Virus record (IMG/VR): IMGVR_UViG_3300048908_000031
Source: a virus
DNA length: 49,693 nt
Strand: one strand, 5' to 3'
How positions within the stretch are numbered: position 1 is the stretch's first letter; each line of letters starts with the position of its first letter. The position numbers and the translations under genes were made by a program. Positions 1-49,693 of this stretch are shown here, piece after piece. The notes beneath the pieces were generated by a model that had not been told where the DNA came from, did not search any database, and worked only from the letters and a program-made list of their open reading frames with translations.

Positions 1-127
1 CTTCGGGTTTGTTGAGGGCGGCGTTTATTTTCTTGCCGTGATCGCAGGCCGCATAAGCGCTCTTGCGCATCGGCTCTGATGTAAGCTGATCCTCTCGGCT
101 CAAGGTCAGGATAATTCCAGTAAGCAC
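1..127. repeat. Terminal duplication, copy 1 (identical to 49567..49693); closure overlap of a circular or circularly permuted genome
   Basis: Base-for-base identity of 1-127 with 49567-49693. A minus-strand reading frame is continuous across the junction. Confidence 0.95.
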
Positions 128-430
128 GCTATAGTGACCGCATGTCTCGCGCAGCAGATTGACCAGCACCGCATTCCGCCGCTCGGCGTCCGCAAGGCGC
201 TGCTGAAGGTCGTCGCCGTGATCAATCATGCGATCTAAGTGGCGACGGTCAATTGCGCAAGAATCCTGAAGGCCGGCCAGCTCTTCCCGCAAAGCAGCGA
301 GCTGGTCTGTGAGCCGCTTATCTCGGTTCGCAGCATCCGCCGCAAGAACCCAAGATCCATTCGGGTCTACGGAAAGATTTCCGGAGAAGTCGCGGCTGTA
401 TCTGGTTATTAATTTCTGAACTTCACTCAT
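1..430 (-). CDS. Hypothetical protein, N-terminal part (coiled-coil, Cys-rich C-terminus). The gene wraps the junction and ends at 49481, giving 171 aa in total.
   Basis: ATG at 428-430 is preceded by GAGGGAG. The frame stays open to the window edge and matches ORF 49481..49693 in phase: 430 + 86 unique nt = 516 nt. Confidence 0.7.
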   Translation of the reverse strand, partial: MSEVQKLITRYSRDFSGNLSVDPNGSWVLAADAANRDKRLTDQLAALREELAGLQDSCAIDRRHLDRMIDHGDDLQQRLADAERRNAVLVNLLRETCGHYSVLTGIILTLSREDQLTSEPMRKSAYAACDHGKKINAALNKPE

Positions 431-481
431 TCCAAAATCTCCCTCATTCGATAATCGACCCGGTGCCGGAGTGGCTGTGGG

Positions 482-643
482 TCACACCTGAGCAGCCATC
501 TTTACCCGCTGCGCCTTGTCCCAGCCCATCTGCCAGCGCTCCCGCGAAAACGGCGCTGCATCCTTGTCAAACGGATTCTGCTTGGCGGACAATCCCTTCA
601 GAAATGCCGCATACCCTTGCTCGAACGCCATCAGCTTTTGCAT
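482..643 (-). CDS. Rmf/CrpP-family small protein (ribosome modulation factor-like)
   Basis: The 53-aa product from the internal ATG (RBS AGGAGG) is MQKLMAFEQGYAAFLKGLSAKQNPFDKDAAPFSRERWQMGWDKA. This matches the RMF pattern GY.AG..G....P....W..GW..A. Confidence 0.6.
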   Translation of the reverse strand: MQKLMAFEQGYAAFLKGLSAKQNPFDKDAAPFSRERWQMGWDKAQRVKMAAQV

Positions 644-678
644 GGTCACCTCCTGGTGATCGTTGTGGGATTGATCGC

Positions 679-1284
679 TTATTGGCACGGCTCCCAGCCA
701 GGAACGCTAAGTCGAACCAAAGTTCTGGCTGTATCCATAGGCACTGGCAGTGATTCGTGAATCATCGTCACGTTGCCGGCATAGGCCACTCCAGCGAGCA
801 GGCGAACCTCGGAGAGCTGCGACAAATCCATCATCGAGCAGTCTCCACCCTCTCCTGGCATTTCATAGAACTCGCCGATCAATGCGCGGGATGCGCTGAC
901 ATCTGAAGCAAGAATCAAGGCTTCCGGCGCAGAAAAGTCGCACTGCGACCAGCCTGGGCTTGGATTCTGCCATTTTCCAGCATGGCCTCCACCTCCACCA
1001 TGTCGGCCTTTAGCAGCGATCCAATACCCGTCAATATGGGCGCCGGGGCGCCGGTGCGAAGCATTCGCCCTAACTACGCCTTGATCCACCATTAGATAGA
1101 TTGGGCCATCAGTATCCACGCCGACAAGCATCTGGTTGACAGTTTCCTGCCAGCGAGACAAGTCCGACGGCAGGCCTGTTTCAAGCCGGAATTCGCGCAT
1201 GTAGATGCGCTCCGCCAGGAACGACGGAAACTCAACCTTGCCAATTTCAGTAACGCGACTGACATTCTTGTTTGTGTAAGTCAT
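679..1284 (-). CDS. Putative Fe(II)/2-oxoglutarate dioxygenase-like protein
   Basis: 201 aa. HxD in AHIDG (res 83-85), a distal His in MIHES (res 176) and RxS in VRLSV (res 191-193). ATGA overlap with the recombinase stop. Confidence 0.4.
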   Translation of the reverse strand: MTYTNKNVSRVTEIGKVEFPSFLAERIYMREFRLETGLPSDLSRWQETVNQMLVGVDTDGPIYLMVDQGVVRANASHRRPGAHIDGYWIAAKGRHGGGGGHAGKWQNPSPGWSQCDFSAPEALILASDVSASRALIGEFYEMPGEGGDCSMMDLSQLSEVRLLAGVAYAGNVTMIHESLPVPMDTARTLVRLSVPGWEPCQ

Positions 1285-1901
1285 TTCGGATCCTCGTCAA
1301 TTTGTTTATCGCGAATCTTGGCTACTGTGGTCGGGCTGCACTCGGCCAATTCGGCCACCCGCTTCACCGATAGCGTCTTGTCGGTCATCAGCGCCTTCAC
1401 CCGTGCGTGCAGCAGCACGTCAACCGGCCTGCCCTTGTACTTCCCGGCCTTCTTGCTTTCTGCGATCCCTTGAGCCTGTCGGGTAGCTCGCGTCTCCCAG
1501 TCATCACGCGCCATCTGCATGGCAACCTTGAGCAGCATGTCCTGCACTGCATCGAGGATGATCCGGGCCATTCCGCCGGCCTGAATGTCGGACAGGTCGA
1601 CAATCCCCGGCACCACTAGCTTCGCCCCCTTCCCTTTGATCGCCGCAATGATCGCTTCTGCCTCTGGCAATGGCGCCCGCGTGATGCGATCCATCTTCTC
1701 TGCGATCACCACGTCACCCGGCTGCAAATCGGCAATCATCCGATTCAGTGCAGGCCGGTCAGCGCTGGTGCCGCTCATCTTGTCCTCGTAAATCCCCGCA
1801 ATGTAATAGCCTTCATCCATCGCCTTTCCTACCAATGCCCGCTGCCGCTCAAGATCCTGTTCGGCTGTGCTGACGCGCAGGTACACCCTGGCATTCTTCA
1901 T
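1281..1901 (-). CDS. Small serine recombinase (resolvase/invertase family) with C-terminal HTH
   Basis: The N-terminus VYLRVSTAEQDLERQ carries the catalytic Ser motif. Also present are the EKMDRITR motif and a C-terminal HTH, LSVKRVAELAECSPTTVAKI. 206 aa. Confidence 0.9.
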   Translation of the reverse strand: MKNARVYLRVSTAEQDLERQRALVGKAMDEGYYIAGIYEDKMSGTSADRPALNRMIADLQPGDVVIAEKMDRITRAPLPEAEAIIAAIKGKGAKLVVPGIVDLSDIQAGGMARIILDAVQDMLLKVAMQMARDDWETRATRQAQGIAESKKAGKYKGRPVDVLLHARVKALMTDKTLSVKRVAELAECSPTTVAKIRDKQIDEDPK

Positions 1902-1920
1902 AACCTGCTCACTCGTTGTT

Positions 1921-1990
1921 TTGAGTAGCCAGTAAATCAGAACACATTTAGGATCGTCAATATAAATATTTGCCTATTGGAAACATTGGG
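1921..1990. promoter_or_regulatory. AT-rich segment upstream of the recombinase gene; candidate promoter and/or recombination (att/res-like) site
   Basis: A sharp local AT-rich island (cgtcaatataaatatttgcctattgg, with palindrome AAATATTT) sits in an otherwise GC-rich genome. It lies between a hairpin (GCCTCggctGAGGC, 2000-2013) and the recombinase start. Confidence 0.35.
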
Positions 1991-2033
1991 CCGGGAATCG
2001 CCTCGGCTGAGGCGTACCCAAAGTGAGAGGGGC

Positions 2034-2222
2034 CTACAGCAACCCCGCAAAGTCTTCCAGTAGGCCATCGCGATCTTCCCGCAACCCATCCCGCTCCTTG
2101 CTCAGCGCCTCAAACTTGCGATGCACATAGCGCGCTGTCGTCTCACCCGGCAGCATGTCAGCAGGGATAGCGGCGCCTCTCAGCACGGCTTCCCATTCGT
2201 GGACGGTCAGTTGTTCGGTCAT
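2034..2222 (-). CDS. Hypothetical protein (62 aa)
   Basis: ORF in the operon orientation with coding-like composition; no recognisable motif. Confidence 0.5.
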   Translation of the reverse strand: MTEQLTVHEWEAVLRGAAIPADMLPGETTARYVHRKFEALSKERDGLREDRDGLLEDFAGLL

Positions 2223-2251
2223 GGTGATGCTCCGTGCTTTGGCGGTTGTGG

Positions 2252-2977
2252 TTAGATGGCCATTTCGGCCTGTGTTTCTCGCAGCCAGATGGGAGAGCTG
2301 TTGTGTGATTCGATCCTATCTGCGATCACATTGGCACGCTGGCCTGCCGTTGGCGGAACGTACATCCCGTAGCGCTTGATGCTGCCTCCGTTGACCGTTG
2401 CATTTGTAGAGTCAGCCGAAGTCAGCGGCAGGTGCTGGAAGATCTCCGGGTTAAGCATGCGCAAACCATGCAGTCGACAGATCGGCCGTCCGTGCTCATC
2501 GCAGATTTCATTCATCGCCGCGCCTATGCGCTTCCACCATGGCTTTGTGCCTGGCGATGACCACTGGCCCGAACTACCGATTGCAACTGTCGGCCATTCA
2601 GTGGCCAGACGCTGAAGACGCTCAAGCGATTCGTGCAAATGCCAGACCGGAACGCCGCGAAACTCCTTTGGCCACTCTGCCAACAGCGCGTCATTCGCCG
2701 CCTCGTTACCGTCGATCACGTCAGGGATAAGTGCCCAATCGAAGCCTGGATGCCTATGCCACTGTTCAACCCAGCGGGTATACCCGTCGACGTCCATTGG
2801 CACGCCCTTCGTCCAGGCCGAGAACGCACCGTTATCAAAAACAAATGACTGGCAGGCCTCGGCAACGATGCCCATGTCATCCTGGCGTGGGAACGGCACT
2901 AATGCATGGCGCCCCATGAGAAAGCTGGCCTTGCAGTTGAGCGTCCCACCGACTGGCGTACCGTGGTAATGGATCAT
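2252..2977 (-). CDS. TGT-superfamily TIM-barrel protein, DpdA-like putative DNA 7-deazaguanine transglycosylase
   Basis: 241 aa with alternating beta/alpha pattern. FVFDNGAFSAW resembles TGT LTDSGGFQ, LHGLRML resembles TGT LMGVG, and LTSADSTNA resembles the catalytic Asp strand. ATGA-coupled to the QueF-like gene. Confidence 0.45.
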   Translation of the reverse strand: MIHYHGTPVGGTLNCKASFLMGRHALVPFPRQDDMGIVAEACQSFVFDNGAFSAWTKGVPMDVDGYTRWVEQWHRHPGFDWALIPDVIDGNEAANDALLAEWPKEFRGVPVWHLHESLERLQRLATEWPTVAIGSSGQWSSPGTKPWWKRIGAAMNEICDEHGRPICRLHGLRMLNPEIFQHLPLTSADSTNATVNGGSIKRYGMYVPPTAGQRANVIADRIESHNSSPIWLRETQAEMAI

Positions 2978-3219
2978 GCCGCCAGCCTTACCGTTTCAAT
3001 CTCTACACCTTGGTGCGTGGCCGTTATCGTTTGATCTCCGCCCAGCGCCTCGGCCAGTCGATCAGCGATCTGCTCGTGCCATCCTTTCTTGATCAGTGCA
3101 GTGGCCGCCTTGATGTGCTCGACATGAATCATCGCCAGCGCCCTGATCTCAAGTCGATAGATGATCGCTTCTCCGTCGGACGGGCAGACAGCTGTAAAAG
3201 TGTGCCGGTAAGTATTCAT
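2974..3219 (-). CDS. Minimal QueF-like T-fold protein (81 aa)
   Basis: [20 protein letters not shown] resembles QueF [31 protein letters not shown] resembles VESKSLKLYL, and [12 protein letters not shown] resembles HEDCMNIIMNDL. The layout is beta-beta-alpha-alpha-beta-beta, and the N-terminal NADPH-binding part of QueF is absent. Confidence 0.45.
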   Translation of the reverse strand: [81 protein letters not shown]

Positions 3220-3258
3220 GGGAATTCCTTGCCCATAGCGGGCCGCTTGATTGATTGG

Positions 3259-3426
3259 TTATGCCGCAGGGGATCGCAGCCCATCCCGCTCAGCCCGCAC
3301 AATCGCATGGCGAATTCCTCGGCCAAGGTAGCGCTCGATCAGGTGCCAGGTGACGCCATCGGTGTGCAGCTCGTAGGCGAGCACGAGGGTTTCGCGGGTA
3401 TGCTTGAATTGGGCGCCGGGCTTCAT
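3259..3426 (-). CDS. Small hypothetical protein (55 aa), possible HTH
   Basis: The internal ATG forms an ATGA overlap with the upstream stop at 3423-3426. Product is MKPGAQFKHTRETLVLAYELHTDGVTWHLIERYLGRG... Confidence 0.45.
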   Translation of the reverse strand: MKPGAQFKHTRETLVLAYELHTDGVTWHLIERYLGRGIRHAIVRAERDGLRSPAA

Positions 3427-3968
3427 GGCTTCGTCTCGCCGGTATAGGTTCGCCACGGCATATTGCGGCCGCTGACCATGAAGCCCCAGTCGCCACGCCA
3501 CTTGCTGGTGATGAACAGAGTGAATGCGCCTTCTGGCTGCACGTAGTCGATGCGGTGGTACTCGCCGAACGTCAGTGTCGCGGTATCACCCGAACGGCGG
3601 ATGATTCGCACTCGTCGCGTTACCGACAGGATCGATCTGGTTCCTTGGCGAATGGCTGGCCGCTCTTCGGTGTACCCGCCGCGCAGGATGATGGTGCGCG
3701 CATTCCACGGGTGCGAGTGCAGGTCGCGGTCAGCATCCGGCCGCATGATGTGGTGAATTCGGATCGACCACGGGAACCACCAGAATTTCGCCTTGTGCGT
3801 CTCGCGGCTGTACGGGTTGAACAGCCACCAGCGGCCCATGTACATGTCGGAACCGTCGGCGGACATGATGTGCTGGTACGGGGTGCGCTGGGCTCGGGCG
3901 ATGAGCCAGTTGGCGATGGCTGGGCGGGCAAGCAGCTTGGCGAGCAGGCGCCAGAAGAGATTGATCAT
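3423..3968 (-). CDS. Cupin-fold metalloprotein-like hypothetical protein
   Basis: 181 aa from MINLFW. Cupin motif 1-like LHSHPWNARTIILRGGYTEE and motif 2-like GDTATLTFGEYHRID. ATGA overlaps at both ends. Confidence 0.5.
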   Translation of the reverse strand: MINLFWRLLAKLLARPAIANWLIARAQRTPYQHIMSADGSDMYMGRWWLFNPYSRETHKAKFWWFPWSIRIHHIMRPDADRDLHSHPWNARTIILRGGYTEERPAIRQGTRSILSVTRRVRIIRRSGDTATLTFGEYHRIDYVQPEGAFTLFITSKWRGDWGFMVSGRNMPWRTYTGETKP

Positions 3969-4324
3969 GATTTCACCAGTTCGGCAGGGACGCGCACGGT
4001 GTCGCCCAGCTTGTTGGCGACGATGGCGCGGCAGGCAGCAATGATCGGTGTTTCTGCATGCCATGCCGCCGTTGAATCTGTCCAAGCGCATGGGTTGCAG
4101 GCTTCATCGGAGTAGATGATGCTGACGCGATACCTAGCGATAAGCGGGCCGCACTGGTGCCAGTTGAACGATGGCATCCAAGGGGATTGCAGGCCAGGAC
4201 ACACGTTTATGCGCAACTCCTTGCCGAGAGAATCGTCAATCACGATTTCGCAGGCCAATGCCACTGCCCAATCCAGCGCCGGGCCAATCAGTTCAGCCGT
4301 CTTCACTTCGGTCGTCTTATCCAT
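3965..4324 (-). CDS. DUF2591 (NinX-like) family protein, paralogue 1
   Basis: TAELIGPALDWAVA at the N-terminus and CRAIVANKLGDTVRVPAELV at the C-terminus. The C-terminus is nearly identical to that of the 20321..20710 product. Confidence 0.7.
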   Translation of the reverse strand: MDKTTEVKTAELIGPALDWAVALACEIVIDDSLGKELRINVCPGLQSPWMPSFNWHQCGPLIARYRVSIIYSDEACNPCAWTDSTAAWHAETPIIAACRAIVANKLGDTVRVPAELVKS

Positions 4325-4500
4325 CACTCACCCTCCTTCTGTGCCGCCCGGTACGCCCGGACGATCTTGTAAATAGCCGCCTTGCTCAACTTGAATCGCT
4401 TGGCGGCCTCGTCGGCGCTGTACGTCTGGTAGCACTCGATAATCTTGGCGTTGCGTGCTGCGTTCTTTCCCGGTTTCGGCCCGGACTTGTGAGTTTTCAT
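4324..4500 (-). CDS. Small HTH DNA-binding protein (58 aa), not in the supplied ORF track
   Basis: Product is MKTHKSGPKPGKNAARNAKIIECYQTYSADEAAKRFKLSKAAIYKIVRAYRAAQKEGE. It starts directly after the pentapeptide gene stop and has a TGATG overlap with the next gene. Confidence 0.6.
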   Translation of the reverse strand: MKTHKSGPKPGKNAARNAKIIECYQTYSADEAAKRFKLSKAAIYKIVRAYRAAQKEGE

Positions 4501-5079
4501 TCAGTCGGCTCCTTTCTCGGGCGCCTCATAAGGAACGGCAGGCGATGCTTCGATGATGGTTTTCAGAATCGGTTTCCAGATCGACCACCAGGCTGATGCG
4601 CGCGAATCCATTTCCTGAATTTCTTCATCGCCGAACGCCCACCACTCAGTCAATGCATGGAACTGGCAACCGATCTGCATCTTGTCCGCTGTGTACGTCA
4701 CCGGCCAGAGATCGCACTGCACAGACTTGACCTGCGACAGGTTGCCGAAAGCGCCCCATATCGAAGCGGCGTAGCGCAGGTCGGCGTAGCGCAGGTCGGC
4801 GTAGCTCAGGTCGGCGGAGCTCAGGCTGGCGTAGCGCAGGTCGGCGTAGCGCAGGTCGGCGGAGCTCAGGTTGGCGGAGCGCAGGCTGGCGTAGCGCAGG
4901 TCGGCGTAGCGCAGGTCGGCGGAGCGCAGGCTGGCGTAGCGCAGGTCGGCGTAGCGCAGGTCGGCGGAGCTCAGGTTGGCGGAGCTCAGGTTGGCGCGTT
5001 CGCCGCCCTCTTCATCGTTTAGCCATGCGCGGTGCTTCCGAATGATCTCGTCAAGTTGTTCAGTGGTGAAAGTTCGCAT
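4501..5079 (-). CDS. Pentapeptide-repeat protein: about 15 A(D/N)L(R/S)(Y/S) repeats plus a unique ~90-aa C-terminal domain
   Basis: [30 protein letters not shown]... is a canonical pentapeptide periodicity. 192 aa with RBS GGAG. Confidence 0.9.
4766..4995. repeat. About 15 tandem copies of a 15-bp unit (gcgtagcgcaggtcg / gcggagctcaggttg variants) inside the pentapeptide gene
   Basis: Near-identical 15-bp units with higher-order 45-60 bp periodicity are directly visible at 4766-4995. Confidence 0.9.
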
Positions 5080-5107
5080 TGGTCTTACTCCATTGATTTA
5101 TGTTTGG

Positions 5108-5998
5108 TTAAAGTGCTGCGAGGGTCCGCTCATACAGGTCATCATGCTCGGCGGACATCGGTGATTTGGTGTTCTGGCGCTCGGCGACTAGCACGCCGCC
5201 CGACAGGAAGCCGGTGACGATCGGTGCGACGGTCTTGGCCTGCGTCACCAGAAACAGGTGGCCGTCGTTGATCACGTGCAGCTGCGAGCGCGGAATCAGG
5301 TTGGCCATCATGCGCATGTTGACCAGCGGAATCAGTGGGTCGTCATTGCCGGCCAGTACCAGCGTCGGCTGCTTGATCTTGTGCAGCCAGTGCGCTGAGG
5401 TCCATGCCCAAACCGCCATGGCTTGATAGTAATAACCGCGCCCGCTGGGCGATTTCATCTTGCTGGTGTGCGCGGTGGCCAGCGACTTGTCGTAACGGAA
5501 CGCGCCGCCGTAGATGTCCGGGGCGATGCGTGCACCGTGCTCGGGGTCGGTGTAGCGGCGTGGCGAGGCCATCAGGCTCAGCACCTTGAGTGATGGGGGC
5601 ACCATGGCGACCCCGCAGGAGGTGGCAGCAAGGATAAGTCGTCTGCACCGGTGCGGCTGGTCATAGGCGAACTGCTGGGCCAGAAAGCCTCCCCACGACA
5701 CGCCGATCACGTTGACTTGGTCATAGCCCATCACGTCCAGCATCGTGGCGACGGTCTTGGCCATGCCGCGAAAGGTGTACGGCAGCAGCGGAGCCGGCGA
5801 ACCTCCGACACCGGGCACGTCGAAAGCGATGATTTCTTGGTCAGGGTCCAGCTCATTGGTGAACGGGATGACCAAGTCCAGCGATGCGCCGATGCCGTTG
5901 AACACCACCAGCGGGGTCAGGTGCGATTTACCTGGGCGAACCGCCGTCCTGATTGACAGCCCATCCACTTGAACAGTGCGGAAAACAAAAGCCTTCAT
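5108..5998 (-). CDS. phaZ: Intracellular medium-chain-length polyhydroxyalkanoate depolymerase homologue (alpha/beta hydrolase)
   Basis: Colinear with Pseudomonas PhaZ as recalled: FRTVQVDGLSIRTAVRPGKSHLTPLVVFNGIGA, IAFDVPGVGGS, lipase box GVSWGG, MASPRRY, QPTLVLAGNDDPLIPL and DGHLFL. Start at MKAFVF with RBS GGAG. Confidence 0.85.
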   Translation of the reverse strand: MKAFVFRTVQVDGLSIRTAVRPGKSHLTPLVVFNGIGASLDLVIPFTNELDPDQEIIAFDVPGVGGSPAPLLPYTFRGMAKTVATMLDVMGYDQVNVIGVSWGGFLAQQFAYDQPHRCRRLILAATSCGVAMVPPSLKVLSLMASPRRYTDPEHGARIAPDIYGGAFRYDKSLATAHTSKMKSPSGRGYYYQAMAVWAWTSAHWLHKIKQPTLVLAGNDDPLIPLVNMRMMANLIPRSQLHVINDGHLFLVTQAKTVAPIVTGFLSGGVLVAERQNTKSPMSAEHDDLYERTLAAL

Positions 5999-6015
5999 TT
6001 CGTCGTGCTCCGGTT

Positions 6016-6033
6016 GGTCCTTATTGATGGACT
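6016..6033. promoter_or_regulatory. Operator-like inverted repeat, site G (minus strand reads AGTCCatcaataaGGACC)
   Basis: GGTCCttattgatGGACT lies immediately downstream of the putative -10 of the phaZ promoter. Confidence 0.55.
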
Positions 6034-6034
6034 C

Positions 6035-6063
6035 ACTATGCGCTGACAATCCGGTTAGGTCAA
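6035..6063 (-). promoter_or_regulatory. Candidate sigma70 promoter of the phaZ cassette (TTGACC-17-CATAGT)
   Basis: The minus strand reads TTGACC (6058-6063), a 17-nt spacer, then CATAGT (6035-6040). It sits between a terminator and the phaZ start. Confidence 0.45.
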
Positions 6064-6084
6064 CAAACAAGTCAACGATTTATG

Positions 6085-6110
6085 CAAAAAGAAACCCGGC
6101 GAACCGGGCG
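6085..6110 (-). terminator. Rho-independent terminator-like hairpin inside the early operon, upstream of the phaZ cassette
   Basis: Minus-strand RNA has a CCCGG-UUCG-CCGGG stem-loop followed by UUUCUUUUU. Confidence 0.5.
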
Positions 6111-6123
6111 ATGTTTGTAGTCG

Positions 6124-6420
6124 TCAGATCGAAAGAAGATCGGTCTTACGGTAGCACTCAGCCGGAAACCCGTACTCGGCACAGCTGCACGCCTCGCCGC
6201 AGCGCTCATCGCGCGATTCAATGCGCATCAAGCCATGCTTGACGGCCATGTCTTGGATGTCGCCGCCGTCAAAGCTGCCGCCCTCGAAGGCGGCGCTGAT
6301 CATTTCGTTGGCGAAGTCCTGTAACGCGTACAGACTGGCAGTTACTCGGTCGAAGTCTTCGGCGCGGACGCATTTGACACCGCGAGCATCATCCGAAAAG
6401 AATTTCTGAACATCACTCAT
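6124..6420 (-). CDS. Hypothetical protein (98 aa) with a Cys-rich C-terminus
   Basis: Start MSDVQKFF with RBS GAGGGA; ends ...ERCGEACSCAEYGFPAECYRK. Confidence 0.55.
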   Translation of the reverse strand: MSDVQKFFSDDARGVKCVRAEDFDRVTASLYALQDFANEMISAAFEGGSFDGGDIQDMAVKHGLMRIESRDERCGEACSCAEYGFPAECYRKTDLLSI

Positions 6421-6565
6421 CACTGATCCCTCTGGTATTTGGCCTGTCGCATCTTGGAGCAGGCCGAGTGGTTGCCGGATGCGCGGACCTTTCCGCACAC
6501 GTCACAGCAGTTTGATATGGCAAGGCGCGGCATGGGTGGGCGCTGGTTGCGGCGCCTGCGTGGGG

Positions 6566-8053
6566 TCATGCGACCTCCTGGTCTCCGATTTCTTTAAGCA
6601 GTCGTCGGCCAATCCAGCGAACTACGGGAACGGCTTTGCTATTTCCGATCGCCTTGTAGCGGGGGCCGTCCGGGCACTCGCTTGCTGGCTTGCCGCGCCA
6701 GGGGATGAGGGTGTAATCGTCGGCCATACCCTGTAGGCGTTCGCACTCGACTGGAGTGAGGCGGCGCACAGAGCTCGTATGCGACACAATGTTGGGGCCC
6801 AGAGCTGAGTCCGTGTTGTCGACCTGTTTGCCGTAGTTGCAGGTCAGCGTCTGGGCCACTTCTCGACATGCAACAATCGGCTGACCGCGCCCGGTGCCAT
6901 CCTCGCTGCCGTCGAAACCCTCAGCCTTCAGCGTGTGGGTGATTTCTCCAGTGATGCACACAGCTACCTGGCCGCCGGCGTTTGCATGGCTGCCTGAGTG
7001 ATTCATTGCCCGCAGAGTGGGTGCAATTACCCCGGCATCGGCGCCGTGATCCTTGCAGGAGAAAGCCAGCACTGCATTTTCCTGGCCGTTGTTTCTGCCC
7101 AGAGCGTGCGCTTGGTCAATGCTTACACAGGGGTCTTGCGTACCGTGTACTACAAAGGCTTCGCTTTCGAAGTCCATCCTTCCGCTGGCGCTGGCGCACG
7201 CATTGCGTGCTGGAGCCACCTCAATTGGGCCGCTGGTGTTGTTCCCCCCGAACACCAGAAGGGATTCTCTCGACTCATGGTCACCATATGGGTTGGTCGT
7301 TAAAGCTGCAGTTACGTGAGGGATGTCGTCGGTGCTGTATCCGCCGTTCTTTCGAGCGCCGCCAGTAAGGGTGCCGGCAACATCTTTCCCCTGGCCTCGG
7401 CGCGGCGCAGTATCCCGGCGCACGCCTTCGCGCTCAAAAAGTACCTCGGTGGGATCGAACCCGTCTCGAGCACTTGCGACAACGAACACACGACGGCGTC
7501 GTTGGGCCAGGCCGAAATATTGGGCGTCCAAGATCCGCCATGCGATTGTTCTTTGGGGTCCATACACACAACCAGCGTCCGGCCACCTTTTCCCTGAAGG
7601 CTGCAGTTCGCAGTCTTCCCCAGCAAGCGCGCCAAGAAAGCATCCGAAGGCGTTGCCTTTGTCGGAAAGGACGCCGGGGACGTTTTCCCAGACAACGACA
7701 GAGGCTGGCAGTCCTCGACTGGCTCGAACATAGTCATTTGCATCTGCAAGCTCCACGTATTTGATGGTGAGGGCGCCGCGGGGGTCGGCAAGTCCTTCGC
7801 GCATGCCGGCCACACTGAATGCCTGGCAGGGGGTTCCGCCGACCAGAACGTCCGGCGCCTCGATCTTCCCAGCAAGGACCATGGTCGCAAGCCGTGTCAT
7901 GTCGCCCAGGTTCGGCGTTTGCGGGTAGTGGTGCGCCAGTACGGCGCTGGGGAATGGATCGATTTCAGCGAACCATGCGGCCTTCATTCCGAGCGGGTGC
8001 CAAGCTACCGTAGCAGCCTCTATTCCACTGCAAATGCTTCCGTAGGTGATCAT
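6566..8053 (-). CDS. DNA (cytosine-5)-methyltransferase
   Basis: Motifs in order: I (YGSICSGIEA), IV (GGTPCQAFSVAG), VI (WENVPG), VIII (QRRRRVFVV), IX (RRLTPVECERLQG) and X (AIGNS). The variable region between VIII and IX is long. Confidence 0.95.
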   Translation of the reverse strand: MITYGSICSGIEAATVAWHPLGMKAAWFAEIDPFPSAVLAHHYPQTPNLGDMTRLATMVLAGKIEAPDVLVGGTPCQAFSVAGMREGLADPRGALTIKYVELADANDYVRASRGLPASVVVWENVPGVLSDKGNAFGCFLGALAGEDCELQPSGKRWPDAGCVYGPQRTIAWRILDAQYFGLAQRRRRVFVVASARDGFDPTEVLFEREGVRRDTAPRRGQGKDVAGTLTGGARKNGGYSTDDIPHVTAALTTNPYGDHESRESLLVFGGNNTSGPIEVAPARNACASASGRMDFESEAFVVHGTQDPCVSIDQAHALGRNNGQENAVLAFSCKDHGADAGVIAPTLRAMNHSGSHANAGGQVAVCITGEITHTLKAEGFDGSEDGTGRGQPIVACREVAQTLTCNYGKQVDNTDSALGPNIVSHTSSVRRLTPVECERLQGMADDYTLIPWRGKPASECPDGPRYKAIGNSKAVPVVRWIGRRLLKEIGDQEVA

Positions 8054-8076
8054 GGGGTCATCCAGTAAAAGAGGGG

Positions 8077-8412
8077 TTATTGCGACAGCGGCGCTAACTG
8101 CGAATCGCTCGGATTCTTCAGCAGCTCTCGGCGCGATTCGTTCTCGAAGCGACGCGCTACGGATTCGCTGATTCGTATTTTGTGGCGCGGCGGGCGAAGG
8201 AACTCAACCAGTTCGGCGTCGGTCATGGCGTCCATCTTGAGGATGGCCAGCTGGATGACTTCGCTGATCTCTGGTGTGCTCGACCGCTCACGGATTCGAT
8301 CCATTGCCGCCTCGATGCCTGGCCGTACCTTATGTCGAAGTTCCTTTTCTGCGAGCTTGCCACGCTTGGCTGCGGCCTTCTGGCTGCGCTGCTGGGTTGT
8401 CATTGCGGTCAT
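8077..8412 (-). CDS. Hypothetical protein (111 aa)
   Basis: ORF in the operon orientation; ATGA overlap with the upstream gene. Confidence 0.55.
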   Translation of the reverse strand: MTAMTTQQRSQKAAAKRGKLAEKELRHKVRPGIEAAMDRIRERSSTPEISEVIQLAILKMDAMTDAELVEFLRPPRHKIRISESVARRFENESRRELLKNPSDSQLAPLSQ

Positions 8413-8696
8413 TTCTTCTTCCTTTTCTTCGGGGTGCCACGGCCATGAGCCAGCCAGCCGGCGCCGATCACCTGGTCACCGACTTCCTTGATCAGTTCGT
8501 CCACGCGTTCATTGACGGCCGGCACCAGGTCGAACATCAGGGCGCTGGGTATCGTCATGGCGTGAACCGTCTTTTCACCGGATGGAAGGGTTAACCACAC
8601 GCTGACTTCCCAGCGAATGGGCTTCGAGGGTCGCGTACCCTTCGGCAGCGTGTGCCCGCCGTTCGGGCCGATGGTGTGCAGCACTGTCATCGTCAT
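8409..8696 (-). CDS. Hypothetical protein (~95 aa) with a Lys-rich C-terminus
   Basis: ORF with internal ATG start MTMTVLHT; the start position is uncertain (8690/8696/8750). Confidence 0.5.
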   Translation of the reverse strand: MTMTVLHTIGPNGGHTLPKGTRPSKPIRWEVSVWLTLPSGEKTVHAMTIPSALMFDLVPAVNERVDELIKEVGDQVIGAGWLAHGRGTPKKRKKK

Positions 8697-8768
8697 GGGA
8701 TAGCCCGCTCGGGGTGATGTTGATGTGGGATTGCCGGCGTCGTGCGGCAACCCTTGAACTGATGCGCT

Positions 8769-9254
8769 TCACTTCTTGAATTCGATCCCGTAGGTGGCGA
8801 TCAATCGTTTCGCCTTGTGATGGCCGATACCGATGTGGTTGGCGGCGAGGGTCTTTTTAATACCGACCCCGGCCAGCGCCTTGAGTCGTTCGGCCAGCTT
8901 GGCGTCCTCGACCGGATCGATAACGCAGGAGCCACGGCTTTTCTGGTTTTTACCGGTACCGGAAACGCACTTGATGCCATTGTCCCGGCAGGTCCGGTTG
9001 ATCCTGTCGAGCGACACGCCCAGACGCATGACCATCTGCGTCTTGCTCATCGTCTTGCCCATTTCGCGGACTTGCTCGACGAATGCGCGGCGATCGCGTT
9101 CTTCCTGCGAGATAAGCGGCTCGATGCGCGGCGGTTTGGGCTGGTCCTGGTACGCCTCGATTTCCTCGACCTTGCCGCCTGAGCGGAAAAATGCTGCCTG
9201 TGCGGCGGCCAGCGCTGATCTGTCGACCTGTCTGATGTCGTTGTATTGGTTCAT
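8769..9254 (-). CDS. Hypothetical protein with two HTH-like segments
   Basis: Start MNQYNDIRQ. The segments are MSKTQMVMRLGVSLDRINRTCRDNGI and GIKKTLAANHIGIGHHKAKRLIATYGI. Confidence 0.5.
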   Translation of the reverse strand: MNQYNDIRQVDRSALAAAQAAFFRSGGKVEEIEAYQDQPKPPRIEPLISQEERDRRAFVEQVREMGKTMSKTQMVMRLGVSLDRINRTCRDNGIKCVSGTGKNQKSRGSCVIDPVEDAKLAERLKALAGVGIKKTLAANHIGIGHHKAKRLIATYGIEFKK

Positions 9255-9308
9255 ATGGCACCCAAAAGAAAGGGCGCTCATTGGCGCCCAGTTGGTTTGA
9301 TTGGTTGG

Positions 9309-9989
9309 TTACTTCTTCAGCGCCTTGACCAGGTACGGGTCGACGTCAGCCTGGCGCAGCAGCCATAACTTGTAATCGGCAGGGATGTCGGCGATTTTCG
9401 ATCCGGCGTGCTTGCCGAAGCGGATCACAGTCGGAATTCGCGCCTCTTCTGAGATTTCCCACAACCTTTCCCAGCTTCCCACTTCCTGGCCAGGCTCAAA
9501 GATCAGACGATTGACGATCGCGATCAGCAGACGGCGGCAGTTGTGCACGTCGTCGAGTGCGGCGTGAGCGTTCTTTAGCAGCTCGCGCGCCTGGTCCCGG
9601 TAGTGCAGGTAGATCATCGCCGATTGGCTGTGCGAGTCGGCATCCGGCCAGAGCGAACGGCTCAGCGCCTGGGTGCAGATGCGTTTCACGTCAGGCTGAC
9701 CGATCACGCTCCAGTCATAGTCGACGTTGTGGCCGATGATGTAGGTGGTGCCGGCGGGAAGTGCGAACTCGGTGTGCGGCGGGCAGTCGACCAGATCTTC
9801 GTCGAGGATATGTGCGGTAGCCAGGGCGCTAAGCTCAATCGGCTTGTTTGGCTTGTAGCGCTGAAGGAATTGCTCAGCGACCGTCAGCGTCTGGATGCTT
9901 TCCAGTCGAAGCCATGCCGCCTCAGTTGGCTGCGGCTCTTTCAGGCCGGTTGTTTCGAAATCGAGAATAATTGCTGTCATGTAGGTCAT
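9309..9989 (-). CDS. DnaQ-like 3'-5' exonuclease with a DUF3820-like C-terminal domain
   Basis: Exo I ILDFETTGL, Exo II GHNVDYDWSV, Exo III HAALDDVHNC. C-terminal FGKHAGSKIADIPADYKLWLL. Confidence 0.85.
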   Translation of the reverse strand: MTYMTAIILDFETTGLKEPQPTEAAWLRLESIQTLTVAEQFLQRYKPNKPIELSALATAHILDEDLVDCPPHTEFALPAGTTYIIGHNVDYDWSVIGQPDVKRICTQALSRSLWPDADSHSQSAMIYLHYRDQARELLKNAHAALDDVHNCRRLLIAIVNRLIFEPGQEVGSWERLWEISEEARIPTVIRFGKHAGSKIADIPADYKLWLLRQADVDPYLVKALKK

Positions 9990-10058
9990 CCGTTTTCAGG
10001 TGTGGTGGGTTGCCGGCAGCTGGGGCGCTGCCGGGTATTGCTCGGGGCGGATTATCGA

Positions 10059-10703
10059 TCAATCAAATGGAATGTCATCGAAGTCCGGCGCGTCGTCCAT
10101 TGGGCCGGTCTGGTAGTTCGTCGACTGGACCTGTTGGTTGCGCAGCTTGCGTACCGGGTTCTTCGCAATGAACGCCATAAAGCCGCCGAGCGACGAAGGC
10201 TTGGTCTGTTTGGACAGGATTTCAGCGGCCATCAGTTCGGTGCTGTACTCGAACGGGGCGGCAATGATCATTCTCTCGCCGATTTCACCACTCTGCTTCT
10301 GGTATTCCTCCTGCTGGAGAACCAGGCCGAGCTTCTTTCCTTTCAGCTCAATGGCGCACTCTTTCTGCTTGGGCACCATGATCTTCTGGTCGTAGTCGTA
10401 AAGCTCGATGGTTTCCTGTTTCCAGTTCAGCGACTTTACCTTGGCGCAAGTCATCAGCGCATTGAGCTGCTTGTACCCGGCCAGGGTTTCCCCGCTGCCG
10501 TTGTGCGTGTACAGGTTGAGTGGCCCGCATTCCTGGCCGTTGTCACCGATAAACATCAGGTTCACGCTTTCGGTGCCTTTCGGGTTTTTCTCGTAGAACG
10601 CCGCAGTAACGGTGCCCATGTACTTGCCGGTTTCCGTGATGCGCTTGCCGCCAGTGTTCGCTTCTTTAGCTGCCTGGGTGTCAAGGTTGTATGCGCGTGC
10701 CAT
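10059..10703 (-). CDS. Phage ssDNA-binding protein (DUF669-like) with an acidic SSB-type tail
   Basis: The C-terminus is DDAPDFDDIPFD. The gene lies directly downstream of a Sak4-like ATPase. Confidence 0.7.
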   Translation of the reverse strand: MARAYNLDTQAAKEANTGGKRITETGKYMGTVTAAFYEKNPKGTESVNLMFIGDNGQECGPLNLYTHNGSGETLAGYKQLNALMTCAKVKSLNWKQETIELYDYDQKIMVPKQKECAIELKGKKLGLVLQQEEYQKQSGEIGERMIIAAPFEYSTELMAAEILSKQTKPSSLGGFMAFIAKNPVRKLRNQQVQSTNYQTGPMDDAPDFDDIPFD

Positions 10704-10784
10704 ATAGTGCCTCCAAGGGCCTTAGTTTCGGTTGTGTTGGTGCTGCTGGGTTGGCTCGACCCATTAACTGTGTCGGGCGGTGAC

Positions 10785-11435
10785 TCAGGCCTGAACAGTT
10801 AGGCCGTAAAACTCGCTTATCGCCTCATCGACCTTCGCCAGGTCATTGTCAATACTTCTGTCTTCGAACATGCCAATTGGGCTCTTGCAGCAGTCCTGGC
10901 CGTTCGTTTGCGTGCTGAACTGGTAATCGCCACTGGTGACCTCAGTCCTGAGTACGATCGTAAAGAACCCCTCAGGCACCAGCGTACTGTCGACGAGCTT
11001 GCCTACCGTTTTCATTCGGACATTCCCAAAGTCGTCGGTCTGCGTGTGGGCCAGGATGTAAACCCGGCGATGGTCTGCCAGGTCACCAGCTGCGTTGAAG
11101 ATGTTCCAAGCGTTTTTGCCGATGTCGGAGAACTTCGTGTAGCCAGTTTCACTGCTCCGGGTCATCAGCTCATTGACCATCACCGCTTGGTAGTCATCGA
11201 TCACGACCACATCATGGGGTGAGTTGCGCATGATCTTCTCAATCATGGCCGGGTTGTCGGTTCGGATGACGTTGCCCGCATCCTTCATGGTTGCTCGGAC
11301 CTTCCAGCCTGGCGCCTTGAACGGCAATGGCTTCTTGATGCACTGGATGACCAGGGTTTTCTTCGGATCAAGGTTCCGAAGGCTCGTTGATTTACCGCTG
11401 CCAGAGTTGCCTAAAATCAGAGTCGCGATGCTCAT
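10785..11435 (-). CDS. Sak4-like RecA-fold ATPase (single-strand annealing/recombination)
   Basis: Walker A LILGNSGSGKST and Walker B-like VVVIDDY. The context is DUF1351, then this ATPase, then DUF669 SSB, then the exonuclease. Confidence 0.75.
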   Translation of the reverse strand: MSIATLILGNSGSGKSTSLRNLDPKKTLVIQCIKKPLPFKAPGWKVRATMKDAGNVIRTDNPAMIEKIMRNSPHDVVVIDDYQAVMVNELMTRSSETGYTKFSDIGKNAWNIFNAAGDLADHRRVYILAHTQTDDFGNVRMKTVGKLVDSTLVPEGFFTIVLRTEVTSGDYQFSTQTNGQDCCKSPIGMFEDRSIDNDLAKVDEAISEFYGLTVQA

Positions 11436-11444
11436 TTGTCTGCC

Positions 11445-11588
11445 TCAGATTGGTTGCCTATCCCATTCCCGCTCAATGCGGGCGGCTTCGTCTTCATATT
11501 CCCGGCGCTGCTCACCCGTGAACTGCTCGGGCGAGAAGGCGCCGACCGTGGCCCAGTCGAGCTGGGCGGTCATGCGTGGCGAGTTCAT
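11445..11588 (-). CDS. Small hypothetical protein (42-47 aa), not in the ORF track
   Basis: Product is MNSPRMTAQLDWATVGAFSPEQFTGEQRREYEDEAARIEREWDRQPI. It fills the gap between two genes on the same strand. Confidence 0.35.
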   Translation of the reverse strand: MNSPRMTAQLDWATVGAFSPEQFTGEQRREYEDEAARIEREWDRQPI

Positions 11589-11596
11589 GCTGAGCC

Positions 11597-12706
11597 TCAG
11601 TAGGCGATGGTCACGCCGGGGATGACGCGGCTTGCGATCAGAACGACTGCCTGCTTTGCACAGGCCTCAGTCATACCGCCCTTGATGAATGCCTCCATGG
11701 CCTCCCGGTTGATCTTGCCCCGGTGGGCTTTGTCGGCTTCGCGCAGGTTCTGCTGGCGAATGATTTCGTCGGCTGCGGCCTGTTGGCGGTCCACTTCATC
11801 CTGTTTGGCCTTCTCAACTGCCGCTTTCTGGCTTTCGATAGCGGCCAGTCGGTCGCGCTCGGCCTTCTGCTCTGCCTCTACCTTTTCGCGCTTTGCCAGT
11901 TCGGCTTTTCGCTCGGATTCGGCGGCGACCAGCTTCAGGTCGTTCTCGCGCTTCTCGGCAGCAGCTTGCTCGTCCTTGACACGCTGAGCTTCTGCATCAC
12001 GTTCACGCTGAGCCTTTTCTTCAGCTTCACGGGTGGCGCGTTCGGCTGCCTCGCGGGCAATGCGGTCTTCGTGGTCCTTCTTGTCACGGTCTTCCTTCTC
12101 TTTGCGAAGGCGTGCCAGCTCCAGCTGCTCAGCTTCGTACTGCTGGCGCGTGGTCAATGCGGCGTTCAATGTTACCAGCGCTGATTCCTTGGCCAGCGCG
12201 GCGTCAACCTGGAACTCTGCCCACTTGTCCGCGATGATTACCCACTCAGCCGAAGCGATGCGGGATTCAAGTTCCGCAACCGTCAGCCCATCCAAGTCCG
12301 CGGCCAACGCTGCAATCTTGGCGATGTCGTCCTTGATGGACGCAATCCGTCGTTCTTCCGCCGCCTCCCAGTCGTCCAACGGCTTGCGAACTTCCTTCTG
12401 CCACAGCTCCAGGGTGTCCCACACGCGCTTACGCTCGGCGTCGATGCGCTTCGGCACTTCCTTCTGCTGGGCCGACAGCTCCTTGCCCACGGCATCCAGC
12501 GCCGTCTTCGACTTGGCGACCTTGTGGGCCATTGAGGCGTACAGGTCGCGACCCTTCTTGGTGGTCAGGTCCGGCAGCACCGACAGGAATTTGTCGACCT
12601 CGGCGCGGATCTGGCCCAGCCACGGGTCAAGCCCGTTCGCAGCGCTGTACACGGTCAGGGCGGTTTCTTTCGGCGGGACGGCCGCCAGTTCAGTAGTTGC
12701 AGACAT
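11597..12706 (-). CDS. DUF1351-like coiled-coil protein of the recombination module
   Basis: 369 aa with a long E/K/A/R-rich coiled-coil centre; lies upstream of the Sak4-like ATPase. Confidence 0.6.
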   Translation of the reverse strand: MSATTELAAVPPKETALTVYSAANGLDPWLGQIRAEVDKFLSVLPDLTTKKGRDLYASMAHKVAKSKTALDAVGKELSAQQKEVPKRIDAERKRVWDTLELWQKEVRKPLDDWEAAEERRIASIKDDIAKIAALAADLDGLTVAELESRIASAEWVIIADKWAEFQVDAALAKESALVTLNAALTTRQQYEAEQLELARLRKEKEDRDKKDHEDRIAREAAERATREAEEKAQRERDAEAQRVKDEQAAAEKRENDLKLVAAESERKAELAKREKVEAEQKAERDRLAAIESQKAAVEKAKQDEVDRQQAAADEIIRQQNLREADKAHRGKINREAMEAFIKGGMTEACAKQAVVLIASRVIPGVTIAY

Positions 12707-12767
12707 GCGTGTATCTCCCGCGCCATCCGGGACCGGGGCGCTGCTTGAGTTAGTTGGGTGGAGGGGG

Positions 12768-13025
12768 TTACTTGGCGGCTTTCTTGAGCGCTTGAGTCAG
12801 CATTCGGTAGTAGCGTGCGAACCGCTCCGGCTGTTCATCCTCGAATCGCCAGCCAGGATCTCGGCACCAACCACATTCTTCCTCTGAGCAATCGTGCGCA
12901 GGTTCGTCCCGGATATGCTTCTTGATGATCGCCCGTGCCTCGGCATTGATCGCTGCGGGCTTCGTGAGGAATCGCCGTCGAGCTGTAGGAGCGAAGTAGA
13001 CCTTCGCCTGCTGGGTGGCAATCAT
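12768..13025 (-). CDS. Hypothetical protein (~85 aa)
   Basis: ORF with RBS GGGGAG before MIATQQ. Confidence 0.5.
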   Translation of the reverse strand: MIATQQAKVYFAPTARRRFLTKPAAINAEARAIIKKHIRDEPAHDCSEEECGWCRDPGWRFEDEQPERFARYYRMLTQALKKAAK

Positions 13026-13027
13026 GG

Positions 13028-13183
13028 TCAGTCTCCCCAATATGACCAGTCTTCATGCAGAGCATCTTTCGGCGACCAGCCTGGGAATGTCTCATGAAGG
13101 CTTTCGACGTAAGACCAATTCGCCCAGCCCATGGTCTTGTGCATGTACAGGTAGCCTCGAAGGATCCAAATGAACTTGCTCAT
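13028..13183 (-). CDS. Small hypothetical protein (51 aa), Trp-rich, not in the ORF track
   Basis: Product is MSKFIWILRGYLYMHKTMGWANWSYVESLHETFPGWSPKDALHEDWSYWGD. It has an ATGA overlap upstream, and its stop is 2 nt before the next start. Confidence 0.45.
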   Translation of the reverse strand: MSKFIWILRGYLYMHKTMGWANWSYVESLHETFPGWSPKDALHEDWSYWGD

Positions 13184-13377
13184 ACCCGTCGCTCCCGCAC
13201 CGCAATTCTTCTGCCCTTCATGGTCGCCGCCAGTTGCACCGGCAGATCCGCGACCAGAAACCCGCGCTCCCGGCCAATCACTTCGTTGAACGGCAGGCCG
13301 AAGGCGATGATCGCCAGTCTTCTTTCGATGAGTTCAATCTCTTCGTCGATCAGGGACTTCACTGGGGAAGTGGTCAT
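13180..13377 (-). CDS. Hypothetical protein (65 aa)
   Basis: ORF with ATGA overlaps at both ends. Confidence 0.5.
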   Translation of the reverse strand: MTTSPVKSLIDEEIELIERRLAIIAFGLPFNEVIGRERGFLVADLPVQLAATMKGRRIAVRERRV

Positions 13378-13946
13378 TTGGCAGCCTCCTTGCGATAGCC
13401 AATGTCGTAGAGGTATTTGGCCATCTCGATGTCGCGGACGGCGATGTGCTGGTCATGTCCTGCGAGGATTCCGGCCAGCTCGACAGATGCCTTGTCGCGC
13501 TCATCCGCTGCGTTCTGCTCTAGCGTGCGGATTGGCCGGAATGAAATTTCACCCTCGCCATCACCAACAACGCCGGTCTGCTCGCCCTTGAGGTGTGGTG
13601 GGAACATTACGACTTCGACAGGACAGTCATGGTACGGGGTCGTGATGTAGCGAATTTCACATTCGAACCAAGGCCCTTGGCCAACGCGATACTCACAAAC
13701 CGTCCCGACTGGTGGAGGGCTGTAGCCGAACCATGACACTGGCCGCGCAATCATCCGACCCCGTACATCACTCAGAACAGTCGGTTTTTTGATGTTTTTC
13801 AGACGACCATCTTCCAGAACCGACCACGCCTCCGTGAATTTCCCGCCTTCCTCCCGCCAGAAAACTGCTAGCCATACGCCGCTGTCGTCGAGCGGGTGCG
13901 TGTAATGGGTCGCCCCTTCCGGCGCCTTACTCCAGTCGATAGTCAT
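13374..13946 (-). CDS. Hypothetical protein (190 aa)
   Basis: Internal start MTIDWSKAPEG forms an ATGA overlap with the upstream stop. The longer 274-aa form has a non-protein-like N-terminus. Confidence 0.55.
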   Translation of the reverse strand: MTIDWSKAPEGATHYTHPLDDSGVWLAVFWREEGGKFTEAWSVLEDGRLKNIKKPTVLSDVRGRMIARPVSWFGYSPPPVGTVCEYRVGQGPWFECEIRYITTPYHDCPVEVVMFPPHLKGEQTGVVGDGEGEISFRPIRTLEQNAADERDKASVELAGILAGHDQHIAVRDIEMAKYLYDIGYRKEAAK

Positions 13947-14164
13947 GCTGCCTTCCCCTTCAAAAGTTCGACATACCGCGTCATTTCCAGCCCGCGAATC
14001 GTTTTGGTGTAGGTGTCGCGCTCGGCGCCGGTGATCGCGTCCAGGCTGTGCGCCATGAACACCGCCATTCGCGCAACCGAGGCGGCCATGACCGGGAATT
14101 CGGTGCCGGGTATCGTCTCGATTTCCTTTTCGATCATGTGCACTGCAGTGTCGTGCGTGTTCAT
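13943..14164 (-). CDS. Hypothetical protein (73 aa)
   Basis: Internal start MNTHDTAVHMIEKE forms an ATGA overlap with the upstream stop. Confidence 0.5.
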   Translation of the reverse strand: MNTHDTAVHMIEKEIETIPGTEFPVMAASVARMAVFMAHSLDAITGAERDTYTKTIRGLEMTRYVELLKGKAA

Positions 14165-14397
14165 TCCTTGACTCCGTTGTATCCGAAGAAGTCGCCAATC
14201 TGCTCGACCGCAGCGCTGATCCGCAGAGCTGTAGCCTTGCGTTCCGCCCGAAGAATCTTCCTTCGTTCGTCGAGCTGCCGGGTCTGTTCCTCGTAGTCGT
14301 GGAACTGGTCGGCCTGTACCTTTTTCGGTCGCCCGTAGGCGTCGTAGCGCCGGTCCCACTCTCGGGCTTGGGCGCTGTCTGCGTAGCTTGTAGCCAT
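14161..14397 (-). CDS. Hypothetical protein (78 aa)
   Basis: ORF in the operon orientation. Confidence 0.5.
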   Translation of the reverse strand: MATSYADSAQAREWDRRYDAYGRPKKVQADQFHDYEEQTRQLDERRKILRAERKATALRISAAVEQIGDFFGYNGVKE

Positions 14398-14426
14398 GTG
14401 ATACCTCCTTTGAGTGGGCGTTGTGG

Positions 14427-14861
14427 TCAGTCGGTGTAGGCGATGTATTTGAAGCGGCCGTTTTCTTCGTCAAAGCGCTCAAACCGGCCGCCGAACGTTC
14501 CACGAACCTTTTTCTCAACTTCCTTGATATCGGTACCGACAGGGAAAACCCCTTCCTTGATCATCGAGCAGCTGCTGTGGAGCCTGTCCACCCAATCGAT
14601 TTTCGTCTGGTCTAGAACGCGCGGCCTAGTTTCGATGTATGGCACCGGGCCGCCCATGCTGATAGACGAGATTTCACGAACACACAGCGGATCATCAGCA
14701 GCGCGCCACCCGCAGTCATGGCAGTGCATGTCGGCGTTTTCGTGGCCCCAGCAGGGTGCGGATATGTGGCAGCTGCAATCCTTGGGAGGCTCGATCGCGA
14801 TTACGCCTTCGCAGGCATCGCGACCACATACTTCACCTTCGCAATATCCGAACTTCGACAT
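14427..14861 (-). CDS. Cys/His-rich hypothetical protein (144 aa), possible zinc-binding
   Basis: The N-terminal half has 11 Cys, including CEGEVCGRDAC, CSCH and CHDC. Confidence 0.55.
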   Translation of the reverse strand: MSKFGYCEGEVCGRDACEGVIAIEPPKDCSCHISAPCWGHENADMHCHDCGWRAADDPLCVREISSISMGGPVPYIETRPRVLDQTKIDWVDRLHSSCSMIKEGVFPVGTDIKEVEKKVRGTFGGRFERFDEENGRFKYIAYTD

Positions 14862-14874
14862 GACTTACTCCTTC

Positions 14875-15006
14875 TCAGGCGATGTACCCGCCCGGCATAG
14901 TGAAAACGATCCGTTGCGCAACCGGTGCATGCATCCGCCCCTTGGCGCAGTCGTGAAGATCGGGGCGAGCTTTCCTGACGGTCTTGCGTGGGGTAGTGGC
15001 TTGCAT
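14875..15006 (-). CDS. Small basic hypothetical protein (43 aa), not in the ORF track
   Basis: Product is MQATTPRKTVRKARPDLHDCAKGRMHAPVAQRIVFTMPGGYIA, preceded by a strong RBS GGAGGA. Confidence 0.45.
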   Translation of the reverse strand: MQATTPRKTVRKARPDLHDCAKGRMHAPVAQRIVFTMPGGYIA

Positions 15007-15106
15007 GATTCCTCCGGGATGCGTCTGTAATTAGTCCTTGCGGCTTGCGACAGCGGGTGTCCGTCGTCTCTCTAATGCGAGCGCTTTAGCTTCCATGTCT
15101 GACTCC

Positions 15107-15274
15107 CTACCAGGCGCCGAACCAAGCGCCAGTGCCGTGAACGATGGCCACCGGGAAGAACAATGCCCCAGCCACCAGAAAGCCCCAGCTCGCCGCCTTG
15201 AGGCAGACGATGACGTGGGTGAACCAGGCGGCGATCGCCCAGAGCAGGACAAACAAGCCGATGTGATGCTTCAT
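15107..15274 (-). CDS. Small two-TM membrane protein (55 aa), first gene of the leftward operon, not in the ORF track
   Basis: Product is MKHHIGLFVLLWAIAAWFTHVIVCLKAASWGFLVAGALFFPVAIVHGTGAWFGAW with RBS GGAG. It is preferred over the overlapping 73-aa ORF 15031..15252. Confidence 0.5.
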   Translation of the reverse strand: MKHHIGLFVLLWAIAAWFTHVIVCLKAASWGFLVAGALFFPVAIVHGTGAWFGAW

Positions 15275-15282
15275 GCGTGCTT

Positions 15283-15300
15283 ACTCCGTAATTACGGACC
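15283..15300. promoter_or_regulatory. Operator-like inverted repeat, site A (ACTCCgtaattacGGACC; core TCCGTAATTACGGA is a perfect 14-bp palindrome)
   Basis: Lies 9 bp upstream of the first leftward gene. An additional GGACC-N4-GGTCC hairpin (15296-15309) abuts it, and a TTGACC -35-like hexamer is on the minus strand at 15310-15315. Confidence 0.6.
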
Positions 15301-15369
15301 TGCGGGTCCGGTCAAGGTCGATTCTTTCCCGCTGCAGCCTTTCTCAAAGCCGCACTGGTGAAAGGTGTT

Positions 15370-15404
15370 CCCAGGCCCGCTACTGGCGACGGCCTGGGTT
15401 TATT
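15370..15404 (+). terminator. Stable hairpin (CCCAGGCC-N13-GGCCTGGG) followed by TTTATT on the plus strand. It also directly follows the stop of a possible minus-strand small ORF.
   Basis: An 8-bp GC stem is read directly. The T-tract occurs only in the plus orientation, so function and orientation are uncertain. Confidence 0.4.
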
Positions 15405-15522
15405 GCGTAAGCGGTGTTGGCCAGTTGCCCGCTGCTGATTGCAGGTCTGGCCAGTCGTCTTCGTGGTGGGCTTCGAGCTTCCTACTCATGGCGTCAATCA
15501 GCATCTGTTCGCCATGGATCAC
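15400..15522 (-). CDS. Possible small acidic protein (40 aa, GTG start; 34 or 29 aa from internal ATGs)
   Basis: SD AAGGA lies 4 nt before the GTG. Product is VIHGEQMLIDAMSRKLEAHHEDDWPDLQSAAGNWPTPLTQ. The stop is immediately followed by the 15370-15398 hairpin. Confidence 0.3.
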   Translation of the reverse strand: MIHGEQMLIDAMSRKLEAHHEDDWPDLQSAAGNWPTPLTQ

Positions 15523-15618
15523 AGGTCCTTACAACATGCACGCTACAGCTCTGAATGCCCGATTTAGTGGGGCAGGGTGCATGAGGTCCGGCGTTCCCAG
15601 CCGAGGCTATCGGGATCG

Positions 15619-15792
15619 CTAATTCAAATCTGTTCGCCGCAACCCGCTACTGGCGTCGGTCACTGGCTTGAATCTTCTGTCATTCCAGTCGCGGGCCTTT
15701 CGGCTTGTCTCCCACTGGATAACGGGTTTTGGTGCTTTACGCTGCGCACCCAGGTCCGTTGCCAACCCTCTGAACTGTTGAGGCCGGTTCAT
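15619..15792 (-). CDS. Possible small basic protein (57 aa; 69 aa from TTG at 15828) in the position where CI normally sits
   Basis: Product is MNRPQQFRGLATDLGAQRKAPKPVIQWETSRKARDWNDRRFKPV... with a weak HTH-like GLATDLGAQRKA segment. Operator site B lies just upstream. The ORF has three AGA codons and only moderate GC3. Confidence 0.3.
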   Translation of the reverse strand: MNRPQQFRGLATDLGAQRKAPKPVIQWETSRKARDWNDRRFKPVTDASSGLRRTDLN

Positions 15793-15844
15793 CGCTGCCT
15801 TGAAGCTGGGCCGGTGGTTATCCGGCAAGGTCTGTTGCTGTCGA

Positions 15845-15862
15845 AGTCCGTATGTCTGGACT
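15845..15862. promoter_or_regulatory. Operator-like inverted repeat, site B (AGTCCgtatgtctGGACT, exact arms)
   Basis: Read directly; intergenic, within the regulatory region. Confidence 0.6.
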
Positions 15863-15957
15863 CGATGGATGTAAAGTTACATGCAGGCAAAAGAATGCGC
15901 AAGGGGTATTTCAAACATTTTTCGTAGCGCGTGAAATGAACCGGGCGCCGATATGGT

Positions 15958-15975
15958 AGTCCATCAAAAAGGACG
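15958..15975. promoter_or_regulatory. Operator-like inverted repeat, site H (AGTCCatcaaaaaGGACG)
   Basis: Abuts the -35 of the candidate rightward promoter. Its spacer is nearly identical to that of site G. Confidence 0.55.
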
Positions 15976-16005
15976 TTGCGCCGAGGGTTGCTTAAGGGCA
16001 ATAAT
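15976..16005 (+). promoter_or_regulatory. Candidate rightward early promoter (TTGCGC-18-AATAAT)
   Basis: The hexamers are read directly, about 30 bp upstream of the cro-like start codon. Confidence 0.4.
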
Positions 16006-16033
16006 CAGCCACCGACCAGAAAGGACTTACACA

Positions 16034-16264
16034 ATGGCTATTCGACATAAAGGCCTTTTGGCCTGGCTGAAAACGGCAACGGACGAAGAGATCCAGGAAG
16101 CTGGAGTTACTCGCGACCATTTGAAATTGATCGGCTATGGTTACCGCAAGGCATCGCCTGAAGTAGCAGCGGTAGCCGAGGTGGTCACCAAAGGCGTCGT
16201 CACCCGCAAGGAGCTGTTCCCCGACACCTGGGAGCGGATCTGGCCCGAGCTGAAAGCAGCATGA
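16034..16264 (+). CDS. Cro/YdaS-like HTH transcriptional regulator
   Basis: 76 aa from MAIRHKGLLAWLK with RBS AAAGGA. The C-terminal ...KGVVTRKELFPDTWERIWPEL is typical of the YdaS/Cro-like family. Confidence 0.65.
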   Translation: MAIRHKGLLAWLKTATDEEIQEAGVTRDHLKLIGYGYRKASPEVAAVAEVVTKGVVTRKELFPDTWERIWPELKAA

Positions 16265-16316
16265 AACACGAACCCGGGTAAATTCCCGGAATAAACCCAC
16301 TGACTAGGTAACCCCT

Positions 16317-16523
16317 ATGGCATACGATGACAAAATCCACCGGCATGACCGGCAAGTGAAGATCATGCTCAACACGGGCATCTTCGATGACCTTCGCGAC
16401 GTGGCCGTGGCCAACGGCCTGCAGCACAGCGTCCTCGCTCGCGAAGTGATCGAAGCCTTCCTCAAGGCTGTGGAAGAAACCGGCAAACTCCCCCTGGGCC
16501 TGGATCAAAGAAAACGCGCCTGA
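16317..16523 (+). CDS. Ribbon-helix-helix (CopG/Arc-like) DNA-binding protein
   Basis: VKIMLNTGIFDDLRDVAVANGLQHSVLAREVIEAFL shows a beta-strand followed by two helices. Confidence 0.5.
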   Translation: MAYDDKIHRHDRQVKIMLNTGIFDDLRDVAVANGLQHSVLAREVIEAFLKAVEETGKLPLGLDQRKRA

Positions 16524-16548
16524 TCACGTAATTAAGGACTAATACAAG

Positions 16549-16806
16549 ATGCCCGGAAAAAATGCAGTTGTGATGGACTTCAGCGCTTCTTCTCAGCAGA
16601 GACTGGAGCGCATAGCGTCAATGTTGGGCATTACCGTGGATGATCTGGCCGACGCGGCTCTGACCATCGGCCTACCGGGCATCAAGCAGGCGCTGCAAAG
16701 CGCCTGTGATACCAGCCCCGTGGAAAAGGTTCAGGTGGGTGGCGTGATGGCCAATGTGGTGTGTTTGTGGAGCAAGCAGCCTCTCGCCAGGGAGGCCAGT
16801 GGCTGA
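16549..16806 (+). CDS. Hypothetical protein (85 aa)
   Basis: ORF with an SD overlapping a half-operator (ATCACgtaattaaGGACT at 16523-16540). Confidence 0.5.
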   Translation: MPGKNAVVMDFSASSQQRLERIASMLGITVDDLADAALTIGLPGIKQALQSACDTSPVEKVQVGGVMANVVCLWSKQPLAREASG

Positions 16807-16812
16807 CCGCGA

Positions 16813-16830
16813 AGTCCGTAATTCTGGACT
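16813..16830. promoter_or_regulatory. Operator-like inverted repeat, site C (AGTCCgtaattctGGACT, exact arms)
   Basis: Intergenic, between the 16806 stop and the terminator at 16871-16900. Confidence 0.6.
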
Positions 16831-16870
16831 GGTAGACCGGCTACAGGAAAGATGCAAGAATCACCAGACG

Positions 16871-16900
16871 AAAAAAAGCCACCCGGCAAGGTGGCTTCTC
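16871..16900. terminator. Hairpin AGCCACC-cggcaa-GGTGGCT flanked by A7 upstream and TTCTC downstream
   Basis: The U-tract is much better for a minus-strand transcript (TTTTTTT) than for the plus strand. Confidence 0.5.
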
Positions 16901-16922
16901 AATAACGCAGTACAAATAAGGT

Positions 16923-17660
16923 TTGAAGATAATGGCATACCCTCAATCCGTCTGCAACACGGACAGCAATAGCGCGCCACAAAATGCGACAAACGCAAAC
17001 GTAGCGCGCAACATTTCCATGAGTAGCCGAGAAATCGCAGAGCTTGTCGGGAAGGATCATAAGCACGTTATTCGCGATATCCGCGCAATGCTGGATACCC
17101 TGGAAAAAGATGGCTCAAATCTGGACCATCAATTCAGCGAGTCGAAAGACCGTCGCGGCTACACGACAAAGTTCGACCTTGATCGCGACCTGACCGAAAC
17201 CCTGATCACCGGCTACAGCGTCACCCTTCGCTACCGGGTGATCATGCGGCTGCGCGAGCTTGAGTCCGCCCTGGCCGAGATTGCAGAATCCAAGGCCTCC
17301 CGCAATCGTGCCCGCCTTGAAGCCCCGCACCTGACCAAAGCCATCAAAATTCAGCGCCTCGCCATCGGCAAGGATCTGGCCCCCTACGTATTCAGCAATG
17401 AATTCGACTTGATCAACCGCACTGTCCTCGGCATGTCCTCGAAGCAGTACCGGGCCGCTCATGGCCTGGCCGCCAACGAACCTATCCGCGACACCCTGAC
17501 ACCCTGCCAAATCTTCGCTATCGAGCACATGCAGCGCCTCAACGCCTCGCTAATCGATATCGGCCTGCCCTTTGATCAACGCAAAGGGAAGTTGTGCCAA
17601 GTGTTCGTGCTTCAGCACCAGCGCGCATTGATTAGCGAAACTTTGAGGATTGAAGCATGA
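16923..17660 (+). CDS. Rha-family phage regulatory protein (antirepressor-like)
   Basis: ISMSSREIAELVGKDHKHVIRDIRAMLDTL is the characteristic Rha N-terminal domain. The start is uncertain (16923 or 16932). Confidence 0.8.
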   Translation: MKIMAYPQSVCNTDSNSAPQNATNANVARNISMSSREIAELVGKDHKHVIRDIRAMLDTLEKDGSNLDHQFSESKDRRGYTTKFDLDRDLTETLITGYSVTLRYRVIMRLRELESALAEIAESKASRNRARLEAPHLTKAIKIQRLAIGKDLAPYVFSNEFDLINRTVLGMSSKQYRAAHGLAANEPIRDTLTPCQIFAIEHMQRLNASLIDIGLPFDQRKGKLCQVFVLQHQRALISETLRIEA

Positions 17661-17935
17661 GCACTCTGGAAAATATCGGCCTGCTGGCCATCGACTACAC
17701 CAAAAAACTCGCAGCGCTTCGGACCGCCAAGCACGCCATCGTGGATCGCATGCGCCTGTTCGATAAGACCTACAACGACTATGAGCGCGTAGAGCGCCAC
17801 CATCCCCTGCACGAACAGCTCATGGTCTTCTGCTTCGACCAGTTCCATGCAAAGGACAAAGCCCGACAGGATGCGAACAGTGCCAAGCGTCGGCTTATGA
17901 CAGCTGTGTCTAGGCATGCGGAGGTGTCGGCATGA
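17657..17935 (+). CDS. Hypothetical protein (92 aa)
   Basis: ORF with ATGA overlaps at both ends. Confidence 0.5.
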   Translation: MSTLENIGLLAIDYTKKLAALRTAKHAIVDRMRLFDKTYNDYERVERHHPLHEQLMVFCFDQFHAKDKARQDANSAKRRLMTAVSRHAEVSA

Positions 17936-18921
17936 GCTGGCTCCATAACAAGCGCCCGATCGTGATCAGTGCCGACCTGGCATTGCATGTCGGGCTGAAC
18001 GAGGCAATCGTTCTACAGCAGCTCAACTACTGGCTTGAGAGTACGGATTCTGGTGTCGATCACGAAGGTGCGCGCTGGGTTTACAACACCCATGAGCAAT
18101 GGCGTGATCAGTTTCCGTTCTGGTCTGTCGACACAGTGAAACGCACATTCACATCCCTCAAGAAGCAGGACTTGATCCTCATCGCCCAGCTGTCCAAGGA
18201 CAAGCACGACCGGACCAATTACTACACCGTCAACCATGCCAAACTGGATGAAATGTACGCTGCAGCCCGCAGTTTTCCTCATCAGTGCAAAATGCCCTCA
18301 TCCAAGAGTGCAAAATCAGCTGATGGAAAAGTGCAAACTGCACCGGTCCAAGAGTGCAGTTTGCCCTCATCGATCGGGGCAACTTGCCCTGATGTTCATA
18401 CAGAGATTACAACAGAGACTACACCAGAGAGTCTGGCCGAGGGTGCGGCTGCGCCGACCCAGGCCGTCGCGGTGATTGCTGAGCCATCGAGCGTCCCCCG
18501 CCGCCCACTCCCAGCCGACATGCCTGGCCCTAAAGACCCCGAGTGCAAAACCTTCAAGGCCTGGGCCAACTACGCCTGTGCCTACCGCAACCGCTATCAG
18601 GCGTGGCCAGTGTGGAATGCCAAGGCCGGCGGCCAGCTCGGTCAACTGATCGCCCGCTTGGGGATTGAGAGCGCCCACCACGTCGCAGCCTTCTACCTGA
18701 CCGTCAATGACGCCTTCCTGATCCGCAAGTGTCACGACCTGGCCAGCCTGGTGCGTGACGCTGAGTCGTTCCACACTCAATGGACCACTGGCCGCCAAGT
18801 GAATGGCCGTGTTGCCAAGCAGATCGAGGACCGCCAGGCCAATCTGGTCGCCGGTGAAGACGCGGCACGCCGCATCATGGAGCGCCGGACTCAGGGGGGT
18901 GAGCGCAATGAATTCCTTTGA
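17932..18921 (+). CDS. Replication initiator (O-like / replisome organiser with an N-terminal winged helix)
   Basis: The N-terminus is ISADLALHVGLNEAIVLQQLNYWL...WVYNTHEQWRDQFPFWSVDTVKRTFTSLKKQDLI. An iteron array lies inside the linker-coding region. Confidence 0.65.
   Translation: MSWLHNKRPIVISADLALHVGLNEAIVLQQLNYWLESTDSGVDHEGARWVYNTHEQWRDQFPFWSVDTVKRTFTSLKKQDLILIAQLSKDKHDRTNYYTVNHAKLDEMYAAARSFPHQCKMPSSKSAKSADGKVQTAPVQECSLPSSIGATCPDVHTEITTETTPESLAEGAAAPTQAVAVIAEPSSVPRRPLPADMPGPKDPECKTFKAWANYACAYRNRYQAWPVWNAKAGGQLGQLIARLGIESAHHVAAFYLTVNDAFLIRKCHDLASLVRDAESFHTQWTTGRQVNGRVAKQIEDRQANLVAGEDAARRIMERRTQGGERNEFL
18284..18364. repeat. Putative origin iterons: four AGTGCA(A/G)(A/T)(A/T)-type repeats at an exact 23-bp spacing (18284, 18307, 18330, 18353)
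   Basis: The repeats read AGTGCAAAA, AGTGCAAAA, AGTGCAAAC and AGTGCAGTT. In addition, GCAAACTGCAC and GTGCAGTTTGC form an 11-bp inverted repeat, and tgccctcatc is duplicated. Confidence 0.6.
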
Positions 18922-19711
18922 GCCGATGACTGATGCGCAAATCGCCCGACTGGCCATGGCCATCTGCGCCACCGCTGAGACGCTGGGGCAGACCATCACC
19001 GGGCCTGCCGCTGAGCTGATGGCTGAAGACCTGGCCGACTACCCAGCCTCGATGGTGAGCGAGGCGCTGAAGGCCTGCCGCCGCGAACTTCAAGGCAAGC
19101 TGACCCTGGCCGCTATCCTGCAACGCATACAGGCGCAGGACGGGCGACCGGGCAAGGACGAAGCGTGGGGTATCGCCATGTCGCTCAATGACGAATCCGA
19201 TACCGTCATGACCACCTGGGAGATATCGATCGCCCTAGAGGCTGCCAGGGCCATTCTCGACAATGGCGACAAGGTTGGCGCCCGGATGGCGTTCATCAGC
19301 GCCTACGAGCGAATCGTCCATGAGGCGCGCTGCGAGGCGAAGCCGGTGGCGTGGGAGTTGTCGCTGGGCTTTGATCCGAAGCGCCGGGCCGTGGCCGTGG
19401 AGAAAGCGGTGAAGCTGCAACGCATCACCCAGGAGCGGGCACAGCTGTACCTGGCTGACCTGTCGATTGCGCCGATCAAGGCCGACGGCCTGGCCATCGC
19501 TGGGCTGATCACCGGCAACGCCTACATGCCGACCGACAAGTCGCGGAAGCGGATCGAGCAGCTGCGCGCCGACATGAAGAAATACAGGCAGGCCAGTGTT
19601 GACGAAAAGCTGGCCATCAAGATCGCTGCGGCAAACGACCTGGCTGAGCGCCGAGCGCTGTTGATGCAGCAGGCCGAGCAGTTAACCCAGTCCGAAGGAG
19701 TGGCGCCATGA
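18908..19711 (+). CDS. Hypothetical protein in the helicase-loader (lambda P-like) position
   Basis: 267 aa with RBS GGGGGTGAG, immediately downstream of the initiator. There is no Walker motif, so the assignment is positional only. Confidence 0.35.
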   Translation: MNSFEPMTDAQIARLAMAICATAETLGQTITGPAAELMAEDLADYPASMVSEALKACRRELQGKLTLAAILQRIQAQDGRPGKDEAWGIAMSLNDESDTVMTTWEISIALEAARAILDNGDKVGARMAFISAYERIVHEARCEAKPVAWELSLGFDPKRRAVAVEKAVKLQRITQERAQLYLADLSIAPIKADGLAIAGLITGNAYMPTDKSRKRIEQLRADMKKYRQASVDEKLAIKIAAANDLAERRALLMQQAEQLTQSEGVAP

Positions 19712-20178
19712 CTACTGAAAAGATGCGCGAAGGGTTTATCGACTGGCTGGCCGACGTGCACGGCCTTGAAAGCGAATGGCAGGAAGAGCGGAACTGCTTC
19801 AAGGATTTCCCTGCGCACTTGGCATTTCAGGCTTGGCAGGCCTCCCGCGCGGAACTGGTGATTGAGCTGCCGAACTTCAAGCCGAAAGTAGTCCGTGGGC
19901 TCGGCGGCGGGAAAGTGCAGTTTGGCGCCACAGCTCAGGGAGCGCTCAACGAGTGCATCTGCGTGCTGGAAATGGCCGGCCTGACGGTTAGGGTAGCGCC
20001 AAGGGAGGACCGTATTTTTATCCGAACTCCCCTGATGCTGGAGTGGGCCACGGCCTGCATGAAAGACATGCAGATCCTGTGGCGGAGCGGATACCCGTCA
20101 GTTGTCACCAGCATCAATGGCGGCTATTGCGACCTGACCGAAGTTGTGTATGCCAAGCAATCGAAGGTGACCCCATGA
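19708..20178 (+). CDS. Hypothetical protein (156 aa)
   Basis: ORF, ATGA-coupled. Confidence 0.5.
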   Translation: MTTEKMREGFIDWLADVHGLESEWQEERNCFKDFPAHLAFQAWQASRAELVIELPNFKPKVVRGLGGGKVQFGATAQGALNECICVLEMAGLTVRVAPREDRIFIRTPLMLEWATACMKDMQILWRSGYPSVVTSINGGYCDLTEVVYAKQSKVTP

Positions 20179-20324
20179 ACCTCCTAGTCATGTCCAGCAC
20201 TGGCCGTATGCAGTCCTCTTGGCTGAAGGTCAACCTGATCCGTATCGGCTTGTGGCGCCCGCAGATCTGCGATGACGCTACGTCGGATGGTCCGCACTGC
20301 AAGATTCGTTGGGGGATGAAATGA
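20175..20324 (+). CDS. Small hypothetical protein (49 aa)
   Basis: ATGA overlaps at both ends. Product is MNLLVMSSTGRMQSSWLKVNLIRIGLWRPQICDDATSDGPHCKIRWGMK. Confidence 0.35.
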   Translation: MNLLVMSSTGRMQSSWLKVNLIRIGLWRPQICDDATSDGPHCKIRWGMK

Positions 20325-20710
20325 TGAGTCAGATGATCGAAGTGAATACCGCCGAACTAACCGGGCAGGCGCTGAATTTTGCCGTAGCAATCTCAGACGG
20401 CTGGTCGTGGGATGGCCAGAAAGGCTATGACGGCTATATGGCGGCAGCTTGGCTTTCCAAGGATGGCACGAGAGAGCAATTTCAGAATTTTCGGTATTCA
20501 TGCAGCTGGCACTTGGTCGGACAATTGATCGAGAAGTACCGCCTGGCATGGCAGTACCTTGAAGAGGATGAGATTGAGGCGTGGGTTTTGGGAAAGTCAA
20601 AATCAACCGGCATGATTGGCGGCACCCAGATCATTGCTTCATGCCGAGCAATCGTGAAGCTAAAGCTCGGCGACACCGTTAAAGTCCCTGCCGAACTGGT
20701 GACGCCATGA
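20321..20710 (+). CDS. DUF2591 (NinX-like) family protein, paralogue 2
   Basis: NTAELTGQALNFAVA at the N-terminus and CRAIVKLKLGDTVKVPAELV at the C-terminus. Confidence 0.7.
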   Translation: MMSQMIEVNTAELTGQALNFAVAISDGWSWDGQKGYDGYMAAAWLSKDGTREQFQNFRYSCSWHLVGQLIEKYRLAWQYLEEDEIEAWVLGKSKSTGMIGGTQIIASCRAIVKLKLGDTVKVPAELVTP

Positions 20711-20883
20711 CCCCTCCCCAAGCAATGCAGGTCGCCCGCCTCCAGTCCCAAGGCTTCGCGCTGACCCAGGAACTCAAGGACGCCGTCAGGATGGCTCGCG
20801 GCGCTGACATTCGGATCGTGATGAGCGACGGCACGACTAAGCGTGGTCACCATGAGAGCAGGCCGCACAAGGAGAAAGTGTGA
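20707..20883 (+). CDS. Small hypothetical protein (58 aa), not in the ORF track
   Basis: Product is MTPPQAMQVARLQSQGFALTQELKDAVRMARGADIRIVMSDGTTKRGHHESRPHKEKV. It has an ATGA overlap upstream and a TGATG overlap downstream. Confidence 0.45.
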   Translation: MTPPQAMQVARLQSQGFALTQELKDAVRMARGADIRIVMSDGTTKRGHHESRPHKEKV

Positions 20884-21683
20884 TGGAACACATAAATTTG
20901 ATGCATGGAGACTGCCTGGAACTGATGAAAGCGGTACCGGACTGCAGTGTCGACATGATCTGTGCGGATCTTCCCTATGGAACAACGCAGTGCGCATGGG
21001 ACGTGATCATCGCCTTCGAACCACTCTGGCGCGAATACCTGCGGATCGCCAAGCCCGAGGCGGCCATCGTGCTGTGCGCGGCTCAACCGTTCGCCTCGAT
21101 GGTAGTGGCGAGCAACCCGAAGCACTACCGGTACGAGTGGATTTGGGAGAAGGGAAACGCCACCGGATTCCTGAATGCCAAGAAGCAGCCGTTGCGAGCG
21201 CATGAGAGCGCGCAAGTGTTCTACCGCAAGCAGCCGGTCTTCAATCCGCAGATGTCCACAGGGCACGAACGGAAAACCAGCAAGCGCAAGACGGTGAACT
21301 CCGAGTGCTACGGCAAGGCCTTGTCGCTCACTGAATACGACTCGACAGAGCGGTACCCGCGCTCGGTCCAGTTCTTCTCGAGCGACAAGCAGTCGGGATC
21401 GTTCCATCCAACGCAAAAGCCAGTGGCGTGGATGGAGTTCCTGATCAATACCTACAGCAACCCTGGCCAGACGGTCATGGATAACTCCATGGGGAGCGGT
21501 ACCACGGGTGTGGCTTGCGTGAATCTTGGCCGTAAATTCATCGGAATTGAGAAAGACCTCGACGAGCACGGGAACTCTCTCGGGTATATGGAAATCGCGA
21601 AAAAACGAATTAGTGATGCGATCGCCATTCGCGATACTCCGGTACCGCAACTCGATATGTTCAAGGCGGTGGCTCATGGCTGA
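20883..21683 (+). CDS. Beta-class N6-adenine/N4-cytosine DNA methyltransferase
   Basis: Motif IV variant CADLPYG, then FHPTQKP and the AdoMet motif VMDNSMGSGTTGVACVNLGRKFIGIEKD. Confidence 0.9.
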   Translation: MEHINLMHGDCLELMKAVPDCSVDMICADLPYGTTQCAWDVIIAFEPLWREYLRIAKPEAAIVLCAAQPFASMVVASNPKHYRYEWIWEKGNATGFLNAKKQPLRAHESAQVFYRKQPVFNPQMSTGHERKTSKRKTVNSECYGKALSLTEYDSTERYPRSVQFFSSDKQSGSFHPTQKPVAWMEFLINTYSNPGQTVMDNSMGSGTTGVACVNLGRKFIGIEKDLDEHGNSLGYMEIAKKRISDAIAIRDTPVPQLDMFKAVAHG

Positions 21684-22074
21684 ATTCGCCCTTAAAAACG
21701 CTACAGACCTAAACCGGCTCTGCGGCATCCTGCATGCGACGGATCTGACGAAGCCCAAGGTCGTCACGATCAAGGACGAGAAGCGCGCCGACGTGGCCAA
21801 TCGCAAGATGTGGGCAATGCTGCGCGACGTGGCCAATCAGGTCGAGTGGTACGGCCAGAAGCTGTCGGATGAGGACTGGAAGCACATTTTCAGCGCGTCC
21901 GTGGAGAAGCAGAGGGCAGTGCCGGGGCTGGACGGCGGGTTCGTCGTCATGGGCATTTCAACCCGCAAGCAGTCGGCCAAATGGTTCAGCGATCTGTTCG
22001 AGGTGATGCACGCCTTCGGGGCTGAGCGGGGCGTGCGCTGGACTGAGCCAGACCGATGGGGAGGCAGGTACTAA
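21676..22074 (+). CDS. ninB: NinB/Orf-family recombination protein
   Basis: TKPKVVTIKDEKRADVANRKMWAMLRDVANQVEWYGQKLSDEDWKHIFSA and GAERGVRWTE are colinear with lambda NinB as recalled. Confidence 0.85.
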   Translation: MAEFALKNATDLNRLCGILHATDLTKPKVVTIKDEKRADVANRKMWAMLRDVANQVEWYGQKLSDEDWKHIFSASVEKQRAVPGLDGGFVVMGISTRKQSAKWFSDLFEVMHAFGAERGVRWTEPDRWGGRY

Positions 22075-22099
22075 AATAGTTACCAATCGGCAAAAAATA

Positions 22100-22117
22100 A
22101 GTCCCTAACCACGGACT
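22100..22117. promoter_or_regulatory. Operator-like inverted repeat, site E (AGTCCctaaccacGGACT, exact arms)
   Basis: Occupies the -35 position, 6 nt upstream of a perfect TATAAT. Confidence 0.6.
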
Positions 22118-22123
22118 ATGCGC

Positions 22124-22129
22124 TATAAT
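22124..22129 (+). promoter_or_regulatory. Perfect TATAAT -10 hexamer with no recognisable -35
   Basis: Read directly, 34 nt upstream of the proposed start of the Ref-like gene. Confidence 0.4.
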
Positions 22130-22162
22130 CGCCTGACGAAAACGGACGTGAGGCAGGCGGTT

Positions 22163-22561
22163 ATGAAGGGCAGAACCAGATCGGCAGCCGAGAAACACCT
22201 ACATGACCAGCTCGCGTCTATCGGCTGCATTGCCTGTCGCGCCGATGGCGTCCGCAACACCGTAGTTTCAATCCATCACATCGACGGTCGCACGAAGCCG
22301 GGAGCGCACGAGCGCGTCTTACCCTTGTGCGCCGGTCACCATCAAGACGGCACCGGAGCACCGGGCCTGATCGCTGTTCACCCATGGAAGCGCCGATTCG
22401 AGGCGAAGTACGGCAGCCAGCTCGCGCTGCTGGAAGACTGCATGGAAATTCTGGCTGAGCAGGATCTTTGGTGTCACGACTGCCGACAATTCCACCCTTG
22501 GCCGCTGAAGCCTGATCAGCGACCTTTGCATTCAGACCACAGAGATAAGCGGAGTAAGTGA
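22163..22561 (+). CDS. Ref-like HNH recombination-enhancement nuclease
   Basis: GCIACR...SIHHIDGRTKPG...PLCAGHHQ...AVHPWKRRFEAKYGSQLALL matches the pattern of P1 Ref-family HNH proteins. The start is uncertain (22118 or 22163). Confidence 0.6.
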   Translation: MKGRTRSAAEKHLHDQLASIGCIACRADGVRNTVVSIHHIDGRTKPGAHERVLPLCAGHHQDGTGAPGLIAVHPWKRRFEAKYGSQLALLEDCMEILAEQDLWCHDCRQFHPWPLKPDQRPLHSDHRDKRSK

Positions 22562-23016
22562 TGAAAGTAACAGATGCGGAAATTCTGAAAGCTATTTGGC
22601 GCGAACAAATCAAGAAAACAGCGCATGGGGTAATTGATAATTACATCGGCGGAACCAAGTCGGTTTCTTATGGCCAATTCCGCCAGGGGTATGCGCAAAA
22701 CCTCTACATGATAAGTCGTCAGCAGCTGGGCCTGCCGCTGAGTAAAGGTCATCTGGGTCGACGCCTGAAGGCTTTGATCAGTTCCGGTGGTCCATTGCAG
22801 TGGGATGGCAGGGAAGGTAATGCATACCACTTCAAGTGCAAGGCCAGTGATGATGTGTATGCCGCCGCCCGTGAGTGGTGGGCAGGTAAGGGCGTGCCGA
22901 CAGGGTTTGATGAAGAGAACAAACGCACACGTACGGCCCTCGTCGACGACTTCGACGGCAAGGTCGCGCAGCTTCAGCAGGACCTGCTGTCCAAGTTCGG
23001 GAGCATGCAGCCATGA
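22561..23016 (+). CDS. Hypothetical protein (151 aa)
   Basis: ORF with a TGATG overlap; locally lower GC. Confidence 0.5.
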   Translation: MKVTDAEILKAIWREQIKKTAHGVIDNYIGGTKSVSYGQFRQGYAQNLYMISRQQLGLPLSKGHLGRRLKALISSGGPLQWDGREGNAYHFKCKASDDVYAAAREWWAGKGVPTGFDEENKRTRTALVDDFDGKVAQLQQDLLSKFGSMQP

Positions 23017-23159
23017 TGGATACGACTGAGCTGAAGAAGGCCGCAGAGGCTGCAACACAAGGCGATTGGCACCACTATAAACATGGCGTCATCAAGGGCG
23101 GCCCGGTCGTCCAGTTCGTCAATGGCTTCGAGAGGGATTGCGCATGTCTTCAGGCGTAA
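23013..23159 (+). CDS. Small hypothetical protein (48 aa), Ea22-like N-terminal motif
   Basis: Product is MMDTTELKKAAEAATQGDWHHYKHG..., with an ATGA overlap. Confidence 0.3.
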   Translation: MMDTTELKKAAEAATQGDWHHYKHGVIKGGPVVQFVNGFERDCACLQA

Positions 23160-23572
23160 CCGCAAGGAAGCCCAAGGCGATCGCCCTGCCGGTGCCGACG
23201 GAGCATGTCGAACAGGTGAAAGTTGTGACGTGGTTTCGCCTGCAATACCCAGCGATCAAGGAGTTGCTGATTGCGATCCCGAATGGCGCACATCTGGCCG
23301 GGACGCCGATCCAGCGAGCCAAGAAGATTCAGCGCATGAAGGCCGAAGGGTTCACCACTGGGGTGGCGGACCTGTTCCTGATGAAGCCGTCTTTCGGGTA
23401 TTCCGGCCTATGGATCGAAATGAAGCGACTCAAGTATTCGCCATCCGACGTGAGCGACGACCAGAAGGCGTTCCAGGTGAGAGCGCTGGATAACGGGTAT
23501 CAGGCAGTGGTGTGCGGCGGCTTCGAGGCTGCGCGGGAAGCGATCAAGGCATATTTGCAGGGGGTGGTATGA
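23144..23572 (+). CDS. VRR-NUC domain nuclease
   Basis: TEHVEQVKVVTWF...IPNG...GVADLFL...GLWIEMKR shows a PD-(D/E)xK signature. Confidence 0.8.
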   Translation: MSSGVTARKPKAIALPVPTEHVEQVKVVTWFRLQYPAIKELLIAIPNGAHLAGTPIQRAKKIQRMKAEGFTTGVADLFLMKPSFGYSGLWIEMKRLKYSPSDVSDDQKAFQVRALDNGYQAVVCGGFEAAREAIKAYLQGVV

Positions 23573-23778
23573 GCAAGTGGGTGGCGCGGGTCCGCTGCAA
23601 ATGCGGTCATGCATATTCAGGGGAAATATTCAGTGCATCTGACTTTCGGATAATCCAAGTATGCCCAACCTGCGGGAGCAAGGAGGAATGGCGCGACACG
23701 GTAGAGCGCTGGGTATCAACCTCGAGGTGGAATAGTCCGCGCACATGGGGTACTGGCTATTGGGAGGTTAAGGCATGA
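23569..23778 (+). CDS. Zinc-ribbon small protein (69 aa)
   Basis: CKCGH ... CPTCG; ATGA overlaps. Confidence 0.5.
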   Translation: MSKWVARVRCKCGHAYSGEIFSASDFRIIQVCPTCGSKEEWRDTVERWVSTSRWNSPRTWGTGYWEVKA

Positions 23779-24314
23779 AATATCTAAACATCGTCACAGC
23801 AGTGGTCCGGGCACTATCGACCGACAACATGGGCGGCGGCATGAGCTTCGAGCCTCGGGTGCAGGATACGAAACTGAAGGGCGAGATCACCGGGAAGGAT
23901 GACCAGCTGCTGCACGACAGTATGATCCGGGCTCGCCTGCATGCCACACTGGCCCCGGAGCACTGGGAGATCCTGAAGGCCAAGTTCAGCCCAGACCTGG
24001 ACCACAAGCGCGAATCCATCCGGGCGGTGCGTACCAGGGTGAAGACTCCGGCTCCGGAACGGTTCCGTGATGCCGCGGTGCTGACCTGGGCGATGCCGAA
24101 GCTGCCAGGCAAGGACGGGAAGCGGTCGAACTCTACGCTGCCGGATCATTGGTATTCGATGGACTCATGGACTGATGATCCGGTGCCGGTCAGAACTCAG
24201 CAGCACTGGAGACGACAAATCACCAAGGGGCTGGAGGATGAAGTGAACAAGGCGCTGGCCATCGCTCAGGAGGCTCTGGAGCCGCTGGGTCTGTTCGCGG
24301 AGCGGGTGGCATGA
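23775..24314 (+). CDS. Hypothetical protein; positional candidate for the late-gene regulator (Q-like)
   Basis: It is the last gene before a strong promoter/terminator pair upstream of the lysis and structural genes. No motif was recognised. Confidence 0.3.
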   Translation: MKYLNIVTAVVRALSTDNMGGGMSFEPRVQDTKLKGEITGKDDQLLHDSMIRARLHATLAPEHWEILKAKFSPDLDHKRESIRAVRTRVKTPAPERFRDAAVLTWAMPKLPGKDGKRSNSTLPDHWYSMDSWTDDPVPVRTQQHWRRQITKGLEDEVNKALAIAQEALEPLGLFAERVA

Positions 24315-24332
24315 AATTATTTCTGATGGCCT

Positions 24333-24361
24333 ATTGTCATTCCTTGCGCACTTGCGTATAT
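24333..24361 (+). promoter_or_regulatory. Strong sigma70 promoter TTGTCA-17-TATATT (PR'-like late promoter)
   Basis: Hexamers and the 17-nt spacer are read directly, 19 nt after the stop of the Q-position gene. Confidence 0.6.
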
Positions 24362-24404
24362 TTTCCCCATCCTGTCGTTTCTGCGTTCAGGGCTTGAATA
24401 TATA

Positions 24405-24422
24405 GAGTCCTTAATCAGGGAC
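24405..24422. promoter_or_regulatory. Operator-like inverted repeat, site D (AGTCCttaatcagGGACT, exact arms)
   Basis: Lies about 40-55 nt downstream of the late promoter. Confidence 0.6.
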
Positions 24423-24674
24423 TTCAACAAAGCAGTAATCAGCGGCCAGAGTTGCCCGACTAGTTCCCTCCTTCGAGTCGGGGTATCTGGATACGGTTTA
24501 GCCGGTTCGTACCGTAACATCGCAAAACACCGGCAGCCTGCGAGCCCTACAAACGCTTACTCTGGGGGTTGTGCAGGCGGACTGATGGAAAGACATCAGG
24601 AATCAACCAACGCCAAGTGGCCGCAGACGCGGCAATCCTTTTTCCCGAAACAAACAACCTGAGAGGGATGTCAC

Positions 24675-24986
24675 ATGCGACGACTCACCACGTACCTCGG
24701 GCTTGCGTTCGCCGCATGCCTCGCCTGCTTCTCGATGACCGCAATGGCCGAGCCACTGCGAACCTTCGCGCACTACATGGTTGCAATGGATGAGCCGCAA
24801 GGCGTCTCCATGAAGCGACTGGAGCTGACTCTCGCCCAATGGCGAACGGGAAGCGAAGGCGATGACAAAGCTTTGAGTGCCAATCTGCGCGCATCCAGCA
24901 ATCACTTCGTGATGACCTCGACCAAGCCTGAAGCTACCGGCGTCGGTGCTGGCATTGGCATTGATGAGGTCCGAATGGACTGCTGA
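24675..24986 (+). CDS. Small secreted protein (103 aa precursor) - moron between the late promoter and the terminator
   Basis: RBS GAGGGA. Signal peptide MRRLTTYLGLAFAACLACFSMTAMA/EP. Followed by a strong terminator. Confidence 0.6.
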   Translation: MRRLTTYLGLAFAACLACFSMTAMAEPLRTFAHYMVAMDEPQGVSMKRLELTLAQWRTGSEGDDKALSANLRASSNHFVMTSTKPEATGVGAGIGIDEVRMDC

Positions 24987-25004
24987 AGCAACTCTGAAGA
25001 AATG

Positions 25005-25036
25005 AAAAAAGCCCGTACATGCTGCGGGCTTTTTTG
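25005..25036 (+). terminator. Rho-independent terminator (tR'-like)
   Basis: AAAAAAGCCCG-tacatgctg-CGGGCTTTTTTG. Confidence 0.75.
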
Positions 25037-25200
25037 TACCTCCGAGGAAAGCCGCTACCCAAGTGGACGCTTTCCCGGATGTATCTGATCCAATCATTTC
25101 GACACCCGCGCAACCGTCCTTGCCCCGAGCGGACGCGATATGCGCGGAGTGCCGGACCTATTTCCGCTCCGCTCATGGGGCATTCACCGGATGCTCAATC

Positions 25201-25515
25201 ATGCCAGACAGACCTGAGAGCTGGGCCAAGTTCTGGGATGCGTTGACCAATCCGCTCATCCAAGGCGCGATCATGGCGATTCTCATTTCCTTCCTTCGCG
25301 TCCTGTACGACTCCAAAGAAACCAACAAGTGTCGGATCTTCTCCGAGGCGATGATCTGCGGCGGCCTGAGTTTATCGGCCAGCAGCATTATCTCGTGGAT
25401 GGCCTGGCCGGAGAATCTGTCGGTCGCTGCCGGTGGGGCCATTGGCTTCCTCGGCGTGACCGCGATCCGCGAGATTCTGGTCAAGTTCCTTGGCAGAAAG
25501 GCGGACACCCTATGA
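25201..25515 (+). CDS. Holin (lambda S-like, three TM segments)
   Basis: 104 aa. QGAIMAILISFLRVLY, AMICGGLSLSASSIISW and AAGGAIGFLGVTAIREILVKFLGRKA are colinear with the lambda S layout. Confidence 0.7.
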   Translation: MPDRPESWAKFWDALTNPLIQGAIMAILISFLRVLYDSKETNKCRIFSEAMICGGLSLSASSIISWMAWPENLSVAAGGAIGFLGVTAIREILVKFLGRKADTL

Positions 25516-25886
25516 GAGCCTTCGTAGTCGCCGCCATCATCGCCCTGGTGGCCTGCCTACTCATCGGTATCCAGCAGTATCGCGTCGTCCTCCTGCGCGG
25601 TGAGATGCAGATCGAAACCAAGAGCAAGGAAGACGCCATCGCGGCGAACGCTGAAAGCCAGGCGACGATCACCACCCTGCAAGCCGAAGCCAAACGCAAC
25701 GCGGCCTACAGCGCCGACCTGGCCAAACGCATCAAGGCCAGCGAAGACAAAGCCAAAAAGGCGAGGAAAGACTTTGAAGAACTCAAGCGCAACAGCAAGC
25801 CTGTTCGTGATTGGGCTGCTCAGCCTCTGCCTGACGGCCTGCGCACCAAACCCAGTGGTGACCAAGGCCAGCGCAATACGAATTGA
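25512..25886 (+). CDS. Rz: i-spanin (Rz-like)
   Basis: N-terminal TM segment MRAFVVAAIIALVACLLIGI, then coiled coil, then VRDWAAQPLP. ATGA overlap with the holin gene. Confidence 0.75.
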   Translation: MRAFVVAAIIALVACLLIGIQQYRVVLLRGEMQIETKSKEDAIAANAESQATITTLQAEAKRNAAYSADLAKRIKASEDKAKKARKDFEELKRNSKPVRDWAAQPLPDGLRTKPSGDQGQRNTN

Positions 25887-26040
25887 AGCGCCCGAGCTGA
25901 TCCCTTGCGAACGGATAGGTGATGACACCGACCTGACCGACAACGGCTCACTGTGGGATCTGAAAGACCAAGCCATCAAGCTGCTCGATACCTGCGCCGA
26001 CCAAGTGGACGCCCAGATCTTGCGCAGCCAGAGCAAGTGA
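25774..26040 (+). CDS. Rz1: o-spanin lipoprotein (Rz1-like), overlapped architecture, TTG start
   Basis: RBS GAGGAAAG precedes TTG. The signal LFVIGLLSLCLTAC contains the LTAC lipobox. The gene starts inside Rz in the +1 frame and extends 154 nt beyond it. Confidence 0.65.
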   Translation: MKNSSATASLFVIGLLSLCLTACAPNPVVTKASAIRIEAPELIPCERIGDDTDLTDNGSLWDLKDQAIKLLDTCADQVDAQILRSQSK

Positions 26041-26050
26041 GGACCGCACC

Positions 26051-26266
26051 ATGCAACTGATCGACAACGCAAGCGGTTGGCACAAGCTCTGGTCTGTGCG
26101 CGTAGCTCTGGCCGGTTCGGTCCTGAATGCCATGGTCATTGGCTGGACCGTCTTCCAAGGCTCGGTAAACCCGTTGCTCTACGCCGCCATCAACATGGGA
26201 CTTGGTGTCTGCGTGGCGGTGGTGCGTGTGCTGCCTCAGGGCAAGCCTGATGACAGTGCACAGTGA
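26051..26266 (+). CDS. Two-TM small membrane protein (71 aa), lysis-associated position
   Basis: RBS GAGGAC; two hydrophobic spans. Confidence 0.5.
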   Translation: MQLIDNASGWHKLWSVRVALAGSVLNAMVIGWTVFQGSVNPLLYAAINMGLGVCVAVVRVLPQGKPDDSAQ

Positions 26267-26340
26267 GCCAACCTGCTGACCAATTATCCCGCGCAACGAA
26301 ATCAATCAAGCGTGAAACGTAGCGCGGAATAGGAAAGAAT

Positions 26341-27753
26341 ATGGCCGAGTCAAAACCGCGAATTCAAGTCCAAGATGGAAAGATTGTCTCGACTGATAGC
26401 CTGTCCAACCTGGTCGCCAACATCGGAACCGGTCGCGACAAGCGCACGCACAACAGCTTCGGTTATGAATACGTCAACCAGATGGAGCTGGAAGCGGCCT
26501 ATCAGTCCAACTGGATCGCCCGTCGCATCGTCGACAAGCCGAACGAAGACGCGCTGCGTGAATGGCGCACCTTCAACGGCAAGCAGGCCAAGCTGATCGA
26601 AACCGAAGAGCGCCGCCTCGGTGTGCAGCAACACTACCTCGACACCTGCTGCTGGGCCGACCTGTACGGTGGCGCGGCATTGCTGATGGTGACTGACCAG
26701 GATCTGGGCAAGCAGCTTGACCTGAAGAAGATCAAGAAGGGCAGCCTGAAGAACCTGGTGGTCCTCGATCGCTGGGACATCCAGCCGACCGACTTCAACC
26801 TGACCGACCCGCTCCAGCCGAACTGGATGCAGCCGAACTACTACATGATGGTCAACGGCACGCAGCCGATCCACTACAGCCACATCATCCGCCGCACCGG
26901 GGCTCGCCTGCCTCGGCGCATGCGCATGTTCGAACAGGGCTGGGGTGACAGTCGCCTACGCCGCTGCATGTCTGACCTGCGCGACGTGGTGGCCACCAAG
27001 GGCGGTATTGCCTCTCTGGTGCTGGAAGCCAACGTCGACACAATCGGCGTCAAGGGCCTGCAAGCGGCCCTGGCCAGTGCGCAGAGCAATCAGGTCACCG
27101 AGCGTTACCGCCTGTTCGGCATGCTCAAGTCGATCGTGAACCTCGGCCTGCTCGATCAGGATAACGAGAAATACGAACGCAACAGCATCAGCTTCAGCGG
27201 CCTCAGTCAGATCATGGAGCAGTTCATGGTGTGGACGGCGGGCGCTGCTGAAATGCCGGTTACCGAGTTGTGGGGCCAATCGGCTGCTGGGCTCAGTGCT
27301 ACCGGTGAAGGCGACCGCAAGACCTACGAGGGCACGATCAAGGGCAAGCAGGACGGCCAGATGCGTCTGGACCTCGAACTGCTGGACCAAGTATTGATCC
27401 GCTCGGCGCTGGGCACTTACCCGGAAGGCATTGAGTTCGAGTGGAATCCGCTGTCGCTGCCAACCGGTGTCGAGCAGGCCCAGGAAGGTCTGGCCGATGC
27501 GCAGGCTGATGGTATCTACCTCGAAACCGGGGTGATTCGCCCAAGCCATGCCATGCGCCGCGCTCAAGCGAAAGGCACCTACGCCATCACCGACGAGCAG
27601 ATCGCCGCCCAAGAGGCACTGGAGAAGGATCAGGACAATGCAGCCTTCGACAAAGACGACGGCGCCGACCTCCCCGGTTTCTCCCTCGGCGGCCCTGACG
27701 GCGATAAACCAGACGCTCCTGGCAAAACGAAAGAAGAAGCCGCGGGCGCCTAA
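26341..27753 (+). CDS. Portal protein (DUF1073-type)
   Basis: 470 aa with SLSNLVANIGTGRDKRTHNSFGY at the N-terminus and an acidic C-terminal tail. It is followed by a MuF-like gene. Confidence 0.75.
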   Translation: MAESKPRIQVQDGKIVSTDSLSNLVANIGTGRDKRTHNSFGYEYVNQMELEAAYQSNWIARRIVDKPNEDALREWRTFNGKQAKLIETEERRLGVQQHYLDTCCWADLYGGAALLMVTDQDLGKQLDLKKIKKGSLKNLVVLDRWDIQPTDFNLTDPLQPNWMQPNYYMMVNGTQPIHYSHIIRRTGARLPRRMRMFEQGWGDSRLRRCMSDLRDVVATKGGIASLVLEANVDTIGVKGLQAALASAQSNQVTERYRLFGMLKSIVNLGLLDQDNEKYERNSISFSGLSQIMEQFMVWTAGAAEMPVTELWGQSAAGLSATGEGDRKTYEGTIKGKQDGQMRLDLELLDQVLIRSALGTYPEGIEFEWNPLSLPTGVEQAQEGLADAQADGIYLETGVIRPSHAMRRAQAKGTYAITDEQIAAQEALEKDQDNAAFDKDDGADLPGFSLGGPDGDKPDAPGKTKEEAAGA

Positions 27754-27760
27754 GCCGGTG

Positions 27761-28609
27761 ATGCCCAGCAAGGAGGCTGAGCTGTACTACCACCGGCAGC
27801 TGCGGTCACTGGTGCAGGCGATGGCTTCCGAGCTGGCTGCCTCCATCGTGCCCGAGCTGAAGCGGCTGAAGCCTGACTACATCGCCGATGCAATGGTGAC
27901 ACTGGACGGCTGGACGGATCAGATCCTTGCCGCCATCCGCCGCGTGTCGCAGCGCTATACCTCGACCCTGTTCGACGTGCAGGCAGCCCGCGTGGCAGCT
28001 GGCACCATCAGTCGCGCCGAGGCCGACAACGCCGAAGATTTCCGCGACTCGATCAACAAGGCCGTGGGCATCGACTTCCAGCTGATTACCAAGCCCAAGG
28101 GCATGGTCGACTATCTGGAGGCCTCGACCGCCGAGAACGTCAACCTGATCAAGTCGATCCCGGCTGACTACTTCAAGCAGGTCGAGACGATCGTACTGGG
28201 CGGCATGAAGAGCGGTCTTGCCCCTACGGCCATCGCCAAGCAGATTCAGGAAGAGACGGGTGTCACCGCGCGAAGGGCCAAGCTGATTGCCCGCGACCAG
28301 GTGTCGAAGCTCAACTCCGACCTGACCCGCCAGCGCCAGACGGCAGCCGGGATCGAGTTCTATCAGGCCAAGGATGCAGGCGACGTGCGTGTATCGGGCA
28401 ACCCGGCCGGCAAGTATCCGAACGCCAAGATCAGCTGCTGGGATATCGCCCGCCAAGACATCGGTTACGGCCCTGGCGTGTACAAGGTCGCTGACGGTGC
28501 TAGCTGGAAAGGCGAAACCGGCCTCCATCCCGGGAAGCATCACGTGCTTTGCCGCTGCGTTGGAATCGCCATGATCCCCGGCGTGAACTACTTCCCCGAC
28601 AAGGGCTGA
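27761..28609 (+). CDS. Head morphogenesis protein (Mu F / SPP1 gp7-like)
   Basis: ARRAKLIARDQVSKLNSDLTRQRQTAAGIEFYQ...HHVLCRC. An alternative upstream start at 27638 (RBS GGAGAAGGA) would overlap the portal 3' end. Confidence 0.7.
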   Translation: MPSKEAELYYHRQLRSLVQAMASELAASIVPELKRLKPDYIADAMVTLDGWTDQILAAIRRVSQRYTSTLFDVQAARVAAGTISRAEADNAEDFRDSINKAVGIDFQLITKPKGMVDYLEASTAENVNLIKSIPADYFKQVETIVLGGMKSGLAPTAIAKQIQEETGVTARRAKLIARDQVSKLNSDLTRQRQTAAGIEFYQAKDAGDVRVSGNPAGKYPNAKISCWDIARQDIGYGPGVYKVADGASWKGETGLHPGKHHVLCRCVGIAMIPGVNYFPDKG

Positions 28610-28611
28610 CC

Positions 28612-29718
28612 ATGAAAAGAATGACCATCGACGAGGCCTTCAAGCCTACGTCGCGAACACTCACGCCCGAGGGATTCCTCTGCGTGAAAGGGGTTGCAGC
28701 GCGCACCGGGGTTTATCAGTACCTGTCGAGCGAGCTGGACCTCGACGGCCCCGAGCGGATCGTCAACGTCTACCGACCGCCCGCCCAGGTGTTCGACCCC
28801 GAGTCGATGGCGACCTTCGCCGACAAGGATGTGACCAACGACCACCCGGACGATCTGGTCGACTCAACCACCTTCAAGGAGGTGTCAGTCGGCCATGTGC
28901 GCGGCGTCGAGCAGGACGGCGACAACCTGGTGGTGGACCTGATCATCAAGGACCAGACGGCCATCGACGACATCGACTCCGGCAAGGCCGAACTCTCCCC
29001 CGGCTACCTGGCCGAGTACGTCGAAGCCCCCGGCATCGCCCCCGACGGCACCGCCTACGAATACGAGCAGCGTGACATCCAGATCAACCACGTCGCCGTT
29101 GTAGAAGCAGCGCGAGGCGGCAAGGTCGCCCGCATTTTTGACCACAAACCGAAAGGTGTACCAATGGCACAACGGAAAGTCTTTTTAGACTCCAAGAAAA
29201 GCCGCTCCATCATTCTCGACGAAGAGGCAGCTTCGGTAGTCGAAGACGCCGTTGCAGCGCTTCAGAAGTTCGCGGATGAAGAGTCGGATCGCGCAGACAA
29301 GGCCGAAGCCACCAAGGACGAAGCCGAAGAGAAACTGGAAGAGGCCAAGAAGGAAACTTCTGACGCCGCGATCGGCGCCAAAGTCAAAGCCACCCTCGAC
29401 ACCATCGCCCTCGCCTCCAAGGTTGTGAAAGCCTTCGACGCCAAAGGCCTGGTCTCCCCGCTCGAAATCAAGCGTGCCGCCATGGCGCAGCTGAAGCCGA
29501 CCCGCGACTGGGCTGGCAAGTCCGAAGCTTACGTGCTGGCTGCCTTCGACGCCGCTGCTGATGAGGCGAAGGAAACCGAGGACGAGGATGACGACGAGGA
29601 CAAGTCGAAAACCAACGACAGCCTGGCGCGCTTCGCCGCAGACGCCGCCAAGCGTGGCCTGAAGCCGACCACTGACGGTTCGGACGCCTACAACACATTC
29701 CTGCGAGGTGGCAAGTAA
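28612..29718 (+). CDS. DUF2213-like prohead protease/scaffolding fusion
   Basis: TPEGFLCVKGVAARTGVYQY...ELSPGY...INHVAVV, then an E/K/A/D-rich scaffold-like C-terminal half. Confidence 0.6.
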   Translation: MKRMTIDEAFKPTSRTLTPEGFLCVKGVAARTGVYQYLSSELDLDGPERIVNVYRPPAQVFDPESMATFADKDVTNDHPDDLVDSTTFKEVSVGHVRGVEQDGDNLVVDLIIKDQTAIDDIDSGKAELSPGYLAEYVEAPGIAPDGTAYEYEQRDIQINHVAVVEAARGGKVARIFDHKPKGVPMAQRKVFLDSKKSRSIILDEEAASVVEDAVAALQKFADEESDRADKAEATKDEAEEKLEEAKKETSDAAIGAKVKATLDTIALASKVVKAFDAKGLVSPLEIKRAAMAQLKPTRDWAGKSEAYVLAAFDAAADEAKETEDEDDDEDKSKTNDSLARFAADAAKRGLKPTTDGSDAYNTFLRGGK

Positions 29719-30227
29719 TGGGTACTGCAGTCGATACCTTTGGCCAGTACGCTGGCAAGGCCTACGAAGGTCAGGTCAATGACCTGTCGATGGCCGACAT
29801 CACCACCGCCGTGGTAACGCTCGCTGTTCCGTTCGGTCGCGCCGTGGTGTCCGACACTGCGGATCGCTCGGGCAAGCTGCCTGCCGCCGGTGCCGGTTTC
29901 TTCCTCGGCGTCTCGGCCCGCAACGTGGTCGGTGTCAGTGGCACCTACCAGACCGGTCAGTCCTCGGACAATGGCAACGTGGTCGGCGGCTACCGCTCCG
30001 GTCAAGAAGCCAGCCTGGTCGCACACGGTCGCATCTGGGTCAAAACCCTGGGCGGTGCCGTCAAGGGTGCGCAGGTCTACGCCCTGCCAACCACTGGCGA
30101 GATCACCAACGCTGCGACCGCCGGCAACCACGTTCTGGCCGGCTGCACGTTCCTGACCGCCGCTGCCGCTGGTGAATTGGTGCTGGTACAGATCAAAGCC
30201 ATCGCGCCTACCACCATCGCCGCATAA
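29718..30227 (+). CDS. Capsid decoration/cement-like protein
   Basis: 169 aa, Gly/Ala/Val-rich, directly upstream of the major capsid gene. Confidence 0.45.
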   Translation: MGTAVDTFGQYAGKAYEGQVNDLSMADITTAVVTLAVPFGRAVVSDTADRSGKLPAAGAGFFLGVSARNVVGVSGTYQTGQSSDNGNVVGGYRSGQEASLVAHGRIWVKTLGGAVKGAQVYALPTTGEITNAATAGNHVLAGCTFLTAAAAGELVLVQIKAIAPTTIAA

Positions 30228-30237
30228 GGACTGACCA

Positions 30238-31215
30238 ATGCGAACTTTTGACGCAGCTGCCCAGGCTCAACTGGGCTTCCTCATTGGTCAATTGACCTAT
30301 GTCGAGCAGGAGGTATTGCGCCAGCCGTACCCCGAAATCAAATACCCGTCGATCCTGACGGTGGACACCTCGGCCCCGGATTACACCGAGTCGATCGCCT
30401 TCAAGGTGCTCGACTACAAGGGTGAGCCGGCGCCAATCGGCGACACCTCCCACGACTTCCCGTTGGCCGAGATTGCCGCCAAGATGGGTGGCGTGGACGT
30501 GGTGCAGGCTGGTCTGGGCTATGCCTACAGCCAGATCGAAGTCGGCAAGGCCATGGAAATGGCGAACGCGCAAGGCTTCGGTGGTGCAATCAACTACCTG
30601 GCCGAGAAGCCGATCGCCGTCCGTACCCTGACCGAACAGTGGTTGGATCGTGTGGCAATGGTCGGTGATGCACGCTGGCCTTCGCTGGCCACCGGTGGCC
30701 TGCTGAAGTATCCAGGTGTTCCTGTGCTGGCTACCGGCACCTTGCTCGGCGGTTCGAACAAGACCTTCGCGCAGATCTTGGCGCAAGCACCGGACACCGC
30801 TGCCAGCGACATGCTGACCCTGTTGAACAACTTCATCCTTCAGGTCTACTCGGTACAGACCAACAGCATCTTCCGCCCAACGCACATCCTGCTGCCGCTG
30901 ACTCAGTACGGCCAGTTGATCACCTTCCGCATCCCGAACACTGCGGAAACCTTGATCGGCTACCTGCAGCGCGTGCTGAACGTCATCTTCGAGCCGATTC
31001 TTCAGCTCAAGGGTGCGGGTGCTGGCAGCACTGACCGGATGATGGCTTACACCAAGAACGTTCAGTTCGCCAAGTTTCACCTTCCATTGCCGTTCAATTT
31101 GAACGCACCGATCCCGTCGCACGGCGGCCTGAAGTTCGAGGCTGCTGGTGTTGTGCGCACTGCTGGTACCGAGCTGCGCGTTCCGCAAAGTCACGCGTAC
31201 TGCGACGGCATCTAA
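30238..31215 (+). CDS. Major capsid protein (DUF2184-type)
   Basis: The N-terminus is MRTFDAAAQAQLGFLIGQLTYVEQEVLRQPYPEIKYPSIL. 325 aa, in the expected position. Confidence 0.7.
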   Translation: MRTFDAAAQAQLGFLIGQLTYVEQEVLRQPYPEIKYPSILTVDTSAPDYTESIAFKVLDYKGEPAPIGDTSHDFPLAEIAAKMGGVDVVQAGLGYAYSQIEVGKAMEMANAQGFGGAINYLAEKPIAVRTLTEQWLDRVAMVGDARWPSLATGGLLKYPGVPVLATGTLLGGSNKTFAQILAQAPDTAASDMLTLLNNFILQVYSVQTNSIFRPTHILLPLTQYGQLITFRIPNTAETLIGYLQRVLNVIFEPILQLKGAGAGSTDRMMAYTKNVQFAKFHLPLPFNLNAPIPSHGGLKFEAAGVVRTAGTELRVPQSHAYCDGI

Positions 31216-31224
31216 GGGGGTCAC

Positions 31225-31569
31225 ATGGCTCGCAAACAAGGCAAGGCAGACGAGGCCGCTTCGGCGGACCTCATTGTCTGGACCAACGTCAGCCGGAACC
31301 CAGTAGTCCTGGATGATGGCAGCACGGTGAATCCAGGCGAAAGCACCACTCCCGAGCAGGCCGAGTTCGCTGAAGGCTCGTTCTGGGAAGAGCACGGCGT
31401 GTTGGTGTCCGGCTCGCCGGTGCTGACCGACGACGGCGCTGGCCAGATCGAAGCGCTGCGTGCCGAGATCGAAGGCCTGCGCGACCAGCTGGTCGTCGCG
31501 AGTGGCGAGAAAGATGCGCTGCTGGCTGAGATCGAAGCGCTGAAGAAACAGATCCCTCCGAAAGAGTGA
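31225..31569 (+). CDS. Hypothetical head-associated protein with a C-terminal coiled coil
   Basis: ORF followed by a terminator. Confidence 0.5.
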   Translation: MARKQGKADEAASADLIVWTNVSRNPVVLDDGSTVNPGESTTPEQAEFAEGSFWEEHGVLVSGSPVLTDDGAGQIEALRAEIEGLRDQLVVASGEKDALLAEIEALKKQIPPKE

Positions 31570-31587
31570 TCTGAGCAAAACCAAAAT

Positions 31588-31620
31588 AGCCCCTCCTAAC
31601 CCGAGGGGCTGTTTCATTCT
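31588..31620 (+). terminator. Rho-independent terminator/attenuator after the capsid genes
   Basis: AGCCCCTC-ctaaccc-GAGGGGCT followed by GTTTCATTCT. Confidence 0.6.
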
Positions 31621-31632
31621 GGAGTCTGACCC

Positions 31633-32067
31633 GTGGCTGAACTGACCATTGAAGTGACGCCGGCGATCATTACCGACTTCCGAGCGTTCTACGAAGAATT
31701 TTCCGACAGTGCCGCCTGGTCCGATGCTCGCATCACCAAGGCGCTGTATATCGCACGCGGCGAGCTTGATGCCTGCCGCTGGGGCGACTACAAGCCCTAC
31801 TCGTTCCTGCAGCGTGGCTGGTTCGCCTTGGCAGCGCACTACCTGACCTGGAACAAGGCGACGACCGACGCCACTACGGCAGACGGCAGCGCCTCGACAC
31901 CCTTCGCGCAGGCCAGCAAGTCCGTGCGTGACGAATCGGTGTCCTACGCCATCCCGGCCGCCATGGCCAACCTGACGACGTGGGAATCGGCTCTGGCCCT
32001 GACCCCCTACGGCAACGAATACCTGCACCTGCGTGATCGGGCCGGCATGGGCGCGGTCTGCGTATGA
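31633..32067 (+). CDS. Head-tail connector protein (DUF4054-like), GTG start
   Basis: RBS GGAG; 144 aa; in the expected position. Confidence 0.5.
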   Translation: MAELTIEVTPAIITDFRAFYEEFSDSAAWSDARITKALYIARGELDACRWGDYKPYSFLQRGWFALAAHYLTWNKATTDATTADGSASTPFAQASKSVRDESVSYAIPAAMANLTTWESALALTPYGNEYLHLRDRAGMGAVCV

Positions 32068-32567
32068 TCGAGCCGACGCTCAGCCTGATCGGCAAGCAGC
32101 AGGTCGAGGAAGCGCTGAAGGATCTGGCCAAGAAGCTGGAAGGCGAAACCCGCGTGCTCGTTGGCGTGCCTGTGGGCGCTGGCTCAAACGACGGATTGAC
32201 CATCGCCACCTATGCGGCGGTCAACGAATTCGGCTCGGCTGACGGCCATATCCCGGCTCGTCCGTTCCTGCGGCCCGGCGTCGAGAATGGAACTCTCTTG
32301 TATCTGAAGACTGCCGAGCTAGGCATTCCCAAGGTGCTGAGCGGCCAGATGACCATGCGAATGGTACTGGAACAGATTGGCAACATGGCCCAAGTCAGCG
32401 TCCAAACGGCCATCCACGACAAGACAGACCCGCCCAACGCCGCATCAACCATTGCTGCCAAGGGTTCATCCCATCCGCTCATCGATCACGGCAACCAAGG
32501 TGGCTTGCTGGGCGCGATCCGCTACGTCATCGACGACAACAACGAACCAATCGAAGAGGGGTTGTGA
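32064..32567 (+). CDS. HK97 gp10-like head-tail adaptor
   Basis: NEFGSADGHIPARPFLRPG motif. Confidence 0.55.
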   Translation: MIEPTLSLIGKQQVEEALKDLAKKLEGETRVLVGVPVGAGSNDGLTIATYAAVNEFGSADGHIPARPFLRPGVENGTLLYLKTAELGIPKVLSGQMTMRMVLEQIGNMAQVSVQTAIHDKTDPPNAASTIAAKGSSHPLIDHGNQGGLLGAIRYVIDDNNEPIEEGL

Positions 32568-33061
32568 TGGGCCTGAACATGCGCGGCCACGTCAGCGGCC
32601 CCTTCGTCACGCACAAGGGTGTGATCCTCAATCGCTACACATCCGAGGTCGTCGACTTCGAGCCGGCCCTGACGCTGAGCTACACCGACAGCTTCGATGC
32701 CAATGTGCAGCCGGTCAGTGACAAGGAGATTGAGTTTCTACAGATCGGCGCCGAGCGCATCAACGACGTGCGGGTGATTCACCGTAACGACGGCAAATGC
32801 ATCGAGGTTTCGACCCCCGGCAAGCTGGCCGACATCCTGGTGTTCGCCGAGACGCCTGACAAGGAGCCGACCTGGTGGAAGTCCATCGCGACCGACTTCA
32901 GACCCTGGCACAACTTCTGCCGCGCCGTGGTGGCCAAGCTGGACCAGTCCGAGATTGACCGACTGGATCTGAATATTCTGGTCACTGCCATCGAGCCGGT
33001 CGCCCAAGACACCTACGACTACGCCAACACCACACTGCCCGAGGACGTAGGACATGCTTGA
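32567..33061 (+). CDS. Hypothetical virion protein
   Basis: ORF with a TGATG overlap. Confidence 0.5.
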   Translation: MGLNMRGHVSGPFVTHKGVILNRYTSEVVDFEPALTLSYTDSFDANVQPVSDKEIEFLQIGAERINDVRVIHRNDGKCIEVSTPGKLADILVFAETPDKEPTWWKSIATDFRPWHNFCRAVVAKLDQSEIDRLDLNILVTAIEPVAQDTYDYANTTLPEDVGHA

Positions 33062-33611
33062 CGACCTCGAAATGACCAAGGCCGTGTGCAGGATCGTCGT
33101 AGCGGCCACTGGACTGCCGGCGAACAAGGTCATCATTGGCGACCCCGGCACCTCCGCTCCCACAGACAGTTACTGCGCTGTGCGCCTGGACAATCCATCC
33201 CAGTACGGCCAGGCGCTCAACTCGCAGACCAACGTCGTCGCGACGGATGACCCGCAATACGAGGACATCCTCGCCAAGGTCGCCACCCAGTTCACCCTGG
33301 GCTTCAGCCTCAACTTCTACCGAGCGGGCGCCAAGCGTTACGCCGCCGCGATCTGCGAGGCGAACAAGCGCGAGCCGATTGCGGCCATCCTGCGCGCCGC
33401 CAAGCTCGGCTGGTCCCGTGTGTCACCGATCAACAACCTGACCGGCCTCTACCAGGCGGCCATGGAAGAACGCGCACAACTCACCCTGTACCTGTATGGC
33501 GAATCGATCGCCGAAGACCGCGTTCAGCGGATCTATCGCGCGGAATTCTCCGTGCAAACCGAACAATCTGGCGCCATTGCGCAAGGGGAAGTAAATGGCT
33601 TATCAGGCTGA
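33054..33611 (+). CDS. Hypothetical tail-completion-position protein
   Basis: ORF between the connector genes and the major tail gene. Confidence 0.45.
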   Translation: MLDDLEMTKAVCRIVVAATGLPANKVIIGDPGTSAPTDSYCAVRLDNPSQYGQALNSQTNVVATDDPQYEDILAKVATQFTLGFSLNFYRAGAKRYAAAICEANKREPIAAILRAAKLGWSRVSPINNLTGLYQAAMEERAQLTLYLYGESIAEDRVQRIYRAEFSVQTEQSGAIAQGEVNGLSG

Positions 33612-34725
33612 AGAAATTATCAACATCACCACGCTGATCAACTCGGCCGGGCTGGGCACTTCCAACTTTGGCGCAGGCATGTTCTTTGCTGACTTCGATT
33701 CGTCGAGTGATGTGACCTTTGTGACTGGCACCTACCGCGACTATGGCTCCCTTTCTCAGGTGGCGGCCAACTTCAACATCGCCTCCGACCCCTACGCAGC
33801 TGCACTGGCGTGGTTCTCGGCCGTGCCGAAGCCGAAGAGCCTGCGCATCTACCTGCGCATCGAAGAAGACACTCCAGTCGATTCGCATAACGATGCGATC
33901 AACAAAGGGATCTGGTTCTACTGGTTCGATTTCGAGACTTCCATTCGCGCCGTTGACGCTGACGTGCTGGCCCTGGCCGCAGCCGCCGATGCTGCTGGCA
34001 AGTTCTTCGCCTACACCTCGAACCAGGCGACCATCCGCGATCCGGCCGTCACGACCGACATTGTGACAAAGGCCGTGACTCAGGGATCGCGCCGTATGTT
34101 CGTGGCTAGCCATGCGACCGAACTGTATGAAGGCTTCGAGATTGCCGCGGTGTTCAGTCGTGTCAACTTCGACGCAGCGAACAGCACCATCACCGGTGAA
34201 TACAAGAAGCTGCCGGGCATCGACGCTGAAAGCCTGACCCCGACCGCTTACGGCGCGATGAAGTCGAAAGGCGCGGTGTTCTACACCGTCGTGGAAACCG
34301 GTGGCGAGAAGGACAGCGGCCGAATCATCAACTCGAAGACCACGTCGACCTTCGGAGAGTACATCGACGATGTATTCAACCTGGACGCCTTCGTCAACTT
34401 CATGACGGTCGCCCTGTACAACGCGCTGACTAAAGTGCCGACCAAGCTGCGGCAGACCCCGGCCGGTCAGCAAGTCCTGATCGATGCGGCTGCACAGGTC
34501 GGCGAGAAGTTCATCGGCAACGGCTACCTGGGCGAGCGCCTGTACACCGACGACCAGACCGGCGAAGAGAAGACCAGCCGCGGCTACGAGATCCTGACCA
34601 AAGCCGAAGATATTCTGTTGATCTCCGACGCCGAGCGTGCTGCCCGTGGCTCCGCTCCGATCCGCATGCGCATCTTCCGTGCAGGCGCCATCCACACCGT
34701 CGACCTGACGGCCAACGTAGAATAA
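33595..34725 (+). CDS. Major tail / sheath-like protein (DUF3383-like)
   Basis: 376 aa, followed by a tube-like DUF3277-type gene. Confidence 0.5.
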   Translation: MAYQAEEIINITTLINSAGLGTSNFGAGMFFADFDSSSDVTFVTGTYRDYGSLSQVAANFNIASDPYAAALAWFSAVPKPKSLRIYLRIEEDTPVDSHNDAINKGIWFYWFDFETSIRAVDADVLALAAAADAAGKFFAYTSNQATIRDPAVTTDIVTKAVTQGSRRMFVASHATELYEGFEIAAVFSRVNFDAANSTITGEYKKLPGIDAESLTPTAYGAMKSKGAVFYTVVETGGEKDSGRIINSKTTSTFGEYIDDVFNLDAFVNFMTVALYNALTKVPTKLRQTPAGQQVLIDAAAQVGEKFIGNGYLGERLYTDDQTGEEKTSRGYEILTKAEDILLISDAERAARGSAPIRMRIFRAGAIHTVDLTANVE

Positions 34726-34738
34726 GGGGCGCTGACTC

Positions 34739-35143
34739 ATGTCTTTAGCTGATCTTTCTGTAGAAAACACCATCATCGTGATCACCGGCGTCGGCCAGAT
34801 CAATGACTGGGGCAAGACCGACCCACCCTTCACCATTGAGCCGATCGACGACAAGTCGACGCTGATTCGTGGCCTGGGTGGTCGCGCCGTCAAGTTCACC
34901 CGGATCAACCCGGGCCAGCGCCTCACCCTGAACCTGCTGGCCGGCAGTCCTCAGGCCGTCGGCTTGCAGGCACTGATCAATGCAGGCACCGAAGTGTCCG
35001 GCTCCTACGCCTCGATCGCCGGCCTTGAAGGCGCGATCTTCTCGGAAGGCGTCGGCACCAAGGGTAAATCCATGGCGCGCGGCGGCCCCGGCATGAACGA
35101 CGCAACCTTCATCTTTGAATTCAACGCAGGTATCGCGCAATGA
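34739..35143 (+). CDS. Tail tube-like protein (DUF3277-like)
   Basis: 134 aa, in the expected position. Confidence 0.45.
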   Translation: MSLADLSVENTIIVITGVGQINDWGKTDPPFTIEPIDDKSTLIRGLGGRAVKFTRINPGQRLTLNLLAGSPQAVGLQALINAGTEVSGSYASIAGLEGAIFSEGVGTKGKSMARGGPGMNDATFIFEFNAGIAQ

Positions 35144-35625
35144 GTTTGGCCGAAGCCTACATTCGCACCATTGAGCATGACGGCGTGACCTACCGCTTCG
35201 GCATGCCTTCTGCCGAGAAGCAGCGGGCCGTGCTGTTCCGCCTCGGCAAGTACGGGGTCGAGCCGATGATTCGCGGCCTGGCCCTGGCCGAGCTTGGGCA
35301 GGCATCTGAATTCATGGTTGCGGGCGGCATCGTCGGCACCATGCTCGCGCGCATGCCAGAAGACGACTTCAACTTCGTCTGCGACTCCATGCTGGGCAAG
35401 CTGTTCAAGGAAGGCTCGACCACTCCGCTGACCATGGAAGACTTCTCGGGCCGCCTGAAGACCTACTTCACGCTGGTGGTGATGGCCCTCGGCAGCGTAT
35501 TCGAGGATTTTTCGCAACTCCTGACCCTCTTCCAGAAATCTACCGATTCAGCAAAGGCGGCGGATTCGAGTCAGGAGAACGCCTCAACCCAGCCGTCGAC
35601 TGGGAGCTCTGGAGACCCTGCGTAG
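35140..35625 (+). CDS. Tail assembly chaperone (G-like)
   Basis: Lies directly upstream of the tape measure gene. A startless coding-like extension exists in the -1 frame. Confidence 0.55.
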   Translation: MSLAEAYIRTIEHDGVTYRFGMPSAEKQRAVLFRLGKYGVEPMIRGLALAELGQASEFMVAGGIVGTMLARMPEDDFNFVCDSMLGKLFKEGSTTPLTMEDFSGRLKTYFTLVVMALGSVFEDFSQLLTLFQKSTDSAKAADSSQENASTQPSTGSSGDPA

Positions 35626-35771
35626 GGATTCCGGGCCTGTGCCCGCCCCTGTGCACCTACAAAGACCTTACGGACGGCACCTATTCTCTCGGCTGGGTCA
35701 AGCGGGCGAACCTGGTCATGGATGAAATGATCTACGCCCGACATCTGGCCGAGGCCAATCGCCCTAAATAG
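35622..35771 (+). CDS. Probable -1 frameshift extension of the tail chaperone (GT-like)
   Basis: The -1 frame is open through the chaperone 3' end and encodes GIPGLCPPLCTYKDLTDGTYSLGWVKRANLVMDEMIYARHLAEANRPK. It has no start codon of its own. The slippery site was not identified. Confidence 0.4.
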   Translation, partial: VGIPGLCPPLCTYKDLTDGTYSLGWVKRANLVMDEMIYARHLAEANRPK

Positions 35772-35812
35772 CCCTGCACTTTCGGGGCTTTTTGTTTTCA
35801 AGGAGCCGGCCT

Positions 35813-37432
35813 GTGAAGGTGCTCGAAAGTTTCATGATCGCCCTCGGGCTCAAGGTCGACAAAAAATCCTTCGAGTCGGGCGAGGCGGCATTCAGCGGCC
35901 TGACCAAAACTGCGCTGCAACTGGGCGCGGTACTGGCCAGCAAATTGGCCATCGACAAGGTGGTGGGCGATTTTAAAAGCGCCGGCACCGAACTGAACAA
36001 CTTCAACAAACTGACCGGGCTCAGCACGCAGAACGTGCAGGCTCTCGGTCAGGCGATCAAAGCGCAGGGCGGCGATGCAGCGGCAGCCTTCTCCGACCTG
36101 AAGAAGATTCAAGACCTGATGGCCTCCCCGATCACCGGCAACACCGGCTGGTTCGGCGATGTGGCCAAGCTCGGGCTGAACCCGAACGCGATCATCGGCG
36201 CCAAGGACACCGCTGACGCGCTGGTCAACATCGCTGCTGAGTTCGAGCACATGACTCCGCTCAATCAGCGCCTGGCTGGTCAAGCGCTGGGCCTGGATGA
36301 TTCGACCGTGCGGCTACTGATGCGCGGACGCGATGAGGTCGAGAAGCAACTCGACTCGCGCGGCAAGCTCGCCATCATGACGGGCAAGCAGATCGAAGAC
36401 TCTGCGCGACTAACCAAGGCGACCAGCGAACTGGATCAGGTCTTCACCAGCATGGGCAACACCATCGCTGGCAAGCTTACCCCGGCCTTCACCGAAATGG
36501 CCGAAGACTTCGTGAAGTTCTACCGCAACAACAAGGATCTGATCGACTCAGGCCTTGGAAAGTTCTTTGGTGGTGTGGCCGACAACATCCAGCTAGTGGC
36601 GGCTGCGATGGCTCTCATGGGTGGCTCTGCCACGCTTAAAGGCTTGGCATCACTGAGGGCCATTATTGGCTTGGGTGGAGCAGCTGGAGTTGCTGGGTTG
36701 ACCGCCGAGCAAGCTGCTGCTGTAGCCGCTGCACAGCGCGCAGCGGGTATGTCTGGCGCGGCCATTTTGCGAACTGGTGGTGTCGGTGCGGCCGCCCTGC
36801 TGTACTCCAGCAACCTCAACGAAGGCGAAGATACCGAATTGCTGAACAGCCGCCTGAAGCGCGGCGGTGGCGAAGCGGTCGGCGCGACGGTCGACTTCTT
36901 CATGAAGAAAGGCTGGACTCGCGAACAGGCAGAGGGCATTGCGGCGAATCTGGAGCAGGAAAGCGGCTTTAACGCTGGCGCCGAGGGTGATGGCGGAAAT
37001 GCATACGGGTTGGCCCAGTGGCACAAAGACCGGCAGGACGATTTTGCCAAGCGGTACGGCAAGGACATCCGTAAGTCGACCGCTGCCGAGCAGCTTGAGT
37101 TTGTCAACCATGAGCTGACCAGCGGCAATGAGAAAGCTGCCGGCAATAGTCTGAGCACCGCAAACAGCGCCTATGACGCCGCCGGGATAGTTTCCAGGCA
37201 GTACGAGCGTCCAGGCCTTGACGACATGGCGAAGGATCGCGAGGCCGCCAGCCGCGGTGATCGCGCCGACGGCTATAGCGCGCAAGGCGGCAACTCCGGC
37301 CCCTCCTACACCGACAACCGCCAGTTCCACATCCACGGTGCCGACACCGACAAGGTCAAGCAGGTGCTCAACGAGCAAATGAGCGGGCTGACAGAAAAGA
37401 CCATGCAGGATTTTCGGAGCCCTGAAAAATGA
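35813..37432 (+). CDS. Tape measure protein with a C-terminal lysozyme-like (tail lysozyme) domain
   Basis: GTG start after AAGGAG. There is a Gly/Ala-rich hydrophobic centre. The C-terminal domain reads GWTREQAEGIAANLEQESGFNAGAEGDGGNAYGLAQWHKDR. Confidence 0.75.
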   Translation: MKVLESFMIALGLKVDKKSFESGEAAFSGLTKTALQLGAVLASKLAIDKVVGDFKSAGTELNNFNKLTGLSTQNVQALGQAIKAQGGDAAAAFSDLKKIQDLMASPITGNTGWFGDVAKLGLNPNAIIGAKDTADALVNIAAEFEHMTPLNQRLAGQALGLDDSTVRLLMRGRDEVEKQLDSRGKLAIMTGKQIEDSARLTKATSELDQVFTSMGNTIAGKLTPAFTEMAEDFVKFYRNNKDLIDSGLGKFFGGVADNIQLVAAAMALMGGSATLKGLASLRAIIGLGGAAGVAGLTAEQAAAVAAAQRAAGMSGAAILRTGGVGAAALLYSSNLNEGEDTELLNSRLKRGGGEAVGATVDFFMKKGWTREQAEGIAANLEQESGFNAGAEGDGGNAYGLAQWHKDRQDDFAKRYGKDIRKSTAAEQLEFVNHELTSGNEKAAGNSLSTANSAYDAAGIVSRQYERPGLDDMAKDREAASRGDRADGYSAQGGNSGPSYTDNRQFHIHGADTDKVKQVLNEQMSGLTEKTMQDFRSPEK

Positions 37433-38049
37433 GCACCATGAGCATCTTTGCCAAGACTCTGCCGAAGATTGGCCCGTTGGAATTCGACGCCAAACTGGAA
37501 GGCTCGACCAACAAAAGCGTCTACCTCACCCAGTTCCCGGTCGAGTTCGGCGCCAACACGAACGACCACGCCATCCTTCTGCCGAATCGTTACCTGCTGA
37601 CCGGGGCTGTGTCGAATAGCCCGCTCGGCCTGGACCTGAGCGACATCGGCATGATGGGCGTGGGTGCGGTGGCAACGGCTGTCGGTGGTGTCGGCGGGGC
37701 GGCGATCAGCGCTGTCTCGGCCTATCTGCTGTCCGGCAGCGACAAAACCCGTGCCGCCACGGCCTGGGCCTCACTGACCGCCATTCTGGAAGCGCGCGCC
37801 AAGTTCGATCTGGACACCGGCATGGAAATCATGCGCGACATGATGCTGGTTCGCCTGGATCAGCGTACCCGTCCAGAGGGCGAAGACGGCTTGATATTCA
37901 TCGCCGAGTTGCAGCAGGTGCGCATCGTCAAGTCGAAGGTCGGCAAGGGTGTTACCTCGGCGGACCAGTTGATGAAGAACGATACCGTCACCACGCAAGG
38001 GGCGCCCATGGTCGATAACGGTGACACGTCGGTCGAGGTGATCCAATGA
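37429..38049 (+). CDS. Tail/baseplate protein (hypothetical)
   Basis: ORF, ATGA-coupled to the tape measure gene. Confidence 0.5.
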   Translation: MSTMSIFAKTLPKIGPLEFDAKLEGSTNKSVYLTQFPVEFGANTNDHAILLPNRYLLTGAVSNSPLGLDLSDIGMMGVGAVATAVGGVGGAAISAVSAYLLSGSDKTRAATAWASLTAILEARAKFDLDTGMEIMRDMMLVRLDQRTRPEGEDGLIFIAELQQVRIVKSKVGKGVTSADQLMKNDTVTTQGAPMVDNGDTSVEVIQ

Positions 38050-38348
38050 GCCGCTACAAGGTCGCCATGCAGGCCCTGCCCGCGCAGACGTTCAGCGCGC
38101 GACTGGGCAAGAATACCGTGACCATTCAGCTGCAATGGATGGCTCGGCTGGAAGTGTTCCGCGTCAACATCCTGACTTCGGCCGGGGCGATCCTGACCGC
38201 TGGACGCTTCCTGCAGCCTGGCTCCGACCTGCTCGCCGGCCTCTACCCGCCACCGAAGAACACCTATGGCTCCCTGATTCTGGAGGGCGAACAACCAACC
38301 CCGGACAACCTGGGGGTCACCAACCTGCTGGTATGGTCCGATGAGTGA
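38046..38348 (+). CDS. Tail/baseplate protein (hypothetical)
   Basis: ORF, ATGA-coupled. Confidence 0.5.
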   Translation: MSRYKVAMQALPAQTFSARLGKNTVTIQLQWMARLEVFRVNILTSAGAILTAGRFLQPGSDLLAGLYPPPKNTYGSLILEGEQPTPDNLGVTNLLVWSDE

Positions 38349-39294
38349 TGAACTGTTCCTGCGCAGCTACCGGCTGAAACTGGGTCGCGGCAGCGGATCG
38401 AAGATCTACCAGATGCGCGTGGGCGAGATCATTCCCGGCGACAACGACGGTCTGCGCATCACCTTCCAGGCCACCCACTTCGCCGGCGGCGCGTTCAGCG
38501 TGGCCGAGATCACCATCTTCAATGTGTCGCAGGGCAGCACCAACCAGATGCTCGGTGACGGCTACGAGAAGCGGTACGAGTTCATTTCGTTGGAAGCGGG
38601 TTACGCCGACCTGTTCGGTGCGGTGTTCGTCGGGCAGATCACCAACGTGCAGCGTGTACTGGAGGACGGTGGCGCCACCAAGGGTATTCGCTTCTTCTGC
38701 AAGTCGTCGGCCAAGGAGCGCGACGAGAACCTGATCAACCTGACCCTGTCACCGGAGACCGATCCGGTGCAGATCATCGAGGCCTGCGCTGAGCCATTTG
38801 GTGCAGAGATCCAGTTCTACGGCGACTTCTCTGGCCTCCAGCGGCGCTCGCGCGGCACCGTTCTGCAAGGCAGCCCCACCGCCTGCATGAACGAACTGAG
38901 TGAGACATTCCAGTTTGACTGGATGGTCGAGAACGGCGCAATCAAGATTATCAAAAGAGATTCCGCTCTGGACAATTCTGTCTACGTGATAAGCGCCAGC
39001 ACCGGGATGATCGGCTCGCCCGTGGTCACGGATACCGAAGTCGGCATTCGCTACACCCTCAACCCCAAGATCAAGTTGGGCGACACCATCAAGCTGGAAT
39101 CGATGGCGCCGCGCTTCGAGTTCTCCGGGGCGTTCTTCTACGACATCCCGCGCACGATTGGCGAGGGTTATTACAAGGTCAACTCACGGGTGTTTGCCGG
39201 GGATTCCCACGGCGACCAGTGGGAGGTCCAACTCAGCTGCCTGCGTCTAAGCGCAGCGGCACAGGCCGGCATTTCCGACAGGGCAACCCGATGA
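38341..39294 (+). CDS. Baseplate hub-like protein
   Basis: 317 aa; lies upstream of the spike-like gene. Confidence 0.45.
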   Translation: MSDELFLRSYRLKLGRGSGSKIYQMRVGEIIPGDNDGLRITFQATHFAGGAFSVAEITIFNVSQGSTNQMLGDGYEKRYEFISLEAGYADLFGAVFVGQITNVQRVLEDGGATKGIRFFCKSSAKERDENLINLTLSPETDPVQIIEACAEPFGAEIQFYGDFSGLQRRSRGTVLQGSPTACMNELSETFQFDWMVENGAIKIIKRDSALDNSVYVISASTGMIGSPVVTDTEVGIRYTLNPKIKLGDTIKLESMAPRFEFSGAFFYDIPRTIGEGYYKVNSRVFAGDSHGDQWEVQLSCLRLSAAAQAGISDRATR

Positions 39295-39968
39295 GTAGTG
39301 ATCCGCTTGCCTCGCGTACCCAGGCCCAGTTTTCCAAAATGCTGCGCGATGCGTTCGGCGAATACCTCAAAAGCAACATGCGCACCAGCGTGCCCGGCCA
39401 CGTCCTGAGCTTTGACTCGTCAAGCCAGCAGGCCGAAGTGCAGATTGGGTTGATGCTTGAGGACCGTCAAGGCAATCAGGCTGAGCGCCGGCCGATCATC
39501 TGCGTCCCTGTGCAGTTTTGGGGCGCCTCGGGCGGAACCCTTGAATGTCGCGTGGGAGCGGGCACTGAGGGCGTGTTGTTCTTCAGCCAGGAATGCATTG
39601 ACTCCTGGGTCGACCAGGGCGGCGTGGCGGTCAAATCCGAGCCGCGGCGCTTCTCGATCAACGACGCCTACTTCGTCCCCGGCATTCGCTCCAAGCCTGG
39701 CGCGATCACCGACTTTGCCAACGACGGCCTTCGCCTGCGCAGCAATGACGGCTCGGCCTACTTCTGGATTCACGACGACAAGACGCTTGAGATTGGCGGG
39801 GTGTCGCTCGACGTCAAGTGTCCGGCCAATTTTGAGCAGCCGGTCAACTTTGAACTGGCCGTGACCACCGAGACGACCATCACTAATCACGGCGTGAGCA
39901 TCGGCTTCGAGCACACCCACAACGGCGTGCAGTCGGGCAGCGGCAATTCTGGAGTGGTCAACCCATGA
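39291..39968 (+). CDS. Baseplate central spike-like protein (gpV/Gp138-like OB fold)
   Basis: VPGHVLSFDSSSQQAEVQIGL...PIICVPVQFWGASGG...GTEGVLFFSQ. Confidence 0.5.
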   Translation: MSSDPLASRTQAQFSKMLRDAFGEYLKSNMRTSVPGHVLSFDSSSQQAEVQIGLMLEDRQGNQAERRPIICVPVQFWGASGGTLECRVGAGTEGVLFFSQECIDSWVDQGGVAVKSEPRRFSINDAYFVPGIRSKPGAITDFANDGLRLRSNDGSAYFWIHDDKTLEIGGVSLDVKCPANFEQPVNFELAVTTETTITNHGVSIGFEHTHNGVQSGSGNSGVVNP

Positions 39969-40330
39969 CGGTACGAAAACTGGACGCTGACGGCGATCTG
40001 GCGCTGGGCAAGGAAGAATTCCTGACCGGCTACAGCGCCGAAGAGGTTGCGCAAAACGTCGTGACCCGCCTCAAGTTCTTCTTGGGTGAATGGTTCCTAA
40101 ACACCACCGACGGCACCGACTGGTTCGGCAGCGTGCTCGGCAAGGGCTCGGCCCTGGCCTCCCGCGAGTCGGTGATCCGTCGCCGCATCCTGCTGACGCC
40201 TGGCTGCGCCGGCATGACCGCCTTCAGCGTGACCTCGGATGCTCTAACCCGAGAATTGACGGTCAGCGCCTCCATTGTCAGCACCTCCGGCGAAACCGCC
40301 GACATCAATTTTGTCCAGGCGATCATCTAA
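39965..40330 (+). CDS. Baseplate wedge small subunit-like protein
   Basis: 121 aa, directly upstream of the baseplate J-like gene. Confidence 0.45.
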   Translation: MTVRKLDADGDLALGKEEFLTGYSAEEVAQNVVTRLKFFLGEWFLNTTDGTDWFGSVLGKGSALASRESVIRRRILLTPGCAGMTAFSVTSDALTRELTVSASIVSTSGETADINFVQAII

Positions 40331-41589
40331 TGGCTGAAATCACCGAACAAGGAATTACCGGGCGCTCGCTCAACGAGTACCTGAGCGATATCGAAACACG
40401 GACGCTGGCGATCGATCCTGACTGGAACATCGACGCCGACTCTCCGGACGGTCAACGCATCGGTATCGACTCCGAGCTGCTGGCCAACCTGGACGAGGCA
40501 GTAGTCGCCGTCTACCGCAGCAAAGATCCAGACAGCGCCACCGGTGAAGCCTTGCGCGATATCGGCAAGATTTCCGGCGTACCGATCCGCGAGGCGACCT
40601 ACTCCATTGCACCAATCACTGTGGTCGGCGCGGCTGGAACAGCCATACCGGCGAACTCGCAAGTGCGCAGTCGCATCGACAACAGTGTCTGGCTGACCAC
40701 CGCCATTATCGTCATCGGCCTCAGCGAGACGGCCACCGGTTTCGCTACCTGCGCCACTCCGGGCCGTGTGCTGGCCTCGGCCGGTGAGCTGACCGTCATC
40801 GGCACGCCCTACCCTGGCTGGGCAACGGTCACCAATGGCGAGGCGGCTGCTGGCGAAAACGCGGAAACCGATACCGATTTCCGCAAGCGCCGCAATGAAT
40901 CCGTGGCTCGCGCAGGCAGCAACATGCGCGACAACATGGTGGCCAACCTCGCCAGCGTGCCTGGCGTGACCGATGTCAAGGTGTTGGAGAACAGCAGCGA
41001 CGACCCGTTCGATGTCGACGGCGTTCCCTATTGCGGCATCGCCATCATCGTTAACGGTGGCAGCGATGCGGACGTGGGGCTGGCGATCTACCAGAAGCAC
41101 AACCCAGGCACACCAATGCTGCCACGGTACAGCGCCAAGACTGACACCTGGATCGATCCGCAAGGGGCGAATGGCGTCAAGGTCGAAGTGACCTCACCCG
41201 TCACCGGCAACAAGGACACCGTGACCTTCCAGCGCGCCACCGGCCTGCCGATCTTCGTGCACGTCACCTACCAAAAGGAAGGCGACCTGCCGAGCGACAT
41301 CGACACGCAGCTCAAGAACGCCATCGTCGCCGACTCGACCCGCCAGCTGTTCGACGGCGAAACCACCACCGGTTTCAACAAGGGCGGTTATGACATCGGC
41401 GAGAAGGTTGTGCCGGGTCGCCTGTACACGCCGGTGAACAAGGTGCTAGGTAAGTACGGCGACAGCTACGTCACCGCGCTGACCATCGGCCTTAACGCTA
41501 TCAGTCAAGGCCTGACCCCGATCCAGCCGACCATCGCCCAGATCGCCACCTTTGACGCCGACAACATCGCGGTTACGGTGATCCCATGA
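40330..41589 (+). CDS. Baseplate J-like protein
   Basis: 419 aa from MAEITEQGITGRSLNEYLSDIE..., with the EALRDIGKISGVPIREATYS pattern. Confidence 0.65.
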   Translation: MAEITEQGITGRSLNEYLSDIETRTLAIDPDWNIDADSPDGQRIGIDSELLANLDEAVVAVYRSKDPDSATGEALRDIGKISGVPIREATYSIAPITVVGAAGTAIPANSQVRSRIDNSVWLTTAIIVIGLSETATGFATCATPGRVLASAGELTVIGTPYPGWATVTNGEAAAGENAETDTDFRKRRNESVARAGSNMRDNMVANLASVPGVTDVKVLENSSDDPFDVDGVPYCGIAIIVNGGSDADVGLAIYQKHNPGTPMLPRYSAKTDTWIDPQGANGVKVEVTSPVTGNKDTVTFQRATGLPIFVHVTYQKEGDLPSDIDTQLKNAIVADSTRQLFDGETTTGFNKGGYDIGEKVVPGRLYTPVNKVLGKYGDSYVTALTIGLNAISQGLTPIQPTIAQIATFDADNIAVTVIP

Positions 41590-42245
41590 TTATGGACCAC
41601 GTCGCGCGCGCCAAGTCGCGCATCATCAACAAATACCGCGACAAGCAGCGCATGATGCGCTGGCTGACCATTACGCCCGAGATTGCCAATCAGTATCTGG
41701 AAGCGCCGCTGGATACGCTCTATGGCAGCTACGACGTCGACACCGTGACCGGCGACATGCTGGACATCATCGGCATCATCGTCGGGGTGCGCCGGCCAAT
41801 CCTGCGCGGTACGGCGTTCGACGTCTTCGGCTATGCGGGTAACGACAGCTACACCAACTACAACATCGCGCCCTACATCGGTGAGGGCGGCATCATTGAT
41901 GCGCCGCTGAACAACGACCTGTATCGCAAGATGATCAAGGCGAAGATCGCCCGCAACATCAGCGACGGCACGGCCGACAGCATCATCCAGCTGGTGGAAA
42001 TCATCATCGGCGTGAAGGTCACGGCGCTGATCTGCAACGGCGACAAGTCCTTCGACATCGGTATCGCCTCGGAACTGGACAACACCACGCTGTACCTGAT
42101 CGAGAATTTCGACCTGATCCCGCGCCCGCAAGGCACGCGCATTGGCGAGATTTTCATCCTGCCGCCGAACATCACCGACATCGAATCGTCGTCGGAGCAC
42201 ATCTACGACTACGCCAACGTAACCCTTCCCGGAGATATAGCCTGA
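41586..42245 (+). CDS. DUF2612-like baseplate/tail protein
   Basis: AKSRIINKYRDKQRMMRWL...GDMLDIIGIIVGVRRP. Confidence 0.5.
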   Translation: MIMDHVARAKSRIINKYRDKQRMMRWLTITPEIANQYLEAPLDTLYGSYDVDTVTGDMLDIIGIIVGVRRPILRGTAFDVFGYAGNDSYTNYNIAPYIGEGGIIDAPLNNDLYRKMIKAKIARNISDGTADSIIQLVEIIIGVKVTALICNGDKSFDIGIASELDNTTLYLIENFDLIPRPQGTRIGEIFILPPNITDIESSSEHIYDYANVTLPGDIA

Positions 42246-43084
42246 TGGCACGACAGCCTTTTAATACGCGCTGGGCTCAGGGCGTGGAAACCGAGGACAA
42301 CCTGAACAGCTTCAAGCTTCCCGGGGATGTGCGTATTTCCACCGGCTGGGAAGGTGGACAGGACAAGGATGCCCCTCCGGCCGGGCAGGAAAACTGGTGG
42401 CATAACCGGGTCGACACGGCGCTGCAGGACATCGAGCGTCAAGGGGTGATGACCTGGCACGCCCAGGCGATTTACGGCCTTGGCGCGCCCTGCTACGCCA
42501 CTGACGGTTATTACTACGAGTCGCTGACCACCGCCAACACCAACAACAACCCGCTGACCAGCCCACTCTACTGGCGGCAGATCGGCCAGACGCTGTACGC
42601 GAGTTTCAGCATTGCCGAATACAAGGACGTGGCACACAACGGCGCTCCCGATAATGGCTGGCTGAAGTGCGTTGGCGCCGTCCTGCTGCGAGCGTCCTAT
42701 CCGAAGCTGTTTGCCGTCATCGGCACGACCTACAACACCGGTGGCGAGCTGAGCACGCAATTCCGCCTGCCGGATTGGCGCGGTGTATTCCCTCGTTTTC
42801 TGGACGATGGTCGCGGCATCAACACCGGTCGAACCCTCAGCAACATCATCGAGCCCAGCCAGAACCTGGCACACGGCCACGGCGTGAATGACCCAAGCCA
42901 CACGCACGGGTACGGCTCGGCCACGTTTGGTACGGAAATGATGGGTGGCGGCAGTAACAACTACGCCAAACCGGTCTTCGGCCAGACTAGCAACGCCACT
43001 ACAGGCATCAGCATCCAGTCTGCCGGTGGCGCTGAAGCTCGCCCCTCCAACCTCGCGCAAGTTCGTTGGATTCGATACCTATGA
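42245..43084 (+). CDS. Tail fibre protein with a tail-collar domain
   Basis: LLRASYPKLFAVIGTTYNTGGELSTQFRLPDWRGVFPR...HGHGVNDPSHTH. Confidence 0.75.
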   Translation: MARQPFNTRWAQGVETEDNLNSFKLPGDVRISTGWEGGQDKDAPPAGQENWWHNRVDTALQDIERQGVMTWHAQAIYGLGAPCYATDGYYYESLTTANTNNNPLTSPLYWRQIGQTLYASFSIAEYKDVAHNGAPDNGWLKCVGAVLLRASYPKLFAVIGTTYNTGGELSTQFRLPDWRGVFPRFLDDGRGINTGRTLSNIIEPSQNLAHGHGVNDPSHTHGYGSATFGTEMMGGGSNNYAKPVFGQTSNATTGISIQSAGGAEARPSNLAQVRWIRYL

Positions 43085-43278
43085 GCCAGAAGACCGTTTA
43101 CCAATACGACGCCAACGGCTGGTACGTGGGCGAAACGCTGGCCGATGCCGATCCGGTCGTGATCGGTAGTTGGCTGATCCCGGCCGGCTGCGTCGACGTC
43201 AAACCACCACTCTTTACCGCCGGCAAGATCCCCAAATGGGTCGGCTATAAGTGGAAACTCATAACCCCGCAGGTGTGA
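43081..43278 (+). CDS. Tail fibre assembly/chaperone-like small protein
   Basis: MSQKTVYQYDANGWYVGETLADADP...LIPAGCVDVKPP resembles Tfa N-termini. Confidence 0.45.
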   Translation: MSQKTVYQYDANGWYVGETLADADPVVIGSWLIPAGCVDVKPPLFTAGKIPKWVGYKWKLITPQV

Positions 43279-43280
43279 AT

Positions 43281-43730
43281 ATGGAAAGGCCGAGAAAGCG
43301 TCGTTTCACCGACAAGATGGAGGCGTTCTGCCTCGCCTACATCGAAACCAACAACGCTTCCGAGGCCTACCGTCGCACCTACAACGTCGCCAACATGGCC
43401 GAAAAGACCATGCAGCGCGAGGGCTGGAACCTGTTTCAGCGGCCGCAGGTGCAGGAGCGGCTGGCTGAGCTAAGGGAAAAGGTCATGGACAGGCATAACA
43501 TCACCGTCGATACGCTGCTGGCCGAACTGGAAGAGGCACGCCAGAAGGCCATGAATGCCGAGACACCTCAAGCCTCGGCCGCCGTCTCGGCCACCATGGG
43601 CAAGGCCAAGCTGCTAGGCCTGGACAAGAAGATTGTCGAAATCACCGGCAAGAACGGCGGCGACATCAAGACCAGTTCCACCGTGACCGTGTCCGAGAAG
43701 GTCATGAACTCCATCATTGATCGCCTATGA
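43281..43730 (+). CDS. terS: Terminase small subunit
   Basis: FTDKMEAFCLAYIETNNASEAYRRTYNV...GWNLFQRPQVQERLAELRE. Confidence 0.75.
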   Translation: MERPRKRRFTDKMEAFCLAYIETNNASEAYRRTYNVANMAEKTMQREGWNLFQRPQVQERLAELREKVMDRHNITVDTLLAELEEARQKAMNAETPQASAAVSATMGKAKLLGLDKKIVEITGKNGGDIKTSSTVTVSEKVMNSIIDRL

Positions 43731-45337
43731 GCGCCCTGCTCGATTGGGACTCAATGGATGACGCGGAAAAGCAGGCGGTCAAGATTATTGGCGAGCATTC
43801 GCCGCTGTCCTTCATGCGCGTCTTTTTCCAGTTGAACCAGGGCATGAAGATGCTCTGCAACTGGCACCACCGCTACATGGATCACACCGCGCTCAAGGTA
43901 TTGTCGGGCGAGCTGAAGAACGTCGTGTTCAACATGCCGCCGGGCGGTACCAAGACCGAATACTGGTCGATTCACCTGCCCGCCTACGCCATGACCGTGC
44001 TCGACCGCACGCGTACGCTCAACGTCTCCTATTCGAAATCCCTGGTCGAAGAGAACTCGAACCGCATCAAGTCGATTATCACCAGCGACGAATATCAAGG
44101 CCTATGGCCGTGTGCGCTGGGCAAGGCTGATGTGGCCAACTGGGTCGTTACCGATGATCGCGGGCGCAACAAACACCAGATCTTCAGCCGCTCCACGGGC
44201 GGGCAGATCACCGGTGTGCGTGGCGGCTATATCTCCGAGGGCTTCACCGGGTTCATCAACCTGGACGACCCGGAGAAGGCCGACAGCGCGTTCAGCGCGA
44301 CCATGCGGGCCAAGGCACAGCGAATCGTCACCAACACCCTGCGTAGCCGTAGGGCGTCTCCGGATACACCGGTCATCTGCACCCAGCAGCGCCTGCACAC
44401 GGATGACGTGTCGGGCTTTCTGCTCAAGGGTGGCATGGGTCTGGACTTCACGCACATCAAGGTGCCGGCGTTGGTCACGCGCGAGTACATCGCCAGCCTT
44501 CCGGATGAGATCCGCGAACACGCCGAGCGGGACGTTTTTAGCAGTCCATCAATCGTCCGTGGCGGTGTCGAATACTGGTCCTACTGGCCCGCCAAGGAAA
44601 CCGTTGCCGACCTGATGGCGCTGTGGGATCGCGACCCGTACACGATGGTTAGCCAGTACCAGCAGGAGCCTGTAGCCCTGAGCGGCGGCATGATCGATGC
44701 CGACTGGTTCAAGACCTATCAGCAACTGCCTTTTCTGGTTTGGCGCGGCGTTTACGTCGACACCGCGCAGAAGACCGGCGAGCAGCACGACTACTCGGTC
44801 TTCAGTCATTGCGGCCTGGGCGTCGACGGCAACCTGTACATCATCGAGATCCATCGCGGCAAGTACGACGCTGGCGACCTTGAGACGACCGCCCTGCGCC
44901 TATGGCAGCAATGGAAGACCTGGGACCAATACCGCCCGGCCGCGCTGCGCTACATGCGCGTCGAGGACAAGTCGAGCGGCACCGGCCTGATTCAGACCAT
45001 CAGCAAAAAGGGTTCGATTCCGATCGAGGCGCAACCGCGCGGCCCGGCCGCCAACAAGGTCACGCGCTGCATGGACGCCGTGCCATGGCTCAAGTCGGGC
45101 CGGGTATTCGTGCCGGCGATCTACGACGATCAAGGCCGCAAGCTTGAGCACGTCAAGGATCACCGCGGCGAGATCGTCGCCTCGACGGACTGGGTGACGC
45201 CCTTCCTCACCGAAGCCTCGGCCTTCACCGCCGACGACAGCCACGACTTCGACGATCAGGTCGACACCATCTTCGACGCGGTGGCCGACATGCTGATCAG
45301 CAATAACGGCGAATTCTTCTCCGGCAACTGGCTGTAA
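43727..45337 (+). CDS. terL: Terminase large subunit
   Basis: 536 aa, ATGA-coupled to terS. Walker A-like NMPPGGTKTE and Walker B-like GFINLDDPEK. The C-terminal nuclease half has conserved acidic residues. Confidence 0.8.
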   Translation: MSALLDWDSMDDAEKQAVKIIGEHSPLSFMRVFFQLNQGMKMLCNWHHRYMDHTALKVLSGELKNVVFNMPPGGTKTEYWSIHLPAYAMTVLDRTRTLNVSYSKSLVEENSNRIKSIITSDEYQGLWPCALGKADVANWVVTDDRGRNKHQIFSRSTGGQITGVRGGYISEGFTGFINLDDPEKADSAFSATMRAKAQRIVTNTLRSRRASPDTPVICTQQRLHTDDVSGFLLKGGMGLDFTHIKVPALVTREYIASLPDEIREHAERDVFSSPSIVRGGVEYWSYWPAKETVADLMALWDRDPYTMVSQYQQEPVALSGGMIDADWFKTYQQLPFLVWRGVYVDTAQKTGEQHDYSVFSHCGLGVDGNLYIIEIHRGKYDAGDLETTALRLWQQWKTWDQYRPAALRYMRVEDKSSGTGLIQTISKKGSIPIEAQPRGPAANKVTRCMDAVPWLKSGRVFVPAIYDDQGRKLEHVKDHRGEIVASTDWVTPFLTEASAFTADDSHDFDDQVDTIFDAVADMLISNNGEFFSGNWL

Positions 45338-45390
45338 CCCTACCGACCTTCTCGGGTCGCACTCATTAAATTCGCCCCAAGGAAATACGC

Positions 45391-47856
45391 ATGGCCAACC
45401 AGACCCAGCGGCTTGAACTCGCCACGGTTAACGCAGAACTCGGCAGCCACATTCTTTTCCGGTTCGCCAATGACGCCGTTGGCGCCGCCCTGATTCCGAC
45501 CGACTCGGGCGACATCAAGAACCTGAAGCAGGTCGTCGTCGACATCCAGGCAGACGGTGCGGAAAAGATCAGCTTCGCCACCACGATCTATCCGACCACG
45601 GCGGCGGGCATTGCGGCGACCACGGATGGTGCGATCTTTCTGGTGAAGTCGTCCGATCCAGACGAGATCTATGCCGTCTACAGCAATACGGCTGGCGTGG
45701 CGGTGGACACCGGGAAGCGGGCGCTGTCAGCGACAGCCATTCAGGCGGCAATGGATGCGGCGAATGCGTCGGCTGATGCCGCCGAGTCCTCTGCCGATGA
45801 CGCCGCCCTGCGTGTCGCGCCGTTCCTTGGAACCTTCGCTACTGCTCCTACTCTACGCAATGATGGCTCTGCACTGCAGATCGGAGACCGCTACTTCAAT
45901 AGTGGCGACGACACTGAATACCTCTACAGGTCGGCAGGCTGGGAGCCGAGCAATGTCGACTGGGATGATCTAGCGACCGCCACTGGGCTCGTTTCCGTGT
46001 CGGCCATGCGCGCCATCAGCACCATTTTTTTCACTCGCGCCGAGACGCTGGGGTATACCAGCGCCGGGGACGGCGGCCACGGAAAGTATTATTTTATTCT
46101 TGATGCAACCCCGCCAACCGATAACGGCCTTACAGTCATCCACTCTGACGACGGTCGCGGCTATTGGGTGCTAATCCATAGCGGAACAATCGACGTTAAG
46201 CAGGCTGGCGCACGGGCAGGGATTGATTGCTCGACGGCTTTTTCCAAGGTTGCCGCCGCTGTTGTTGCGAGCAACGGCGCGATTGCGCGTGTAGTGTTCT
46301 CAGCTGTGAGCGGCGGACAATACACCGTCGGCAGCCAGGTGCTGCTCAACTGCAGCCAGGTGACTTACGAGTTCCATGCAGATGTGGTCAATACATCCAC
46401 TGCATACACCACACCGCTGGTCTTTGCGCACGACATCAATGCTCAGCCGCTGGCGGCGCTGTCCAACGTAACCATTGTCGGTAACGGTTATAAATGGGAC
46501 GGAAACGGCGCGGCTATTCTGGCGGTAATGGGGCTAGGGGCGGGGGTTCTGCCATCTACCTTTCCGGCACCGATGTTTAACTACATCGACAACCTCAAGA
46601 TTCATGAGGTCGACTTTGCTAACGGCGTGTATGACAGCCTCAATCTAAGGCAATGCCGTAACCACAAGATCAGCAAGTGCATTTTTCGTGATGCTACGCA
46701 GTACCTGGCCAACGGCCTGAACATCACCACTAACTGGGCGACGTATATTCGTGGAGATTACCGCACCTACAGTCACGGAGTGGTTGAAGATTGCGTGGCT
46801 TACAATAACTCATCGATGGGGATGACCTATTACCACTGTAGCGGTGGTACATTCAGAGGGTGTATTGCGCATAATAATGGCCTTAACAATGGGTCCGGCG
46901 GGTCAGGAAGCGGCTTCAGCTACGAGTCACCATCGGGCTCGGTATCGATAAAATATGCAGATGGCCGATTTGAAAACTGCCACGCTAACAATAACGGAAT
47001 CAATGGATACTACATCAACACGCCGGGGGTGACAGTCGATGCAGACTGCACTTCGATGGGTAACGGCGTACTAGGCCTAACCAACGATGTCAGCGGCTTG
47101 CAGATGTGCGGGGTAGTGGTTTCTGGCGCCGATCAGGTCACCGTACTCGGAATCCATACGCTCAACGCGCGTCATGGGGTTTCCTTCCTCGGCGCGACCG
47201 GCTTGCTCCCAACCTGGAACTGCGGCGGCGAGTACAGCGACAATGCCGGCTGCGGTATCGCGATCCAGAGCATTCATCGCGGCGGCATAAACCCAGGGAC
47301 CAAGCTTTTCAGGAACGGTCGAACCCTTATTGGTGGGCAGAACCTACCAGCGCTCAGCGTGTCGAACTCGGCCTACAACAACATGGGCGGCTCATTCACG
47401 GCGGTTGGCCTGGAGTTTGACAGCAACGGCGCCCGAGATATCAACGTCGCGAACGTGCGCACGGTTGAGGTCGGCAACTGCAAATCTTTCAACACCAATG
47501 ATGTGCGCGGTTCTACTGGCGGCACAGGGTACAACTTCGGCGCGATCACAGCGCTGTTATTGCACGATAACTTCCTGGATGTATCCGGCAATGGATGGAC
47601 TACGAACGGCTATATCGTCAACAATGACGTTTCCGTTTGCTACCAGAAGAGTAACAAGTCCAATCAGGCGTCCGGAACGGTCATGACCAATAATGCCAGC
47701 ACTAAGTTCGGCATTTCTAACGCCGCACGAATGACGACAAGCACTCATACAACCCTTACATCCCTTCCCGCAACCTCTTCAGCAACTCTCGCTAACGTTG
47801 CAGATTCCTTGGCTACGCTGATTGAATCACTGAAGGATGGCGTTATGCAGGGTTGA
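45391..47856 (+). CDS. Tailspike / depolymerase-like protein (right-handed beta-helix)
   Basis: 821 aa. Contains LGYTSAGDGGHGKYYF, a pectate-lyase-like entry. The central and C-terminal parts carry many N/G/T/V-rich beta-helix-like repeats. Confidence 0.7.
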   Translation: MANQTQRLELATVNAELGSHILFRFANDAVGAALIPTDSGDIKNLKQVVVDIQADGAEKISFATTIYPTTAAGIAATTDGAIFLVKSSDPDEIYAVYSNTAGVAVDTGKRALSATAIQAAMDAANASADAAESSADDAALRVAPFLGTFATAPTLRNDGSALQIGDRYFNSGDDTEYLYRSAGWEPSNVDWDDLATATGLVSVSAMRAISTIFFTRAETLGYTSAGDGGHGKYYFILDATPPTDNGLTVIHSDDGRGYWVLIHSGTIDVKQAGARAGIDCSTAFSKVAAAVVASNGAIARVVFSAVSGGQYTVGSQVLLNCSQVTYEFHADVVNTSTAYTTPLVFAHDINAQPLAALSNVTIVGNGYKWDGNGAAILAVMGLGAGVLPSTFPAPMFNYIDNLKIHEVDFANGVYDSLNLRQCRNHKISKCIFRDATQYLANGLNITTNWATYIRGDYRTYSHGVVEDCVAYNNSSMGMTYYHCSGGTFRGCIAHNNGLNNGSGGSGSGFSYESPSGSVSIKYADGRFENCHANNNGINGYYINTPGVTVDADCTSMGNGVLGLTNDVSGLQMCGVVVSGADQVTVLGIHTLNARHGVSFLGATGLLPTWNCGGEYSDNAGCGIAIQSIHRGGINPGTKLFRNGRTLIGGQNLPALSVSNSAYNNMGGSFTAVGLEFDSNGARDINVANVRTVEVGNCKSFNTNDVRGSTGGTGYNFGAITALLLHDNFLDVSGNGWTTNGYIVNNDVSVCYQKSNKSNQASGTVMTNNASTKFGISNAARMTTSTHTTLTSLPATSSATLANVADSLATLIESLKDGVMQG

Positions 47857-47917
47857 CGCATCATCAACAAAATATCGCCCGCCCCAGTGCGGGCCATCTT
47901 TCCACCGGGAGAACCCT

Positions 47918-48529
47918 ATGCCCATCACCCCGCAGCAACTGCTGCAGATCCTCCCGAGCGCCGGCCCAGTTGCCGGCGTTTTTGCGACTGCGCTGAATGA
48001 GGCGATGGCGCGCTTCAAGATTGATACGCCATTGCGTGTGGCAGCGTTCATCGCCCAAGTCGGCCATGAGTCCGGCCAGTTGCGCACGCTGGTCGAAAAC
48101 CTGAACTACAGCGCTGAGGCCTTGCTCCGCACCTGGCCGAAGCGCTTCACTCCGCAGACGGCTTCCGCAGTCGCGCGCAAGCCTGAGCAGATCGCCAACA
48201 TTGTCTATGCCTCGCGCATGGGTAACGGGCCTGCGGTTACTGGTGACGGCTGGAAGTATCGTGGGCGTGGACTGATCCAGGTCACTGGCTGGGTGAATTA
48301 TCAGGCCTGTGGTCAGGCCCTGAGCCTCGACCTGCTGACCAGGCCTGAACTGCTGGAGCAGCCCGTCTATGCCGCCCTGTCCGCTGCATGGTTCTGGTCG
48401 AGCAATGGCCTAAATGAACTTGCGGATGCTGAGCGGTTTTCAGCAATTACTCAGCGCATCAATGGCGGCCAAAACGGCGCAGCTGATCGACTGGAGATCT
48501 ATCAGCGCGCCCTGAAGGTGCTGGCATAG
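47918..48529 (+). CDS. Endolysin, glycoside hydrolase family 19 (chitinase-like)
   Basis: AAFIAQVGHESGQLRTLVENLNYS...YRGRGLIQVTGWVNY...AAWFW; RBS GGGAGA. Confidence 0.85.
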   Translation: MPITPQQLLQILPSAGPVAGVFATALNEAMARFKIDTPLRVAAFIAQVGHESGQLRTLVENLNYSAEALLRTWPKRFTPQTASAVARKPEQIANIVYASRMGNGPAVTGDGWKYRGRGLIQVTGWVNYQACGQALSLDLLTRPELLEQPVYAALSAAWFWSSNGLNELADAERFSAITQRINGGQNGAADRLEIYQRALKVLA

Positions 48530-48531
48530 GG

Positions 48532-48924
48532 TTATTGATTCAGCTCCTTGACCTTGTCGATGGCATTATTCCATCCTTCTGCGTAGGCAACTTCATCAAT
48601 GTTCGTGTTGTATAACTCAGTTTCCGGAACATGCTCGCGCTCTGGCAGCACCACCGATACCGGCGCTGGCGGTGAGGTGTACGAAAGAGATTTCAATTCA
48701 TACCCTGAGCCTTCGCCGGCCCATGATGGCTTCCCGTAAAACAGTCCGGGCTTGACGCCATTACCCGAAACTTCCCAAGCTACCACTTGGCGCTCGACGA
48801 CCTTCCCCGCTTCCTGAGCTAGAGCGGCGCGGAGATCAGCATAAAGCTGCGAAGGCTGCGGTTCATCGTTGGCCTTGATGCAACGCTCCAGAAGCTCCCG
48901 CTTCACCAGCAAATATTCGCTCAT
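48532..48924 (-). CDS. Hypothetical protein (130 aa), last gene of the leftward operon
   Basis: ORF with an ATGA overlap to the upstream gene. Its stop is 2 nt from the convergent endolysin stop. Confidence 0.55.
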   Translation of the reverse strand: MSEYLLVKRELLERCIKANDEPQPSQLYADLRAALAQEAGKVVERQVVAWEVSGNGVKPGLFYGKPSWAGEGSGYELKSLSYTSPPAPVSVVLPEREHVPETELYNTNIDEVAYAEGWNNAIDKVKELNQ

Positions 48925-49484
48925 TTCCTCGATACTCCTTCGTCTAGGCGCAGCTCGCTACCGACGCGAATTGAGACTTCGTTGAATTTTGCTGCGACTG
49001 CCAAGCCAAGATCGATACCGAATCGAGCGGCTAGAAGGTCGGCATATGTGACGACGTCGGCCAGCTCTTTTGCCAAGGCCGCTACACGCTCATCAGTGAG
49101 GCCGTCGCGGTCGATCTTTTTCACGACGTTGCAAGCTTCGCCACACTCGCCTGCCATGGCGTTACCCCACCATGGCCCATCCTTGGATTCGAGCGGGAAG
49201 AAAGCGCCGTTGCAGCGCTCAATGTTTTTTGCTCGTAGTTCTTTGAAAGAAAGCTGCGAGCGCTTCGGACCATAGCGCATGTCTTGCTGCCGTTGCTGGT
49301 CTTGCCAGATGGCCAGGTCTTCACAGTCCGGAACATAAAACGGCTCGCAGATTAACGTACTGCCGCCCATACACTGATCGCCGTACCAGCCGCCCGCGTG
49401 ACGCCCGGTAAGCTTCGCAAGTGCTGTAGAGCCGCCACCGTAACGGACGATATCACCTACTTTAGGATCGCTGAGGGTTCTCAT
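48921..49484 (-). CDS. MazG-like nucleotide pyrophosphohydrolase with a unique ~75-aa N-terminal domain
   Basis: WWGNAMAGECGEACNVVKKIDRDG...LAKELADVVTYADLLAARFGIDLGLAVAAKFNEVSIR. ATGA overlap at 49481-49484. Confidence 0.7.
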   Translation of the reverse strand: MRTLSDPKVGDIVRYGGGSTALAKLTGRHAGGWYGDQCMGGSTLICEPFYVPDCEDLAIWQDQQRQQDMRYGPKRSQLSFKELRAKNIERCNGAFFPLESKDGPWWGNAMAGECGEACNVVKKIDRDGLTDERVAALAKELADVVTYADLLAARFGIDLGLAVAAKFNEVSIRVGSELRLDEGVSRK

Positions 49485-49693
49485 GACTTGGCCTCTTCGG
49501 GTTTGTTGTGTGGGCATTCAGCGCAGTGACCGCCAAGGCCGCATATTCCGCCGTCTGACTTGCAGGCTTCGGGTTTGTTGAGGGCGGCGTTTATTTTCTT
49601 GCCGTGATCGCAGGCCGCATAAGCGCTCTTGCGCATCGGCTCTGATGTAAGCTGATCCTCTCGGCTCAAGGTCAGGATAATTCCAGTAAGCAC
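49481..49693 (-). CDS. C-terminal part of the junction-spanning hypothetical protein (same gene as 1..430)
   Basis: In phase with 1..430 once the 127-bp duplication is collapsed. Confidence 0.7.
   Translation of the reverse strand: MLTGIILTLSREDQLTSEPMRKSAYAACDHGKKINAALNKPEACKSDGGICGLGGHCAECPHNKPEEAKS
49567..49693. repeat. Terminal duplication, copy 2 (identical to 1..127)
   Basis: Base-for-base identity. Confidence 0.95.

What the first reader, a model, noticed from the sequence alone, without database searches (positions are those of the whole stretch)
15275..16033. CI-sized (~760 bp) divergent control region with no repressor gene - only two doubtful mini-ORFs, repeats and hairpins
The leftward and rightward early operons are separated by about 760 bp. 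This is roughly the size of a CI gene plus operators, yet no ORF resembles an HTH/S24 repressor. The supplied ORFs here have non-protein-like sequences.

What is present:
- three copies of the AGTCC-N8-GGAC operator (15283, 15845, 15958);
- an ATGTAA-ag-TTACAT palindrome (15869-15882);
- a strong 8-bp GC hairpin (15370-15398);
- a possible 57-69-aa basic protein with a weak HTH-like segment (15619..15792/15828), preceded by operator B;
- a possible 40-aa acidic peptide (15400..15522) with a good SD, ending right at the hairpin.

Three options follow. The region may encode a very small non-canonical repressor, an RNA-based immunity determinant, or the decayed remnant of a CI gene in a phage that has become obligately lytic. 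Rha and Cro-like genes are retained, so the switch architecture is atypical.
Basis: partly seen in the sequence, partly recalled or inferred. Interest (0 to 1): 0.65.

Follow-up and report, generated by a model that had tools for sequence, protein, structure and literature searches.

The report
Structured leader RNA, not a lost repressor
The 760-base "empty" control region of this Pseudomonas phage is not a decayed repressor gene: it holds two back-to-back early promoters and a roughly 590-base, tightly folded untranslated leader RNA made of two modules shared by about 200 Pseudomonas prophage and tailocin loci, absent from Rfam and from the papers I searched, and perhaps used to carry RNA polymerase through stop signals.

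Summary

- **Mini-ORFs:** neither encodes a protein. In 81 and 125 homologous loci they shift frame or stop early.
- **RNA modules:** 15365-15628 (module A) and 15629-15826 (module B) are conserved structured RNAs on the minus strand, with strong compensatory base-pair changes. Each ends in the same hairpin, whose tip is CGC-CAGUA-GCG. That hairpin explains the 17-bp repeat.
- **Position in relatives:** the modules lie downstream of the early-left promoter pL, often after an rrn-type boxA, and directly upstream of the first early-left gene. A canonical CI/PrtR repressor gene lies further upstream. They therefore form the pL leader and are not a CI remnant.
- **This phage:** I found no boxA, CI, integrase, N or Q. 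pL and pR sit back to back.
- **Operators:** GTCC-N8-GGAC occurs six times in the genome against 0.9 expected. All six are kept at homologous places in the sister phage.
- **Tailocins:** module B also heads Pseudomonas tailocin operons, between prtR and hol, often just before an intrinsic terminator.

Most likely function (inferred, not shown): cis-acting control of transcription elongation, by antitermination or protection from Rho. There is no Rfam match, and none of the papers I searched describes it.

The parts
15976..16005 (+). Putative rightward early promoter pR: -35 TTGCGC (15976-15981), 18-nt spacer, -10 AATAAT (16000-16005). SD AAAGGA lies at 16020-16025 and the Cro-like gene's ATG at 16034.
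   Evidence: Read from the sequence. It falls below the consensus scan threshold, so it is inferred. The Cro-like product matches an HTH family (PF15943 weakly, phrog_35).
15959..15974 (.). Operator-like 16-mer GTCCATCAAAAAGGAC, directly upstream of the pR -35.
   Evidence: Exact GTCC-N8-GGAC. Identical in sister phage G001. 15 of 16 bases match the site at 6017 when read on the other strand.
15874..15902 (-). Putative leftward early promoter pL: -35 TTGCGC (15902-15897), 17-nt spacer, -10 TAACTT (15879-15874). The start would lie near 15866. The palindrome 15869-15882 overlaps the -10.
   Evidence: It aligns with the pL promoters of relatives (TTGAC[ACG]-17-TAAATT/TAACTT). In those, the conserved transcript start CCAUCG follows at the same distance. 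Below the scan threshold; inferred.
15846..15861 (.). Operator-like 16-mer GTCCGTATGTCTGGAC at about +5 to +21 of pL. It occupies the place where many relatives have boxA.
   Evidence: The site at 6017 has the same geometry (promoter, then operator).
15810..15826 (-). Small leader hairpin GCCGG-AUAACCA-CCGGC (boxB-like position, 7-nt loop).
   Evidence: Conserved as GCCGG-AU(A/C)AC(C/A)A-CCGGC in B-type leaders. In some relatives it follows boxA CGCUCUUUA by about 12 nt.
15629..15803 (-). Module B: conserved structured RNA core of about 135 nt plus its closing hairpin (15637-15667, tip CGC-CAGUA-GCG). The mini-ORF 15619-15828 lies on it and is not coding.
   Evidence: Covariance model R1 scores 153 bits, E 3e-47, and this is the only copy in the window. 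127 distinct homologues: 94.8% of cells paired against 20-39% in slid controls; 17 pairs and 330 cells with compensatory change. The ORF is not conserved.
15365..15628 (-). Module A: conserved structured RNA of about 260 nt (stems P1-P4) ending in the hairpin 15370-15398 (same CGC-CAGUA-GCG tip). The mini-ORF 15400-15522 lies on it and is not coding.
   Evidence: Sharp conservation borders at 15365 and 15625 in 82 loci. 50 predicted pairs: 97.6% paired against 35-41% slid; 14 pairs and 169 cells compensatory; 0 of 500 shuffles reach this. Frequent G.U pairs fit only the minus strand. The ORF is read in three frames.
15324..15364 (-). UTR hairpin of the family UUUCAC(C/U)-[inner hairpin]-GGGAAA that precedes the first early-left gene in most relatives.
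   Evidence: The outer arms are conserved while the inner hairpins differ between loci, whatever the first gene is.
15284..15309 (.). Two overlapping palindromes before the ribosome-binding site: the operator-like GTCCGTAATTACGGAG (15299-15284 on the minus strand, one mismatch) and GGACC-TGCG-GGTCC (15296-15309). SD GGAG lies at 15287-15284 and the ATG at 15274.
   Evidence: This 40-nt insert occurs only in the window and in G001. Its left half equals that of the exact site at 16814.
16814..16829 (.). A further operator-like 16-mer GTCCGTAATTCTGGAC, upstream of the Rha gene. It belongs to the same set as 6017, 22101 and 24407.

Best explanation
The region is the early control region of a CI-less Pseudomonas phage. 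It has two parts.

**(a) A compact pair of divergent promoters.** pL lies at about 15874-15902 and pR at about 15976-16005. They are flanked by 16-bp GTCC-N8-GGAC operators for an unidentified phage DNA-binding protein.

**(b) A roughly 590-nt untranslated, highly structured leader.** It belongs to the early-left transcript and runs on the minus strand from about 15866 to the ATG at 15274. In order, the leader contains:
- a small hairpin;
- RNA module B;
- a hairpin with a CGC-CAGUA-GCG tip;
- RNA module A;
- a second copy of that hairpin;
- a UTR hairpin;
- two palindromes that overlap the ribosome-binding site.

**Shown here.** The ORFs are not coding. Both modules are conserved RNAs with covarying stems on the minus strand. 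In relatives they lie between pL (often followed by boxA) and the first early-left gene.

**Inferred.** The leader acts in cis on the RNA polymerase that makes it. It would keep a long untranslated transcript from ending early, either through Rho or at the operon's internal terminators. It would thus stand in for the N/nut system that these phages lack.
For: **Non-coding**
-.

**Conserved as discrete DNA modules in otherwise unrelated phages**
-.

**RNA structure on the minus strand**
- Searches give the covariation.
- The whole leader folds with z = -3.07 on the minus strand and -1.94 on the plus strand.

**Leader position**
- In L046 the order is terminator of the upstream gene, TTGACA-18-TAAATT, boxA CGCTCTTTAACA about 45 nt later, module A, hairpin, UTR hairpin, SD, ATG.
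- An exact boxA is present in 47 of the 91 loci held at that point, nearly all of them module-A loci.
- CI-like genes lie upstream on the same strand.
- There is no room for a promoter between the last hairpin and the SD.

**Need for read-through**
- The window's left operon holds intrinsic terminators at 9289-9272 and 6109-6094.
- 47 of 79 loci with module B alone have a canonical terminator just after the module and before the first gene.
- Module B heads the long tailocin operon downstream of prtR.

**No protein partner**
- No protein-coding gene consistently accompanies the modules.
- No N- or Q-like protein was found in the window.
Against: - There are no transcript data.
- The window's promoters are weak matches that the consensus scan did not flag.
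- The window lacks boxA, even allowing 3 mismatches. It has no U-tract terminator inside its leader, so the clearest antitermination hallmarks are seen only in relatives.
- In the tailocin loci a second promoter after the leader terminator cannot be excluded. The module there could be a separate small RNA.
- Module A is optional. It is present in about 20 of 99 module-B loci. It is bracketed by repeats of the hairpin, as an inserted cargo would be.
Confidence: 0.6

Rival explanations
1. One or both modules, especially the optional module A, are released as stable trans-acting small RNAs. They would be an RNA 'moron', or a P4/P1-type RNA immunity factor, cut out of the leader by processing or by termination at the hairpins.
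For: - Module A has sharp borders and is flanked by the same hairpin on both sides.
- Its distribution is mosaic and independent of module B.
- In tailocin loci module B is followed by a true terminator, as in a small-RNA gene.
- The phage has no CI.
Against: - No conserved promoter lies directly upstream of module A.
- The closing hairpins have no U-tract in most phage loci, including the window.
- No C4, IsrK or other Rfam family matches the region.
- No complementary target repeats occur beyond chance: 10 matches against 6.2 expected, none in the leader.
- Most carriers have a normal CI.
Confidence: 0.17
2. The leader only tunes the first gene. It would control translation or mRNA stability through the UTR hairpin and the palindromes that overlap the SD, with no effect on transcription elongation.
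For: - The UTR hairpin ends about 10 nt before the SD in most loci.
- In the window CCGUAAUUACGG overlaps the SD GGAG.
- Com-type zinc-finger translational regulators are the first gene in 17 loci.
Against: - About 400 nt of conserved, covarying RNA upstream would be left unexplained.
- The modules are kept whatever the first gene is.
- boxA, a transcription signal, accompanies them in about half of the relatives.
Confidence: 0.13
3. The region encodes a very small non-canonical repressor or peptide: the 40-aa or the 57-69-aa ORF.
For: - Both ORFs exist.
- The 40-aa ORF has an AAGGA sequence 3 nt before its GUG.
- The first ~19 codons are well conserved.
Against: - Frame shifts and early stops occur among homologues.
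- The conserved first codons coincide with stem P3, where the changes are compensatory base-pair changes.
- There are no family matches.
Confidence: 0.03
4. The region is the decayed remnant of a CI gene in a phage that became lytic.
For: - The size is similar to cI plus its operators.
- No CI or integrase was found in the genome.
Against: - There is no residual similarity to CI proteins of relatives.
- About 460 bp are homologous to leader RNA that lies outside cI in relatives.
- The remaining roughly 130 bp between pL and pR hold promoters and operators.
- The arrangement and all six operators are shared with sister phage G001, so this is a lineage trait and not fresh decay.
Confidence: 0.02

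Closest known systems
Lambda pL leader: nutL (boxA + boxB) with N protein and host Nus factors
   Same: - It has the same place: directly downstream of pL and upstream of the first early-left gene.
- It is also a long structured untranslated leader.
- About half of the relatives carry an rrn/lambda-type boxA about 45 nt after the start, in some followed by a small hairpin.
   Different: - The window has no boxA.
- No N-like gene was found.
- The small hairpin has a 7-nt AUAACCA loop, not a GNRA-like pentaloop.
- The conserved RNA is far larger (about 135 + 260 nt) and is unrelated in sequence.
HK022 putL/putR RNAs (factor-independent, cis-acting antitermination RNAs)
   Same: - The phage lacks N.
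- Folded RNA is made early in the operon and would act on the polymerase that transcribes it.
- No partner protein co-occurs with it.
   Different: - From my own knowledge, put is about 70 nt with two stem-loops and is present in both the pL and the pR operons.
- Here the RNA is in the left operon only.
- The module B model finds nothing in the HK022 immunity region; the best score is 5.7 bits.
rrn operon antitermination leader (boxA with NusB/E/A/G, S4 and SuhB)
   Same: Relatives carry the exact rrn-type boxA CGCUCUUUAACA. The RNA downstream is long, untranslated and structured, and needs protection from Rho.
   Different: This is a phage and tailocin context. The window's copy has lost or never had boxA. 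The modules have no rRNA-leader homology (no Rfam match).
P4 CI RNA, P1/P7 C4 RNA and IsrK (RNA immunity factors processed from an early leader)
   Same: The RNA is encoded in the leader of an early operon of a phage that lacks a protein repressor at that place.
   Different: - There is no Rfam match to C4 or IsrK.
- There are no complementary seqA/seqC-type repeats; the two repeats are identical, not complementary.
- Most carriers have a CI protein.
prtR-hol intergenic region of Pseudomonas R-tailocin clusters (516 bp in P. protegens CHA0, used as the Phol reporter; PMC12066065)
   Same: It holds module B, the CAGUA hairpin and boxA.
   Different: That paper treats the region as a promoter fragment. 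A text search finds no 'UTR', 'terminator', 'leader' or 'non-coding' in it. The tailocin version has a GGA-rich stretch and a terminator, and lacks module A.

Membership tests
CI/LexA-type phage repressor gene (intact or decayed) | Residual similarity to an HTH plus S24 peptidase protein | tested here: not met
   tblastn with two CI proteins of relatives gives no hit in 15275-16033. The best hit anywhere in the window has E = 0.056. No Pfam or PHROG match for any ORF in the region.
CI/LexA-type phage repressor gene (intact or decayed) | In relatives the same interval is occupied by the repressor gene | tested here: not met
   In relatives the homologous DNA is the pL leader. CI/PrtR lies 0.35-2.3 kb upstream of it on the same strand.
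Small protein-coding gene (mini-repressor or peptide) | Reading frame kept among homologues | tested here: not met
   Three frames and early stops for the 40-aa ORF. Variable stops and no start for the 69-aa ORF.
Structured non-coding RNA | Base pairs kept through compensatory changes, more than in controls | tested here: met
   Module A: 14 pairs and 169 cells, 0 of 500 shuffles, 97.6% paired against 35-41% slid. Module B: 17 pairs and 330 cells, 94.8% against 20-39%.
Structured non-coding RNA | Strand assignment | tested here: met
   G.U pairs present in 37-80 of 81 sequences at four positions would be A.C mismatches on the plus strand. The fold z-score is better on the minus strand.
Lambda-type nut site | boxA (CGCUCUUUA-like) near the start of the transcript | tested here: not met
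   None within 3 mismatches in 15275-16033. Present in 47 of the 91 loci held at that point.
Lambda-type nut site | boxB hairpin with a GNRA-like pentaloop, and an N protein with an arginine-rich motif | tested here: inconclusive
   A 5-bp hairpin with a 7-nt loop is present (15810-15826), and the conserved CGC-CAGUA-GCG pentaloop hairpins are present. No N-family PHROG was found among the left-operon ORFs tested. The binding partner is unknown.
HK022 put RNA | Sequence or structure homology to putL/putR | tested here: not met
   Model R1 against HK022 27500-30100 with filters off: best 5.7 bits. Only module B was tested.
HK022 put RNA | Cis-acting, factor-independent suppression of terminators | not testable with these tools
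   This needs reporter or in vitro transcription assays.
C4 / IsrK / P4 CI antisense immunity RNAs | Match to the Rfam models; complementary target repeats | tested here: not met
   cmscan at E <= 1 finds none in 14500-17000. The loop complement does not occur beyond chance.
Stand-alone small-RNA gene | Own promoter and Rho-independent terminator | tested here: not met
   No promoter-like or terminator-like site is found in 15200-16100. The sequence upstream of module A comes in several conserved types, none with a -35.

The most novel reading that the evidence does not exclude
Modules B and A, each capped by the conserved CGC-CAGUA-GCG hairpin, would be a third kind of phage processive-antitermination signal, beside N/nut and put. 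This would be a large cis-acting RNA that makes RNA polymerase resistant to terminators and Rho, using host factors only. It would work with boxA in many carriers and without it in this phage. It would govern both the early-left operons of N-less Pseudomonas phages and the 15-30-kb tailocin operons.
Probability: 0.3. Interest if true: 0.8.

Novelty: new variant of a known kind. Interest (0 to 1): 0.6.

Why it matters
Lambda-like Pseudomonas phages and Pseudomonas tailocins have long SOS-controlled operons with internal terminators, but in the loci examined here no N-type antiterminator turned up.

A conserved, covarying leader RNA at the head of these operons is a concrete and testable candidate for how they are read through. 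It is present in roughly 200 loci held here. It is absent from Rfam and from the papers I searched.

The RNA also lies inside the prtR-hol fragment that is used as a 'promoter' reporter for tailocin expression. Effects ascribed to that promoter may therefore partly be RNA effects.

For annotation, the result removes two false small genes. It also shows that an 'empty' CI-sized gap need not be a lost repressor.

This particular phage lacks both CI and boxA. That makes it a natural minimal case for testing what the RNA does on its own.

Tried and rejected
- **Rfam:** cmscan at E <= 1 on 14500-17000 gave only a chance RNAI hit outside the region. On three related loci at E <= 0.5 it gave only a weak RsmZ-like hit in a tailocin leader.
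- **tRNA/tmRNA scan:** nothing in the region.
- **Protein families:** no Pfam or PHROG match for the five ORFs of the region.
- **CI remnant:** tblastn was negative.
- **boxA in the window:** absent.
- **Kissing or antisense targets for the conserved loop:** not above chance.
- **Own promoter for module A:** none is conserved.
- **put homology:** none for module B.
- **A protein that always travels with the modules:** none. The first genes vary and include LuxR-type, zinc-ribbon, Com-like, holin and a 55-aa membrane protein.
- **Own assembly:** not held. I used the sister virus record G001 instead.
- **Literature:** three searches found no description of this RNA.
Full report
**What the window is.** The last 127 bases repeat the first 127. 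The window is therefore a closed, complete phage contig of about 49.6 kb. Its own assembly is not held. The nearest record is an IMG/VR virus, G001, which is 92% identical over 15275-16033. The gene content is that of a lambda-like Pseudomonas siphovirus.
- A leftward early operon holds a Sak4-like annealing protein, SSB, an exonuclease, methylases and small unknown genes.
- A rightward operon starts with a 76-aa Cro-like HTH protein at 16034-16264, followed by Rha and O-like replication genes.
- I found no CI-type repressor, no integrase and no N- or Q-type antiterminator in about 50 ORFs tested. The only recombinase is a 206-aa resolvase-type serine recombinase at 1281-1901.

**The observation.** The ORF-poor 760 bp, the GC hairpin 15370-15398 and the palindrome 15869-15882 are as described.
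- The operator motif is exact at 15845/15846 and at 15958/15959. The third copy, at 15284-15299, has one mismatch.
- The core GTCC-N8-GGAC occurs six times in the genome: 6017, 15846, 15959, 16814, 22101 and 24407. The expectation is 0.91, and none of 100 shuffles reached six.
- The sister phage also has six sites, at the homologous places. Where the inner bases differ, the GTCC/GGAC arms are kept. The reversed-pattern control gives zero.
- Several sites adjoin promoter-like sequences. For example, TTGACC-17-CATAGT is followed by the site at 6017, with the same geometry as at pL.
- These are credible operators for an unidentified phage protein.

**The mini-ORFs are not genes.** An exact 25-mer from 15517-15541 recovered 19 loci from species-representative genomes and 68 viral contigs. 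All the genome loci are Pseudomonas, apart from two contigs labelled Gordonia.
- Across 81 distinct sequences the 40-aa ORF keeps only its first ~19 codons. After that the same conserved nucleotides are read in all three frames, and four copies stop after 5-9 codons.
- For the 69-aa ORF, 35 of 125 homologues have a stop 19 nt after the conserved anchor. Starts and stops are scattered.

**Two conserved RNA modules on the minus strand.** BLAST against phage records showed that only parts of the region are conserved, and that they are shared with otherwise unrelated Pseudomonas phages.

*Module A (15365-15628)*
- Its borders are sharp in 82 loci.
- RNAalifold on 81 sequences predicts 50 pairs in 10 helices.
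- 97.6% of cells are paired, against 35-41% when the partners are slid.
- 14 pairs and 169 cells carry double compensatory changes. The shuffled means are 8.0 pairs and 43.9 cells, and 0 of 500 shuffles reach the observed values.
- Four positions are G.U in 37-80 sequences. These would be A.C on the plus strand, so the RNA is made from the minus strand.

*Module B (15629-15826)*
- In 127 distinct sequences the core is almost invariant.
- The variable stems covary: 94.8% of cells are paired against 20-39% slid, with 17 pairs and 330 cells compensatory.
- Covariance model R1 finds one copy in the window, at 15629-15803 on the minus strand, with 153 bits.

*Shared features*
- Both modules end in a hairpin whose tip is CGC-CAGUA-GCG. 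This is the 17-bp direct repeat at 15377 and 15644.
- The whole 591-nt minus-strand stretch folds with z = -3.07, against -1.94 for the plus strand.
- Rfam has no match.

**Where the modules sit in relatives.** L046 gives the clearest picture, in this order:
- the terminator of the upstream gene;
- the promoter TTGACA-18-TAAATT;
- boxA CGCTCTTTAACA about 45 nt after the start;
- about 200 nt of further conserved RNA;
- module A;
- the CAGUA hairpin;
- a 'UTR hairpin' of the form UUUCACC-[inner hairpin]-GGGAAA;
- the SD and ATG of the first early-left gene.

Other points from the relatives:
- The exact boxA 12-mer is present in 47 of the 91 loci held at that point.
- CI-like HTH plus S24 genes lie further upstream on the same strand in at least 25 module-A loci. 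PrtR-like genes do so in 83 of 134 module-B loci.
- The UTR hairpin ends about 10 nt before the SD, whatever the first gene is. The first gene therefore has to be transcribed through the modules.
- B-type leaders begin at the pL start with CCAUCG. Some continue directly into the small hairpin GCCGG-AUAACAA-CCGGC, and others pass first through boxA CGCUCUUUAG.
- The window aligns with these promoters: TTGCGC-17-TAACTT, then CCAUCG. In place of boxA it has the operator 15846-15861.

The 760 bp therefore consist of pR, pL, their operators and a ~590-nt leader. The cI gene is absent altogether rather than decayed. tblastn with relatives' CI proteins finds nothing.

**The link to tailocins.** Sixty module-B loci continue into a holin gene and P2-type baseplate genes. 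In GenBank record EU982300 (P. fluorescens Q8r1-96 prophage 01), module B lies between prtR (906-1709) and Orf3/hol. In L107 the order is as follows:
- a promoter with ATGCAT-type operators;
- a GGA-rich stretch;
- boxA;
- module B;
- the CAGUA hairpin;
- the terminator GCCCGGGCGACCGGGCUUUUU;
- hol, about 70 nt further on.

A canonical terminator follows the hairpin in 47 of 79 loci with module B alone, and in 0 of 20 loci with both modules. A 2025 paper uses the 516-bp prtR1-hol region as a promoter reporter, and the words for a leader, UTR or terminator do not occur in its text (PMC12066065).

**Distribution.** Module B is found by BLAST in 18 of 301 genomes sampled across the family. The covariance model finds it in 2 of 400 genomes sampled across the class, and both of those also appear in the family-level sample. 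It therefore appears confined to part of Pseudomonas.

**Mechanism.** What is shown is a conserved, structured, non-coding leader. Its function is inferred. Five things point to control of transcription elongation:
- it sits at the head of long repressor-controlled operons;
- it is often linked to boxA;
- terminators lie right after it in tailocins, and inside the window's left operon at 9289-9272 and 6109-6094;
- it is kept whatever gene follows it;
- no partner protein accompanies it.

The role could be processive antitermination or shielding of a long untranslated RNA from Rho. I put about 0.85 on 'structured non-coding pL leader' and about 0.4 on the antitermination role. Module B shows no homology to the HK022 immunity region that holds put. 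The rivals are trans-acting small RNAs, purely translational control, a mini-protein and a CI remnant. They are weighed in their own sections.

**Earlier notes of this scan**. Those notes describe boxA-headed structured leaders at pL in other Pseudomonas prophages. They led me to look for boxA, and I checked that here: it is present in many relatives and absent from this window. They are AI notes and I do not count them as evidence.

**Limits.** The window's promoters are weak matches. A second promoter in the tailocin leaders is not excluded. I built no covariance model for module A.

Noticed in passing
L107 1703-1835 (minus strand); seen also in other tailocin-type loci: The tailocin leaders carry about seven AAGGA/CAGGGA motifs between the promoter and boxA. 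They give a weak PrrB/RsmZ hit (22 bits, gathering score 44, E 0.2). This may be an RsmA/RsmE-binding stretch that links tailocin expression to Gac/Rsm.
   Followed up: partly
EU982300.1 1709-2025; L092-L208: Module B, the CAGUA hairpin and an intrinsic terminator lie in the prtR-hol intergenic region of Pseudomonas R-tailocin clusters. That region is used in the literature as a plain promoter fragment.
   Followed up: partly
window 6017-6109: In the left operon an intrinsic terminator (6109-6094, minus strand) is followed by TTGACC-17-CATAGT and the operator 6032-6017. These precede an alpha/beta-hydrolase gene, which looks like an operator-controlled moron.
   Followed up: partly
window 22101-22130 and 24407-24422: Two further GTCC-N8-GGAC sites lie outside the early region. 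One sits 7 nt before a perfect TATAAT (22125-22130). Both are kept in the sister phage with changed inner bases.
   Followed up: partly
window 1-127 and 49567-49693: The terminal 127-bp overlap shows that the window is a circularly closed, complete phage contig.
   Followed up: yes
L005, L021 (JBNQGB01 contigs labelled Gordonia sp. IEGM753): Two multi-hundred-kb contigs labelled Gordonia carry the Pseudomonas prophage 25-mer. The assembly is probably mislabelled or mixed.
   Followed up: no
window 12751-12834: ARAGORN calls a tRNA-Arg(TCT) on the plus strand inside the leftward operon. It overlaps the minus-strand ORF 12768-13040, which matches phrog_21496, so the tRNA call is doubtful.
   Followed up: no
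window 2252-2977, 6566-8053, 20880-21683: A queuine tRNA-ribosyltransferase-like (DpdA-type) gene and two DNA methyltransferases suggest that the phage modifies its DNA.
   Followed up: no
about 350-800 nt upstream of module A in 58 loci (e.g. L036, L008): A gene of about 112 aa, with the conserved core ...RLD...W..L..IS/ET.G..., occurs in either orientation between the repressor gene and pL.
   Followed up: no
first gene after the leader in 17 module-B loci; EU982300.1 Orf3: Mu Com-like zinc-finger translational regulators are a frequent first gene after the leader. They could bind one of the leader hairpins in those loci. The window has none.
   Followed up: no
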